In this document: positions 1 to 64,000 of the stretch, in pieces
Position numbering within the stretch: the first letter of the stretch is position 1
Layout: each line of letters opens with the position of its first letter
From: Phoronis australis
Taxonomy: Eukaryota > Animalia > Phoronida
NCBI GenBank assembly: GCA_002633005.1
Contig: NMRA01000484.1
Coordinates: 186,001 to 250,000, forward strand
Reading direction: 5' to 3'
Length of the DNA: 64,000 nucleotides
Notes under the pieces: model-generated
What the model saw: only the letters and a program-made list of their open reading frames with translations
Databases searched by the model: none
Told to the model about the DNA's origin: nothing
Position numbers and translations under genes: made by a program

Positions 1-373
1 ACATTTTTTTATATTCAGACGAAACGATCACCTTCACGAGCACTGCTAATGAACTGTGTGCAAATTAAAATCAAAGTTGCAACTATCTAAGCCGAGACTG
101 AACTAATAGATATCTGATAAACATGCTCCGGTAGAGTATGAAAAAGGTAGCACAACAAACATTTTTTCTGAAATTATCGCAGCGCAAATCTGCACAGTTA
201 CGAGGACTGAAGATGATGACAATGTTGGTTAACCAGCACATACTTTAGATACCAAAAGCAAGCTAAAATTAATGCTGAATGCAGAAGGTTCTTCTGGTCA
301 AGGTGATTTTTTTAATTTCCCCTGTGACATTTAAACACAGTCTAGACTGATAATTCCGCAAGAAAAAACTCAC

Positions 374-459
374 TGTTCACAAGTAGTGGCTTCAGCTAAG
401 CCAACCGTGGCACCGGCTTCTGGTGGAGTAGCAGTTTTTTCACAGCAGAGCTTTTTTAC
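374..459 (-). other. Putative spliceosomal exon (86 nt) of a minus-strand gene; coding or 5'UTR
   Basis: On the minus strand the acceptor is ttcattttcag| (CAG at 462-460) and the donor is |gtgagt (373-368). The segment is GC-richer than its flanks. Only one frame is open (VKKLCCEKTATPPEAGATVGLAEATTCE), with no recognisable homology. Confidence 0.5.
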
Positions 460-1518
460 CTGAAAATGAACGGACAGGTAAATTCATAATTACGTGTGCA
501 GTGAAGACATTTCAAAACAAAAGGGAGTGTCGCCCTTTAAGTACTAATGGTGGATATTCACAAATTTATAAAAATAATACAGACTCCAATTAAAATCACT
601 ACGACTATTTGGGAACAAAAATGTGGATGACCCTTTTTGTAAGCTAACTGTGACTGTTGGAAAAAAGGAATATTAACCTGAAACTGAATAATAGCAAATT
701 CACTTTCTTTCCTTAGACATATAATCAAATAAAAAGTTTACATAGCGCTGAAACACATTGAGCCAATGGCAAGCACTTTTCCGTGAAAAAAATCCTCAAT
801 ATAAACTTCCATACAAAAATATAAAGAGTATCGTGAAGACAAAATACTCTTAACCTATTCTAGCAATGTCTAGATCTATACAAACGTCAATCATCAATAG
901 ATACCCGTGGCTTTGAAAAACCGCAGGTCGGTTGTGAACAGCATTGACAAAAATTATAATACAGCTAGTCATTAGGACAGGACATTGAATTTTTAAACTA
1001 GACCACCAATGTTCCACAGATGACTGGCAAACCATAATGGCTGAGCGGGTGGCTGGTCCCAACAAGTCTATCCAATTAAAGGGAGGACAATGCAAAAAAT
1101 GATTTCTGCAAAAAGCGTGCTAATCTGCCCCGGAGATGTTGGGACGGAATTCCCACAGCAGAGCAAGCTTCTAGTTCAGGTCCATACCAGATGCCTGGAT
1201 AATAAAAACTTAAATGTGATGTGACCTTTCAAGCAATTGTGACTTAGGCAGCTATGAACCAAGCAGGAAAGCTACCCGGCAAAATCCTCAGGAACTTGGA
1301 TGGAACAAATCACAAAAGAGAAGAAGAGGTATTTTTCGGATAATCAATCTGGGTACATTTTTACCTTTGCAAGCAATTGTCTTTCGGATGCTCATTAAGA
1401 GTGACACTACTCTCTCTCTAAGATATTTCAAGTCAATGGCGACTTGTATAAATCTTTCTTTCAAGTAAATAGTAATTCCCAGAGCCAACACATAGGCTCA
1501 GACATGTGCTTAAATCAC

Positions 1519-1983
1519 GTCCCTAATATGCACACCTTGACCCCGACAGTTAACAAATCTCACACAAAAGTCCAGTTTAGAAATCAACTTTTAGCCCAGC
1601 ACAACTGACATGGAGCAAATTGATCAGTGTCAAGTGTCCGTTTACACACACAACTCACTAACTGGCAAGACAGAAATTGTAGGCTGGCATGTGGACCAAA
1701 CATGCGCAGGTTTACAAATGACGGGAGATGAAGAGACAGAGAACTTGTATTTAGGTCATTACACAAGCGCAGTAGAGATGATCCTTTCCACTTTGCCCCA
1801 GTTTCGCGTAAAGACATATAATTGACACGGAGCAAGATGTTTTAGCACAAATTGCTCTACCTCACAAACGGGTGGACAAAGCGTCGTTTACACTACAAAA
1901 GTTGACACGGATCAGCTGACACGGAACGAGTTGTTCCAGCGCAAGTATGTGTGTAAATGGGACTAAAGACATTAAGATCAGGT
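1519..1983. mobile_element. Degraded PIF/Harbinger-like MITE
   Basis: Imperfect terminal inverted repeats gtccctaatatgcacaccttg ... caagtatgtgtgtaaatgggac. Internal repeats of cgtttacac and ttgacacgga. No clear TSD. Confidence 0.35.
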
Positions 1984-2506
1984 ACAGGTACCGTACAATT
2001 CCAGGTTAACACCCTTGTGCAGCTCAACGCCAACACTAAATGCCCAGTTAAATTCTAAGGCATGGTTTAACACTCATAGCTGATTTATACGAATGAAGAA
2101 TTACGAGAACATTCTCCCATCTCTGTGACAGGCCAACTCACAAGCACATGAATTTTAGCCACCTATAACTGCATAATTCACATACCTTTGACTAACAAAT
2201 AGAATAGGTTTCGATGCATCTAACCTATTTCAGGTAGAAAAAATATTCCTATTCTCCTGTAATGTTTTATTCCGTTATGTTTTGTTTGACAATGAGTACC
2301 AATTTGTTGCTCATTAATCAGTGGAAAAAACTACATGGTTCTCAAGACCCCTATAAGTGACTGTTACTATACATAAATAAAGCTAGCTCCCTGGCCATTT
2401 ACCTGAATCAACTGTCCAGCCAAACACCCAACTCCCAATTTCTCAAAAAAATTAAAACCCAAGCTCTGCTTAACACTGGCACATCCTGATTTTAGAGATC
2501 CACAAT

Positions 2507-2543
2507 TTAAGCGCCCTGGGCTTTGATCCCGGTGAGTACGGTA
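2507..2543 (+). mobile_element. Solo right terminus of the Tc2/pogo-like family
   Basis: taagcgccctgggc...ggtgagtacgg-ta resembles the right end of the 19509-20950 element (taagcgcccagggc...ggcgaatacgg-ta). Confidence 0.45.
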
Positions 2544-3222
2544 GTTGTCCCTGTTCAGCCTCCTAGGGGACCCCCTGCTTAGCTACAATTGCCAACATCT
2601 ATTAACAAAACATAGTTGAGCAGGTACAGGTATCTGGGGTCTTTCAAAACCATAATTGTTGGGCTACCTTTGAAACTAATATTAGAATATTTTTTACCTT
2701 TTGTTTTAATGTAAGGATTCAACAAACTAATAAAAATATTACAATACAAAACGATATTACATTACAAAACGTTAAACAACAAAAAGTCCAAGTAATTTAG
2801 ATCCGTGTCCTAAATCAAGGACAACTTGTAATTTTTGGTCTCCCTATAGAATACAAATTAGTGTTTTTAAGGAAAGAAATGTGCTCCAATAGGAAAAGGC
2901 AGTGTCAAATAAGACTAATAAAAATGTCACTTGGTCAACTGTAGTGTGTCAACTATTGAAGAAACTATGCGACCGACCAAACAGAAAAAATGATTGGTCC
3001 AATCCAGTAAAGGATGAAAGCTAGTGCATAAGATTGTAGGGACATAAACACATCTGTTTAAAATAACTCAACAGGCAGGACTGAAAAAGCAATTTGTGTA
3101 AAACAAATTAGGGGGATAAACCACCATAAAAATAGAACTCAGTTTTCCAAACTAGAACTCAGTCTTGAGCCCATTTTCCACCAGCAAGTCGAGAATCAGG
3201 TTAAACAGGTTTGATGAAGAAA

Positions 3223-3366
3223 AGTCAGAACAATACATGTTATGTTTAGGTACAAGCCACCCCAAATAAGAGTCAGAACAACACACGTTATCTTTAGGTG
3301 CAAGCCACCTCAAATAAGAAGAGTCAGAACAATGCATATTACCTAAAGGTACAAGCCACCCCAAAT
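3223..3366. repeat. Minisatellite, 3 copies of a 48-51 bp unit
   Basis: Units start at 3223, 3271 and 3322. Consensus is agtcagaacaa-(n)-tta-(n)-aggtacaagccaccccaaataag. Confidence 0.9.
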
Positions 3367-5985
3367 GCAGTAAGCTGAATTTTGTTAAGCTTGTAAAAGG
3401 TGAACCCACTTCTGGTGACTAACGTTTGGAGGAGACCTAGGTCACCCTCAAATGCAAATATATATTCGGCCCTAAAATCCAGTCAGCATGTTTGCATAGC
3501 ATTTTATACCGAAAAAAAAAACACGAACCGTAGGTGGCAGTAAAACTTACATAACCGTTCTTCTTGAAAAACCATTGGCTACGACAAAAAATGGTTCGGC
3601 CAAAGCCAGAGTAGGACAACCAAAATTAACTTCACTATTAGCTGAGTGACTGCAGCTTATGGAAAAATAGCATGTTACACAATTTGTTAACGTTTCAGTG
3701 TTGGTTGTATGCGTATGTATGTTCAGTCGTGGCTTTTGACCTCAGAAAACCACCAGAAAAGAATTAGGAAGAAAAGAAAAGTCATTCACAACATTTCTGT
3801 CTTCAGTCCTTCTCGTTTATGTTATGAGGGTCTGAACTGGTGGTGTTTAGTTACAGTTATATGAGAAGCATCACCTGACCTGTCTCCCACATGACATTGT
3901 TAACCTTTTGTTCAATCAAAAATTCAATACAATACACTTGGCTACAGTATTTTGTGCAAAATCCACTGAACACACAGCGCAGTTTCTTCCATAGATGACA
4001 TTTGCATAAAATTCATAAAACAATGAGTATGCCCTGCAGTCATTCCACATAGGGATTTAAATGCAGGGTTTTCAATATAAGAACTATAAAATCAAGCGGT
4101 AAAGCCATCAAAGCGAAATGTCTTAAAATTCAAGAGTAGGAATAGACCCTAATAGATATAGCACTCTTAAGAGTTGAACACGTTCCAAAATAGCTAATAA
4201 GCCAAGTTAACAAAGGCAGAGTCTGAAAGCGATAATTTAAACAGATTTTAATTACCTAAATTAATTAACACAAAGCTGTCACAGGAAAAAACTAAGACAC
4301 CAGTAGTCAACAGGCCTGTATTTGAACATGTTAATGATATGTTAATTAGGCACTATCTGTCAAGCCCTTGTGTTTACGCTATGCTCTCGACAGGGCACTA
4401 TTGGCTGAGTGACAAGGCTTTTTTGCCCAATTTGTTTAAACATTTTTCACGCTCACTAATCAATAGGGAAGCGCCCAACTGGCGGGGATGACAGCTTTTA
4501 ATCCACTTCAAAATAATCAACGACTACAAGTTAAACACAAGCCAGATCTCACACTAAGCCAGTAATTCACCTTGGTGGACAATCATTTATGATGGACAGA
4601 GAACATTCATTTGATAGATGGAAATTGCTGCTCAGCGTAGCATAATCGTTACAAAATAGCCAAGGAAATTAACCATTTCACATTGAATTACGCTCATTAC
4701 TATGCATTACTCGAGATGATCAAATTGTAGGAAACACTATAATCAAAAATGTATTGATGATATCTCAAACAGTATTTTTTCCAAAGTCAACGAAATAATA
4801 AGGCTGGTTGAAAACAACTGTATGGAATACATTCTTGTAAAACAACTATTTAAAAGGGCAATAAACCCTCCCCTTCCGACAAAATCAGCTTTTGCTTGAG
4901 CTCACTTACTGCGAAGAAATCGAACTGGTCTAGTTCCTTGCCGAGATTGGAAATGATTTCTTAGTTTCAGAAGATCTGACAGCTGTTGCTACAAACCCAA
5001 GAGGACCATGAGGTTTTTTGTCCCCAAAGTATTACGGCAACTTGCTCCATTTAATTTGCACAAAACCATCATTTTGCATTTTCAAGGACGGATGAATTTG
5101 TTACAAGTAATGGAAACTTTACTGTGTTATTTTACAGCATCTACACAGCACAAACCATGATTGTAACAGATTAAAATGGTCTTTGTTTTTTCTTTTTGTG
5201 GAAAATTTGTACAAACTGTAATCTTGCTTGTCGGCCATATTGTTTACTAAATATGTCAAGAATTGCTGTATGGATGTCGAATTCCACGCAACTTATCATA
5301 ACAGATTTTAATTCAAACAACTGACAGGAATAAAAATGACGAAAAATTTTTGGCAGGAAATCAACCAAATACATTGTTCTCTGCGTAATCACTTTAAAGT
5401 CCTCAAAATACATCCTAATTTTCTCAACAAAAAGTATGGGATCAGTTCTCAAAGTGACAGCAAAGATTTGACCTAGAAACACATCAGCACACTCTTCTAC
5501 TAGCAGAGTATAGCAAGTCAAGGCATCAGGACATACCTTCTCAGTTATCAGCCAAGTAATACAAATCTACCTTGTAAACTAAGCTGTTAACAGACACCAA
5601 GAACATACGTACCGCAGGTACATTAACAGAATCAACTAGGGTAACACAAATGCAACTACGGAAACGGACGTTCCAGAAAGTTCTAATCCTGCACTATGGA
5701 GTTCTTTATAACTAACTGCCACTTAATGTTATGTCAAACCTTATTCAGTGGCCTCCATTCTAACTTGTATATAAAAAACTAAGCTTTGTCAACTAGTAAA
5801 AGTATAAATTTTCTGAAAGAAAAAGGGTCAGGGAATATAAAAATGTTTGTATTTTTGTACCACTATTGTTACGGTAACACCTTTTCTAAGATGAAATGTC
5901 ATTTTAAGAAAGGTACATTCATAGCAAAATAACTCTTCAGTTAATTTCAATGAATTTAAACCTTTTTAAATGATAACTTCACCAG

Positions 5986-6149
5986 TTATCTCAAAAACAC
6001 TGTTAGGAATTTTCGATTCGTCTCAGTATGACATATCAACTTACAAAACGAAAGGTATTTTTGTAAAAATAGAAGTCGTATTCGTCTTTGTTACATTACG
6101 CAAAAACTAGGCCTTTATATAGAAAATCCCAACAGCATTTTGAGATTAA
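5986..6149. repeat. Internal inverted repeat of a degraded MITE
   Basis: ttatctcaaaaacactgttaggaatttt (5986-6013) is the approximate reverse complement of aaaatcccaacagcattttgagattaa (6123-6149). Similar aaatgataact and cactgttagga motifs occur in the 38.45-38.9 kb element. Confidence 0.5.
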
Positions 6150-6408
6150 TGAATTAATATTAAGTTAATAAAGTTTCCACGAAAAACACTAAGCCGCAAG
6201 AACTCATATTCCTAAGTTCAAATTAAGTCAATTTTCAGAAGCCTAGAAAAACCCGATTAAATGAGTCTTCAGATCATCATTCGGTGAAAACTTGATTTCG
6301 GTCAAAATAACCTACACATGCCTACACCATGTTAGCTATTTCAACACATACTCGCAATGTCAACCGAATTTGCAGTGCATGATTAACTTAATAATCGTTA
6401 AAACGTAC

Positions 6409-6900
6409 CGTCCTCAGCCAAGAGGTGGAATCAACTGTTACTGCTGTTTGTTATACACAGTCTAACACCAAACCAAGTAAGAAATGGAAAACAGAAATCG
6501 ATTCGGTGGTTAAAGCATATTGTTAGCACAAGATCGAAACAGCGAAATGTCAAACGACTTATTGAATAAAGGAATTTGGGTGAAAATTTATCTCATTTCA
6601 AAATTTGCTGTGTTTGTGAGGCGATTAGTAGAATTCGTTCTCACATGCATGTAAACGCACAACTTCCACAGGATCAAAACTGCGTTGTTTTTGCTTTCCC
6701 TGGCATCGTTCTATCATACGTACACCTACTTGACTCAATATTATGGCGATTCGGTGAATGAGAGGACTGAGGGTACATTACGAAGCTGCTTTGTACCTGG
6801 CGGGAGATTCAATTTGAGTGACAGTCTTGTAACCTTTGACCTCCGATGAGAAGTAAACAAATTTCCACGCAATTGCGCAGTTCCAAGGTGGTTATGCTAA
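6409..6900 (-). promoter_or_regulatory. Possible alternative first (non-coding) exon and promoter of the minus-strand gene
   Basis: Minus-strand donor acg|gtacgt at 6408-6403 and locally raised CpG. Upstream motifs: DR1-like taacctttgacct (6830-6842) and Fox-like gtaaacaa (~6853). No acceptor seen. Confidence 0.25.
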
Positions 6901-6977
6901 ATCTTTTTTACTTGCTACGCGGTATATATCTAGTAATTGAAGTTCCCCGAGAATGAAAATAAGGTATTTTGCTCGAC

Positions 6978-7472
6978 ACAAGGCTTGGAATGACCAATGA
7001 CAAAAAAGCGGAAATTTTCATGGCCCAAAAGGTGCGCGCACCCAGCCTTGAAATTGTCGGTGTGGACCCCTTTTGCCGACAAATATCGGGGTGAAAAAAA
7101 AACGGTACCACCTCCGGAAGCGTGCGTCTACGTCTTTTTAGCTCGTTCATCCACTCCCACTTCACACTTTAGCTGTAGAGTCGTAGTATTTGTCATAGCG
7201 GTTTACAATCACACGAGACGCCATTGCAGAAAACCACCGCGCTATCCCAGATGTCACGGCAATGTTGACAATTTACGTTCCTCCGCAACATAAAGAGCAA
7301 CTTCCGCTTTTCGAGGTGAAAGTCATCGGCAACGCCGCAGCAAGGAAGAGATTTGCCACAGAAATTTTATATCAAATCCGATTTTTTTTACGCGGAAATA
7401 TAATAACATACGCGGACAGAACATTTGAAAAAAGCGGAAATCTGCGTTTTCGCGGAAAATTCCAAGCCTTGT
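6978..7472. mobile_element. Non-autonomous hAT-like MITE (~490 bp)
   Basis: Perfect 14-bp inverted repeat acaaggcttggaat (6978-6991) / attccaagccttgt (7459-7472). Repeated subterminal gcggaaa motifs at both ends and a CpG-rich interior. Degenerate 8-bp flanks ctcgacac / gtagacac are compatible with a hAT TSD. Confidence 0.75.
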
Positions 7473-9860
7473 AGACACTTGTTAAATATTGTAAAAATTA
7501 CCAATTTTTGTGATTAAGGATTGAGATAACCTTAAACGTACACATCATTGTTTCTAAAATTCTAACTACATGAGTAATTATGTAGATTACCTGTTAGGCT
7601 AAACGAGGGTAAGGCGGAAATTGTCGCTCTGTGCGTGGCAATCAGCGCCTAATGAGAGTATAGCACGCAAAAAAAAAACAGCTGATAATTACTTCGGCCC
7701 TACCCCACTTTTGCAGCCATACAGCGATTTGGTGGCGCAAGTTACCCTTAGGAACACGTTACCCCACCTCCATAATGTGGAGTAAGTTGTCGTAAGTGGG
7801 ATAAGGTGCAGTACTTTAACTAGCATCCAGACAAACCTAGCGACAACTTGTCCCAGGAGCAACTTGTCATAAGGTATAGTCTGTGTATGGACAGCACGTT
7901 AAACTTGTAACAGAGGAGTGGGTTGTAAAGAGTAAAGCCAGGTTAAGGTTTCACACAAGCTTTGGTACTCAATAACGAGATCTTCCCTGAGCAGAAGCTC
8001 AAACATGGACCAAACTGCACATCATGTTTTTATGTCCCATTCTTGCTCTCAGTCAATTCACAAAAACTAAAGGTTACTCATTATTTTAACCTGCTGAGCA
8101 TGACAATTTTGTTTTTACTGTAAAATAATAACCAATAAGTATACACAACACTAATTCAATCATTTACCTTGCAAAGCAGACAAAACTTCGGTTTTCCATA
8201 CACAGCTCAAGATTTTCAACACAGCTGGGTGCTTTTCAAACATGGAGCTAGCATTTCAAACGTGGTACAACATCAATGTTTGTTAATCAAGGGAGAAAAC
8301 TGAAACAATGATGTTGAAATAGTCCCTTGCTGACAGTAGAAGTTTTAGTGATGTTATCGCCAGGTGGCGCTAGTGCAAAAACGTATGCACGCATATTTTA
8401 AAACTTAATGAAGGAGACTATCAAATACCACATTAGATGGAATTGTTTATAGCAGTAGAATAGGGAGCATTGGTATAAAATAATACCAAACAATAATGCT
8501 ATTGCCAACATCTGCCAATACTTTCGACGAAACCTAAGTTATGCTGTCACACTTCGTCGAAGCATCGACGAATTGCTGTTAAATATACTTAATTACCACA
8601 AAGAACTAATGATTTTAACTTTGATACAGGACTGAAGTTAGCTTTTCACAGACCAACACTCTCCAAGACAATGACATATCAACAACGGTGTGAAAGACTC
8701 TTAGTTATTGGTCGCAAACCGCTGTTTGTTACAAAGATACCGCAGTGGAGGTAAAATTCCATAGACTATCAGACAACAAACGATCTTTAATCTACTTAAC
8801 CATACACAGCTAATTAGCAGGTGTTCAAGCTGTACAAAAGATCAAATAATTATGAAAATTTATGAAAATTTGGTTAGCAAAAGGTCAACAACAAACCATG
8901 GAAGCCACATCCTTAAAACTACCAAGTTTTTACTCAGATTAGGCATGTCATAAACTAAAGGAACGGTCAGGTGGTGAAGTCTGGCTCATTAGGCTGATTT
9001 CTCAGATGATTACTATTGATTCAAAATAAGCCATTGTTTAGGGCAGTGACAGGTGATTGTTACAAGACATGCATAATTGAACATGTTAAATCATGGTTAT
9101 AACTGCCATTTACAGACCAGCAATGATTTTACTAGCAGTGCACTCTAAAATCTCGTTTACACTGAAGTTTGGAATCGATTTACTTTAAATGGATTTATCT
9201 CGATCGGCTTACGTTGATGCCTCTGCCCTAATACAATACGAAAACCAAATCAGTTCAGACACTTTGCCAGTTGCACTTCTCACCTTCCTTTTATATTAAT
9301 GGGGGGAGCAATTATTTCCCACCTCTTAGTTGTTTCATAAAGTTTGGGGGGGGGGTAATCCCATGATGACGGCGAGGTGATTGAAGGGAGGGGTACGGCT
9401 TTGAGAAAATCATACACAAAGGGAGATACGGTAAACCCTTCCAAACTTGGACCCCTTCACTTCATCAGCATGTCTGTTGATTGCTGCCCAATTTTCATAA
9501 GACTGTAAAAGCAGACCAAAAGTACATTTTAAGAAAATAACCGAAGCTGTCCAAGCAAGGTCAAAGCTACATTGCCCAACTGCTATTTCCAAGGTTGAAT
9601 TAATAACAAAACCAACAGAAAGCACAAATCCTAAGCTGAACAATCATTACCTATTTCCTTTATAAATTGATATACCCGTAAGTACATGTGACCATCACAA
9701 TCTATGGCTAAATATAGCAGAACCAAAGATTTCATGCCACAAGTAGAACTTTTTTAAAACTCGTGACATGACTCTTAACATGACTCATAACAAAATGAAG
9801 TTTACTTTTGTGCCACTTCCCAGAATCATAGTACTTAAGCAACTGGCTAGGGCTTACATT

Positions 9861-9895
9861 TACTGTACTGCACTGTACTGTACTGTACTGTACAG
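9861..9895. repeat. (TACTG)n microsatellite
   Basis: tactgtactgcactgtactgtactgtactgtacag, 7 units, with more degenerate units to ~9927. Confidence 0.85.
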
Positions 9896-12800
9896 CCAGA
9901 AAAAAACATGTACTGTACTACAGTGCAATCTGCCACTTATCTGCATGAAATGTAGAAAAAACTACTGGGCTCTTCAAACAATGAAGGTCAATATTTCAAA
10001 ACACAGCTCAAGGGGTACTATGAACATTTAGTCTTAGAAGCATGTTTGAACAAATAGCCAAAACACTGCTACAGCGTGTTAGGGTAAGCTCAAAAATAGA
10101 AGCCCTAATTCCTGTCACAAACGTAGACTTTCAGAAAATCCCCAGCACACTCAATTACAAATGAATATTGCTGGAGCTAGGATACATGGATCTTCAGATT
10201 CCTCCCAATGAATGGAAATCGGAAGCAACAGCAAGATTTACATTACAAACAGCACACGTCTAATACATTACCTCAGAAAAGGAAGTTTGCAAAATCTAAG
10301 AGAAACCAATTTTCAAGATTCTTGCAACAGACGATGAAGAAAATTGGGAAACGTAACTTACGAGACTTGTCACATGTACTGGTAGTAAGGAGGCCAGTCA
10401 TAAACAACACCACATAGCAGAGGTGTAAACACAACTCTTTTCAAACTCATCAAAATACTCCACAGTCACTTCAAATTGCTAAACAGTTGTCATTAGGCAC
10501 CATAACTTTCACAAAACGGCCTCTCTCAGCCTAACTAGATGGACCAACCTACCTTGCTTTCTACTGAAAAACCAGAGAAGCACAACCAAAATTACTACGC
10601 TTCTTTTTAAGCCTGTCTCTCTGTGTGACCTATACAGACAACAAAAGCCAGTAGAGTGAATCGAGTAGAGGTTAAGGAAGTATTATTTTGACAGAATTAA
10701 TTTCATTCATGAGCTGATCGCTCCCTATTCTAAGCCATTCAACTGGCGATGAATGCAGTTCAAACAGCGGTCTGAGACCAGCGCGTTTTTATAACCAACG
10801 AGTTTTGCAGCAAACAATAACCACCCACAATACACGGTCACGGGTGTGTGGTTGATAGGGAGGTGTATATTTGCGCGGGGTCTACCAGGGTCTATGGGTG
10901 GCCTTGTGGTCAATGAATAAATGGTTGAAGAGGCACCCTACAAGGAGAAGTCATTCATGTGTCAAAATAATCACACACTTGGCCAGTGCTAACTGTATTT
11001 GACTTGTTTGTTTCCTACTGGCAGATTTAAAATAAAATTATTAATGGATCAAGACCTCATTGAACATGAGCAGAATATAAAAACAATCGACAGATAGAAT
11101 ATACTACCAAAATGAATATGATCGACTTGAAGGTTGAAACAATTATTAGTACAGTGGCAGTCAGGCAGCTCAATAATACCACTTCTTTGTACAGAAATAA
11201 CCCTGATTAAAAACTCTTTAGCACATTTTTCCAACACGGTATCAATAATTGCATCAATCCTGTCTTGGCAAGCAACAACAGCGTCAAGAGCATTAACGCT
11301 AAATTGCCTAACAGTGCATAAAGATTTAATTAAAAAACCATGGAAATATTCAGTGGCAAGACGACTCAGCTGTCAGTGAGTGAATAGGGGGATAATTAAA
11401 AAGAAACTAGTTTTGAGCATTTTCCTCTGAGAGATGTGTTAATTAGGTCTAAATTATTCGGCTATCATCATCTCACCTATCATCTGGTGCTATTCAGCAA
11501 GTGGCAAAGGATTTTAGACACCAAAGAAAAAACTTTTAACCCAGTTTTAATTAAAGCATACTGTAGTCCATTTTCTGGTCAAGGTATTTTTTTTACTGTC
11601 TAATAAATGTAAGGGAGAAACGCTGACAATAATTTTTTACAAGTTTGTACAAGAAGTTGCCAACCACTTAATCAAGGTCATTTCAAGGTTGTTGATTCTC
11701 TGTCAAATAGTTGAGAACCTTGAATACCACCCTTGTTTTCTGGGCAATTACTCCAGAGCATATTAATCATCAGACTAATCAAGACAAGATGAATAATGTG
11801 ATAAAAACCCTTGTTGTCATGGCCATTGTAACTGGTGACAATGGCGTCTAGACGAATAAAAAAGAAACGATAATCACAGTCAAAAATCAGCGCGTTCACC
11901 CATACTGCCTCCAGTCCCCCCCGGCAACAATAAGCCAGTGTCATGGGACTACGGACTATTCACTACCAACCAAGAAGGCCCCACCACTCCCAGCAGTCAG
12001 GGTTATAGCAGATTGGTTGTTGAGAAAATAAAAATATTGATGTCACCTCCAGCTACTTGAATAACGACCCTGTCGTTGGGAAACACGTTCAGCCTGAAAC
12101 AACAGTCTCGATGCCCCAGGGGACAATGACCCTGAATTCTCATTCAGCCGCAGTGCATGTAAGGGTTCAAGGTACTGTGAACCCACCTCTGGAGTTTGGC
12201 GAGTTTCCCAACTCAACAAAGTCCTCAAATGTAACTGCTCTACCAATCATTGTCACAAACCAAACCACACCAATTGTGATCTTGTGAAACTGGTACGAAT
12301 GATGTCATCACCAACACTGTGACTTGCAAATGTGTTTCAAGACTCCTGGGTACCTAGCATCTGACTAATGCTTTACTATGTATACCATCTACACTACAAC
12401 GACCATTAGACAATGTTTGTAATTGTGGGCATTCACAGCACGGTTAGAAGTCTTTCAAAAATGAAAATGAAAAAAGGACAATTTCAGCTGCAATGATTTT
12501 TATCTTTAATTCATTAGTTTCACCGTATTTTTTACCATTTGGGAGACCAGTAAAGCTTGTGAAAACTGGAAACGACAATTTCATATTATAATTAGTTCAG
12601 TTCAACAATGAAGCTGTGAATTTTCAAAACAGTGCAATTTAAATAAAATGACTCAAGTCTTCTCTTAAAATAAAAATGCAGGCAGTCTCGCAGTACTTGA
12701 TAGTGGCGGCCATGTAATTACATTGTGGAATTAATTAATTTTTTAAGAAAACACCTGTAAACTAACGTGAAAAGCTTATGCACAGACTTGAACCAACCTG

Positions 12801-15482
12801 CTTCCTTGTAAAATTGAAGTAGAGCTTTGCCACGAAAATAATTTCAACGTTTGGTTTAAAAAAAAAATTAAATTTTTCATACAAAATCTACCAGTTTATT
12901 ACATCGTCTACCAAAAACTGTTAAGGTGTTCTTCAATATGTTTCTTTCCTTATACAAAAACCACTTTCCAATATAGCAGCAACAAGGTGAAGTTTGCCTT
13001 GTCACCAGATGGCGATAGGTTACTTGGTGAACAGCGTCCTGCATTCTTGTATGGATTTGATGTAGTATAATATTTCCAGATCCACACACTAACGTCCAAC
13101 AGGAGAAATAACCATGATATGATTAAAAGAACGTGCGCTTCATGCCTGTCAACTCGGCCAGTCTTTGCACACCATCTTTAGAAATTACATCCAGATAAAG
13201 ATACTTGTGTGCTCTCACAGCCCGTAAGAGTTGTATGCAAAACTTTTCCTATTAGAAGTCTTGGAGAAAGGTACGCAAACACCACGTACAAATTGTCAAA
13301 ATTTGAGCATAACACTGGATTTTTTGCGTATGATAAGATCACACCAAGTTTGGATGAAACAAATTACCAACACCAATGTTTTTCATTTTCAAAAAATTCT
13401 ATTGTATCATAAAATGTTAACTTTTTTCGGAGCTATTAGAAGCCATTTACAATTTCACACCAATTTCAAACTACAAATTATGGCGTTTCTCTAAGTCCAA
13501 GAATCGTGAGACCAAGATTCCAGAAAAATAAAAATGACTAAACTTAATGCTAAAACAGAACGGAGTACCGTTTAAAAAGGTTCAAGGACGTATTTTGATG
13601 AGAAATTGCAAACCTTCAACAGTTTCATAGTGAAATGTGGCTATTATGAAGAGTTAAAAATGGACAAGTCGGACAAAGTGATAAATTTAACGCAACGGGA
13701 GTCAATTGCATTGACAAAAATGTACGGAAGCAGATGCGCTGAATGAGACACCAATAATTTTCTATTAAATATCTGGAATCCTGTGTGCTGCAGTTTCTAA
13801 ATACATAACTTGTTGGTTAAACCGTTAACAAAAGAACAAGATTATTGAGCTCGGTTCGGAGATTGAGGAAAAAGGTAACTGTCAGATTCTGCATATAATA
13901 TTCCAGCACTGACTGTTTGAAATGACCTTTTTTTCTAATTTGATTTTACATTTTTTAAAGCTTTGGCGTTTTTCACAGTATTTTTTAATGTCCAAACCGA
14001 ACATCTCGGTAAAACCCATGCACAATTTGATGTGATAAGACAATTGATCAACAATTCTTCAGTCCTCTTTGAAGCAGCCTCATTAATTACCCATCATGTA
14101 AAGGTGAATAAATGAGGGGTGTAAATGGAAAAGCCAAACAGGGATTCTAATTAAGACCTGCATGTATGAAGCAAGTGACTCAAGATTGACAGGGACATGG
14201 GTGAGTTGTCCAACATGAGTTGAGGCACCGTTTATTTATTGCCTTGTCTGCGAATGTCTGTCTGATGGCCAACCAGGCAAGACTCCCCTCTTTGAGGCAA
14301 GGGTTGAATCAAGGAAAAATACTAACTTTGTACTCGCTACACCCCGTGATGATTTATAGCGGTTGTTCTGCTATGAAACCCAGACATTCTGCAGCACAAT
14401 ATTTACATATCTGTAAGTTGAAATGATTGCACTATTGCTGGGCAGTTAATTGGAATATACCAGTGTAAATGTACACCGTTGTGTAGGGTACAATGAGTGG
14501 GTTTGACATAACAACGAAACATTGACAAAATGAAATAATATGACTAAATGCCAAACATGTATGAAATATTATCCCTGAATAGGAAACATCAATCCTATGC
14601 ATAACGCTGCATGCCAGTCAAAATAAATCAGTATAGATTAATATTTTATCACACATTAAAATACAATGCTGCTATTTTTAACAGTGCAAAAGTTGTTAAG
14701 TACAGGTTTTTAAAATCGCAACTAGTCTTTTTGCATAGTCAAAATTATGCAGAAAAGTTACTTCATGCTTTGGCAACAAGACTTTGCAGTGAACCAGATA
14801 ATGAAAATATCATTAGTATATTGATAATGGTTAATAATATGACTGGTAAGTACATGACATTTGTTATGCTCAACGCTTTTTGTTTGGGTGTACACCAGAT
14901 TAAACAACAAATAAAATATTTCAGTGTTTTAAAAGCTTTCTAATTCTTCATCCTTGTCAAGACAGAGACCAATCTCTCAAAATCATGAAACAGGACAAAA
15001 AATTGCTTATCAAGATCCTAAACTATGATGGCTGTATGTCTGCTGCTTACAAGATCTCTGAGCCAGGGCGTTTTAGGACAAAATGTGCTTGTTGCTATTC
15101 TGATAGGGGAATGTTTTGAACTGAGGGAAAATCCCCTTCCTCCCAGCTCGCCACCAATTCCGATTTCCGATCATTGATTGGGATTTTTCTGGTCTAGGAT
15201 AGGAATTCAGAAGGTGCGGAACAACAACAATCCTTAACCCTCAGCCCAGACATCCCAGGCTAAATGAAAATTCATGAACTGCTGCGTACTTTACAATCGC
15301 GGCTAAAGTAAATGAGTACAGAGGATGTTACTTATTCTTCTCATGTCTTCACACTTGTCACAACTGGCTTGATCCAAATTAATTTAATGAAAACCACAAA
15401 CATTTTATGGTCAACAACATCTACCAGTGATGACTTAAGTGTAACAGGGAAAAGAAAAAAGTACTGTTCAAATGAAACATAA

Positions 15483-15600
15483 ACCCCGTTCATACCAAAG
15501 CATTATAACTTTTAAAATTGTTTCAACGGCTATAACTTCCGGTCTTAACACTTTAAAACCAGTTTTTGAAATTTTCACTGTAGTGTAGATGTAACTCTCT
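15483..15600 (+). mobile_element. Fragment of a Harbinger-like MITE family (copy 1)
   Basis: ccccgttcataccaaagcattataacttttaaaa...ggctataacttccggtcttaacactttaaaa...actgtagtgtagatgtaactctct aligns with 22075-22190. Confidence 0.6.
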
Positions 15601-16280
15601 GCGTGGGTGGCTTAGGGAGAGGTTAAACATTGTACCTGTCAAAATGGCAATAGGCGTTGAAAAAATAGTTCTTGATTGATAAAATAATATTGATATAGTT
15701 ACCTATTTATATTTCATAAAAATTACCGCTAACATTTTAACATTTTGATTAACATCATCATAAGACACAATGGTTAGTTACCTTCGTCACAAACGTCAGT
15801 TGTTCTTACTCAAATAATCAATAATAATCCATTCTCGAAAATGATTTAGAAAATCACGACGAAAATAACACCATGAATTTAGAAATTACCGTTAATTGAG
15901 ATTTGAAGTCTTCACCTATCAAGACCGACGTTTGCCGAAGTAGCATACGACGTTAAATAATTATTACATAGATGTGGCTAGACTTCCCCAGGCCACCATA
16001 AAATATCTCACCCATTATACACAAAAACAACTGCCAGTATTGGTATTTTTAAATTTTTTTAAAGGCCTCTCAAACGCTGTTGCTGTTTACAGCTTCTCAA
16101 AACATTGTTGGTACAATTTATTCTTCATGAAATAAATGAACGCAAAAACTCCACTTATCCAGATTCTGTCCTAAATTGGGTAGATTTTACCAATAGTTTA
16201 TTTTTGTCGACTGAAAAATGGCTTGGCTACGATTATTTTGAAATATTTCAAATACACGAGCCAAAATCTCACATTAGGAA

Positions 16281-16500
16281 ACAATATGGCGGAAAAGTGA
16301 ACTTTTTATATTTTTATTTTCCATGAAAGAGTTGTAGCTATAAACTAATGCTTTTACGCGCTCAAGGAAGGTCTGTAGCACATCTACCACCGACCAATAT
16401 TTTGTAAAATTGTGTACGTTCACAACAACATTGAAATCAAAAGTCTTCGAAAAATGAAAAAGCGCTCTTTTGCTAATTATTTTTGTCCAAGATTACTGAA
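16281..16500 (+). repeat. Dispersed repeat family beginning CAATATGGCGGAAAAGTGAA (copy 1)
   Basis: Related segments lie at ~23797-23930, ~29041-29190 and ~55605-55800. Shared blocks include acaatatggc, aagtgaaattt and aattatttttgt. Confidence 0.55.
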
Positions 16501-19500
16501 CTTGGGAAACTACTATGGCCACACAGGACACTGGCAAATAATAAAATAGTCTGGTCTAATTACAACAATAATTCCTTGACCACAGACATTTGAAAAATAG
16601 TTTTCCTATAGATATGGCGACATGATGATAAATTGGTAACAATTAAGGATATTTGGTAATTAAAAATAATAATTAATGATGTCCAAAATAAAGAGAATGC
16701 TACTAAAATGGAAAATATCCTTACACCAAAAAACATTGGCAAAAATTTCTGGTTTTTCTGTCAAGTATCAATTTTCCAAATCAAAAAACATCCAAAATTA
16801 CAACAAAACTACCTGTCTTGACTAATAATATATGAACTACAAATATACATAACAATTTTAAAAATACAGTTTTTACTAATTACATATCCAGGTGTAAAAA
16901 GAACGAGAATAAACAAGGAAATAACATGGATGTTACTTCACAAATGGCAAGCATATCCTTCAAAATTACTGACACAGTGAAACACATACTGATACAGTCC
17001 ACTAAGACAATTAGTATTTTCGGTCGCGAGATTTTTCACTCACTCCTGAAGGTATCGACTTTCATTTGAGAATTGCTTAAAAACAAAAGCATTCAACGAA
17101 AATTGAATTGTCAAAAATATGTTTAACTGATATCAACAAGCAAGCCTTAACTTAATAAAGACAGAAAAAATATTATAAAAAATTCAGAACTTGCGCAACG
17201 ATTATGTCCATGTTAAAATCGGGTTCATCAGTTTATGATCAATAAAAAAAGCATTTGGTTAACACTTGCACTTGATTGTTGCACAAGTTTTAGAATGCTC
17301 CAAAATAATTTTTCCCTCATATACAAGTTAAAGCAGGGTGTATGTTTTGTGACGCCAAGTAACTATCAAAATAAACGACCAACGGATTTCCGAGAAATCA
17401 TTTTTTCTCAACAATATAAAACAAATGCCGAGTCAATTTATAAAAGTGCATACACTTTTCCAACACTAAATAAGACTGACGGTTCGGATGTTACAACAAA
17501 GGGCCGTGTCAGAATATTAACAAGTTAAATCCTTGAAAAAATGAGCACACATTAAAGCTTTCAAAGCCAACACACAAACCTGTGTACCTTTCCAATCACT
17601 ACAAACAAGAGCTTCGTTGGCCAATAACACCTGTCCCCGGCGCACATTATAACCACCCATTACCAGCTGATTAAAAACGTAAAACAGTCAATATACATTT
17701 TACACTCAAATATTTGTTTGGTGTTTTTTGAGTGCCACAGTCAAACACATACCAGTAAAGCTTGAAAAGAGATTGTGAATAGGGGGTTTGTCTCACCCCT
17801 TAAACTAGTTTACAACTACATCAGTTAATCCCTAACTACTAATGTTAGTTTTCTGCGGTTTTTATGGCCGCCGGTCAGGATTATATGTCGAGCTCTTTTT
17901 TGAAATGGATATTTTCCCAAAAACTCTGTTTGCCAGAGATCTTTGTAAACTGCAACTTTGAAGGACGTCATAATTTGACCCCAATATGACTCTCCGGCTG
18001 CTTAGCTCTCCTTAGAATTGGATGAAAATTGATTTAGTGACTGATGTACTTTGGTACTCAAGTGTAATTTTATAACCTGATGATATTATACATGGACAAT
18101 TGCAGTCACGTTGTTTTGTGGTACATTCAAAAGCATGATGCCAAAGCTATTTTGAGTGTCCCCTTCACCACTGATGATACAATATACACTTGTGACTATT
18201 ACAAGAATTGGAGAGACAGTCAACATTAAGCATTAAAAAAGAAAACAATTACTTAAATTCAATTTAGAATCAAGCATATATCATAACTGTCAATCTTCAG
18301 CAATAATAAAAAATGACAAAAAACAGGTTTAGATTAGTTTACTCTACCATTCAATAAAAGCTGGCCAAAATTGATTTTAAGCACAATATATATAATACAC
18401 AGCAAGACTTCTATTACTGACAATTTTTTGATAATACGTCAAGCTTTAGCATAAATTAATATGTAGTTTATTTCTAGTATTTCATGAAACAAGAATTTTG
18501 ACATAAATAAAAAGTGAAAGTCATGATTTGTACAAGTGCAGTCTAACTATGGGTGGTGTCACCAGTCCATGCTTTATTGAAAATGCTTACCTTCAAGGCA
18601 TTCCTGATACAGTTTAAAAATCTTTTATTTTTTTACACACAGATAAGCAGTATATCCAAACGTTATTACAACAAAACCTGCAGGGCCGATGGCAATCGAA
18701 ATTATTTTAAAAAATTATTTTAAGACTTAAAATGTATATTAAACGAGGTTACCAACTAAAATTACGGCAAATACACAAAAAATATGGACACAAATTCTGA
18801 ATAGTCGACAATTCACACAAAAAATAAAGTAGCAATGAGCATTGCAGTGTGGTATGAGTTAAAAATACAAAGAAATGACTACAACCAACAACCATGTATG
18901 GTACACTAGGACAAAGGGAAGCACTTTTGATATACAAACCCTTCGTGTTAGATTGTTAATGTGTATACCTTACAGACCTGGGTATAGCGGAATATCTAAT
19001 ATCAGTAAATAAGCTAACAAATCCCACTTCATCAAAGGAGACCTATTCAGTAGTCTAATAAGAAGTCCAATTTGGAATAAAGACTCTCGCATATAAATTA
19101 TTCCTCGAAACCAATCTGGCACAATTAGCCTTCCCACAACAGTGATGACGACAATTGCAAAAGTGATATTGAAGAATTAACTGACCTGTAGTTTGGTGGA
19201 CAAATCCCCATGAGTTAATATTGAGCTCGCACGTTAAATCTAGCAAATATTATGGAGCATATCCCATTGGAGATCCACTGTGATGTAGTTTAAAGTTCTG
19301 AATGGAACGGCCCACTGAGCAGGGGTGATAGGTTATTCACTCTCAGTGAACCAAGGCCAATGACTCACTGGAATTTTGAGGCAGAGTCTATCTGACTAAC
19401 CCTGGGGATGTGAAGCGAGTTCAACAACCTAAGCAATCAATGACAAAGGCATTAAAAACAGGGGAAGACATCCACTGGTCAATGATCAGACACAAATTTT

Positions 19501-19508
19501 AAAAAATA

Positions 19509-20950
19509 CCATATTCGCCATAATAACCGCCCATGCCCCTATAAACGCCCCCCACGCGTTTTCAGACTTTGCTAAAATAAGCACCCAGTCCATGAATGTG
19601 TACGTGCGAAAAATGCCTTACCTACAGTCCTAAAATTCTACAGTAACATCTTCAATTTATCAATAATATCCGACAGTCCTGAAAAAAATCATTGGGCGCA
19701 GAATTTGTAGACCACGTGCCTCGCCGCTATGTCGGTATTTCGCCGTGACTATACATTTCAAACTTCCGCCATGCCTCAAAACGAACACAAAAGTTCTGCT
19801 GATCTTGCGAGGACCAATGTTCTGGCCTTTCAGAACAGAAGTAGTGTACTTGTATACGGGATTGCTTTGTAGATATTTCCAGCTTTCAACAGGAATCCAA
19901 ATTTCTTTGTGCACGTGAAAACCACGAATCGAAGACTAATAACAAGCTTGGCCAGTGTTAAAAGCGCATGGCCAGGAAGCGCACGCCACATATATGAACC
20001 CGTCATCATAGACATTAGTCGGGAACTATCCATTCATGAAACAGTTAGCATAGCATCGGCAAGAAATGAATATTGGCACTAATTTCTGACAGTTTCTAAT
20101 ACTACAAAAAATGTTTGCGTTATTTTTAAGATCAATTGTTTGATTAACCATAATTGGTGTTTTTAAGCCAAATATCCGATAAAATGACCACTGACAGTGA
20201 ATGCTTGCACACCCTTACACCGAAAAATTACTGTCAGATAGTTACGTACGCATCCAGCCACACGGCAACTAATATGGGCCTTAAAGAGACAAATGTCGGA
20301 TGTTTTTAGCACATGAGACCAGCACGTGCTGAATGAAACACGCTCTGGTTTAGGCCTACTGCTTGTGCAAATTTCTTTAGATACAATGCACATCTAGCTC
20401 GTTAGATTGCGTGGCTCTGGCCAAAAGACGGTCTGTGCTCTGGAAAATGAACTCTGGTGACACACATGCGCTCGCTTAATCACAAACGCAGACGAACTTC
20501 AAAACAACAACAACATGTGTGTTCGTCCAGATATTTTTCTTATGTTGCCGATGTAGATGGCATGATGTAGCACAAATTTGTACTTAGACCTGCCGTGATC
20601 CCGACTCCACGGGAACTTGAAAATCTTTGGTATGCTACTAGGAAATCTTAGATAATTTGCTTGAGTCGAAACTATATTTTTATTCAAGCATTCAAGTCAC
20701 CATATCAACAATTGCAAGGCAGTCGGCGAGTTTTCACCCTGGGATTTTCAGCACAATTTTCTGTAAAATGAGTGTAACTTAGCAGCAAAGTTTTATAGCA
20801 ATGCACCACGGTTTTGTAGAAAGTCTTTCAATAGCTTCCGATTTCACCCGTTTCGAAGACCGGGTTTCAACGGCCTTGGGTTATAATAAGCGCCCCCCCT
20901 GAAACGAACTTTTCTAAGCGCCCAGGGCGGTTATCATCCGGCGAATACGG
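19509..20950 (+). mobile_element. Non-autonomous Tc2/pogo-like (TcMar) DNA transposon, copy A, carrying a HIRAN-domain pseudogene
   Basis: TA flanks at 19507-19508 and 20951-20952. Termini ccatattcgcc ... ggcgaatacgg (CCGTA-type, typical of TcMar-Tc2) with subterminal taagcgccc repeats. Colinear with 57499-58561 but has an extra ~450 bp interior segment. Confidence 0.85.
19637..19938 (-). pseudogene. Degraded HIRAN-domain coding remnant inside the Tc2-like element (copy A)
   Basis: Minus-strand translation: SSIRGFHVHKEIWIPVES..SNPVYKYTTSVLK..GPRKISRTFVFVLRHGGSLKCIVTAKYRHSGEARGLQI. It matches the HIRAN pattern RGxHxY..W.P..N..D..A..V..GHxP..GLEIP and has deletions and frameshifts. Confidence 0.7.
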
Positions 20951-21469
20951 TAGTTGTTTGACTTATCTAGAACATATGGTGACTTAACAATAAGAATGAG
21001 TAGCAAATGTCAGGTTATCAAAAATGCACAAAAGCCATTTTCCGATGGCGGCAACATGATCAAACGTACCTTGTCACTAGATGACAATAGGGTAGTTGGC
21101 AGTGGGAAATTTCCAGGAGTTTCTTACAAATTCTTTGCAACCATCAGGCCACCAAATTGCCAATGTTATAAGGTGGAATATTCAAGAAATTCACACTACA
21201 TATTTTCAAAGTATTACCGAAAGAAAGCAATTGCATAGACTTGGCTTGTCTTACGCTCTGACAGTGCAAAAGTGTTGACTCGTATATACAAAGATTCATG
21301 TTATACGACATTCACTTAAAACCGCTCAAACCACACCAAGCGCACAGTGTTCACATGCCATCTAAAGGGTAGATCGAATGCCGTAAAATATTTTCATGAG
21401 AACACTGGACAGAAGTCTCATTTTCCGATCGCAAATCAGATGGCAAATAAGTCTTCTTACCATGAGAAG

Positions 21470-21689
21470 ACTATAATCTAATGACGCAATTTGTGGACAG
21501 TTTCTGCTCACCCATGGTGATCGCTCGCATGTGACTGGTCAGAATATTAGCATATTGCACACTATAATTCTTATCACTCGGAGGGCGGACGCCTCTATGA
21601 ACGCTTGTATTAAGCGCCAGATCTGCCATCCAATCAGATGTCCTATACCAGCTACCTTTTGAAAATTCCACATCGGAGTGTGGTATAAG
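21470..21689. mobile_element. Possible Crypton-like non-autonomous element end
   Basis: Inverted motifs cttatcactcgga (21570-21582) and tcggagtgtggtataag (21673-21689) enclose ccaatcagat in CpG-rich sequence. Family assignment is by resemblance only. Confidence 0.3.
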
Positions 21690-22074
21690 TACATTAATTC
21701 AGTATTAGAACAGCCCAATGGACTATAAAAAACAAGTTTGGTCAACACTGGCAGGCACAAACAAAGGGAAGTGGGTATTATGCAGTGGAGACCAATAAAG
21801 CCTTTCCCATTCAAGAACAAGTTGGTAGACACTAGGTGTCACACTGATGCCAAGTCAGGTGGAAGATCAAAAGCCATGGCCCTGTATGATTGACACCTCT
21901 TTTCAAAATAATAAACAAATTATCTTCATCATTAGAATCTTTATAATGCACAAGCAAATGGAAGTTTGATGGAAACAATTACTAAGGGGAAGGTGATAGG
22001 ATGAGATATAACTTCAAAGATTACTTTCAGTGAGGTTTACTGTCATAAAGTGAAGCCGATTAATGTGACTTATA

Positions 22075-22247
22075 CCCTGTTCAAAGCGAAGCAGTTACAA
22101 CTTTTAAAACACAATTTAAAGGATATAAGCCTCGGTCTGAACAGTTTAAAATCTCTTTAAAATGTGTAACTGTAGCGTAGTTATAATTCTCTAAGAGGAT
22201 AGTATAGTGAGAGATTATAGCCGTTGTAACTCGGTCTGAACATGGCA
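22075..22247 (+). mobile_element. Harbinger-like MITE (copy 2)
   Basis: Inverted ends ccctgttcaaagcga / tcggtctgaacatgg and an internal repeat of ctcggtctgaaca. Homologous to 15483-15600. Confidence 0.6.
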
Positions 22248-24717
22248 GTTGTAAAAGTTATAATTCTGTAGGGGCTGCTATCAAATCTGGTAGGAAACAG
22301 TGGTGCAACAAGGCTTTAATCGGGGTGAATAGGAAAGCCATAGCAGGCAGGACCAGTAACTAAAACCACCAAATAGGGTTTCAACAGTTTTAAGTGTCCA
22401 GGTGAACCATAACGATTACATAACAGGTAACAGGTATGACAAAAGAAAGAGCTACAACCACTTTTAGAGCTCAAGAAAGTAAAATAAAAACTTGCTATGT
22501 TAAGTCCCAAGGACTAGCCCAAGCAGCATTAAGTCAATAGAGGTCACAGGAAGGCAATAATGTGTTACTTTTCGACAAACTTACATTGTACCCTAGTGAG
22601 CTTTGAACAAACTACGAGAATCAACATCTTGTGTTGTCATGAAATAAAAAATGCTATTGTTACCATATTTTAGAATCAGGAACAGAAAATGTATCAAGTA
22701 TTTAGATACTGGATCGTTTTAATTAATGTACTTTCTTTCAAAAATTGCAATCCCTGCATCATTTAATGACACATCACATTTCTATTGAACAGCCTTGAAA
22801 TGACAAAAATGTAACTATTTTCGTGATTACTCATCAATTGAGGTGGTTAAAACTCTACATTATTTCCACTAAATTCTGCCCTATAACTGATTTCAGCTCA
22901 TACTTGTAACAGTTTTGGCTGTTAGCTGATTCAAAGTGAAGACAGGAACATTTGAGAGATGAAAAAATCGGAAAACCTTTCCTACTCTGGCACAATTACC
23001 GTTCTGTTCATTAAAATCCTTCTAATTAAGAATAACTTAAATGAGCAGAGCCGTCATGAAAAACAAGACGGCAGCCAACTCATTACTTGACAAAAGACAA
23101 CATTTTTTCAATAGAAAATCTAAAAAATCAATGGTCGCTGAATTGAAGGTGTGGGGAAAATTTCATAATTTAAAACGTTTTCCCAATTCCGTAAATTGTA
23201 TTTTTAATTGTCTAGACGTAGGCAAACACGCCAAATCCATTTCTTGTCTGGCATGCCATATCTTTTTGTTTAATTAGTTCAGTGCCTGATGGGGTGAACA
23301 TTAAAATTAAATAGAAACAATCGCTTAGCAACACACTAACAAAACGACTACAAGGCAGAGGCCGACTGCCTTGATTGTAACACTCAGCATGACTAAGTGG
23401 TTTTTAATTAGAATTTAATAATTCTAACAAAATGAACAACAAGACACTTGCACACGTAATCTAGAAAGCCTAATTGCAATATGATGAACAAAGCATTAAA
23501 GCCACATATGGTAATGTCAGTAAAAATATGTCTTTCAGAATGGAAGGCTTTTAGAATTGTTTTGGTATGCTGAGATAACAAGTCTACACTTCCGTGTTTG
23601 CAATGCGGAATATTTGTGATATTTCGATTGTTTCTGTGACAAAATTTGCAACCATGAGATAAATTCATTCAAGGTTGAAGTTAACCACCTACCTAACCAA
23701 TGGAATATTTGCAGATAAGGGTCACAACATTGTAACTAGTACCTTAAATTAGAATGGTATGGCATAATTCTTCACCTATCAAGAACAAAACTTTGTGGAA
23801 AAGTGAAATTTTATTTTGTCAAATTTCTTAACAAAAATTTTCATTCTTTGCAGCCAGTTAATCAATCTGTGGAATGTGAAAAAATGATAATTACTTTTGA
23901 GCGATTCTCAGGATAAATGGTGATATATTTCTTCAGTCGCACACCAACTCAACATAAAAACAAACAGAAAAATGAAACACAAGTTAAACGAGGAAATCCA
24001 ACATGGCAGATTTTAAGGAAGTGTAGAATGAGGACATGATACATTCATCAAGATTAAGATTAATTTAACATTTCATCACCACTGGAGATAAGCTAATAAC
24101 CAACTAGTTCCTTATCAAACTTATTTAACTCCCCATTAACTCATTTACCACAGAAATAAGAATGAAAATCACAAACCAGAAATTGATGTAATTTACTAGT
24201 GCTTCAACACTTCACCCTGCGTCTAATTAACCAACAAATCTCAGTCAAGAGACAAGTAATGTGCTACTAGACAAAACTCAATTAAACCACAGCAAGCCAA
24301 ACACAGACCGTGGAGACGGCAATCTTCAGAAAAAAATCACTCAGAAGTGACAATATTATCAAGATGCTCTTTGCAATTATCAACAATGTCTTAATTAAAA
24401 TTGGGTCCTCGACAATGTGGAAAGACACAGGCACCTCCTCGAGGAGACCAGCGACACTATAGAGGTAGTAAATTAGTAACACTGGAAGTGTGATGGTGGG
24501 GCTTTTGTTAAGTAGAAAATCTAATGAGAGCACCCCACCAAGGATGGGGGAGGGTGGTGCTTCACATCCACATATTGGGAAGGGTATGCTGTGGCACATT
24601 CCAAAACCAGACAGTCAAAATCTAGACCAAATAGAAACAGGCAGCCAAAGCAAAACCAATTGATGCAGAAACCGCTTGAAACTAGTAACCCCCTTGTCAC
24701 CACCACTATCGCCCTAA

Positions 24718-24846
24718 CCCAGTTGACATCCTCCCCCAGTTGTTGTCCGCCCCCAGTTGATGTCCTCCCCCAGTTGACGTCCTCCCCCAGTTGACGTCCT
24801 CCCCCAGTTGACGTCCTCCCCCAGTTGACGTCCTCCCCCACTTGAT
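24718..24846. repeat. 17-bp minisatellite (cccagttgacgtcctcc) x ~7.5
   Basis: Units start at 24718, 24735, 24752, 24769, 24786, 24803 and 24820, with a partial unit at 24837. The last four full units are identical. Confidence 0.97.
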
Positions 24847-26846
24847 GGTACAGTTGCTATCACTGGACCATGGGATTCACTTTCATGAATGGCGCAGACT
24901 TTGTATTGAGGCACTGAGCCTTATATACCGTAACCTCCAACCAATATCTCACCTTAGATGGTTACTAAAGAAAAAACAATCATATTAATAACACTTAAGA
25001 TCATAACACTGCATCCTTCTTAGTTTCAGGCAATCTATCACGTGGTACCTGCTTTAGACATGGTTGAATGTCAAACAGGGGCTGAGTTCTGTCGTAGACA
25101 CAAGAGTCTCTCAAAGAGAGCCGATATATTTGTGTCCTTTGCTTGTTATACATGGCGATCATCACGGGGGAAGTCTTGCGCGATTCTTGAATCTAGGCCA
25201 CTCAGCCCAGGAGTCACCAGTGACCCACGTCACCAGTGACCGACCCCTGCTGAGCTCGCTGAAGGACAGGAAGCTGCTGACTAGACCAATGATAGATTGG
25301 CAGCCAAATTACAGTCTTGTGGACAGGTCAACAAGCATCAGTGACAAGTTGGATATCCAAGGAGATTGCTAAACACAATCCGGAGGGGGTACTCCCATAC
25401 AACAGGTATACGGGACAACGTGCTAATCAGAAATTGAAAATATCACTCATTCAGTTTGAACTCCAGATGACAGGCATTTCCAAATCTAGATATCAATCCA
25501 ACCCATTGTCAAGCGTCTCCCCCAGAACAGGCCAATTATTTAACAGGATGAATAAATTAAGATGGACACCCACTTACTGTATGTAGCAAGCCAGTTTTAA
25601 TCGTATTTCTTCCGATGAAAAATGGTCCTCACATAACTTTCACAAGGAATTCAATTTTAGAAGCCAAACAGTGAAAAATCACTAGTTTCAAGGTATGATT
25701 TATTGCAATTCATTTCAACCAGTGCTGTACTGCTGTGAGTGGGTAATTGCCTCACTTCACACAAAGGGAATTTGGATCAGCCCTCCCAACACCAAGAATT
25801 GATGACCCCAATGGTACTTGTACAAATCTATTGACTAAGGGCAAGGTGCCCTGCATGAAACAAGCAGCTTCTAACGAGGGTGTCTTATTCAAGACCAGCT
25901 TATTCCCTATGGAGGAGTGGCGTTCACGACAAATTTTCTACAGTAGGGTACCTTTTCCAATTTAATTCCAAAGAAAAGGGTTCACCTTTGGATTTCAATA
26001 CATTCCAAAAATTCCTTTTTACAACAGAACCCTATAGAAAGGGTTAAAACGTCTTCTATACCTTTTGTGGCAAAAGATGCACTAATTTTGAAAGCACGAC
26101 ATTTCTCCTAGTAACATTTCAGATTTAATGGCTTAATAAGTCACCTGCACAAGGTCAAGGCCGCAAGCTAGTTCAATCATTGGTTTTAGACTTTTCATTT
26201 CTGCTAAAGCAATCAACGGGTCTGAGGTTGAACAACACCCACTGACAATAAATTTTTTTATCACTCTCCCACAACAGATTTGTGTTAAAATTTCGGAGAT
26301 GAAATGCACTTCGGAACAGACCACATTCCTCACTTTTAAACTGGAAAAATGAAGGGTAAAAATGTCTTTAAGTCAAAGACAATTTTATTATCAAAACCTC
26401 ACGATTTGTCAAGTCATGAAATTGACGAAAGGAACGACAACAGTTAAAAACTTAGATAATGATTTCAATTCATAAACATGTCTGTCACTAAATTCGCCAC
26501 CGAAAACTTCAACTTTGAACAACTTTCAGTCTGACTGGTTGAACAGATCTTCTTACAAAAAAGTGAAGAAATTAATAGTTTTCAATTGCCTCTTGAAATA
26601 AAACAAAGAAGCTCATTCAATGAGTATTAGCAATATCCCTGCAAATCCATCAAATAGTCTATTTCCTACAGGAAACCCTTTTAAAAGAGTGTTGAATAAT
26701 TAATCAAGGTGATTACCTGCGACATGAATCAGGTTGAGCCATTAGTGTGATTTTAGTGGCATCTAGGTTTCCAAGAAAAGATTAAGTAAGAGTTATCCAT
26801 AAGAAAATGTAAATTTTTTGTCGCCTCTCACTGCCCAGGAAGGTTA

Positions 26847-27254
26847 CTGGGAATTTCCGTAGATAAACCCATGAGGGTGTATTCGGAAAATGAATAAATA
26901 AATAAATAAACGCCCAGGCATTTATTTGGGAAAAAGGGGGCGTGTTTTGCTTGACACTCTTTTAGTTTAAACTGCGGTTTTAATTTTTTTGTTAATTCAT
27001 GCATAGTTCGCCAACGCCTTGTTCGTTTTACAAAAGATAAATGCTCCAGACAGAAAAGTGAATTTGTGACAAAAAGTTGACGCTGAGTGGGTTTTGAAGA
27101 GGAAAATTTCCAAATGAACGTCCCAATGTCTGGAGACTTGACACCATAAGTTGTAACACCACATAAACACCCATGGGCGAGTATTTGGCATAATTTTCCG
27201 AATAAATGCCCATGGTTGTTTCATCGGATGGGCTTATCTACGGAAAACCCCCGG
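26847..27254. mobile_element. Tc2/pogo-like MITE (~410 bp), second family
   Basis: TA flanks at 26845-26846 and 27255-27256. Terminal inverted repeats ctgggaatttccgtagataaacccat / atgggcttatctacggaaaacccccgg, with subterminal tattcggaaaa / ttttccgaata and cccatg repeats. Confidence 0.75.
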
Positions 27255-27273
27255 TAAGAGTAATACGGCTTAA

Positions 27274-27572
27274 AAGGACAGTATTGGCTTCACGGCTCAA
27301 AATGCATTTTTAAGATTACTGTTGAATGAGATACACTTCTTGAAATCATTTTCTTTGACCAGAGCTATAAAACAGCAAATCTGTGATTTTATTACAAATT
27401 CCAATTTCTCTTCGCTGCGTGACAGAGAAATCAAGGTTGGTGACTAACAGTTTTTAAAAGAGCCAATCAAGAGGGGCTCAGCTATGCTTGCAGAGCATTG
27501 GACTGTAACCGCGGGACATGCATACTGTACTGAGGCTTATTTTTTAAAATCACTTTTATCCCCGGTGTCCCT
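27274..27572. mobile_element. Kolobok/T2-type MITE (~300 bp)
   Basis: TTAA on both sides (27270-27273 and 27573-27576). Termini aaggacag ... ggtgtccct resemble TTAA-AGGGACA...TGTCCCT-TTAA. Internal agccaatca. Confidence 0.55.
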
Positions 27573-27739
27573 TTAATGCCCACGCCCAAATTTCTAAATT
27601 TTGGGCTCTAGCAGAGGACGCTCAACTCTTAGTAGTTGATGGTGGATGCTATTAGCTGAGCAGTGGGAGTCTAATCCAAATTTTTACAGAAGTAGGAGGT
27701 GGATGCTTATGTGAGCATTAAGGGTGCAGGGAACACGTA

Positions 27740-27975
27740 TGATGAATTCCATAAGGATCCATTGAAAAACATTTCGGAGACCGGAGATGCTATGGCAATT
27801 CGTCATTAAAGTGCACCACTCGGACTGTTCAAAAATCGGCACAAGTCATTCATTCCTCAACAGAAATTCATGTGCCAAATTTCATGACGACCCATCAAAG
27901 AATTTGGTAGATTTTCAGACAGTGCGACGAAACCTAAAATTGCCACTAGGCGATGCTATAGTAGAACAGGCTGAA
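27740..27975 (+). repeat. Fragment of the ~140-bp-subunit repeat family
   Basis: tgccaaatttcatgacgacccatcaaagaa...aattgccactaggcgatgc resembles the subunits at 49755-49870 and 50522-50640. Confidence 0.55.
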
Positions 27976-30900
27976 AATTAATGGCAGCCATGTTCTCCTC
28001 AGAAAGAACACATCATCTGCTAAGTGAACATCTACAATCAATTACAACACAAACAAAACTGAAAGTTTTGCAATATTGAAATCTTATGACAAAATCAGCT
28101 GTTGCATATCCTAATTAATATTATTAAAGGAAGGGAAACTGTCCTGAGCTATGGTCTGCAATAGTATTCCTTCCTGCAAGTGTAGCATGTTGCTGTGAAC
28201 AAGATCCTCAACTACAGGGGAAAGGCATCAATATTAACTTCATGTACGGACCTAGCAATATGTACCTTACACACTGGAAAGATAAATGTTCTGCGCACAT
28301 TCAGGTTAACGCCCCTGGCCAAATTCTGCTAAACGCATAGCAAATGTAATTCTTATTGTACTTTGCACAAAAAATTGCTCAAATTAACATTTTCCATTTT
28401 CTAAGGCCGAAATCCTTCTTAAAAATCATTAAAATTCCTCAAAATAGTATTTTGTAACAAAGAATGCCATGTTTGTATTCGTTTAGAAAATTTACAAAAA
28501 AATCCACTTGTGCACCATATGTCACGCAAAATACATAAAGATTTCTTGTTCCGATGAGTTTCAACAAATTTTACTAGGTAGTGACCCAGTCCTATTGTAT
28601 TCACTGTATTACCACATTATTTTTACTCTTTGTTTCTCAATTCAAACACCCCCAAAATGGACTCTTTTTACACTGAAGTTTTTCTCTGGTGCATTTTGTC
28701 ACCAGAACGCACTTCTACTGCAGTGCATTTTGACGTCAGAGCATGCTTCTAAAGAGGATATGTGAAAGAGTTTATGGGAATGAAAATGTTCGATTTCCCA
28801 AACTAACATGCATCCAAAAAGTGCCCCAGGCTCCAAGGGAAAAAATGGTGGGACTCGTTCGTAAAGTTGCGTTGCTGACCGCAGCACCCAGATCAGTCAT
28901 GGAAAAGCATTACCAGCTAGATTGCACTATGTGAGCATTTTAGCTACTCAGCGTGGTGATGAATTTGTGGACAACGTGATGCTCAGTCTTCTAAAGGACA
29001 AAAAAAATCAGAAAAGACATGCCAGTTTCTGCAAATCAGAACACAATATGGCGGAATAGTAAATTTTTACTGCATCAAAATTTTGAAGAAATGGTATCAA
29101 GAAGACAAATTCATTTCTGGCAAAACAGTGAGCATTCCAAAAATGAAAATATAACAATTTTGGTCATTATTTTTGTTCAAATTAGAAAAACCTTTAAAGT
29201 ACATCTTGTCCACCTTTCCATACGAACCCTGTGCCTTGTGACAATCAAAACAGACCCAAAAGAACCTCCTTTGGAAGAAAATTAGATCATTACATGCTGT
29301 ATTTTAGAAACAAATTCTCTTGTTCGAAACATTTCACTGACTGCCCCATTAGTTTGAAAAATTGTTCCACGCACTTATGAAGAACAGTCATTTCCCTAAT
29401 GAGCAAGTTAACGACGACAAAATGAATAATGATGAAAACTTGCAAAGTCTAAGATTGATAACTTGTTAATATGCTTAATTAAAAACCAGTACCTGGTAAC
29501 TGCTGAAAACTTAAATCAAAATAATTAGAAGAAACGCCCATTTAAGTACAAGAACAGATTAAGCAACACTTTAACAAATTCCTGCAATTTTCATCGTATT
29601 TTCACAATGTTTTCCCTTCAGAGTTAAATTCATAGATTCTTTTCTCACTGCTTAAAGTGTTTGTAAAGTAAAAACAAGAAACAAAATGATTGAAAGAAGA
29701 GAAACACGCGTGTTGTTATAATTTCACAGAACATATGACAGCAAGACACAGGGCATATATGTGGAAAATGGCCTAAATTTCACCTTTCTAGCATCTCAAA
29801 TATAAGCCCGGACCTAAAAATGGCACTGATATGGAGTTAAGACCAACAAAGGTAGATGAGAGAGTTTATGGTGCTAGTGGTGGAATTTAAATTTATTTTG
29901 CAGACAAACCAAGAACATGCTGAAACGAACTAAGTCCTGTTTCTTATATGAATGGTAATATTCTCTACTCATTTTCTCAAAAAGTAATTGCCATTTTTGC
30001 AAATAATGCGAGCTCCAGGAAATATTACTTTCTGACATCTACATTCTACAGTCCATGCTTCTAATAAACTAAAATGTTCTTAATCTTTACTTTTCTGGAA
30101 AATTTAACAAAATGAAATTTCAGTAGTTGGCTTCACTGTGCGCTAAACAGAAGTGAATGAATTACCACAGAGTCTTTCTTTAGTTCGACAGTCACTATCA
30201 CTATTCAGTTAGGGAGACCCAACAAATGGTAAAAAAATTTCAATTCAATTCTGAAAGTAGGCCCATGCTCCAAATACCATGGGTCTATATTTGGGGATCC
30301 TATATTCAGGAATACTCAGTAAGAATTGGGTGAAACACGTTATTAATGAGGAGCTGAACAGCTTACCGACAAAGTTGTGTAAATTTCACCTAATACGAAT
30401 GGCTAAAACACATTTCATCCCAAATACAGAATTCATTTTGGTGATAGCAAATGGCCGAGTTCTTTGCGCCAACTATCGGTTAACTGTTGCGGGAGTAGCA
30501 GTAGTATTCTGGATGGACACCATTTGAATTTTAGCATGACTGGCCATTTCAGCTGACTTCACAGACTATCCTAGAAAATGAACCCAACAACTGCTTCAGC
30601 AACAAATGCCCTTTAATGCATTACTTAAATATTGACCAAAATTCCAAATATGCCACAACGAAAGGCTGGGATATCAAAATTCTGACCAAAAATGACTGAC
30701 ATCTTCAAATACTCAAAATGGCAGGGAGTAGTTTTCTATACGAAATTGTCATGCCCGTGCCCAAAACATTTAGCCAAGCGCGACTTATTAAGTCTGTTGG
30801 GAAAATAAGCTTCACCAAATCAGTCTTCCAATACTGTATACACACTTGATGGTTCAGAAATGATTATGGTATATAGGGCAGTAGTGCAGTGAAGGAAGGT

Positions 30901-31445
30901 GGGACATATCAACAAAAGCACCTACCTGTTAACGACTAAATTACCCTGAACACAGCCACAGGTACAGGAATGACTGGGCCAGAAAAGACAACAGCCCACA
31001 GTAGCAGTGTACTTGTCTACAAGGACTGCAGCGGCAGTTAATCAATACAGGTATGTCAGATATGGCGAAACACCTGCCAGAAACGGCTGCAGTCACTAAT
31101 CCATCTACACCGCGTCGCCTATGGTCTGTCAGATGTGAGATTTCTCCGGAGATTCCAAATGTCAACGTCTAGGGTCTGTAAACCTCAGTTCAATGCTTAA
31201 AACAGTGCCATGGGCAAGTTCACTACTGTTGTGAACCAGCCAAACTCCGATCAGGACAGATGCAAAGAGACTCGACACAGTCCAATACTGTGGTAGGGGT
31301 GAAGACTGGGAGTTGGTAGGACAAAAGAATGAGAGATCAGCATCAAATGTGGCAACAGTATGCAAATTTATTCAGTGTGTGGAGTAAACAAACCGAGACC
31401 AGTCATAACAGACTAATGCGTGCTAGCCTAGCTGAGGGTATGCCT

Positions 31446-32646
31446 CTGAGCTGGATGGGACATAAGTAAAGAAACCTGTGTAACCAGCCGGTCTGGGTCA
31501 ACACTTGCCACAAAGCTCTTGTTAACTTTCGTTGGAATAGGCTGAAGCTCAACAATTCCTACCCTCAGAGTCTTTTGACGTGAAGATGATAATCTACCTA
31601 ACAACTCTGAAAACAACATTGATGGTCTCTGATCCATGGAGGCAACAGAAGAATAGAAAGATCATTCAAAGATGAATTTTTTTTATTATTTTTGGGGAAT
31701 ATTGCAGCTTTTTCTTCACAAAGAATTTATAGTCTAGCGATTTCAATAATAAAACAGTACAAATATTCTGTGGTTGACATTAAAAAGAAAAACTTTTAAG
31801 TGAACTGTTCATAAACTTCCTGCATGCTATTGACTTGCAAAAGAAAACCTGCAGGCAAACATTCGAAACCCTTTGACAAAATCTTACCCCAAGATTTGTC
31901 CCAATACAATCAACATTTCCTCCAAGCACAACTCAAACTATAAAGTTAAATATGACATAGACTCCTCCCCCCCCCCTTTTTGACAATATTCTATGGTCCA
32001 ACTTTATTATTCTCCACCCACAGACCACAGTTTTCATTCGAGGGAATCCAGGNCTGAGCTGGATGGGACATAAGTAAAGAAACCTGCGTAACCAGCCGGT
32101 CTGGGTCAACACTTGCCACAAAGCTCTTGTTAACTTTCGTTGGAATAGGCTGAAGCTCAACAAATCCTACCCTCAAAGTCTTTTGACGTGAAGATGATAA
32201 TCTACCTAACAACTCTGAAAACAACATTGATGGTCTCTGATCCATGGAGGCAACAGAAGAATAGAAAGATCATTCAAAGATGAATTTTTTTTATTTTTGG
32301 GGAATATTGCAGCTTTTTCTTCACAAAGAAGCGATTTCAATAATAAAACAGTACAAATATTCTGTGGTTGACATTAAAAAGAAAAACTTTTAAGTGAACT
32401 GCTCATAAACTTCCTGCATGCTATTGACTTGCAAAAGAAAACCTGCAGGCAAACATTCGAAACCCTTTGACAAAATCTTACCCCAAGATTTGTCCCAATA
32501 CAATCAACATTTCCTCCAAGCACAACTCAAACTATAAAGTTAAATATGACATAGACTCCTCCCCCCCCCCTTTTTGACAATATTCTATGGTCCAACTTTA
32601 TTATTCTCCACCCACAGACCACAGTTTTCATTCGAGGGAATCCAGG
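31446..32646. repeat. ~600-bp direct duplication across a single N (probable haplotype-overlap assembly artefact)
   Basis: Copy 1 is 31446-32052, N is at 32053, copy 2 is 32054-32646. They differ by 4 substitutions, a 3-bp indel and an 11-bp indel (tttatagtcta). Confidence 0.95.
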
Positions 32647-33472
32647 GTCATATACACCATCCACCGCTAGGAAGTTTTGTTCACTGACAGAAAAAACACT
32701 TACAGGGACCAGGTCTCCCTATAAATTAAATTCAATTAAATTTAGCAGTGATAAATCAGCATAATGACAGTGGGGAATCAATCGCCACCAGCCAAAGATG
32801 ACAGCCATTGAGTGATGCTCCTTAATAGCCCATTATTACCAGGCCTCTTCCACAATGACTCTGGCCAGTGTATGAACTGTTATAAACTTGGCAATAATTA
32901 CAGTTTAATGTGGGGCCTCTGCCTGCCTAACCAACAACAAAGATATTGATAGCTTTGTCAAGTAGGACTGCAATTAATATTCACAAACTACAGTGGGTAA
33001 CAAGAGACGACCAGGCCTCTCTCCCTAATTAGATAAATCGGCGAGTCTAATCATTGCTCGGGTAATTATCAGGCTATTTTAATCTGTTAGATTGCCGTTA
33101 TAAAACAATGCCGTCATTTTTTGTGGCGGAGATAGGGTTACATGTCACAGCCAGGATAATGTACTCATACAATGTAAATTAAAAACGGATCCAAGCCAAC
33201 AACACTGGTTGCAAACAACACAGCACACAGCGATCTGAAAGAAGCTCTATAAGGAGGCTGTCTTACCCAAAAACACCAAAAACAGAAAGCACATACAAAA
33301 TATATTTGAGCACAGATGAAACCCTTGCATCATCAAAACAGGAACTGAAATAAAATCATGAAAACTGTTACTTTTAACTTAAAATACACTCACATCCATC
33401 AACAGTGTCCTAGAACAAAAAGTTTTGAAATTTAATTCAAAAATGAAGTCAGACTAGTCAAAATCTGGTGTG

Positions 33473-33613
33473 CGTTCAGTAGACGCTAGCACCTACGCTA
33501 GGACCTAGCTAAAACCTAGTCAAAGTCACGTGTTGTCATTTAAAATGCACGGCAATATCTCACATAATCTCGCAAAGTCTTGCTTTTTAGCGAGGTCCTA
33601 GCGTTACTGAACG
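33473..33613. mobile_element. Short Harbinger-like MITE
   Basis: Left cgttcagtagacgctagcacct-acgctaggacctagctaaaa is the reverse complement of right ttttagcgaggtcctagcgttactgaacg. The left arm has a 12-bp internal duplication. Confidence 0.7.
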
Positions 33614-36069
33614 GGAGCAAAGAGGTATCTATAAAATCTTTGACGGGAGGCTGCCACATCAGAAACAAAGGCTTATAGGAGACCAGTGGGGATACATTAA
33701 TAGGCCTTTCTGTCCTATTTCCCTGGTGGTCATGAATACCTACTCTAAGATATAAGAACTCCTGCTGTTAAGCCACTTGCAGGGCAATAGACCTTGGGGA
33801 GGTTATGTAAGAGAGAGTGATTTTGTCCACTTTTGTGTTAAGTTAGGAAACAAGTGGTCCATTAGTGATGGTGAGTGTCCATTTTCAGGTTCCTGTTAAG
33901 GAGTGAAGGGTCAATAAACTGTTGAAGATGCAGAAAAGGCAGAGGGGATAAGTTTTTGTCATAAAAGCTCAGCTTAATTATTTTTTCATTTTCGATATGA
34001 CAGAAGTAAAAAGGAATTTGTTATTTTTTTGAGTACAGCTATTTTAAAATAACAATTAACCACTCGACAATTTTTGTCAGTGTAGCACTTCAGTAGATAA
34101 ACGACGATTTTGATGACGTATTTTAGCACAAAATAACTAGCTATTGCTCAAGAATAGAAATTCTGTTCGAGTTCATGAACATGACGTTTTTGCCTACCGC
34201 TTTACTTGTGATGGGAGTAGTCATTAATGAGAGCAGGCTTCATCAAGTTACGTGTTATAATTTTTCAGTTCAATTAAATTATGAGCCTAAACCAAAATGC
34301 AACAATACATTTGCACACAGTTATGGCAAGCAACTCGCTTTAAATACCGCATCTCCTAATTCAACAAATACTTGCAGCAATTTTAGACTCAAACAAATCA
34401 ATAAAAGCAAAAAGTTCATACAGCTGGTTTTGAAGCTTAGTGCAGTAATTCACCAATTTCGCACAAAAATAATAGCCAAAATAGCCAATTTTCTGATTTT
34501 CAAAGGCTGATTATGTCCTGCGAATAATGGGAGTCTCAGCACACGTCTTAAGACATCTACACACTGCAATCCATGCTTGTAATATACTTAAATGTTATTA
34601 ATCTTCACCTTTTGTGGAGAAATTTAATAAAACTGAATGTCACCTGTTGGCCATATTGTGAGCTAAATTAGAGAAGTACTGTAGCAGAAATAGTGCTTCC
34701 AGACTTCCTGCTTAATCATGCCCAAAGGAACAAAAAACAAAAAACAAAGACATAGTAAAATTGAACACAGAAAGTGTTCTTGCAGACTCATATGAACAGA
34801 GACATTAGTGACATAACTCATTTATGAATTTCTCAATGATTCATATTACTTTGCTCTTAACATTAATCATTTAGCTTCTCAATCGCAAACTATGTATCCA
34901 ACGCGGAAGAATAGGTATTAAATTGTAGACCTGAGCCAAGAATGTCAAAAAGTGGTATTATTTGAATCACCACTCAATATCTGTAAGAGCATTATGGCAT
35001 GTCTAGAATTAGGTTTACTCATACCTAAATTTTCATTACAGCAGACTCATTTGGTTGAATGCCCAGGGGCCTCCACACTGAAAACATGCAATTTTGCGAG
35101 GATTGGCATTTAGTCAAAAATAAAGCAGAACATGGGTGCTGAAATTCAGGGAAATGCGTTTGGATTGAATTGGGTGTTGACCAATAGGACACAACCAAAT
35201 GAACGCTATCAAATTGTTTGCTAGTACCTAATTACATACAAGAGACAATGGTGCTAACTTTTCTCATAATCACTGTCCGATATTTCGGATAGACACATTT
35301 TAAGGACTTGTGATTTAATTACTTCCTTACTTCAAATAGTTCACAGATTTTTCAATACCCTGTTTCCGTTGCACTGCCTCACCAGTCTTAGATCGTGTCT
35401 ATTTAGCTGAGGAGCGTACGTGCAGGCTGAGACAGAGCTCAAGAATGGGGAAAGAGCACATTAACCAATGAAGCTTGATAAAAAAATGATACATTATGAA
35501 TGAAACATGAAGGTCAAACGTACGTGACCTTTGAACCCAGAATTAACAATAAGTTTTGTAAAATGTTAATGGAATACTCGGGTAATTTAACACATAGCGT
35601 AAATATTTCATGAAATTCTTTGCGCGATAATTATAACACCTCCTCAGTCCTCCGAACGTAATTCGCCAACGTCAATGGAGGAAGTGCGACACAATTTAAG
35701 GAAGAAAGGGTGTTTCAAGAGAAGGCAATTGCAATAGGAAGTGTGATAAGACAAATGTGGCTTGTGATGACCAAGAACCACTCAAACTGCCATTAATTGG
35801 GCATAAACACTAAATGTGTGTCAACAAGCTTTGTAACATGGGGCCAGATCACAGACACAGTCACAAGGAGAACGTGACGACAAGTATCTTACAGCTCCAC
35901 CAAAAATGCAAATGTTCCTGGAGAAAAAACAAGATCCGTTAAAAGAATTTTTTTCATGATACTGCATATTTCATTCACCAGGTGCAAACTCCAAATTGGC
36001 AACTTAGGGAGACATGAAACATACGTCTTTCTTATCTGTTGTGCTAAACTTCTTAGAACAAAACGAATA

Positions 36070-36600
36070 CCGTATTTGTCCTAATAAGCGCCCGGCGCTA
36101 AAGGAAATTTGTTTCAAGGGGGAGGAGCACTTTTTGTAACCTTAGGCGGTTGAAACTCAGTCTCTGAAACCGGTAAAATCGGAAGCAAGGATTCATCAAT
36201 TTACCCTCTGTGATTTATCCGTAACCTACGGCAGTCCTTCTACAAAGCTGTGGTACATTGCTATCAAACTTCGTTGTTAAATTTCGATCAATATACAGAA
36301 AATAGTGCTGAAATCCAAGGGTGAAAACTTGCAATCGTCGATATGGCAACTTGAAAAAAATACAGTTCTGACTCAGCAAATTACCTGAAATCCTTACTTC
36401 AGTTTCCCAAATAGCGTCCATGAATGATTTTTAAGTTCATATGGAGTTGGGATAAACAGCAGGTTCAGTCCAAATCTGCACAAGATCGTACCCCACAACA
36501 CATGAAAAATATCTGGATGGACACACGTTGTTGTCACGTGATGTTTGTTTTGACGTTGAAGGTCAGCCTGTGTGTGAGTGAACGAGTACGGATCATCAGA
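36070..36600 (-). mobile_element. Truncated copy B of the HIRAN-carrying Tc2/pogo-like element (right half only, inverted)
   Basis: ta-ccgtatttgtcctaataagcgccc...gtaaccttaggcggttgaaact...ttgttgtcacgtgatgtttgttttga is the reverse complement of ~58030-58561. No HIRAN half is visible. Confidence 0.8.
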
Positions 36601-36689
36601 ATTCATTTAGTGGAATAAACGCAATGTAACGACTCAGGTTTGCAATGTAATTAAAGAATTAACATAAATAGTCTTAAGCAGAACTTGCG

Positions 36690-36960
36690 TGTGTGCGTGA
36701 GGAGCCAGTGTGCGTGATAAGTGTGCGCTTTCTTTACTCGAGGTCGTGGGTTCGAGTCCCACAGGGTCACACTACTAAACCCTTGAGTCAGGTTTCTAGC
36801 TCATAAGTTTGGTTTTAAAAATATATTAACAAAGCATAAACATGGTTCCAGGTGATCAGTGCAATGGGCCCACATGCACAACCAGAACACGTCTGGTACA
36901 ACGTGAATCAGACCACATGCAATTGTTTTATCTTTTTAAAGCAGAGCGTCTTTTATTTAG
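36690..36960 (+). mobile_element. tRNA-derived SINE (degraded)
   Basis: Pol III B box ggttcgagtcc (36749-36759) sits in a T-arm hairpin gtggg-ttcgagt-cccac, followed by a core-like aaacccttgagtcaggtt. The A box is degenerate and no full cloverleaf forms. Confidence 0.55.
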
Positions 36961-38053
36961 CACTTGCTGGGCTCAGCTACTATTAGAATGAGCGAAAATT
37001 GTCTCACTAAGGCCGATATATACTAATATACATACTTGCCATCTGAGCTGTTGATTTCAGCTTATTCCCAACTTTTTGCCACTCCCTCACTCTTTCTATC
37101 ATTGCCGGAACATTTCGCAAATTCAGCAATTCACTAATTTTACGCTCAATGCAGACAAACAACTTTGAATATTACACTATACAATCATTGAAGGTATGTA
37201 AAAGATAGCAGGTATGGTTAAAAAGACTTTGAAAATGTTTAGAGAATTTTCAGAGAAGGATCTTCAAATTTTCGAAACGTCTGCCGAATGCTCAGAAAAA
37301 GAACACCGAAAATCTTTGAATACATTGTTCACGGGATACTACGCCCTTGCTAAATTGGAAATTGTGGGAGTCCACATAACAGACCAAAATCCAATTTCAA
37401 AGAAAAATAAACAGATGAAGGTTTAATTACATTAACAGCAGAAAAAGGTGCAGCAGTAAACAAACCTTGCACTTGTGTTGTTGACAAGGAGTAGCTGGCA
37501 AAGTCGTGCAAAACAAAATAATCAAACAATGACCAAAACAATTGTTATGTCTTTGAAGGGGTCTCGTTTTAAGCTACTATTTAACAGGTTCAAAAATATT
37601 TCAAAATTCCCAAAGTCAATGCTAAGAATATCACACAACAAGTGTAATTGAGTTGATGAGGGTAAGAAACTGTGAGACAAATTACACGCTTGAAATTTTC
37701 AAGGGGAAATATTGCAAGACATTCACAGATGGAATGAATTCAGCAATTTGAAGCTGGTCAAATTTATCAAATAAAATAAGTCGCTGAGTCTGTTTCATTG
37801 CTAATCTACTTGCAACAAAGGTGAACATCTTAGAAAGTGAAAATATCAACTGCTTTGTAGTGGTTATGTGTTGAAAGTTAGAATAAAGTATTGAGAGTCA
37901 CACAGTGTCTCAATCAAGGAAATTTCTAACTTCTAAAAGTTGAAACAAAACAAACAATTTAAAAGTATTCTTGTGATTCAAAACTGTACCGCAGTTTTAA
38001 AAAGAAATTGTTAGAATTATTTCTGGGTGATAGGTGATTCGTAGGATGCAGGT

Positions 38054-38116
38054 GTCCTGCATTTTGAAAACCAGTTTTCTCCACTGAATACGGTAACTGT
38101 TCTCAAAATGCGGGAC
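38054..38116. repeat. Hairpin (foldback) element, same family as 62113-62204
   Basis: gtcctgcattttgaaaaccagtt / aactgttctcaaaatgcgggac. The central ttttctccactgaata is the reverse complement of tattcagtggagaaaa in the 62.1 kb copy. Confidence 0.75.
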
Positions 38117-38592
38117 TCCCTGTAAGAGACTATCCACTTCTGTGCTCTTTGTCTCGAAGGCTACAGCCAAAATTGTAAAACCACAGGCATTGACAGGACC
38201 TAGCTAGTGCTTAATTCAAGCAATCATTTTATGATCACGGCATTTATACGCTAAGTCTAAGAGTTGATGATTTTAAACAGAATTTTTGGTTAACATTGCG
38301 ATTGTATGAAAATGATTTTTGCTTGAAAATGGTAACTAAAACTTTCTTTCAAGAATAAAATAGTTTGACAAGATGGTCAAGCTTGGGCAGGCTGGATTAA
38401 CATTGACCTCTCAGTGGGGTACTAAAGAGATATACTTATTGATCTTCATTTAATGGTCACGGTTTATGTAGAACCCAGAAAAAAGTAAAAAATTTGACTA
38501 ACTTTGGAAAATGATAACTCAGAAATGGTAGATGAGATTAATATGAAACCTTCAGATACCATGCTTTACACAGTTCTCCAGTCCACTGTTAG

Positions 38593-38866
38593 GATATTTT
38601 TTTTAAAAGTTCCACTTTTGCATGAGGGTTATCACAAAAACGAGCTTTTACGATTTTTCTGAAAAAATCCAAACCAGTAAGAAGCGAAAATGAAATAATT
38701 TAGAAAACCGAAACAGTGTATTAGAACTAGATATTTTTTATAAAAAGTTCCACTTTTGCATGAGGGTTATCACAAAAACGAGCTTTTACGATTTTTATGA
38801 AAAAATCCAAACCAATAAGAAGCGAAAATGAAATAATTTAAAAAACCGTAACAGTGTATTTGAACT
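38593..38866. repeat. 137-bp tandem duplication inside a degraded MITE-like repeat (~38450-38900)
   Basis: Copies 38593-38729 and 38730-38866 are near-identical (aaagttccacttttgcatgagggttatcacaaaaacgagcttttacgattttt...aacagtgtatt). Confidence 0.93.
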
Positions 38867-41800
38867 TTCATCTTCAAAATTGATATCAAACAAAATTAAC
38901 AATGTTCTTGAGGTGGATGCTTTGCTACAAATGTAATATTCTTTTTCGATAAATTTACTAAAAACATGCCATGTTTAAGATATTTGGCTATGATAAGTAG
39001 GCAGACTTGTGTATAAAGTCCCACACAATCTTCACTGGTGTTTGAAGATTCAATTGTCCTGTATTCGAACAATACTATTTGTCAGGAATAAAAAAATAAA
39101 TTCATGAGGCCCCAAAGTTTCAGAATTTACCTAACTTCACATGAGCACATTTGCACAAATGATGGCTATGTCATTTCCTAAACAAGAAGCTGTACAGGTG
39201 CATGTGAACTTCATATCACATAAAATATTTCAATGTATAGCTTGCGTCACAAATCATGATGGTTTCTGAATGATAAGATCTATGTGAGCCGACACGACAG
39301 GCCCCACAGAGGCAGGTGATAGCTAGCGGCTGGCAGGCAATATTGATAGCAGAGCATAGCAAGAAAAACAGAGTTTTTTTCAAGTAATTAATCTCCTCAA
39401 AACAATGACGTATTTATCGCAGGCACAACAGACTACTGGATCAATTTTCACACGGAATCAACGGCCAAGTCCTCCCACACAAATTAAGGTTACAATAGCC
39501 ATCATCCATAAAACAATCGGCGCTAACTAAAGCACAGTCATGCAAAATCAATCAGATCAAACGCGTCTGTGAAAAAACACCTGTTGAAATTTGCCTAATA
39601 TCATACAAACTTCAGGAAATAAGCAACTATGGCAAGACTGACGATTGCTAGACAATGTGCAGTGAGCACTCATCGCACAAAGAATAAAGCAAAACTCCAC
39701 ATTTGACTAACCTCGGAACACCATATCTTAGAAACGGTAGTTCGGATTCTTATGAAACTTTCAAGTACTATGCTTATGACTAATATGAAAAAAAATTAAC
39801 GATTTCAGAAAATTTTGAAAATGAATTCATTATTGAGAAGACTGTAATAATTATTTAGATTTCCTCTTGAAAATATCTTCGTGACATTTGTACCTGTTAC
39901 TGATGCCAAAACTTTGCTATCAATGTACCTTTCATTTTTGTTAAATTTTACTATAAACACATAGCCACATGACCCAATCAATGGCAGATTGGTAAAAAGA
40001 CAACAATCAAACACCACAGGCTCCCTGCTTTCAGAAAATACATACCTTCACCTCTATGCTAAATACACAAACTTTTGGACAAGGTTCCACGTAAGTTTAA
40101 CAAGCGAGGGGTCAACATTACTAGTGTTCCCAACCAGAGTTGATTTTGTAAGATAAAATGTACATTAGCATTTTATTAATTCTTGTCTGATTAACAGTGA
40201 AAAAGACAAGAGCCCCCAACTCACAATCAGTTTTTAATATAAACCTTATTAAGTTCAAGCATGAACACGTGACTGTGTTACAAAGTCAACTTACAGATTA
40301 GTTCAAGAGTTTGCCATCACATCGTATTTTTTCACCAGATGAACGCCTCGATCTATTATTTGATGGACACAAGAAAGTTAACGTTTAAAATCAGAGAATA
40401 GACCATAATGGAGGTATACAAAATTCACCAGGCGTAAAATACAAGGGGCCATTGTAAAGGGCGCGATCGTCCACTTTGAGGCATTAGTCTTTACATTTTA
40501 ACTGTCTTCAAAACCTGAAGAGCATTAAAATGTCAATCAAGTCATTGTTTGCAGTGACATCACCATTGTGACCAATAACAATGGCTGTTTCAATTGTGTG
40601 CGACCCTTGACCTCAATTAAAACTGGGATGAATTGGCCTGAAGGGGCTTCCATAAAATAAGGAGTGACAACTTTTTATTCTATTTGGAACAGCTTCAGTT
40701 CACAAAAAATAATGAGAGAATGCTTTGGTGAACTTAATTAACACTTAAAAAGGAGTATATTCTTTATTTAATAGGCTTCAATAACCATCAGTTGCTCTAA
40801 GAACACCAAAGGATTCTTGAATTTTTTTACACCGACATCTCTAGTCTCAAGACATCAAGTAACATCAGCCCAAAAATTAAATAGTTAAACTTGACAAAAA
40901 ACATCCTGGGCAGTTAAGTTGTGTAGTTCATTTTGATAAAAATGTATCTAACAATTAATCATGCCAAAAACCTCACAAAATCAGAAAATGTTTCAGTAAT
41001 ACCAAACCAGTCATAAGAAGCAAGCACAAACCCATTGCAAACACTGTTCTGATAGCATACAATAAATAGCCATCAACTTCCATAAACAACTGTTAAAAAC
41101 AAAGTAATGTTTCCAAAGCCATAAAGATGATAACTACTAAAAACTGAGATTTAACATGGAATTGTTTAACATAGAACACTTATCAAATCTCAGCAAAATA
41201 CAGGTTTTTCTAGCATCTCACGTAAAATTGCGCAAGCAACTCAAATCAGTTGGGTACACTACACATGAATGTACTAAGTGAGCTAGACTAAGTTCACTGC
41301 ACTTTAAAAGTTGAAGAAATATTTTCAGTCACGTGCTTACATGAATTATCAATGATGTGAATAGTTCGGCCATAAACCCAAAATAACTCTATGCCAATAT
41401 GATGCGATGAGTGTTGCTATCAGTGCGAACAAGTGCAAGAAAATTACATGGCTAAATGTTTCAACTTAAGACAGACCCTTCACAGGAGACATCAGCACGT
41501 CACGGGTCAACAGAGTGAACGGAATGGATCACATGTTAACAAGTACATTTCAAGAAATTCCCAGTGCATGGATGCACTTATTACATACAGATTCATCATA
41601 GTCATTCCTGACTTGGACGGAATGATTTACCAAATGTGTGTGCATCACAACTGCACCATAATGACACCTGGTGACGAAAGTGATGGTTAAAAAATTACCA
41701 TTTATTAATAACGTAAGGAAATCTTGAATTTCAGCTCATGCACGAGACAGGAAAGTTGCTTACACCTGAACATAATTCGACTGTGTCTGGTAAAATTCTC

Positions 41801-44040
41801 CAGTCTGTGAAACAATATGGCAGATAAGTGGAATTTCGTTTGTTCAAATTTCTGTACCAAAAATAAATCATTAAGAAAAGGGACTTAATTGTTCTCATGT
41901 TTTTTGGTACAGTGGTCATCTGAAAACATTTGAAACAAATGGGCGAATTTGCATGAAAGAAATATGTCATTAGAAAATCTCAATTTAGCTTTTATTTTTG
42001 TTTCAAATTGGATTTTTCCCAGATATCCAACAGTTTCTCCTGTACTAATATTTACATTGGCAATTTTCTTCACTTCCTCTTTGAACAGGTTGAGTAATCT
42101 TATTACACTGGAAATCTGTCATGAAGGAGGTGAAGGTAAATGAAGGAACATGTTACCGGGTAGTAAAAATAATTTTATCCAATTAAGTCCCTGGTGTTTT
42201 ATGTCTGTACTTCCATCTAGGCTAGAAACAATGAATCAGAATTTGCAATAGCCATAGTCATAGTACCTGACAGTTGAGATAGTCTGATCTTTTCAAGTTA
42301 TTGAGGGAAGACAGGTCCCTACGACCATCAACCAATTCACAGAAGTTCAGTGGTTACCAAGATTTCACAAAATGTTCAATGGTCGACAAATATATTCACA
42401 GAGTTGAAACTAAATTGTATTTACAGACATGGAAATTAAGGAAGAGCGAGAACTATTTTGATCTCATAATCTGATAAAGAGGTTTGTTATTTCAAGCAAT
42501 CATGTCTTTCAACACTATTTTCTTATCCGAGGCATCAGTCAGCCAACAGTGATGTAATGGGCCCTCTAGCCAATGGTGTGTTGACGTAACAAGCCTTTGA
42601 CAAACAGGAGCATTTGTTGTGATGGACTGACAGCTCGTTTGGCTGGGAGAGCTCATCAAAACGTTGGAGATGATAAACATGTAGTCTGTGTCAATGTTTA
42701 GTTTGTGTTAGAATATCATCATCATTTAGCTGTTAAATAAACCCTGCTTCATTGTGACTCTTTGGTGTAACTGTTAAGTGATGAAGCACTTTCTCACAGC
42801 ATCCATTGTCATGGAATTCTAAATATGCCAATACTTCAATTCAGACACTTTGAAGAATAAAGCAACAGTTCATTAGATTGATTAGTGCAGTGATCTGGTT
42901 GTCCCCTTCGAAACAGAAAAACAACAAAACTGATGAGTTTCGTGTATGTGTTCTTCAAAAGGTACAGACCCAGACTTCCCCAAGCTTTACAAAAGTATAA
43001 GTTCATACAACTTATTATGGGATTCAAAAGCACATGCATCCAACTCTCTGCATTTATTGTCACCCAATACGCTGGTATCGGACAAGTTGGTTACATCAGG
43101 CACACACTAAGCTAAGGCAATCCAGTACAAGAGTAGTTTTGATTAATGCCTGCCAATCTTTTGCCAACACAGAGTCTTCCCAAGTCAAAAATAATCAGAC
43201 AAAATAATACTATTTCACCAACATATGGCTAATTTTGGCAACAGCAAAAATTACTGTAAATAACTATTATGGTGGCAAAATTCTTATCACAAAATAACTT
43301 GGTCACCTTACTAACTTCCTGTTAACCCCCCCCCCCCGTCACCAGGGGAGACTACTCTGATGACGAATGTGGCGGCCGTCAAGACTTGGGGAATTCTGGT
43401 CGCCGGACTGCAGCGACTGCTGCCACAGTTGCGTGCGCCTTACATCAGCAAATTGGTCACATCGACTAATCGAAGTTGCGGTCTGTTCATGATGTCAGTT
43501 GGCGGGAATTTACTAAGTTGTCTATTTATAGAACATTTACTACCGGGTAGGCTGACAAATTGATCTGAGGAGGTTTGTCAATTACACGTGACTACTCACT
43601 GATGTGGGCATATCCCTTTAACAGCAATAAGCATCAAAGCCATCAACATCGTTACCTAAATTTGTTTTTAACAATGAGGAGAAAACTTCCCTAATTGTAT
43701 ATAACAATTAAACAAACTTGAGCATATCACCATGGTTACGGACCGTTTCCCATGCCACCATAATGCAAAACCAGTAATTATCCGCGAAGTATCCAAATGA
43801 AAAATTCTCTGTTCCTCCCCTGACACTTTGAAAACAGAAAGTGCGGCAGAATTTATTTTTTTTATTCCTTACATATCCAATCCTGTCGAATATGACGTCA
43901 AGCAAAACTTGTAAGAAGTAGAATACAACTTCTCAACTGTTACCATATGTATTTATTTTGCATTCACTGTCTGTCTGAAAACAGGCGAACCTAAATGCAT
44001 CTAGTTATATTTACAAATCACGCACAAATGTTGTCCTACT

Positions 44041-44096
44041 GTACATATCCTGATGATGTCTTGCTGAATAAGATGAAACGTTGAGTTAACATGAAC
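44041..44096 (+). ncRNA. Degenerate minimal (type I) hammerhead ribozyme, Penelope-like element terminal remnant
   Basis: CTGATGA (44050-44056)-t-GTCTT-gctgaat-AAGAT-GAAA (44075-44078)-CGTT. Both catalytic boxes are present, with a stem II (one G:U pair) and a palindromic AACGTT in place of helix III. Helix I is weak. Confidence 0.45.
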
Positions 44097-46384
44097 TTCT
44101 TCATTTGTGCGGCAATTGTCCGTTTTCTAATTATATTTACAAATGCATAAATTTGATTCATTCAATTTTTCAAAAAAGACAGTTGCTTGTGTATTCATCA
44201 AAAATTCAACAGATACCGTGTGCTTTTGTTTGATTTTTATTTTCCCTATGTAGTCACCTGTAAGCCAACATGGGACTGGTATGGTTCCGTTATGAAAATT
44301 ATGTACAGATTGATATATTGTGGAAAATGTCACTTTAATTGCTAAATATCTATCACGTCTTTCTGTGGAGGTTACTGCCTTGTTCTGAAGACTCAGCGAA
44401 TATGCAATATACAGCCATGACAAAAGCATCACATGGTTATATGATATAATAGCTATACTAAGACCCCAAGCTTAAGAAAAACCCAAACATATTTCTGCAA
44501 ACAAATGGAAGCATAAAACACAAACAGTAATTCACTCAGCTAATTATTTTGCTTAGCAGACAGGCACTCATAGGTGGAGCTACTGAGCCAGTTGTCAATG
44601 TCATAAAGTACAAAAGTGTCTAATTTGCTAACCAGTATGTATTTTTTGTACTTGTATTTAAAATTCTGAAATTTAAAGTGTCACAAAATAAAATCGTACA
44701 CTGAGCAAATCCACATAAGGAGTGACAAAACTGGTACATATCATGTAGGCTATCATTTTTTATTATTACGTTTCCGTACGATATCAAAATAGTAGGATCA
44801 ATATCAGTATCAAAGCGGGTATTAATTAGACCCAACAGGATCCAGGATTGCATTGGGAATCATTTGTAAAAGGGATGACTCACCATGATCACTGTAAGTG
44901 ACCTTCAACATGATTTGCAACTTGCAAGTCAAGAAGTGTGGTTTGTGTCACAGGAAGGGGATTTAATTGGTAGCTATGGGACAATCATAGGAATGATTGC
45001 CACATGGCCAACAGAGGCAAATAATCAAGTTCACACCTTCCAAGTGTGAGATAAATAATTACATTCTCAGCTTATGGGCACAACAGTGGTAGCAAGAGCT
45101 ATCGTTGTCAGGGATCACAATACAGAGCAAAATAATGCAAGCTTTGGTTTGAGAAAATGAAACAAACTTGATACGTACCAAATTTAAATTTAAATTTATA
45201 TTTGAAAAACAACTGGTAATGGCAACATGGCCAAGGAGCTGCGTTTTGCATCAAGGAGTACATATGAGTTATAGTGGCAAATAAGATAGTTTAAATTAAA
45301 ATTCAAGCAAAATTTTTGTCAGTCAAACACTGAAACTAATCATGACCATTGACCTGGGCACAGATCCAAAAGTTCTGAATTCTTTTATTCTCTAACAGTA
45401 ACTACGGAAAATTTTATTCGTTATCTGCAGAAAAGCCTGACACAATGGCAATCAAATGTCAATGACCTCAGCTTGTTGGAAGAAAAAATTTCAAAACTTC
45501 ATGAAAACTCCTAAAATTTTATCTAGTTTCACCTCCAAACAATTAAAAGCCAATCAAAAATGGCAAAAAACAACGATTCGCTGGCAACTTTTGACATTTT
45601 CAATTTCAACTAGTGACTATGGTTTTTAAGCAATTTGATCCCACACAAGTATCCTTTCTATTTTCCTGCAAAAGTCTAACAATAGAGGTGCACAGAAATT
45701 GTAAACAATTAGGTTTCTCCTGATATAAAGGGTAAAATTCCTTACTTTGGGGGGAAAACGTTACCTGAAAATTTCACGGTTGTACCCTTAACTTGAAATA
45801 AACAAGAGTATTTGGCTAAGACGAAAATCTAAATTAAAGGTAGCAAAAATTACGAAACAGTTTTCACTGAGAAAAATACTTCAAACAAAAATTGTTTAGA
45901 TTCTAACTCTCTCTAAAAAAGTTCAAGGTTCCCACAGTAACAAACTGCACTAAATTGAGGATGATTTGTCATAATCAAGTGATCATTAATTTGTCACCAA
46001 AAACATAATAAGATAAATAGAATTCCAAATGTTATTTTTTTGCATTTAAGCTAAGGCACACATTCAAACAAGTCAGTTTAATAGGAATGTAAGTTATTCC
46101 AACAGTTTTATCCAGCTGTGTTGGGAGGGCTTATAACCTTATTGGCAGTCTGGTCAACCTATTAGCTAACAAACCCAAGGTATGACCAGCCCCTCAACTT
46201 GCAGCAACCCAGTCAAGCGACCCCCCACCTCACCTCGCACCAGCCTTAGTGGCTGCAGGAAACCTCCCTTCAAATAAGATTGAGTTTCATTTCATAAGCG
46301 ACCTACAGTGGATAATAAACACTGTCCACTTAAAAAACATAGATGGCTGACTGAGTAATTATGCATCCAAGCGATAACGAGTTT

Positions 46385-46386
<2 letters not shown>

Positions 46387-46421
<35 letters not shown>

Positions 46422-46425
46422 CGCA
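46387..46425. repeat. (GT)14 microsatellite with (GC) tail
   Basis: (gt)14 followed by gcgcgcacgc, a continuous purine-pyrimidine alternation. Confidence 0.97.
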
Positions 46426-49199
46426 GATACAGCACTTTCAGTAGTCTCTGGGATCAAATAGTTAAAGTTTCACAGCCTCACAGAGCACATTTACTGCTGG
46501 ATCCTTTCTGCCTTTCAGTGAGGATCTCCTGCTATGAGGACCCTGCTGTGAAAATCATGTTGGGGAATAATTTTTTAAGTCCAAATAGACTTACATGTTC
46601 GAGACATCTAAAATGATTAGAAACAAAATTACGCAAGGCATGAAAAAGCAAATGAGTAAGACTAAATGCCACTCTTAATTAAAGGCATTTTCATACCACA
46701 GTCAAGAGCTACAAATAACAACATCACCAAAAAAGGAGTAATACACTGGCTAATAAAAATCTGCACTTTCTTACAGATAAAATATTTTTTCCAGAAAAAC
46801 AATTCAAATGCGTCATAAACCATATCCAAATAAATGAAAGAGCAAAATAAACAGCATCTAAGTGCCGGCTGATCCTCCGTTTCTGAACATGTTTCACAGA
46901 CCTTTAACTGATAGTGTTGCCAAATTCCACACAGAGCAAGATTGTCATGGCCAACTAGTCACATGTCTCGATCAATTAAGAAGGAGAGATGGCAGATGTC
47001 ACCAGGGAAACTGACGGAGGCAAGGGTAGTACCTCGGCAATGATTTACAATGGCACGCATTTTACAAAATTTTTATATAAAAAACACTTTGTAACTATCG
47101 ACACTTTAAAAACACACAAAATAAGCTCTTTTTGGAAGGCCATCTCTTTCCAACTAATAAAGAGTATGGTACATTAAAAGATTCGAATTTTCCAGATGAA
47201 TCTAAAAAACCGGCTGTTAACCCTCACCTCTATCATAACCATAAAATGTCAATAATTACAGACAATGCCCAGCAGTCTAATTACAGAAAAAAATCACCAC
47301 TCAATTTTTCCCAACACAATACCAGTGAACAGTGATCACCAAGGGAATCTTCAGAGACCTGTTGCTTCGCAGCATAAGAAGTTCTCCAATTTCAAGACCA
47401 GCAAAAAGCCTTGGATACTTGTGTGGTTTTATGTGCACTTTATGCAGAAATATCAGTCACCCCTCCCCGGTACAGTCTCCTAGCTGGGTAATGCTGGCTA
47501 CAGACAGACCCAGGACAGACTTGGGCAGGAGACACAATCATCACAAAATGCCAGCTGAGCATGGAGGCGTTACGCCTGATTGAAAGGCACTCTCCTGTGA
47601 ATCCACTGACTGGGTCTTGCTGCAGGACACCACCTCACTGATGCCATAACCCACATGGTGGCCATATACTCACAACCATCTCTCCTCAATGGCTGCATTG
47701 CAAGCAATGTTGTTATGAATATTCCTCATTTTTAGACACTGGAAATTTCACAGGTTCTATTTGAAACTATGGGTGTTAATCATAATTGTATAACAAAATA
47801 ATGGCTTTAAAGGCATGGGAAGTGAGTAAGTGGTTTTGAAAATACGGAAAGTGTTCAACAAGCAAAAATATGAAGAATCACTAAATGCGGGAACATTTTC
47901 CTCGTTTCTAGTGGTGCTTATAAACTTTTAAACTGTTAATAGAGCAAGGAAAAAGTTTTAGGTAAACAAAGTTCTTCTTGAGCAATAAATGTGAAAAACA
48001 CTTTTTGTTTTATTTTGGGTAAACACTTTATTTCAATGAACATGACATGCACATTAACTAACTGAAATTGTCAAAACAGGAAAACCTCAATCACATAATT
48101 AATTTTATGTCTATTTTCATTTTCTATACTCGTTAAAAACTGACGGGGGATATTTTTACTTGCCAAGATGTCAAACCTAAAAACTGAAAATAATCTCTTT
48201 CATGCTTCTGGAAAGCTGAGCAAAAATGGAAAAAAGCAAAAAAGTCCAAATTGTGAAGAATGCCAGGCTGTTTAAAAATTCAATCAAATCCAATTTTCGC
48301 TTTACTTGGGAATAATTGGGCAGGTCACGGTTGACTGATCAAATCCAAACCTGCTGTCTGTGCTAATGATGGTGTAGGGGTGCTTATAATGCACACACAC
48401 TGTCTTGGACTTTTTTAATAAATGCAGTCAGTCGTTTGAGCATGAAATTGGAAATTCAACTCCACCTGGCAAGCGCTCCCGGTGAAAAAAATGTACCTGC
48501 CCCGGCAAAGACGTTGGCTCAACAAGTGTGCCTGTTGATCGAACACGTAATCAGAGAACTTACAACCCATTATCACTAAACCAACAACTATTGTGCGGTT
48601 ATTATAGCGCAGGTCTCTGCCATCAATAAACTTAAGTTATGCTTCTTCTTCTTTTCACCTTCTAATTTAATTTGTTGGAAATTTCTGTCATTCGCATCAA
48701 GCTAAACACTTCTTTAGATCCACAAAATTATACATCAAAATAAATGTTAGTTTAAGTAATTTTGACTGAGAATCACACTAAACATATTTTAAAATAAGAT
48801 ATACCATTCCATTTATATTTCATTTCCTAAGTTCGAGATCAGTTGTTATTTGATGCTATGATAAGCAATTCAAATCCTTTTTTGCTGACTAGTACAAAAC
48901 AGTCGCAATTATTAATTTTCTAGAATATTAACAGACACTACCTCAACTCAAAACAACTATAGCAGCGACATCTATAGAGGGATAAGAACACCACAATGTA
49001 CAAGTGGTGCCATCTTTTGACAGTTTGTAGCTATAGTCACTTGGAAATGATTAACAAAACCAGCAATGATTTCATTAATTGAACCATCAGATCTTATAAA
49101 ACAGCCTGAAAAAATATCTAAACCACAGGACAGTGGCATTTTGTATGTTCAAAACGAAGCACATTGCCGTGGACTCTGCCCCATAAATGTTACAGACCA

Positions 49200-51830
49200 A
49201 AAAACTTAGCATGCATGTTCAGAAAACAACAGTAAAATGCGTCTACGACAGCATCGCAAATGACATATATCATAAAAGTGGCCACTAAATGCCACAAAAT
49301 ATATTTAACCCATCTGAAAATAGGAAACCATCTCCCTCATGTAAAACTATTAGGCACATTTCACAAAGTCAATCAACTGCAAAGATACAGAGGCAAACGT
49401 AAAGCAACCAACTTGCCAAAAGGAGCCGCACCAGTAGTTGAGTCTTTCCGAAAAAAGTCATCATCTGCTGCTAAGTTCATGGTAAAGCACTTATCAAATT
49501 TTACACGAAGATCCGGCAAAGGATTTACGAGATGAAGATGAGAAGGCAAAAAGTATCATTGTGGGGTACCACATTAGTCAGACCAGTCCGAAAACAACCA
49601 GCAGTCATGTTCTAGTCAGTAGGAATACATTTGCTGATTTTCATAACGGTCCTCTGATCAGGATAGCAGTTTCAAAGGCTGGAGGAAAAAACAAAAACCA
49701 TATAAATAGCCCTTGGTGGAACAGAATCCGTTGACTCTGTCCGAAAATGAAGACATGTTGTTGTTGCTTTAATAGAAACCTATTTGCCAAATTTCAAAAA
49801 AATTTGCCAAGGAACTCTGAATATACAGAGGCAACTGTAAAAAACCATAACTGCCACTAGGGGCCACAGCAGCAGTTAGCTCGGTCCGAGATTCGTCATC
49901 AGCTTCATAAAAACACAACTACCAAAGAAGGGGCTTTACACGTCCAGTAGATGCCAAACGCCTGGAAGCCAGACAGAGACGACAGCAATATGTGAACAAG
50001 GCTATATGTGGACGAATGAAATGTTCTAAAGGGTTCCTTTCTTGGGATACCACTACAGCGAGAACTCAGGGTTTCAGGCTTTTTTCTGATTAAGCTACAT
50101 TTTTATCGATACATTTTTACCTTATTGGACAGGTTTCAAGAAAACATTTCACACGCACTCTGTCTTTTTATTGTCGAGAGGAATCTCCAATTCTGACATT
50201 TCTCTTCACTAGGATTCCGTTTTTTCTGGCTCGGTCGACACCAATACTGGGTAGGATTTTTACAGAACGTAACAAGACACTTTATCACAATATGGTACTT
50301 TTCAAAAAAGTTAATGAAATTTCTAAGCAAAAATTTCAGCTAATGGTCAATAATTTAGTGTTACTTTCAGGCTTTCATTTGAATTTTGGTACACGAAGCC
50401 TGATGAAATTCAGTGAAATTCATCACTTTTTCAAAAGTACTGAAGTTTCAACAACTTAATAAAATTTGTAACCAACATACACCAAAGTTTACATAATTTC
50501 AAACGGTAATTAGTGTATGGAGGTAGTGCCCCCTAATGGCAAGTTCACTTTTTTACCATTGCCTTTGGGTCGCTGAAGTTCTTTGATGAATTTTTATGAA
50601 ATTTGGCAGATAGGTTTCTATTACGAAGACAAATCGTTATGTAGGCGATGGTGATGCCTTTCCTTGTTGGACAGGTTCGATGTATTCTGCGCCACCTCGT
50701 GGCACTTTTATGATACTAGTACACACCAATAGAAGAATTATTACTGCTTGTGGCGCAGTCGTGGGCGTATTTTAACGTTGCTCTTGCATTACAAATCGCC
50801 AATTCTCACCATTTCCTGACAGACATTCCCTGAAATCAAGGCCAGTAACTTTTCCATTTAAATACACTTAAAAAACCGGCAACCATTTATAGAGTAGGAC
50901 ATAGCTATGCCAGTAGACCGTCTGCCAGTGCCTACGGGGCTTCCATATTTGATTCCACACTGAGGCTGAAAATCCCTTTTCTCGCCAATAACATCGCATT
51001 AGATCCAACAAAGACCATACGCACACTTTTACCAGGAATTATTCACCCTGGAAAACGTCATTTAAGTTCACTTACTTCGCTGTCTTCAGAGGTCGGAGAA
51101 GCTGGACGTTTGTTCTCCATCCCTCACAACTCTTTGGCACACAAAAGATACAGTGTCACTGGTGGAAAAACTCTACAAACAACAATAAAGCAAACATAAA
51201 GACCTTCGCATTATTGAGTCATGATTGTTAAGGTTATACGCGACCTCAGAAAAACGTCCTTAACTGGCTTACTTCAGAAAATCAAATCTCAGAAATGGCT
51301 GCCTGGATTCATATTAAACTTATTAAAAAAAATATTGGCACACTCCCATAAATCGTGTCGCATTATATCCATGTTAGAAAATGAGAAGGAAAATGTCATC
51401 TCTTTAACAAAAACCTATGTGCTGAATATCATGAAAATACATTAATGAACTACAAAGATAAAGAGGCAAACGTAAAAAAAACATTTCGCCACCAGGGGGC
51501 ACAAAGGTATTTGGATCAGTTCAACACTGATAAACACATCTTTCAAACTTCTCAAAGCTCCTTCAAAGGGTTAAGGAGATTCGGCCGCAAATGTTTATAA
51601 AAAATCACCACTTGGGGTCGACAGAGTAGTCGGACCCATCCGAAAGTCAACGTCAGTTATGTCCTTCTTATCAGGAACACAACTGTAAATTTTCATAATG
51701 ACCGTCTAAGCAGTATGGCAGATAGGGAGGTGGACATCAGAAAACGTACGCAAAAATGGCCACCAAGTGGCACAGAAAACATCAAATCTGTCCGAAGGCG
51801 TTTTCGTCTCCTGAATAGAAACCGATTTTC
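49200..51830. repeat. Cluster of diverged ~120-160-bp subunit arrays (forward 49.2-49.9 kb, inverted 50.5-50.7 kb, forward 51.44-51.83 kb)
   Basis: 49755-49870 matches the reverse complement of 50522-50640 (taatagaaacctat(t/c)tgccaaatttca...gcca(c/t)tagggg). aact(g/a)caaagata(c/a)agaggcaaacgtaaa is shared by ~49375 and ~51449. Subunits end in a gccacyagrkggcrc-like motif. Confidence 0.7.
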
Positions 51831-52825
51831 TGGATTTCATGAAAGATTTCTGGGCTTGGCAATAAAAGATAGCAACAAAATTTAAAAACATTTCTAACAT
51901 AAAATTAGTATTTTGGGAGGAGTCGCATTCATTGCGGCGCTCAGTAAGAACATTCGTGCAGCCACATGCTGTAGTATATGACAACACTGTTTTGTAAACA
52001 AGTTTTCTATTCACCTCACAATTGCAATGATATTAACTGACCTAAATGTTACCATGCGGGGCGTCGATGTAAACTATGAAGTTCACTGAACCGTTCATAC
52101 CGACTTCGGCAGTCAACGGACATCAAAGTAACTGGTAGGCGACGCTGATGTCATCGAAGTACTCACAAGGTAGCACTGATGCATCACGTTCACGTAAGAT
52201 TTTTTTCAATGTGACAATTTGAGCACATTTATGTGTGCTGATTGACATAAAACTGATTTCTAATTTGATTGGTGATCATTCGAGCAAAATATAAGCAATT
52301 ATTAGCCATGATACTACCCTTAAGTTGTTGTCGATAGCAGTGGCCCCTGGCTATAACTTCGATGGGACTAAAGTTGACCGTTCATACTGCACCAGCATTT
52401 TTGAGATTGCACCTTCAACACTTTTTTAAATTTGTCCATATTAAAATCATTGTTCTGCTACGAATGTACTTTTTTGTTAAATTTCTTTAATTCTACGTGA
52501 CCCAATTAATGACAGACTGATTTTAAGTAAACAATTACAGACAGACTCCAGTGGCTAAAACACCTTTTTGACACCAGAAATGTAAGAATTGTCCATAAAA
52601 ATATTGTTTTTGCTTCTTACATAACACGGAAAGTAAGTAACTGCGACGCAAATTACACCACTCATACTTCGTAGCCCCTTCGAGCGCCCCAGTAATATTC
52701 TCAACCAATCAGCGTAAAGTGGTTCATTAGTGACATCGAGGCCACGAAATTACTCGAAAGCCACACTGCGTAACAGCTGAGTGCCATTTCTTGGACGTTC
52801 TGTACATGTCGATCTCTGGGCTAAA

Positions 52826-52976
52826 ATGCCGTGTTGCGTGGTGTACGGGTGTAGCAATGCCAGTGGCATTGGCATGCTTGCACAACTTCCCCACCGATCC
52901 CGTCGTGTGCCGTGCGTGGAATATATCGTATCCACGACAAGGACTGGCCAACCCGATCAGCAAGATCTGTTTTTGA
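52826..52976 (+). pseudogene. THAP zinc-finger domain remnant (transposon-derived, Kolobok/P/Harbinger-associated type)
   Basis: ATG at 52826 gives MPCCVVYGCSNASGIG, then a frameshift to LHNFPTDPVVCRAWNISYPRQGLANPISKICF*. THAP hallmarks are the N-terminal C-x4-C, FP, W and the terminal C; the HF is lost. Confidence 0.7.
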
Positions 52977-53062
52977 CTAGGTGCAAAGCTACGGTGTATA
53001 CAAAAACTACAGCTTTGCGCCAATGCGGATAAAAATGACTAAATAAAACCAGACATAGAAGT

Positions 53063-53715
53063 AGAGTCATTAAAAGTTACACTGCTCTTCTTAGAGTAAA
53101 CCAAATTACTTACCGGTGTTTGAAAAATTGACATTCTACCGCTCATCTGCTGCTAAAATTGAAGTGCGCTCTTGTGAGTCAGCTTTTGGCAATTCCGTCA
53201 CCTGACCTGAACAGTTTCTTTTTCCCCCCGTTTATTCTTCTATCAACTGTTCTTCGCTGCCACGAGGCTGCATACATGTCACAACAAATTGTAGGAACTG
53301 GATTCATTTCGTTGCAAGTCTGTAGTATTTTTTAAGGCCAGCAAACCAAAATTTAGAACAAACTTTGCTGCTACGAAGCTGTCATCATGTCACAAGAGAT
53401 GTTGCAAAGTTATAGGACGGCGCGTGCACGTGTCACGAGCGTACTGTTTTCAAAACAACGACAAACTCAAAAGGCAGAGAATTATGCTAGAAAATGACAT
53501 TTATTACATTGTTTTTTCACTTAAAACGGCTAACAATGAGCGAGGTGTCAGAATTGCCTCCCAGATTTTGAGTGCACCTCATCAATGTTTCACAAGGAAG
53601 TGACTATCAGAACTCATACCCGCCCTGTATGAAATTTCGTGGTCTAGTGGAGCTCAATTCACAATGTTACCTAGTTTTTTTTGGCGATAGTCTTCAAAGA
53701 GCTTACTGGCTGGTT
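53063..53715 (+). mobile_element. Dispersed ~650-bp non-autonomous element, copy 1
   Basis: Colinear with 58633-59288 (e.g. atcaactgttctt...ccacgagg(c/t)tgc(a/g)tacatgtcacaacaaatt; gtactgttttcaaaac). Only weak terminal inverted similarity. Confidence 0.8.
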
Positions 53716-56161
53716 ACAATTAAGATCTGCAGTGCACACTTCGACGTTTCCTGTTCCTGTTCCAGCCCGGCTAATAAGGAATCTGGACCAAATCACAATA
53801 TTCTGATTTGGGTGGTTCCCGTAGGCCTAACGGAATTCTGATACTGGCAGCCCCTATCAGAATATATTTTTTATTGAATTTAAAACATTAAACTGATTAC
53901 AAATCCTTATAATTCGGTATGTTTTCATGCAATCCAGACTTTATTTCATAGTTTTCATTTTTTACAGATACTCACAACATTGGCGGCAACTACGGGTTGC
54001 AGGATTTCAAGGCGAATTATTTTGAAAATTAAGCTTCTAATATAAAATTTTCAATGAATTTGAATACAATTGCTTTGGACGAAAAAATTCAGCTAATATG
54101 TGTTGTAACGCTTCCTCATATTTTGTACTAAATTAAACGGCCTATTGTCGCCGATTCCAATACGGGAGACACACTCAACAGCGCCGCGTATCGGAATCGC
54201 ACAGTGTTTACGCCTTCGGCTTCAAGAAGACGGGAATGCAAAGTTCCTAACAACAAAGTTTTTGTATCAAGCAAATTACACTTTATAATAAACATTTTGA
54301 AATTGCCTGACAACAATTTAGGACGGAGCGTTTTGTTTTTCCGGCTGTTTCGGCAAACCCAGTCACCGTCCCAAGGTTTCCTACACGAGACCAAATTAGA
54401 ATGTGTGCTAAATAATTGAATAAAAATTCTGAAGGTAATGATATTGATCAATTTTAATATTAACTGACAAGAAATGAAAATTAATGTGCTTCCTTGAATT
54501 TCCAAGTATTTTGCTCAAAATTAAACGGCCAGCCATTGCTGATTACAAGACGATGGAGACACAGTGAAAGCCAAATTCGTTGTAACAATGATGTCATAGA
54601 CTTCGATTGGTGCAAGCGCCATCTCAAGTTTTTTTTGGCGCTAAAAGGGATTCGTGATGGGGCTGTTGTATTCTAAAAGGCCTACTTCATTAATGACTGG
54701 GGTATGCTATGACTCCGTATGTTGATGTTTTTCATCAATACAAATATTTTAGATACACAATAGTCATTTTGGCACCATAATAGGCTTTTAAGTAAACCTG
54801 CTCTATGCTTTCAGAAAATGCGTACTTTTAAACAGTTGATTTCTATAGTTTTTGGACATTTGGCAAATTGGACAGACTTGTTGATAAGATTACCGTACAT
54901 AACCTAAAGTCATAACTTTTTTGAAAGTTCTCTTGATTCTCAAGTTACCCAAACACCACATGCCTAAAGACATTATTCACTATTCACTGTACTTAGCTGC
55001 AATACACAAGAACAACACTCACCAGTTCATGACTGCATCAGCACCAAACAACAATAATCATCCTCTGAAATGAAAAACAAACCACATGAGTACAATTCTG
55101 GACGAGTTCCTTTGAAAATTAGCATTACAATAGGCCATAAGTAGTGACAGATCACAAGGGTTAAAATCAAAAAAGATCATCAAATTCACCACAAAGTCTA
55201 AGAGAGTGTGTTCAAAGGGCAGGAACAGCCTATGGCCAATAGGCTCATTCTTGATCAAACTCTCCTCTTCCAGGAGGCAGAAAAATGCATAACTGGCCTA
55301 CTTTTTACAATGTCACCACTTCCGAGATGACTAACAAACAAGAACAAAACATGGCACATCCAGCATTGATATTTGGCCTTTTGTCAATTTCTGTGGGTAA
55401 ATAACTTTCAATGAGAGTGGCGCTGCGCTTTATCAGGACAGTCCTATTGATAACATTCACGGAAAATCTACGAGATTCCCCAAAACACAATAGCACGCTC
55501 TCTGTTTCTTCAAAATTTACCCACAATGCTGCACATCCGTGAGGTTCTAATGCCCCACAGTTGCAAACAGCTGATGGGCTACGCCAACTCTACATTTATT
55601 TAGTACACAATATGGCAGACAAGTGAAATTTTTTTGTCAAATTTCTTAACAAAAATATATAATACGAACATTTCAGTCTTTTGTTATCTTGGTTTGTAGT
55701 GCACAGATGCCATAAAACAGCATTTTGTAAAGCGTTTCTAAAATTGGTAAAAATGACAATTTTGTCAATTATTTTTGTATGAAATAAGTGAAGAACCATG
55801 ATTGTAATCCTCCTTTCACATTAAAATTAGCTTCCCCTCAGTTTTTCCGAAGCAAGTAAAATTTGACAGAACTCTGCATTAAATCAGTTGCCGCAAGGTG
55901 TGATAAAACGCTCTACATTTTCCTACACTCTGCCCGGAAATACGCGAGTGGATATATATTTTGAAAAATAATTTCAATCGAAAAATACATTATTCTACTT
56001 CCACAAAAGAGAGGTGACTTTGGGATGAAGGAATTCATTGGGTACACAGGGATATGCTACTCAACTGTCATAGGGAGCCGTTATTGACCACATAAACTCG
56101 TATTCCATGCCAAAATGAACTTTTGATTTGGATCACTTACTGCTATAAAATTGGTCTCAAC

Positions 56162-56339
56162 TTGTTCCTTAATTAGATAGGTTTGTAAAGAACTAACAGT
56201 TCGGTATCCATAGAGACCATGATCCGTGCACAAAATGATATCCCATGAAAAGTCAATCTGTAGAAGCTGGTCTCCTGCAATACCGAACTGTTATTTCTTT
56301 CGAAGCCTTGAAATTACCTCCATTGTGACTAAGGAACAA
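56162..56339. repeat. Hairpin (foldback) MITE-like element
   Basis: Inner arms aaagaactaacagttcggtatccatagagacca (56187-56219) and tggtctcctgcaataccgaactgttatttcttt (56268-56300). Outer arms ttgttcctta / taaggaacaa. The centre is cccatgaaaagtcaat. Confidence 0.75.
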
Positions 56340-57498
56340 TCTCTCCATTATAGTTAGTAGAAATTTCTTCTAATATTCCAGAAAATTTACCTTCCTGGAT
56401 TATTAGATGAAATTTCTACTGTAATCTCATCATGAAATCCTGATGAAACTGTGTAGTAATGATCTCTAAATTTCATAAGATAAGTGGTTTAAATCAAAAG
56501 TTGTTTTTTGTGATGGAAGATGGGATTCAAACTTCCACTGCAGTGGCAGCAAGCGAAAACCACCACACTAGGTAAATAAGTAGTGCCAAATGTTAAGTGG
56601 TTTCGCTATCCAAGAGTAGTCAGTACACCCCAGGTAGAAAATAATGAGGGAAATGTTTGTTCAATAAGTGGAGATTTTAACTTCTTGATGAAGTCAACTA
56701 ATTTAAGAAACAATCTCCTCCATAAGGAACAATTTCAACAAGCAGTTTCTCATGTCATAAGTGTATCTATGGTACAAAGTCACCAGTTTGAGACAGTAAA
56801 AACTAAAATATTTTGCTCACAATTGGAGTCTGTACTAAATTTTAGAAATAGGTAATATAGGTCGTCCCAAATTCAGGATTAACTATCAGCGACAAACAAT
56901 TATTCTGGTAAATTTTAGACACTATGGTGATGCATGAAACGTAGCATCTGCGGATATCTTTTATGATTTTATAAACTATAATTACAAAACTTTGTCCCAT
57001 GTTTGAGAAATACGATAAATGCCAAAATCCCCCATGTCCCAATTTTCAGAATCAAGAAAATTTTAATTTTGGCTTGAATTTCCTTGTCCCAAATGTTAGA
57101 GACTGTCCAAAGTGAAGAACTTCAGATTCATGCTTGTTTTCAGGCATTTTTAAGGCTTAAAGTATTCAGACAAAATGACCTGGAATTCTTCCTTTCTGTG
57201 CAATGATTGGCCGCTGCCTTGACGTCATTGAAACAAAGGCAGATTCTTAATTATCTTCACAGGTGTTGTTGATGCCATTCATGAAGCAGATGACATTGTT
57301 TTGGTTATTGTTCGAAATAAAGGTTGTTTTTAAAAGTTCTTATTTTCAATTCTTTCTTATGAATAGTATAATAGAAATTAATTAGTTTTTTAATCAAACT
57401 ACATCATTTTTGCAATAATTTAGACCCAAATTGCTGCAATAGTTATCATTTTTATGTTATATTGCAGAAAATTTCAAAGTTGATATAACTTTATATTA

Positions 57499-58561
57499 CC
57501 GTATTTGCCCTAATAAGTACCCATGCCCCTATAAGCGCCCCCTTTGCTAAAATAAGTGCCCAGCCCATGAACGTGTGTATACATGCGAATAATGCCTTAC
57601 CTACAGTTCTAAAATTCTACAGTAACGTCTTCAATTTATCAATGAGATCTGACAGTCCTGAAAAAAACATGCGCGGAATTTGTAGACCATGAGCCTCGCC
57701 GCTGTGTCGGTATTCACCCGTGACTATATACTTCAAACTTCCGCTGTGCCTCCAAATGATTGCAAAACTTTTGCAGATCTTTCGAGACACGTGTCCCACT
57801 ATGGTCAGGTCTTTCAGAACAGACGCAGTGTACTTATCAACAGGATTGTATTGTATCTTTCCAACACAGATCTTCTCCCTCAACAGGAATCCAGATTTCT
57901 TTGTACACGTGAAAACCGCGAATCAAAGACTAATAAAAAATTGACCAGAGTTAAAAGCATGTGGCCAGGAAGCGCGTGCTACATACATGTAGGTCTGCTA
58001 CTGGGGCAAGTGAACTCGGCACACACCTGCAGACAAACTTCAAAACAAACGTCACGTGACAACAACATGTGTGTTCATCGCTTTCATCCATATTTTTCTC
58101 GTGTTGCGGGGTGCGACCTAACGCAGATTTGGACTTAATCTGCAGTTAATCCCGACTCCACAGGAACTTAAAAATCTTAGGGATGCTATTTGGAAAACTT
58201 AACAAGTATTTCAGGTAATTTGTTGAGTCGAAACTGTATTTTTATTCAAGAATTCAAGTTGCCCTATCAAAGATTGCGAGGCAGCAACGCATCAGTCGGC
58301 GAGTTTTTGCCCTAGGCTGGCTTTTCTTCAAAATTCTATGAAAAAGGACCTAATTTAACAACAAAGTTTGATAGCAATGCACTGCAATTTTGTGGAAAGT
58401 CTATCATAGGTTACAGATACGTCGTAGAGAGTAAATTAAATGAATCCTACGTTCTGATTTCACCCATTTTGGAGACCAAGTTTCAACCGCCTTAGGTTAC
58501 AATAAGCCCCCTGAAACGAATTTTTCTAAGCAACCCTGGGCCATTATTAGGGCAAATACGG
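57499..58561 (+). mobile_element. Non-autonomous Tc2/pogo-like DNA transposon, copy C, carrying a HIRAN-domain pseudogene
   Basis: Perfect 18-bp TIRs ccgtatttgccctaataa / ttattagggcaaatacgg, with TA TSD at 57497-57498 and 58562-58563. No transposase sequence. Confidence 0.9.
57617..57929 (-). pseudogene. HIRAN-domain coding remnant (one frameshift) inside the Tc2-like element (copy C)
   Basis: SLIRGFHVYKEIWIPVEGEDLC / VGKIQYNPVDKYTASVLKDLTIVGHVSRKICKSFAIIWRHSGSLKYIVTGEYRHSGEAHGLQIPRMFFSGLSDLIDKLKTLL*. The RGFHVY, NPxD, VGHV and GLxIP motifs and their spacing fit HIRAN. Confidence 0.8.
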
Positions 58562-58632
58562 TACTCATGATATTCTGGAAATTTCCATAAAAATGTATCA
58601 GAATTTAGGCACAAAAAATGTGACACAAAGTT

Positions 58633-59288
58633 AGGGTCATCAAAAACTACACTCTTCCTTGAGTAAACTAAATTATTTACCAGCGTTGGAAAAATTGGCG
58701 TTCTACCGTTAGTGTGCTGTTAAAGTTGTGGAGCTATCTTTTGCGTCAGCTTTCGGCGCCATGAAATGTTGCGTCAACTATTGGCCAGTTTCTTTTTTCC
58801 CCGATTCTTCAATCAACTGTTCTTCTCTTCCACGAGGTTGCGTACATGTCACAACAAATTATCGGAACTGGTTTCATTGCGTTACAATTTTTTAATAATT
58901 ATATATTAATATTGGAGCAAACTGAATTTCAGAACAAATTTTGCTGCTGCAAAATCTCCCAGCATATGTTGCAAAAGCGCATGCACATGCCACGAGTGTA
59001 CTGTTTTCAAAACGACGACAGACTGTTCTTTGTTTCAAAAGGCATATTACACAAGAAAATGATGTTTATTAGATTGTTTTTTCACTAAAATGGCTGTAAC
59101 GGGCAGGGTGAGTGTCGATTGACTCCCAGATTTTGCATGTACCTCCGCCAGTAGTTAGCTCTAGATGTTCATATAGGTTTCATGAGGTGACGAGTAGAAC
59201 TATCTGGCCTGAGTAAAATTTCGGGGTTTGACACAGCTCAACAACCTAGCTGTATTTTTACGATGTCTTCATAAAGCTAGCTGGTTGG
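58633..59288 (+). mobile_element. Dispersed ~650-bp non-autonomous element, copy 2
   Basis: Colinear with 53063-53715. Confidence 0.8.
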
Positions 59289-59980
59289 CTAAAGTCCGTA
59301 CTGCCCAAACTCACACCAGTGTAAATTGTTGATATGGGCTGGTTGCACCGGCATATATTTGTCTGACCATGACGACGACTGGGTATTACTCTGTGTTGTT
59401 TTGGGCTCAAACAGGTACCGTATCCCTAGCGACCCCACATTTCACACCAAAATTTCTTATTCCGACAATGAAGAACGCCACTTGACTGCACGCTAAAATA
59501 GGACGCCCCACCAATTACATCACGAGATGCAGCACTCCAAGCAGGTGACTATGGAACTATTTGAACCAATTTTTTTTCGAATTTCATTAAAAAATATATA
59601 TGATTATTTTTTGCTGATGAATTATCACTGAAAACAATGCAAAATTTATTCAAAATAAAATTTGGTTCCCTTTTAATCTCTCGCAATGAAAGAATGAAAG
59701 GAAATTAACAGGAAAGTTAGTACGCAGATTAAGTCATTCTCGCAGAATTTCGCCCCCAAAATAGTCATTACCAGTAATTCTTGCTGCTACAGAATTAGAC
59801 ATCGTGATGGAGAAAGGGTATTTTGCCCAACTATTTTTGTATTCTAGTGTACTCCTTTGGGTATTTAGTTACGCACAATTAAAATAACACTGACCAAGTC
59901 ATAAAACTGCCACGATCCATCAATCTAATGCAGATCTATTCGAATTTCAAAGCCCAGGTATGCAAAAATTCCCAAAATAA

Positions 59981-60031
59981 CAGACAAGGTACGATTCTCA
60001 TTTCTTTAAAATGAGAATCGTACCTTGTCTG
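59981..60031. repeat. Perfect 23-bp-arm palindrome with 5-nt loop
   Basis: cagacaaggtacgattctcattt-cttta-aaatgagaatcgtaccttgtctg. Confidence 0.97.
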
Positions 60032-62112
60032 AGAATCGACTCTATAACTTAACCTTTAGGACAGGTCTCCGATTTCACACTAGATCAGCAGGGGTGCCGA
60101 GTACTTCAGGTTAATTATGCATTAAATATAACCAAAAAGTACTGAGGTCATAAAAGCCTCAGTTTGACACGCTAGAAATATGGCACATAATTTTTAAAGA
60201 GACATCATCAGTTTTCACAATGGAAAAATGCATATTTGGGATTACTTCTAAATGGAATAAACTTCTTGAGGTAATTAACGTTGAGCAGAGCTATGAAATA
60301 ACATAATCTGTTGTTTTTGTTATTTCATTACATATCCCAAATTTTCGCCGTTGTCAGCCAGGTATTAGCTAAAATCACAGTTGGTGTCTTTACCATTTAA
60401 ATATGCTTCAAATACTCTGGCATTTGATAAGTGGGATTTAGCTCACGGCAGACCGTTAGGGTATAACGGTATAACTGGACAGGTATCGGATACAATTCCA
60501 CACTGAGTCATAAAAAGCACTTCAAATTCAACACCCTGGATGCATTGTGTACTTACTACAAAACTAATAGACAAAAATGCAGCTAGTTTAAACCACAGTT
60601 TCAATGAACCAAAGTCATAATGTTGCCCAAGAGCAAGAAGGTTGAGTTTATCAAGAGCGACTGACACACACACACAACCCACTGCCTGCTTGTATGCAGC
60701 ACAGCACATAATAGCCATAGGCACTTAGGCAATTAGATTTCACAAAGCCATGTTTCCAAAAACTACAGACAAACTAGTAGGATATCATTTGAAAATAGCA
60801 ACCAAGAGAATGAGTCATAAGCCTAGGACATATTTTCGTCTGGACTCCTTGATGGTAAGCCACAGATGTTCCTCATTGAGCTGCTAAAATGTTTAAAGAC
60901 AAGAAATAGTTTAACTTTACATCACAGGAGCTTTCAACACGGGAATGAAAAAATGCTGAAGGGAAACAGAAGAATGTAACAGTAAAAATTTGCAGTTTGG
61001 GACAGTGAAAATTTATGGTTGGAGCATGTACCAACTTTTAAAATTCAAAAAATAAGCAATATTGCTCAGTTCTAAATACAAGATTTAGTTTCAAAAACAA
61101 TCATTCACTTAGATAATGTACACTATGGCAACACATGAAAATGTTGCCTTGACAGCTATTTTTGATGATTTTCTGAACTGCCATGACTATTTTGGGGCTC
61201 TATTAATATAAAACAAAGTATCCTATATCTGAGAAACACTTGTAACTCATCTCTTAACCTTCAGAATGAGAAAATTCAAATTCAACTTGAATGTCAATGT
61301 CACAAATTTTAAAGACTGCTCAAACTATAGAATTTTTACCTAACTAAAGCCTCAGAGTGTTTATCAAAGAAGAATGTGGCTGGGCACAATAGACGATTTT
61401 TGAAATACACGCACCATATTGAAATTCAACATGCCATCAGACAGCAATCAAGTCTTCAGTGGACAGGAGGTCAGCGCCATCTACAGATTCCATGTAAAAT
61501 GTGGACAGGTTTCAACCAACTGGTCTAAACAGCATTTTAACAACTCTTTCTATTATCATAACGTTGGCAAATTTCTATCGGTGTGCCATGGGGTGTACTA
61601 ATGGCTTATGGAAAAAGGCAAATCTCTCGAAATATCCATAGATGAAGGACATCATATGTCCCATACATTTCCCACTGCAAAGAAAAAATTCGCAGCTGCA
61701 TAGTCAGTGGCTGCGACGGATTAAGCGCACAAATTTCAATCCCAGCCGATGTCAAAAAACTAAAATAAATTTGTGAAATTGACCTTATCCAACAATGAGC
61801 GAGGTCAACAGTGGGATTTATTCCTCTGTTCATAAATTAAAGAACCCCTATGCAGTTAGTGAATTTCTGTCCACCAAATCTGAATCGCGATCAAACAGAA
61901 GTCGCTTTCTCGCTGGAGAGTGCCAGTACGAAAAGTCCGATACTGACAGTTGTCACTATTGTGATAAGTCTAGTCCAACCTCCAATAGGTGGGGTAAGTT
62001 GTAGACAATCAACTTGGCCCAGAACAAGTGTCCATAACTGCCCAAGAGGACAGAAGCACTGTCAAGATGGCAGCACTGACCAGCTGCACTAACCTCAATA
62101 TACGACAATAGT

Positions 62113-62204
62113 CTGATATAACGTGCCCGTATTTTGAGAACCAGTTTGATGCCCACTATTCAGTGGAGAAAACTTGTTCTCAAAATTCAGGCACGTTATA
62201 TCAG
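62113..62204. repeat. Hairpin (foldback) element, ~35-bp arms
   Basis: ctgatataacgtgcccgtattttgagaaccagttt / aaacttgttctcaaaattcaggcacgttatatcag, 3 mismatches. Same family as 38054-38116. Confidence 0.85.
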
Positions 62205-62646
62205 TTCATTACCAAATGTATGATACAGGTTCTAACTTTCTGTGACACAAGTGCAATACACTCATGTGGGGAGTAAACTTTCCTCTCGTCATTTTCGCCT
62301 CCACACCACATGGAAGTTCAGTTGGCCAGTTGCCCTACAACCAGCCCTAAGTAACTGCCCATCTTTACATAGTTTATATCCAAGCACACATCCTCTCTCG
62401 GGAAATGGCCCTGAACAGACGTCCCAACAGAGTTCTATTATTTCGGACAAAATATATTGCCAAAACTGGTAATTTTTCATTTATAGAAAACCTGGGCATG
62501 GGTCAACGCTTCAAATTTCTGGATTAGTTGAGAGATCAAGCGCACCACATTAGTGTGTGCTGTCATATTTCAATTTTTTCAGAACCCGCATCTTTTAACG
62601 ATGATTTTGTTTGCTATCTCAGTAAGTAAGGTGACCTATGATTGCT

Positions 62647-62703
62647 ACTGAGCTGACCACTGAGCTGACCACTGAGCTGACCACTGAGCTGACCACTGAG
62701 CTG
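62647..62703. repeat. 12-bp minisatellite (actgagctgacc) x 4.75
   Basis: Four perfect units from 62647 followed by actgagctg. Confidence 0.97.
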
Positions 62704-64000
62704 TTGTTTTAGTCACAAACCAAAGACTTGATCAGCTGTTGTACATACCCACGCCAACTAACGTCCCATGGATGTCACAAGCTATCGTTTAACTTGCGAG
62801 ATCCATGCGACGGCGTAAGCGCGTCACATGGTTATCGCATATCGCTACCACTGTTTTCCTTTGTTGCGTCTTTGTTGGATATAACAATACAGGTCGCAAT
62901 GATATTGTACCCTGGGCGCACATCAGCTGGTTACCGATCAATGCTTACCATTATCTTTATCATAAGAAAGAAACACAAAGTGAACAATGGATACGCCTAT
63001 CACCCATATCTATGCAACCAGCTTGTGACCTAGTTTCCTGTGTCAAAACCTGAATCTAATTCGTTGTATTTCTACACCAAGACAAAGCATGATGGGATTG
63101 CAATTGTAGAAAGTCAGTTGGCGTCGGTGAAGTTTTTTACGTGCCAAAGATGTGGGGTGCGCACCTAAAATCATTCATGACAGCACTTAGTTAATTTTTG
63201 TATTGGCAAAGTCATCGGCAGATGTAGCAGTTGCGGTGAAAATTTAGAAAAATTTTTCAAAATTCATTCAATTCCTACAAGTATCTCATTACAGTCATTC
63301 CCTCAATATGCAGTCTACGGTGTAGTATTCAAATTTCAGAAATTACAAATACTTGAAACTTCCAAGCTCAAAATAGCACCGCTGCCCTACGCTAAGTTCG
63401 CTGACCCTGGCATCGCTTGGCAAAAACTTTGACGTCGGTTTAGCACTTCTAGTGGAGACCTTATATTTATAGCACCACCATAGCGATAATTCTGACAAAA
63501 AATGTATTTTGGAACTCTTAAGGATAATAACTAAAACTGTAGATGCTTCAAAAGTAAATTCACCACTTGCAAATTCACCACTCATTTGGGGCCTCCTCAG
63601 CTCTGAAGCAAAAAGCAGGCCTGGACAGTATTCCTCAGAGGAGAATCATAAACTGTTGACAGACTGATTACAATTCCAAATGGTAACCTCATGCAGTAAA
63701 GTCCATCCAAGTGTTGAAGGTTGTTGCACACATCATGTAGAACATGCCAGCAGAGTTTTAAGTGCCTAGAGGTATTTGAAAAGCTTCTTCATATTAGAAC
63801 ACTAAGTAACTGAATAATAAAATGTAGCTTTGTCAAATTAAAATAAATTGTAAGAAAATTTGTGTGTCATTGGCATAGTTTGCTTTGCGGTCATCAGATA
63901 GTGAAATCCAAAGCATTTTTCATGCTTCCAACAATGTAAAGATTTCCGCAATTATTTTGGTTAAACTAGAAATGTAAATTAAAACATTTACTAATCATTC

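Follow-up and report, generated by a model that had tools for sequence, protein, structure and literature searches.

Passer-type pogo transposons that carry a second, HIRAN-family gene, and their probable dead derivatives in Phoronis australis

Transposons of the Tc1/mariner/pogo type are the standard single-gene transposons, and the current work to turn Passer into a gene-transfer tool takes this for granted. Passer belongs to the pogo superfamily, overlaps the older Tc2 group, and is defined in the main account by a DD35D transposase, BrkDBD/HTH_Tnp_Tc5 domains and TA duplications (Gao et al. 2020, PMC7386202). It is described in passages of PMC9976928 as a single ORF encoding the transposase. 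The element table of the first paper gives the ends as CCGTA/CCGTA (PMC7386202), and the end printed for the Passer plasmid in the second is CCGTA too (PMC9976928).

The elements studied here lie in a 64,000-nt stretch of DNA (the window) and share with Passer short CCGTA-type terminal inverted repeats (TIRs, below about 40 bp) and the TA duplication. Their relatives are also like Passer in having a DDE_1 transposase, with DD35D spacing in 9 of 21 families, and a size of 1.6–4 kb, and those of the L012, L081 and L133 types have BrkDBD plus HTH_Tnp_Tc5. They differ in that the relatives carry two genes rather than one ORF, whereas the window copies have no transposase; the assignment as Passer-type follows TIR, target-site and domain criteria rather than a tree with reference Passer transposases. 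A transposase and a conserved second gene within one TIR pair are known from two-gene PIF/Harbinger elements and from second-ORF elements of the ITm group such as L31 and ciliate TBE/Tec. These belong to other transposase groups and have other second proteins, and we know of none that is a HIRAN protein. The window elements, dead as they are, mark a form of Passer/pogo transposon that has two genes, the second being a HIRAN or HIRAN-Ulp1 gene under selection.

There are two further points of comparison. HIRAN domains have been traced to phage replication genes in the relevant part of PMC3417536, and the closest known counterparts are those of HLTF/Rad5 (PDB 4XZF, 4S0N, 6KCS). The transposon proteins share their fold (TM 0.73) and the equivalents of N91, D94, H110 and G69/Y73; in contrast to HLTF/Rad5 they have no SNF2 motor or RING, residues Y72, Y93 and R71 are replaced, and a Trp is invariant in the family. 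Ulp1/SENP-like protease domains also occur in the cut-and-paste elements Ginger1 and Mutator, as outlined in sections of PMC2836005. Here, however, the element is a pogo transposon and the Ulp1 domain, fused to HIRAN, has a gene apart from the transposase; the window's family lacks it.

Among 16 Passer rows whose first 400 nt were viewed in supplement 3 of PMC7386202, one published sponge element, Amqu-PasserB from Amphimedon (2207 bp), shows on reading by eye an ORF with the motifs of the HIRAN family, which starts about 140 nt in from the TIR and carries no annotation. HIRAN and Ulp1 are not mentioned in the text and searched supplements of that paper, nor in passages and the supplement of PMC9976928; passages of PMC7325037 likewise have no mention of HIRAN. 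We found no paper on a HIRAN–pogo pairing in a search from which the subscription literature was mostly absent, and an annotation in Repbase or Dfam is possible.

Decayed elements in the window

The features of the window are listed in Table 1. As the first-pass annotation had proposed, A and B are complete elements with CCGTA-type TIRs and TA duplications, although the TIR of A is imperfect, with one substitution in the left CCGTA; that of B is a perfect 18 bp and begins CCGTA. The two are 78% identical across the left 490 nt and 67% across the right part. Relative to the family majority in reads of other copies, B has an internal deletion near 57990–58030, because the other copies run on like A at 57989.

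Table 1. Coordinates of transposon features in the 64,000-nt window
Feature	Position	Strand	Remarks
Solo end like the right TIR of A	2507..2541	-	TA at 2542-2543
Element A, 1442-bp non-autonomous, sister subfamily of B	19509..20950	.	Imperfect TIRs, TA both sides
A, decayed HIRAN-family frame	19638..19935	-	In-frame deletions, late frameshift
C, partial inverted copy, right end only, without HIRAN part	36070..37019	-	
Element B, 1063-bp non-autonomous Passer/pogo-type transposon	57499..58561	.	TA flanking each end
B, left TIR	57499..57516	+	18/18 identical to right TIR
B, decayed HIRAN-family frame, ~104 codons	57617..57929	-	Frameshift near 57850; TAG at 57930-57932 just upstream
B, right TIR	58544..58561	-	Pairs with left TIR

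Two smaller pieces needed adjustment. An inverted partial copy had been placed at 36070–36600; it exists and is inverted, but its proposed end is too early. C begins at 36070, is 71% alike to the right half of B, and resembles A again at 36937–37019, with about 250 nt between (36690–36936) that have no counterpart in A. Within these 250 nt a tRNA-box-like motif is visible by eye near 36745–36765; no tRNA genes were found in the window. The proposed solo end at 2507–2543 is plausible but short, since its match to the right end of A spans about 37 nt, interrupted by one small gap, and goes no further.

That the copies lack a DDE/DDD transposase was borne out, as a transposase profile run against the whole window gave no match, and profile searches of A, B and C gave no significant transposase remnant. 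A 23-residue likeness to the third-Asp motif at 36825–36893 scored 27.7 bits, with 26.6 bits for the top of 46 control stretches, and was treated as non-significant.

Both elements have a decayed minus-strand frame, whose stop lies 118 nt (B) or 129 nt (A) from the left end. The frames and their position agree with the earlier description of a frame of about 105 aa in both copies; the motifs it quoted, however, are those of B, and VGHV is absent from A. The window frames end after the last helix and belong to the short form of the family (see below). In both, a TAG directly precedes the first motif. No GT-AG-type joint, which would bear on this TAG as a splice acceptor, is present among the joints listed. 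Among the 40 of 63 rows of DNA reads listed there is no majority indel that opens the frame of B, and the TAG is not altered in the majority either. This suggests, though it does not prove, that the subfamily of B spread with its frame already dead. With their dead frames, the window copies carry HIRAN as a relic rather than as functional cargo. A comparison of A with B over 87 DNA-aligned codons gives pN 0.13 and pS 0.28 (P=0.009), a modest signal of selection; the raw differences by codon position (14, 16 and 21 of about 93, with 18% in non-coding sequence) are a weak one.

Two-gene relatives and the identity of the HIRAN gene

The identification of the window peptide as HIRAN, made in the first-pass annotation, holds through its relatives and not through direct matches. 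Direct scans of the decayed pieces against Pfam HIRAN (PF08797) gave 0 matches, a word-based homolog search with the frame of B gave no relatives, and an ESM Atlas search gave no usable match. A search of 1.84 billion proteins with a profile of three window stretches, on the other hand, gave 232 matches at E≤0.001, the best of them at 3e-16. Pfam assigned HIRAN at E≤0.01 to 124 of the 150 listed, with no match for 25 and an unrelated repeat in one; five of the 150 additionally have Peptidase_C48. The only window sequences matched by a family profile of 28 of these proteins are the two decayed frames (iE 1.5e-17 and 2.2e-16 at Z=1000), and this profile also matches HLTF HIRAN chains at E ~4e-5. 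The model of the best-matching protein (pLDDT 89) aligns with HLTF HIRAN at the TM given above, with E 3e-5 and about 20% identity. The family has two forms, a short one of about 110–140 aa and a long one of about 290–410 aa with a Ulp1/SENP-like domain that retains the His, Asp and Cys motifs.

To describe the surroundings of the gene, loci were chosen by HIRAN only, as the best 80 of 262 relatives in metagenome contigs plus six in genome bins. The resulting 86 loci make up 47 families at 85% identity; viral contigs gave 41 pattern matches and 0 relatives. A pair of TA-CCGTA motifs encloses the HIRAN gene in 29/86 loci. At the level of families, an inward TA-CCGTA lies within 450 nt in 31/47, and in 24 of the 29 that have both flanks present, where 2.7% would be expected from 394 kb of distal flank. 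Either the motif or a transposase is present in 40/47 families, and the other seven consist of six short contigs and one locus with a different inverted repeat.

With five pogo transposases as queries, a pogo transposase was found within 1.5 kb in 46 of the 86 HIRAN-selected loci. The two genes are tail-to-tail in 31 cases, head-to-head in nine, tandem with the transposase upstream in four and on the same strand downstream in three, one locus being counted twice; the remaining 40 loci include many HIRAN-only elements or short contigs. Intact elements in which a single pair of TIRs encloses both genes include L003 (2837 bp), L012 (2608 bp), L051 (2240 bp), L081 (2546 bp) and L133 (2421 bp). Whole elements range from 2.2 to 3.1 kb and encode a DD35D transposase together with HIRAN or a HIRAN-Ulp1 protease. 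The third Asp of DDE_1 is at a spacing of 35 in 9/21 families and of 36 in three, where pieces were joined across breaks, with no call in nine. BrkDBD plus HTH_Tnp_Tc5, or HTH_Tnp_Tc5 alone, was found in L012, L014, L051, L081 and L133, and transposases of the L003 type have no Pfam DNA-binding-domain match. The latter form a separate deep clade, and the Ulp1 fusion is restricted to this clade among the 21 families compared.

The association was also examined in reverse, starting from the transposase in two assemblies. HIRAN lies within 2 kb of 7/16 DDE_1 matches (5/14 without the two loci by which the assemblies were picked) and is absent within that distance from the other nine; given 62 and 20 HIRAN matches in assemblies of 16 and 20 Mb, a simple calculation puts the chance level at about 2% or less, one of the searches having scored 150 of 230 candidates. 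The TIR motif is within 450 nt in 19 of the 30 best HIRAN loci of these assemblies. Both are labelled as bacterial MAGs (G001 and G002, 16 and 20 Mb, loci L081–L137), and their contigs are full of pogo elements and HIRAN copies; these contigs are likely to be animal host DNA that was binned in.

These results uphold several proposals of the first-pass annotation: a parent lineage with both transposase and HIRAN, its pogo/Tc2-type classification, the consistent bounding of HIRAN by the TIRs, and, within this family, the explanation of stand-alone HIRAN genes, since most of its stand-alone loci lie in such elements. The HIRAN-Ulp1 fusion and the three gene layouts were not foreseen there. An implication is that many "stand-alone HIRAN" and "SENP-like" gene models of invertebrate genomes are to be reassigned to transposons.

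HIRAN-only derivatives occur in several groups. For example, L044 (736 bp, HIRAN only) matches the two ends of L051 at 98–99% identity and has lost the transposase between them, and L046 and L042 (1015 bp) are HIRAN-only members of a head-to-head group. L133 has the layout of the window elements: a 25/25 TIR and TA, then a minus-strand HIRAN gene next to the left TIR, and beyond it a BrkDBD/HTH/DDE_1 transposase on the plus strand, spread over two frames. L134 (1087 bp) shares this layout but has HIRAN only. L133 and L134 were considered as the parent of the window elements and rejected; they have no DNA likeness to them inside the ends and are therefore layout models. The window HIRAN is about 40% identical to the best loci, none of which is a close relative, and the parent of the window's own family was not found among the relatives examined. 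It is nevertheless likely that the window elements arose when a Passer-type pogo transposon with two genes suffered internal deletions. In A and B a long stretch lies 5′ of HIRAN and a short one 3′ of it, which suggests that the genes of the parent were head-to-head or in tandem, as in L133 or L081.

Three side observations concern particular relatives. The HIRAN genes at L133:4329-4733 and L134:3592-3987 are of a distinct subtype and match Pfam more strongly (7e-10 and 3e-11); both lie in CCGTA elements of the window's layout. L020:6929-9455 and L037:8160-10761 have HIRAN and an L003-type transposase head-to-head in about 2.6 kb, with ends that begin with CCTT instead of CCGTA. At L017:11436-16556, an element that is L012-like in other respects has its transposase interrupted by a 5-kb insertion with several long frames, probably another transposon.

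Between families the HIRAN gene shows purifying selection, and it is co-inherited with the transposase. In protein-aligned stretches, pS exceeds pN in 860/860 between-family pairs, and the median dN/dS is 0.30 (0.11–0.56) for the 52 of 860 pairs that are unsaturated (pS <0.70), with 0.11–0.16 for the closest pairs; the loci are best matches, which biases these values towards conserved copies. Within families the ratios are noisy, from 0.07 to 1.79. The matched stretch is free of stops in 75/86 loci, which is partly an effect of picking best matches. Trees were compared for the 21 of 47 families that have at least 140 aa of transposase. Patristic distances of HIRAN and transposase are correlated across them (Mantel r 0.49, p 2e-4), and none of the five starred HIRAN branches conflicts with the transposase tree: four starred pairs are starred there too and a starred eight-family clade is compatible, while the deep HIRAN forks are unresolved. 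That a conserved gene for a fold of the DNA-end-binding kind has been inherited along with two deep clades of transposase suggests a step at which the element handles its own breaks or resists host repair.

Possible roles of the HIRAN-family protein

The pocket that in HLTF holds a DNA 3′ end is partly conserved. According to the structural sections of PMC5773155, D94 of HLTF HIRAN holds the 3′-OH, and Y72 and Y93 pinch two bases. In the transposon proteins the alignment has equivalents of N91 in 145/147, of D94 in 139/149 and of H110 in 140/148. HLTF Y72, in contrast, is replaced by V or I, R71 by H, and Y93 by H (52/149) or other residues, so that the pinching of bases may differ or be lost. 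Parts of PMC11237066 report that isolated HLTF HIRAN inhibits, in vitro, both the HLTF-driven removal of Cas9 from cut DNA and resection.

There are multiple possible roles for such a protein. Excision by Tc1/mariner transposases leaves short 3′ overhangs on the element and the donor flank, and by analogy the DD35D transposase would cut both ends and leave such overhangs on the transposon and the donor flanks. A HIRAN protein without a motor would then occupy the cut ends until strand transfer is complete, and ends so occupied would be protected from host HLTF, resection and premature repair. In one clade, the fused Ulp1-type protease would also remove SUMO from proteins at these ends. We give an even chance to this model, in which the HIRAN-fold protein of the second gene caps or shields the free 3′-OH ends made during cut-and-paste transposition. 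The conserved pocket residues N91, D94 and H110, the inhibitory effects of HLTF HIRAN and the 3′ overhangs of related elements favour it over the two alternatives considered next. The protein is not needed for pogo transposition generally, because the single ORF of a fish Passer, its transposase, is active in human cells (passages of PMC9976928) and nine of the 16 DDE_1 matches above have no HIRAN within 2 kb.

An alternative possibility, which we consider unlikely though worth keeping in view, is that HIRAN is an anti-silencing adaptor that recruits a SUMO protease, either its own fused domain or a borrowed one, to the chromatin of the element or to the transposase and lifts SUMO-dependent repression, DNA-end capping being secondary or lost. 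The long form, with its C-terminal Ulp1/SENP-like domain and its His, Asp and Cys motifs kept, would fit this role, as would the replacement of the base-stacking tyrosines, and Ulp1 domains recur in Ginger and Mutator elements (sections of PMC2836005). However, many families have HIRAN alone and are still under selection, and the residues of the 3′-OH pocket are almost invariant.

It is less probable again that, as in the second idea of the first-pass annotation, HIRAN guides the transposition complex to newly made 3′ ends at replication forks, whether stalled or passing, such that excision or insertion coupled to replication raises the copy number. HLTF HIRAN does bind the primer 3′ end at forks (structural sections of PMC5773155), and copy numbers in the host are very high; but targeting of this kind needs a physical link to the transposase, and a DDE domain is present in 0/43 longer family members (a weak test, from precomputed Pfam), and the TA targets appear ordinary. 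Finally, neutral capture of a host HLTF exon as a passenger within the TIRs, which the first-pass annotation had named as a result that would overturn its proposal and for which dN/dS among copies was the suggested check, fits the dead window frames and the near-neutral or noisy ratios within families, but it is very improbable given about 20% identity to HLTF, 47 divergent families, the preponderance of loci without a stop (subject to the bias noted), and the uniform excess of pS over pN, and as a one-off event it is ruled out by between-family dN/dS well below 1 together with the congruence of the HIRAN and transposase trees.

The HIRAN-only copies would be moved in trans by the transposase of the parent and then decay, retaining HIRAN passively because it adjoins one TIR. 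Tentatively, and with less than even confidence, we suggest that an old and widespread lineage of animal pogo transposons encodes its own motor-less HIRAN protein, serving as a 3′-OH cap and a decoy for HLTF and joined in one clade to a SUMO protease, and that this lineage is the source of many stand-alone HIRAN genes in sponges and other invertebrates.

Copy number and surroundings in the host

The family is high-copy in its host. In one DNA run, 10,001 contigs match the 1.7-kb stretch around B, repeated flanks included, and 2,124 match the 451-nt HIRAN part by itself. RNA reads under the same species label match both strands and are mostly less than 90% alike; the flanking repeat has an equal strand lean, and for this reason we draw no conclusion on expression from them.

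In one contig the two flanks of B are joined without the element. Such an empty site is expected for an insertion into another repeat. B lies within another high-copy repeat, the right part of which (58632–59145) has a second copy, about 72% alike, at 53062–53580. Elsewhere in the window, at 24693–24862, 31446–32629 and 38597–38866, there are a tandem array of 17-bp units and two local duplications whose copies are nearly identical (with spacings of about 600 bp and 138 bp).
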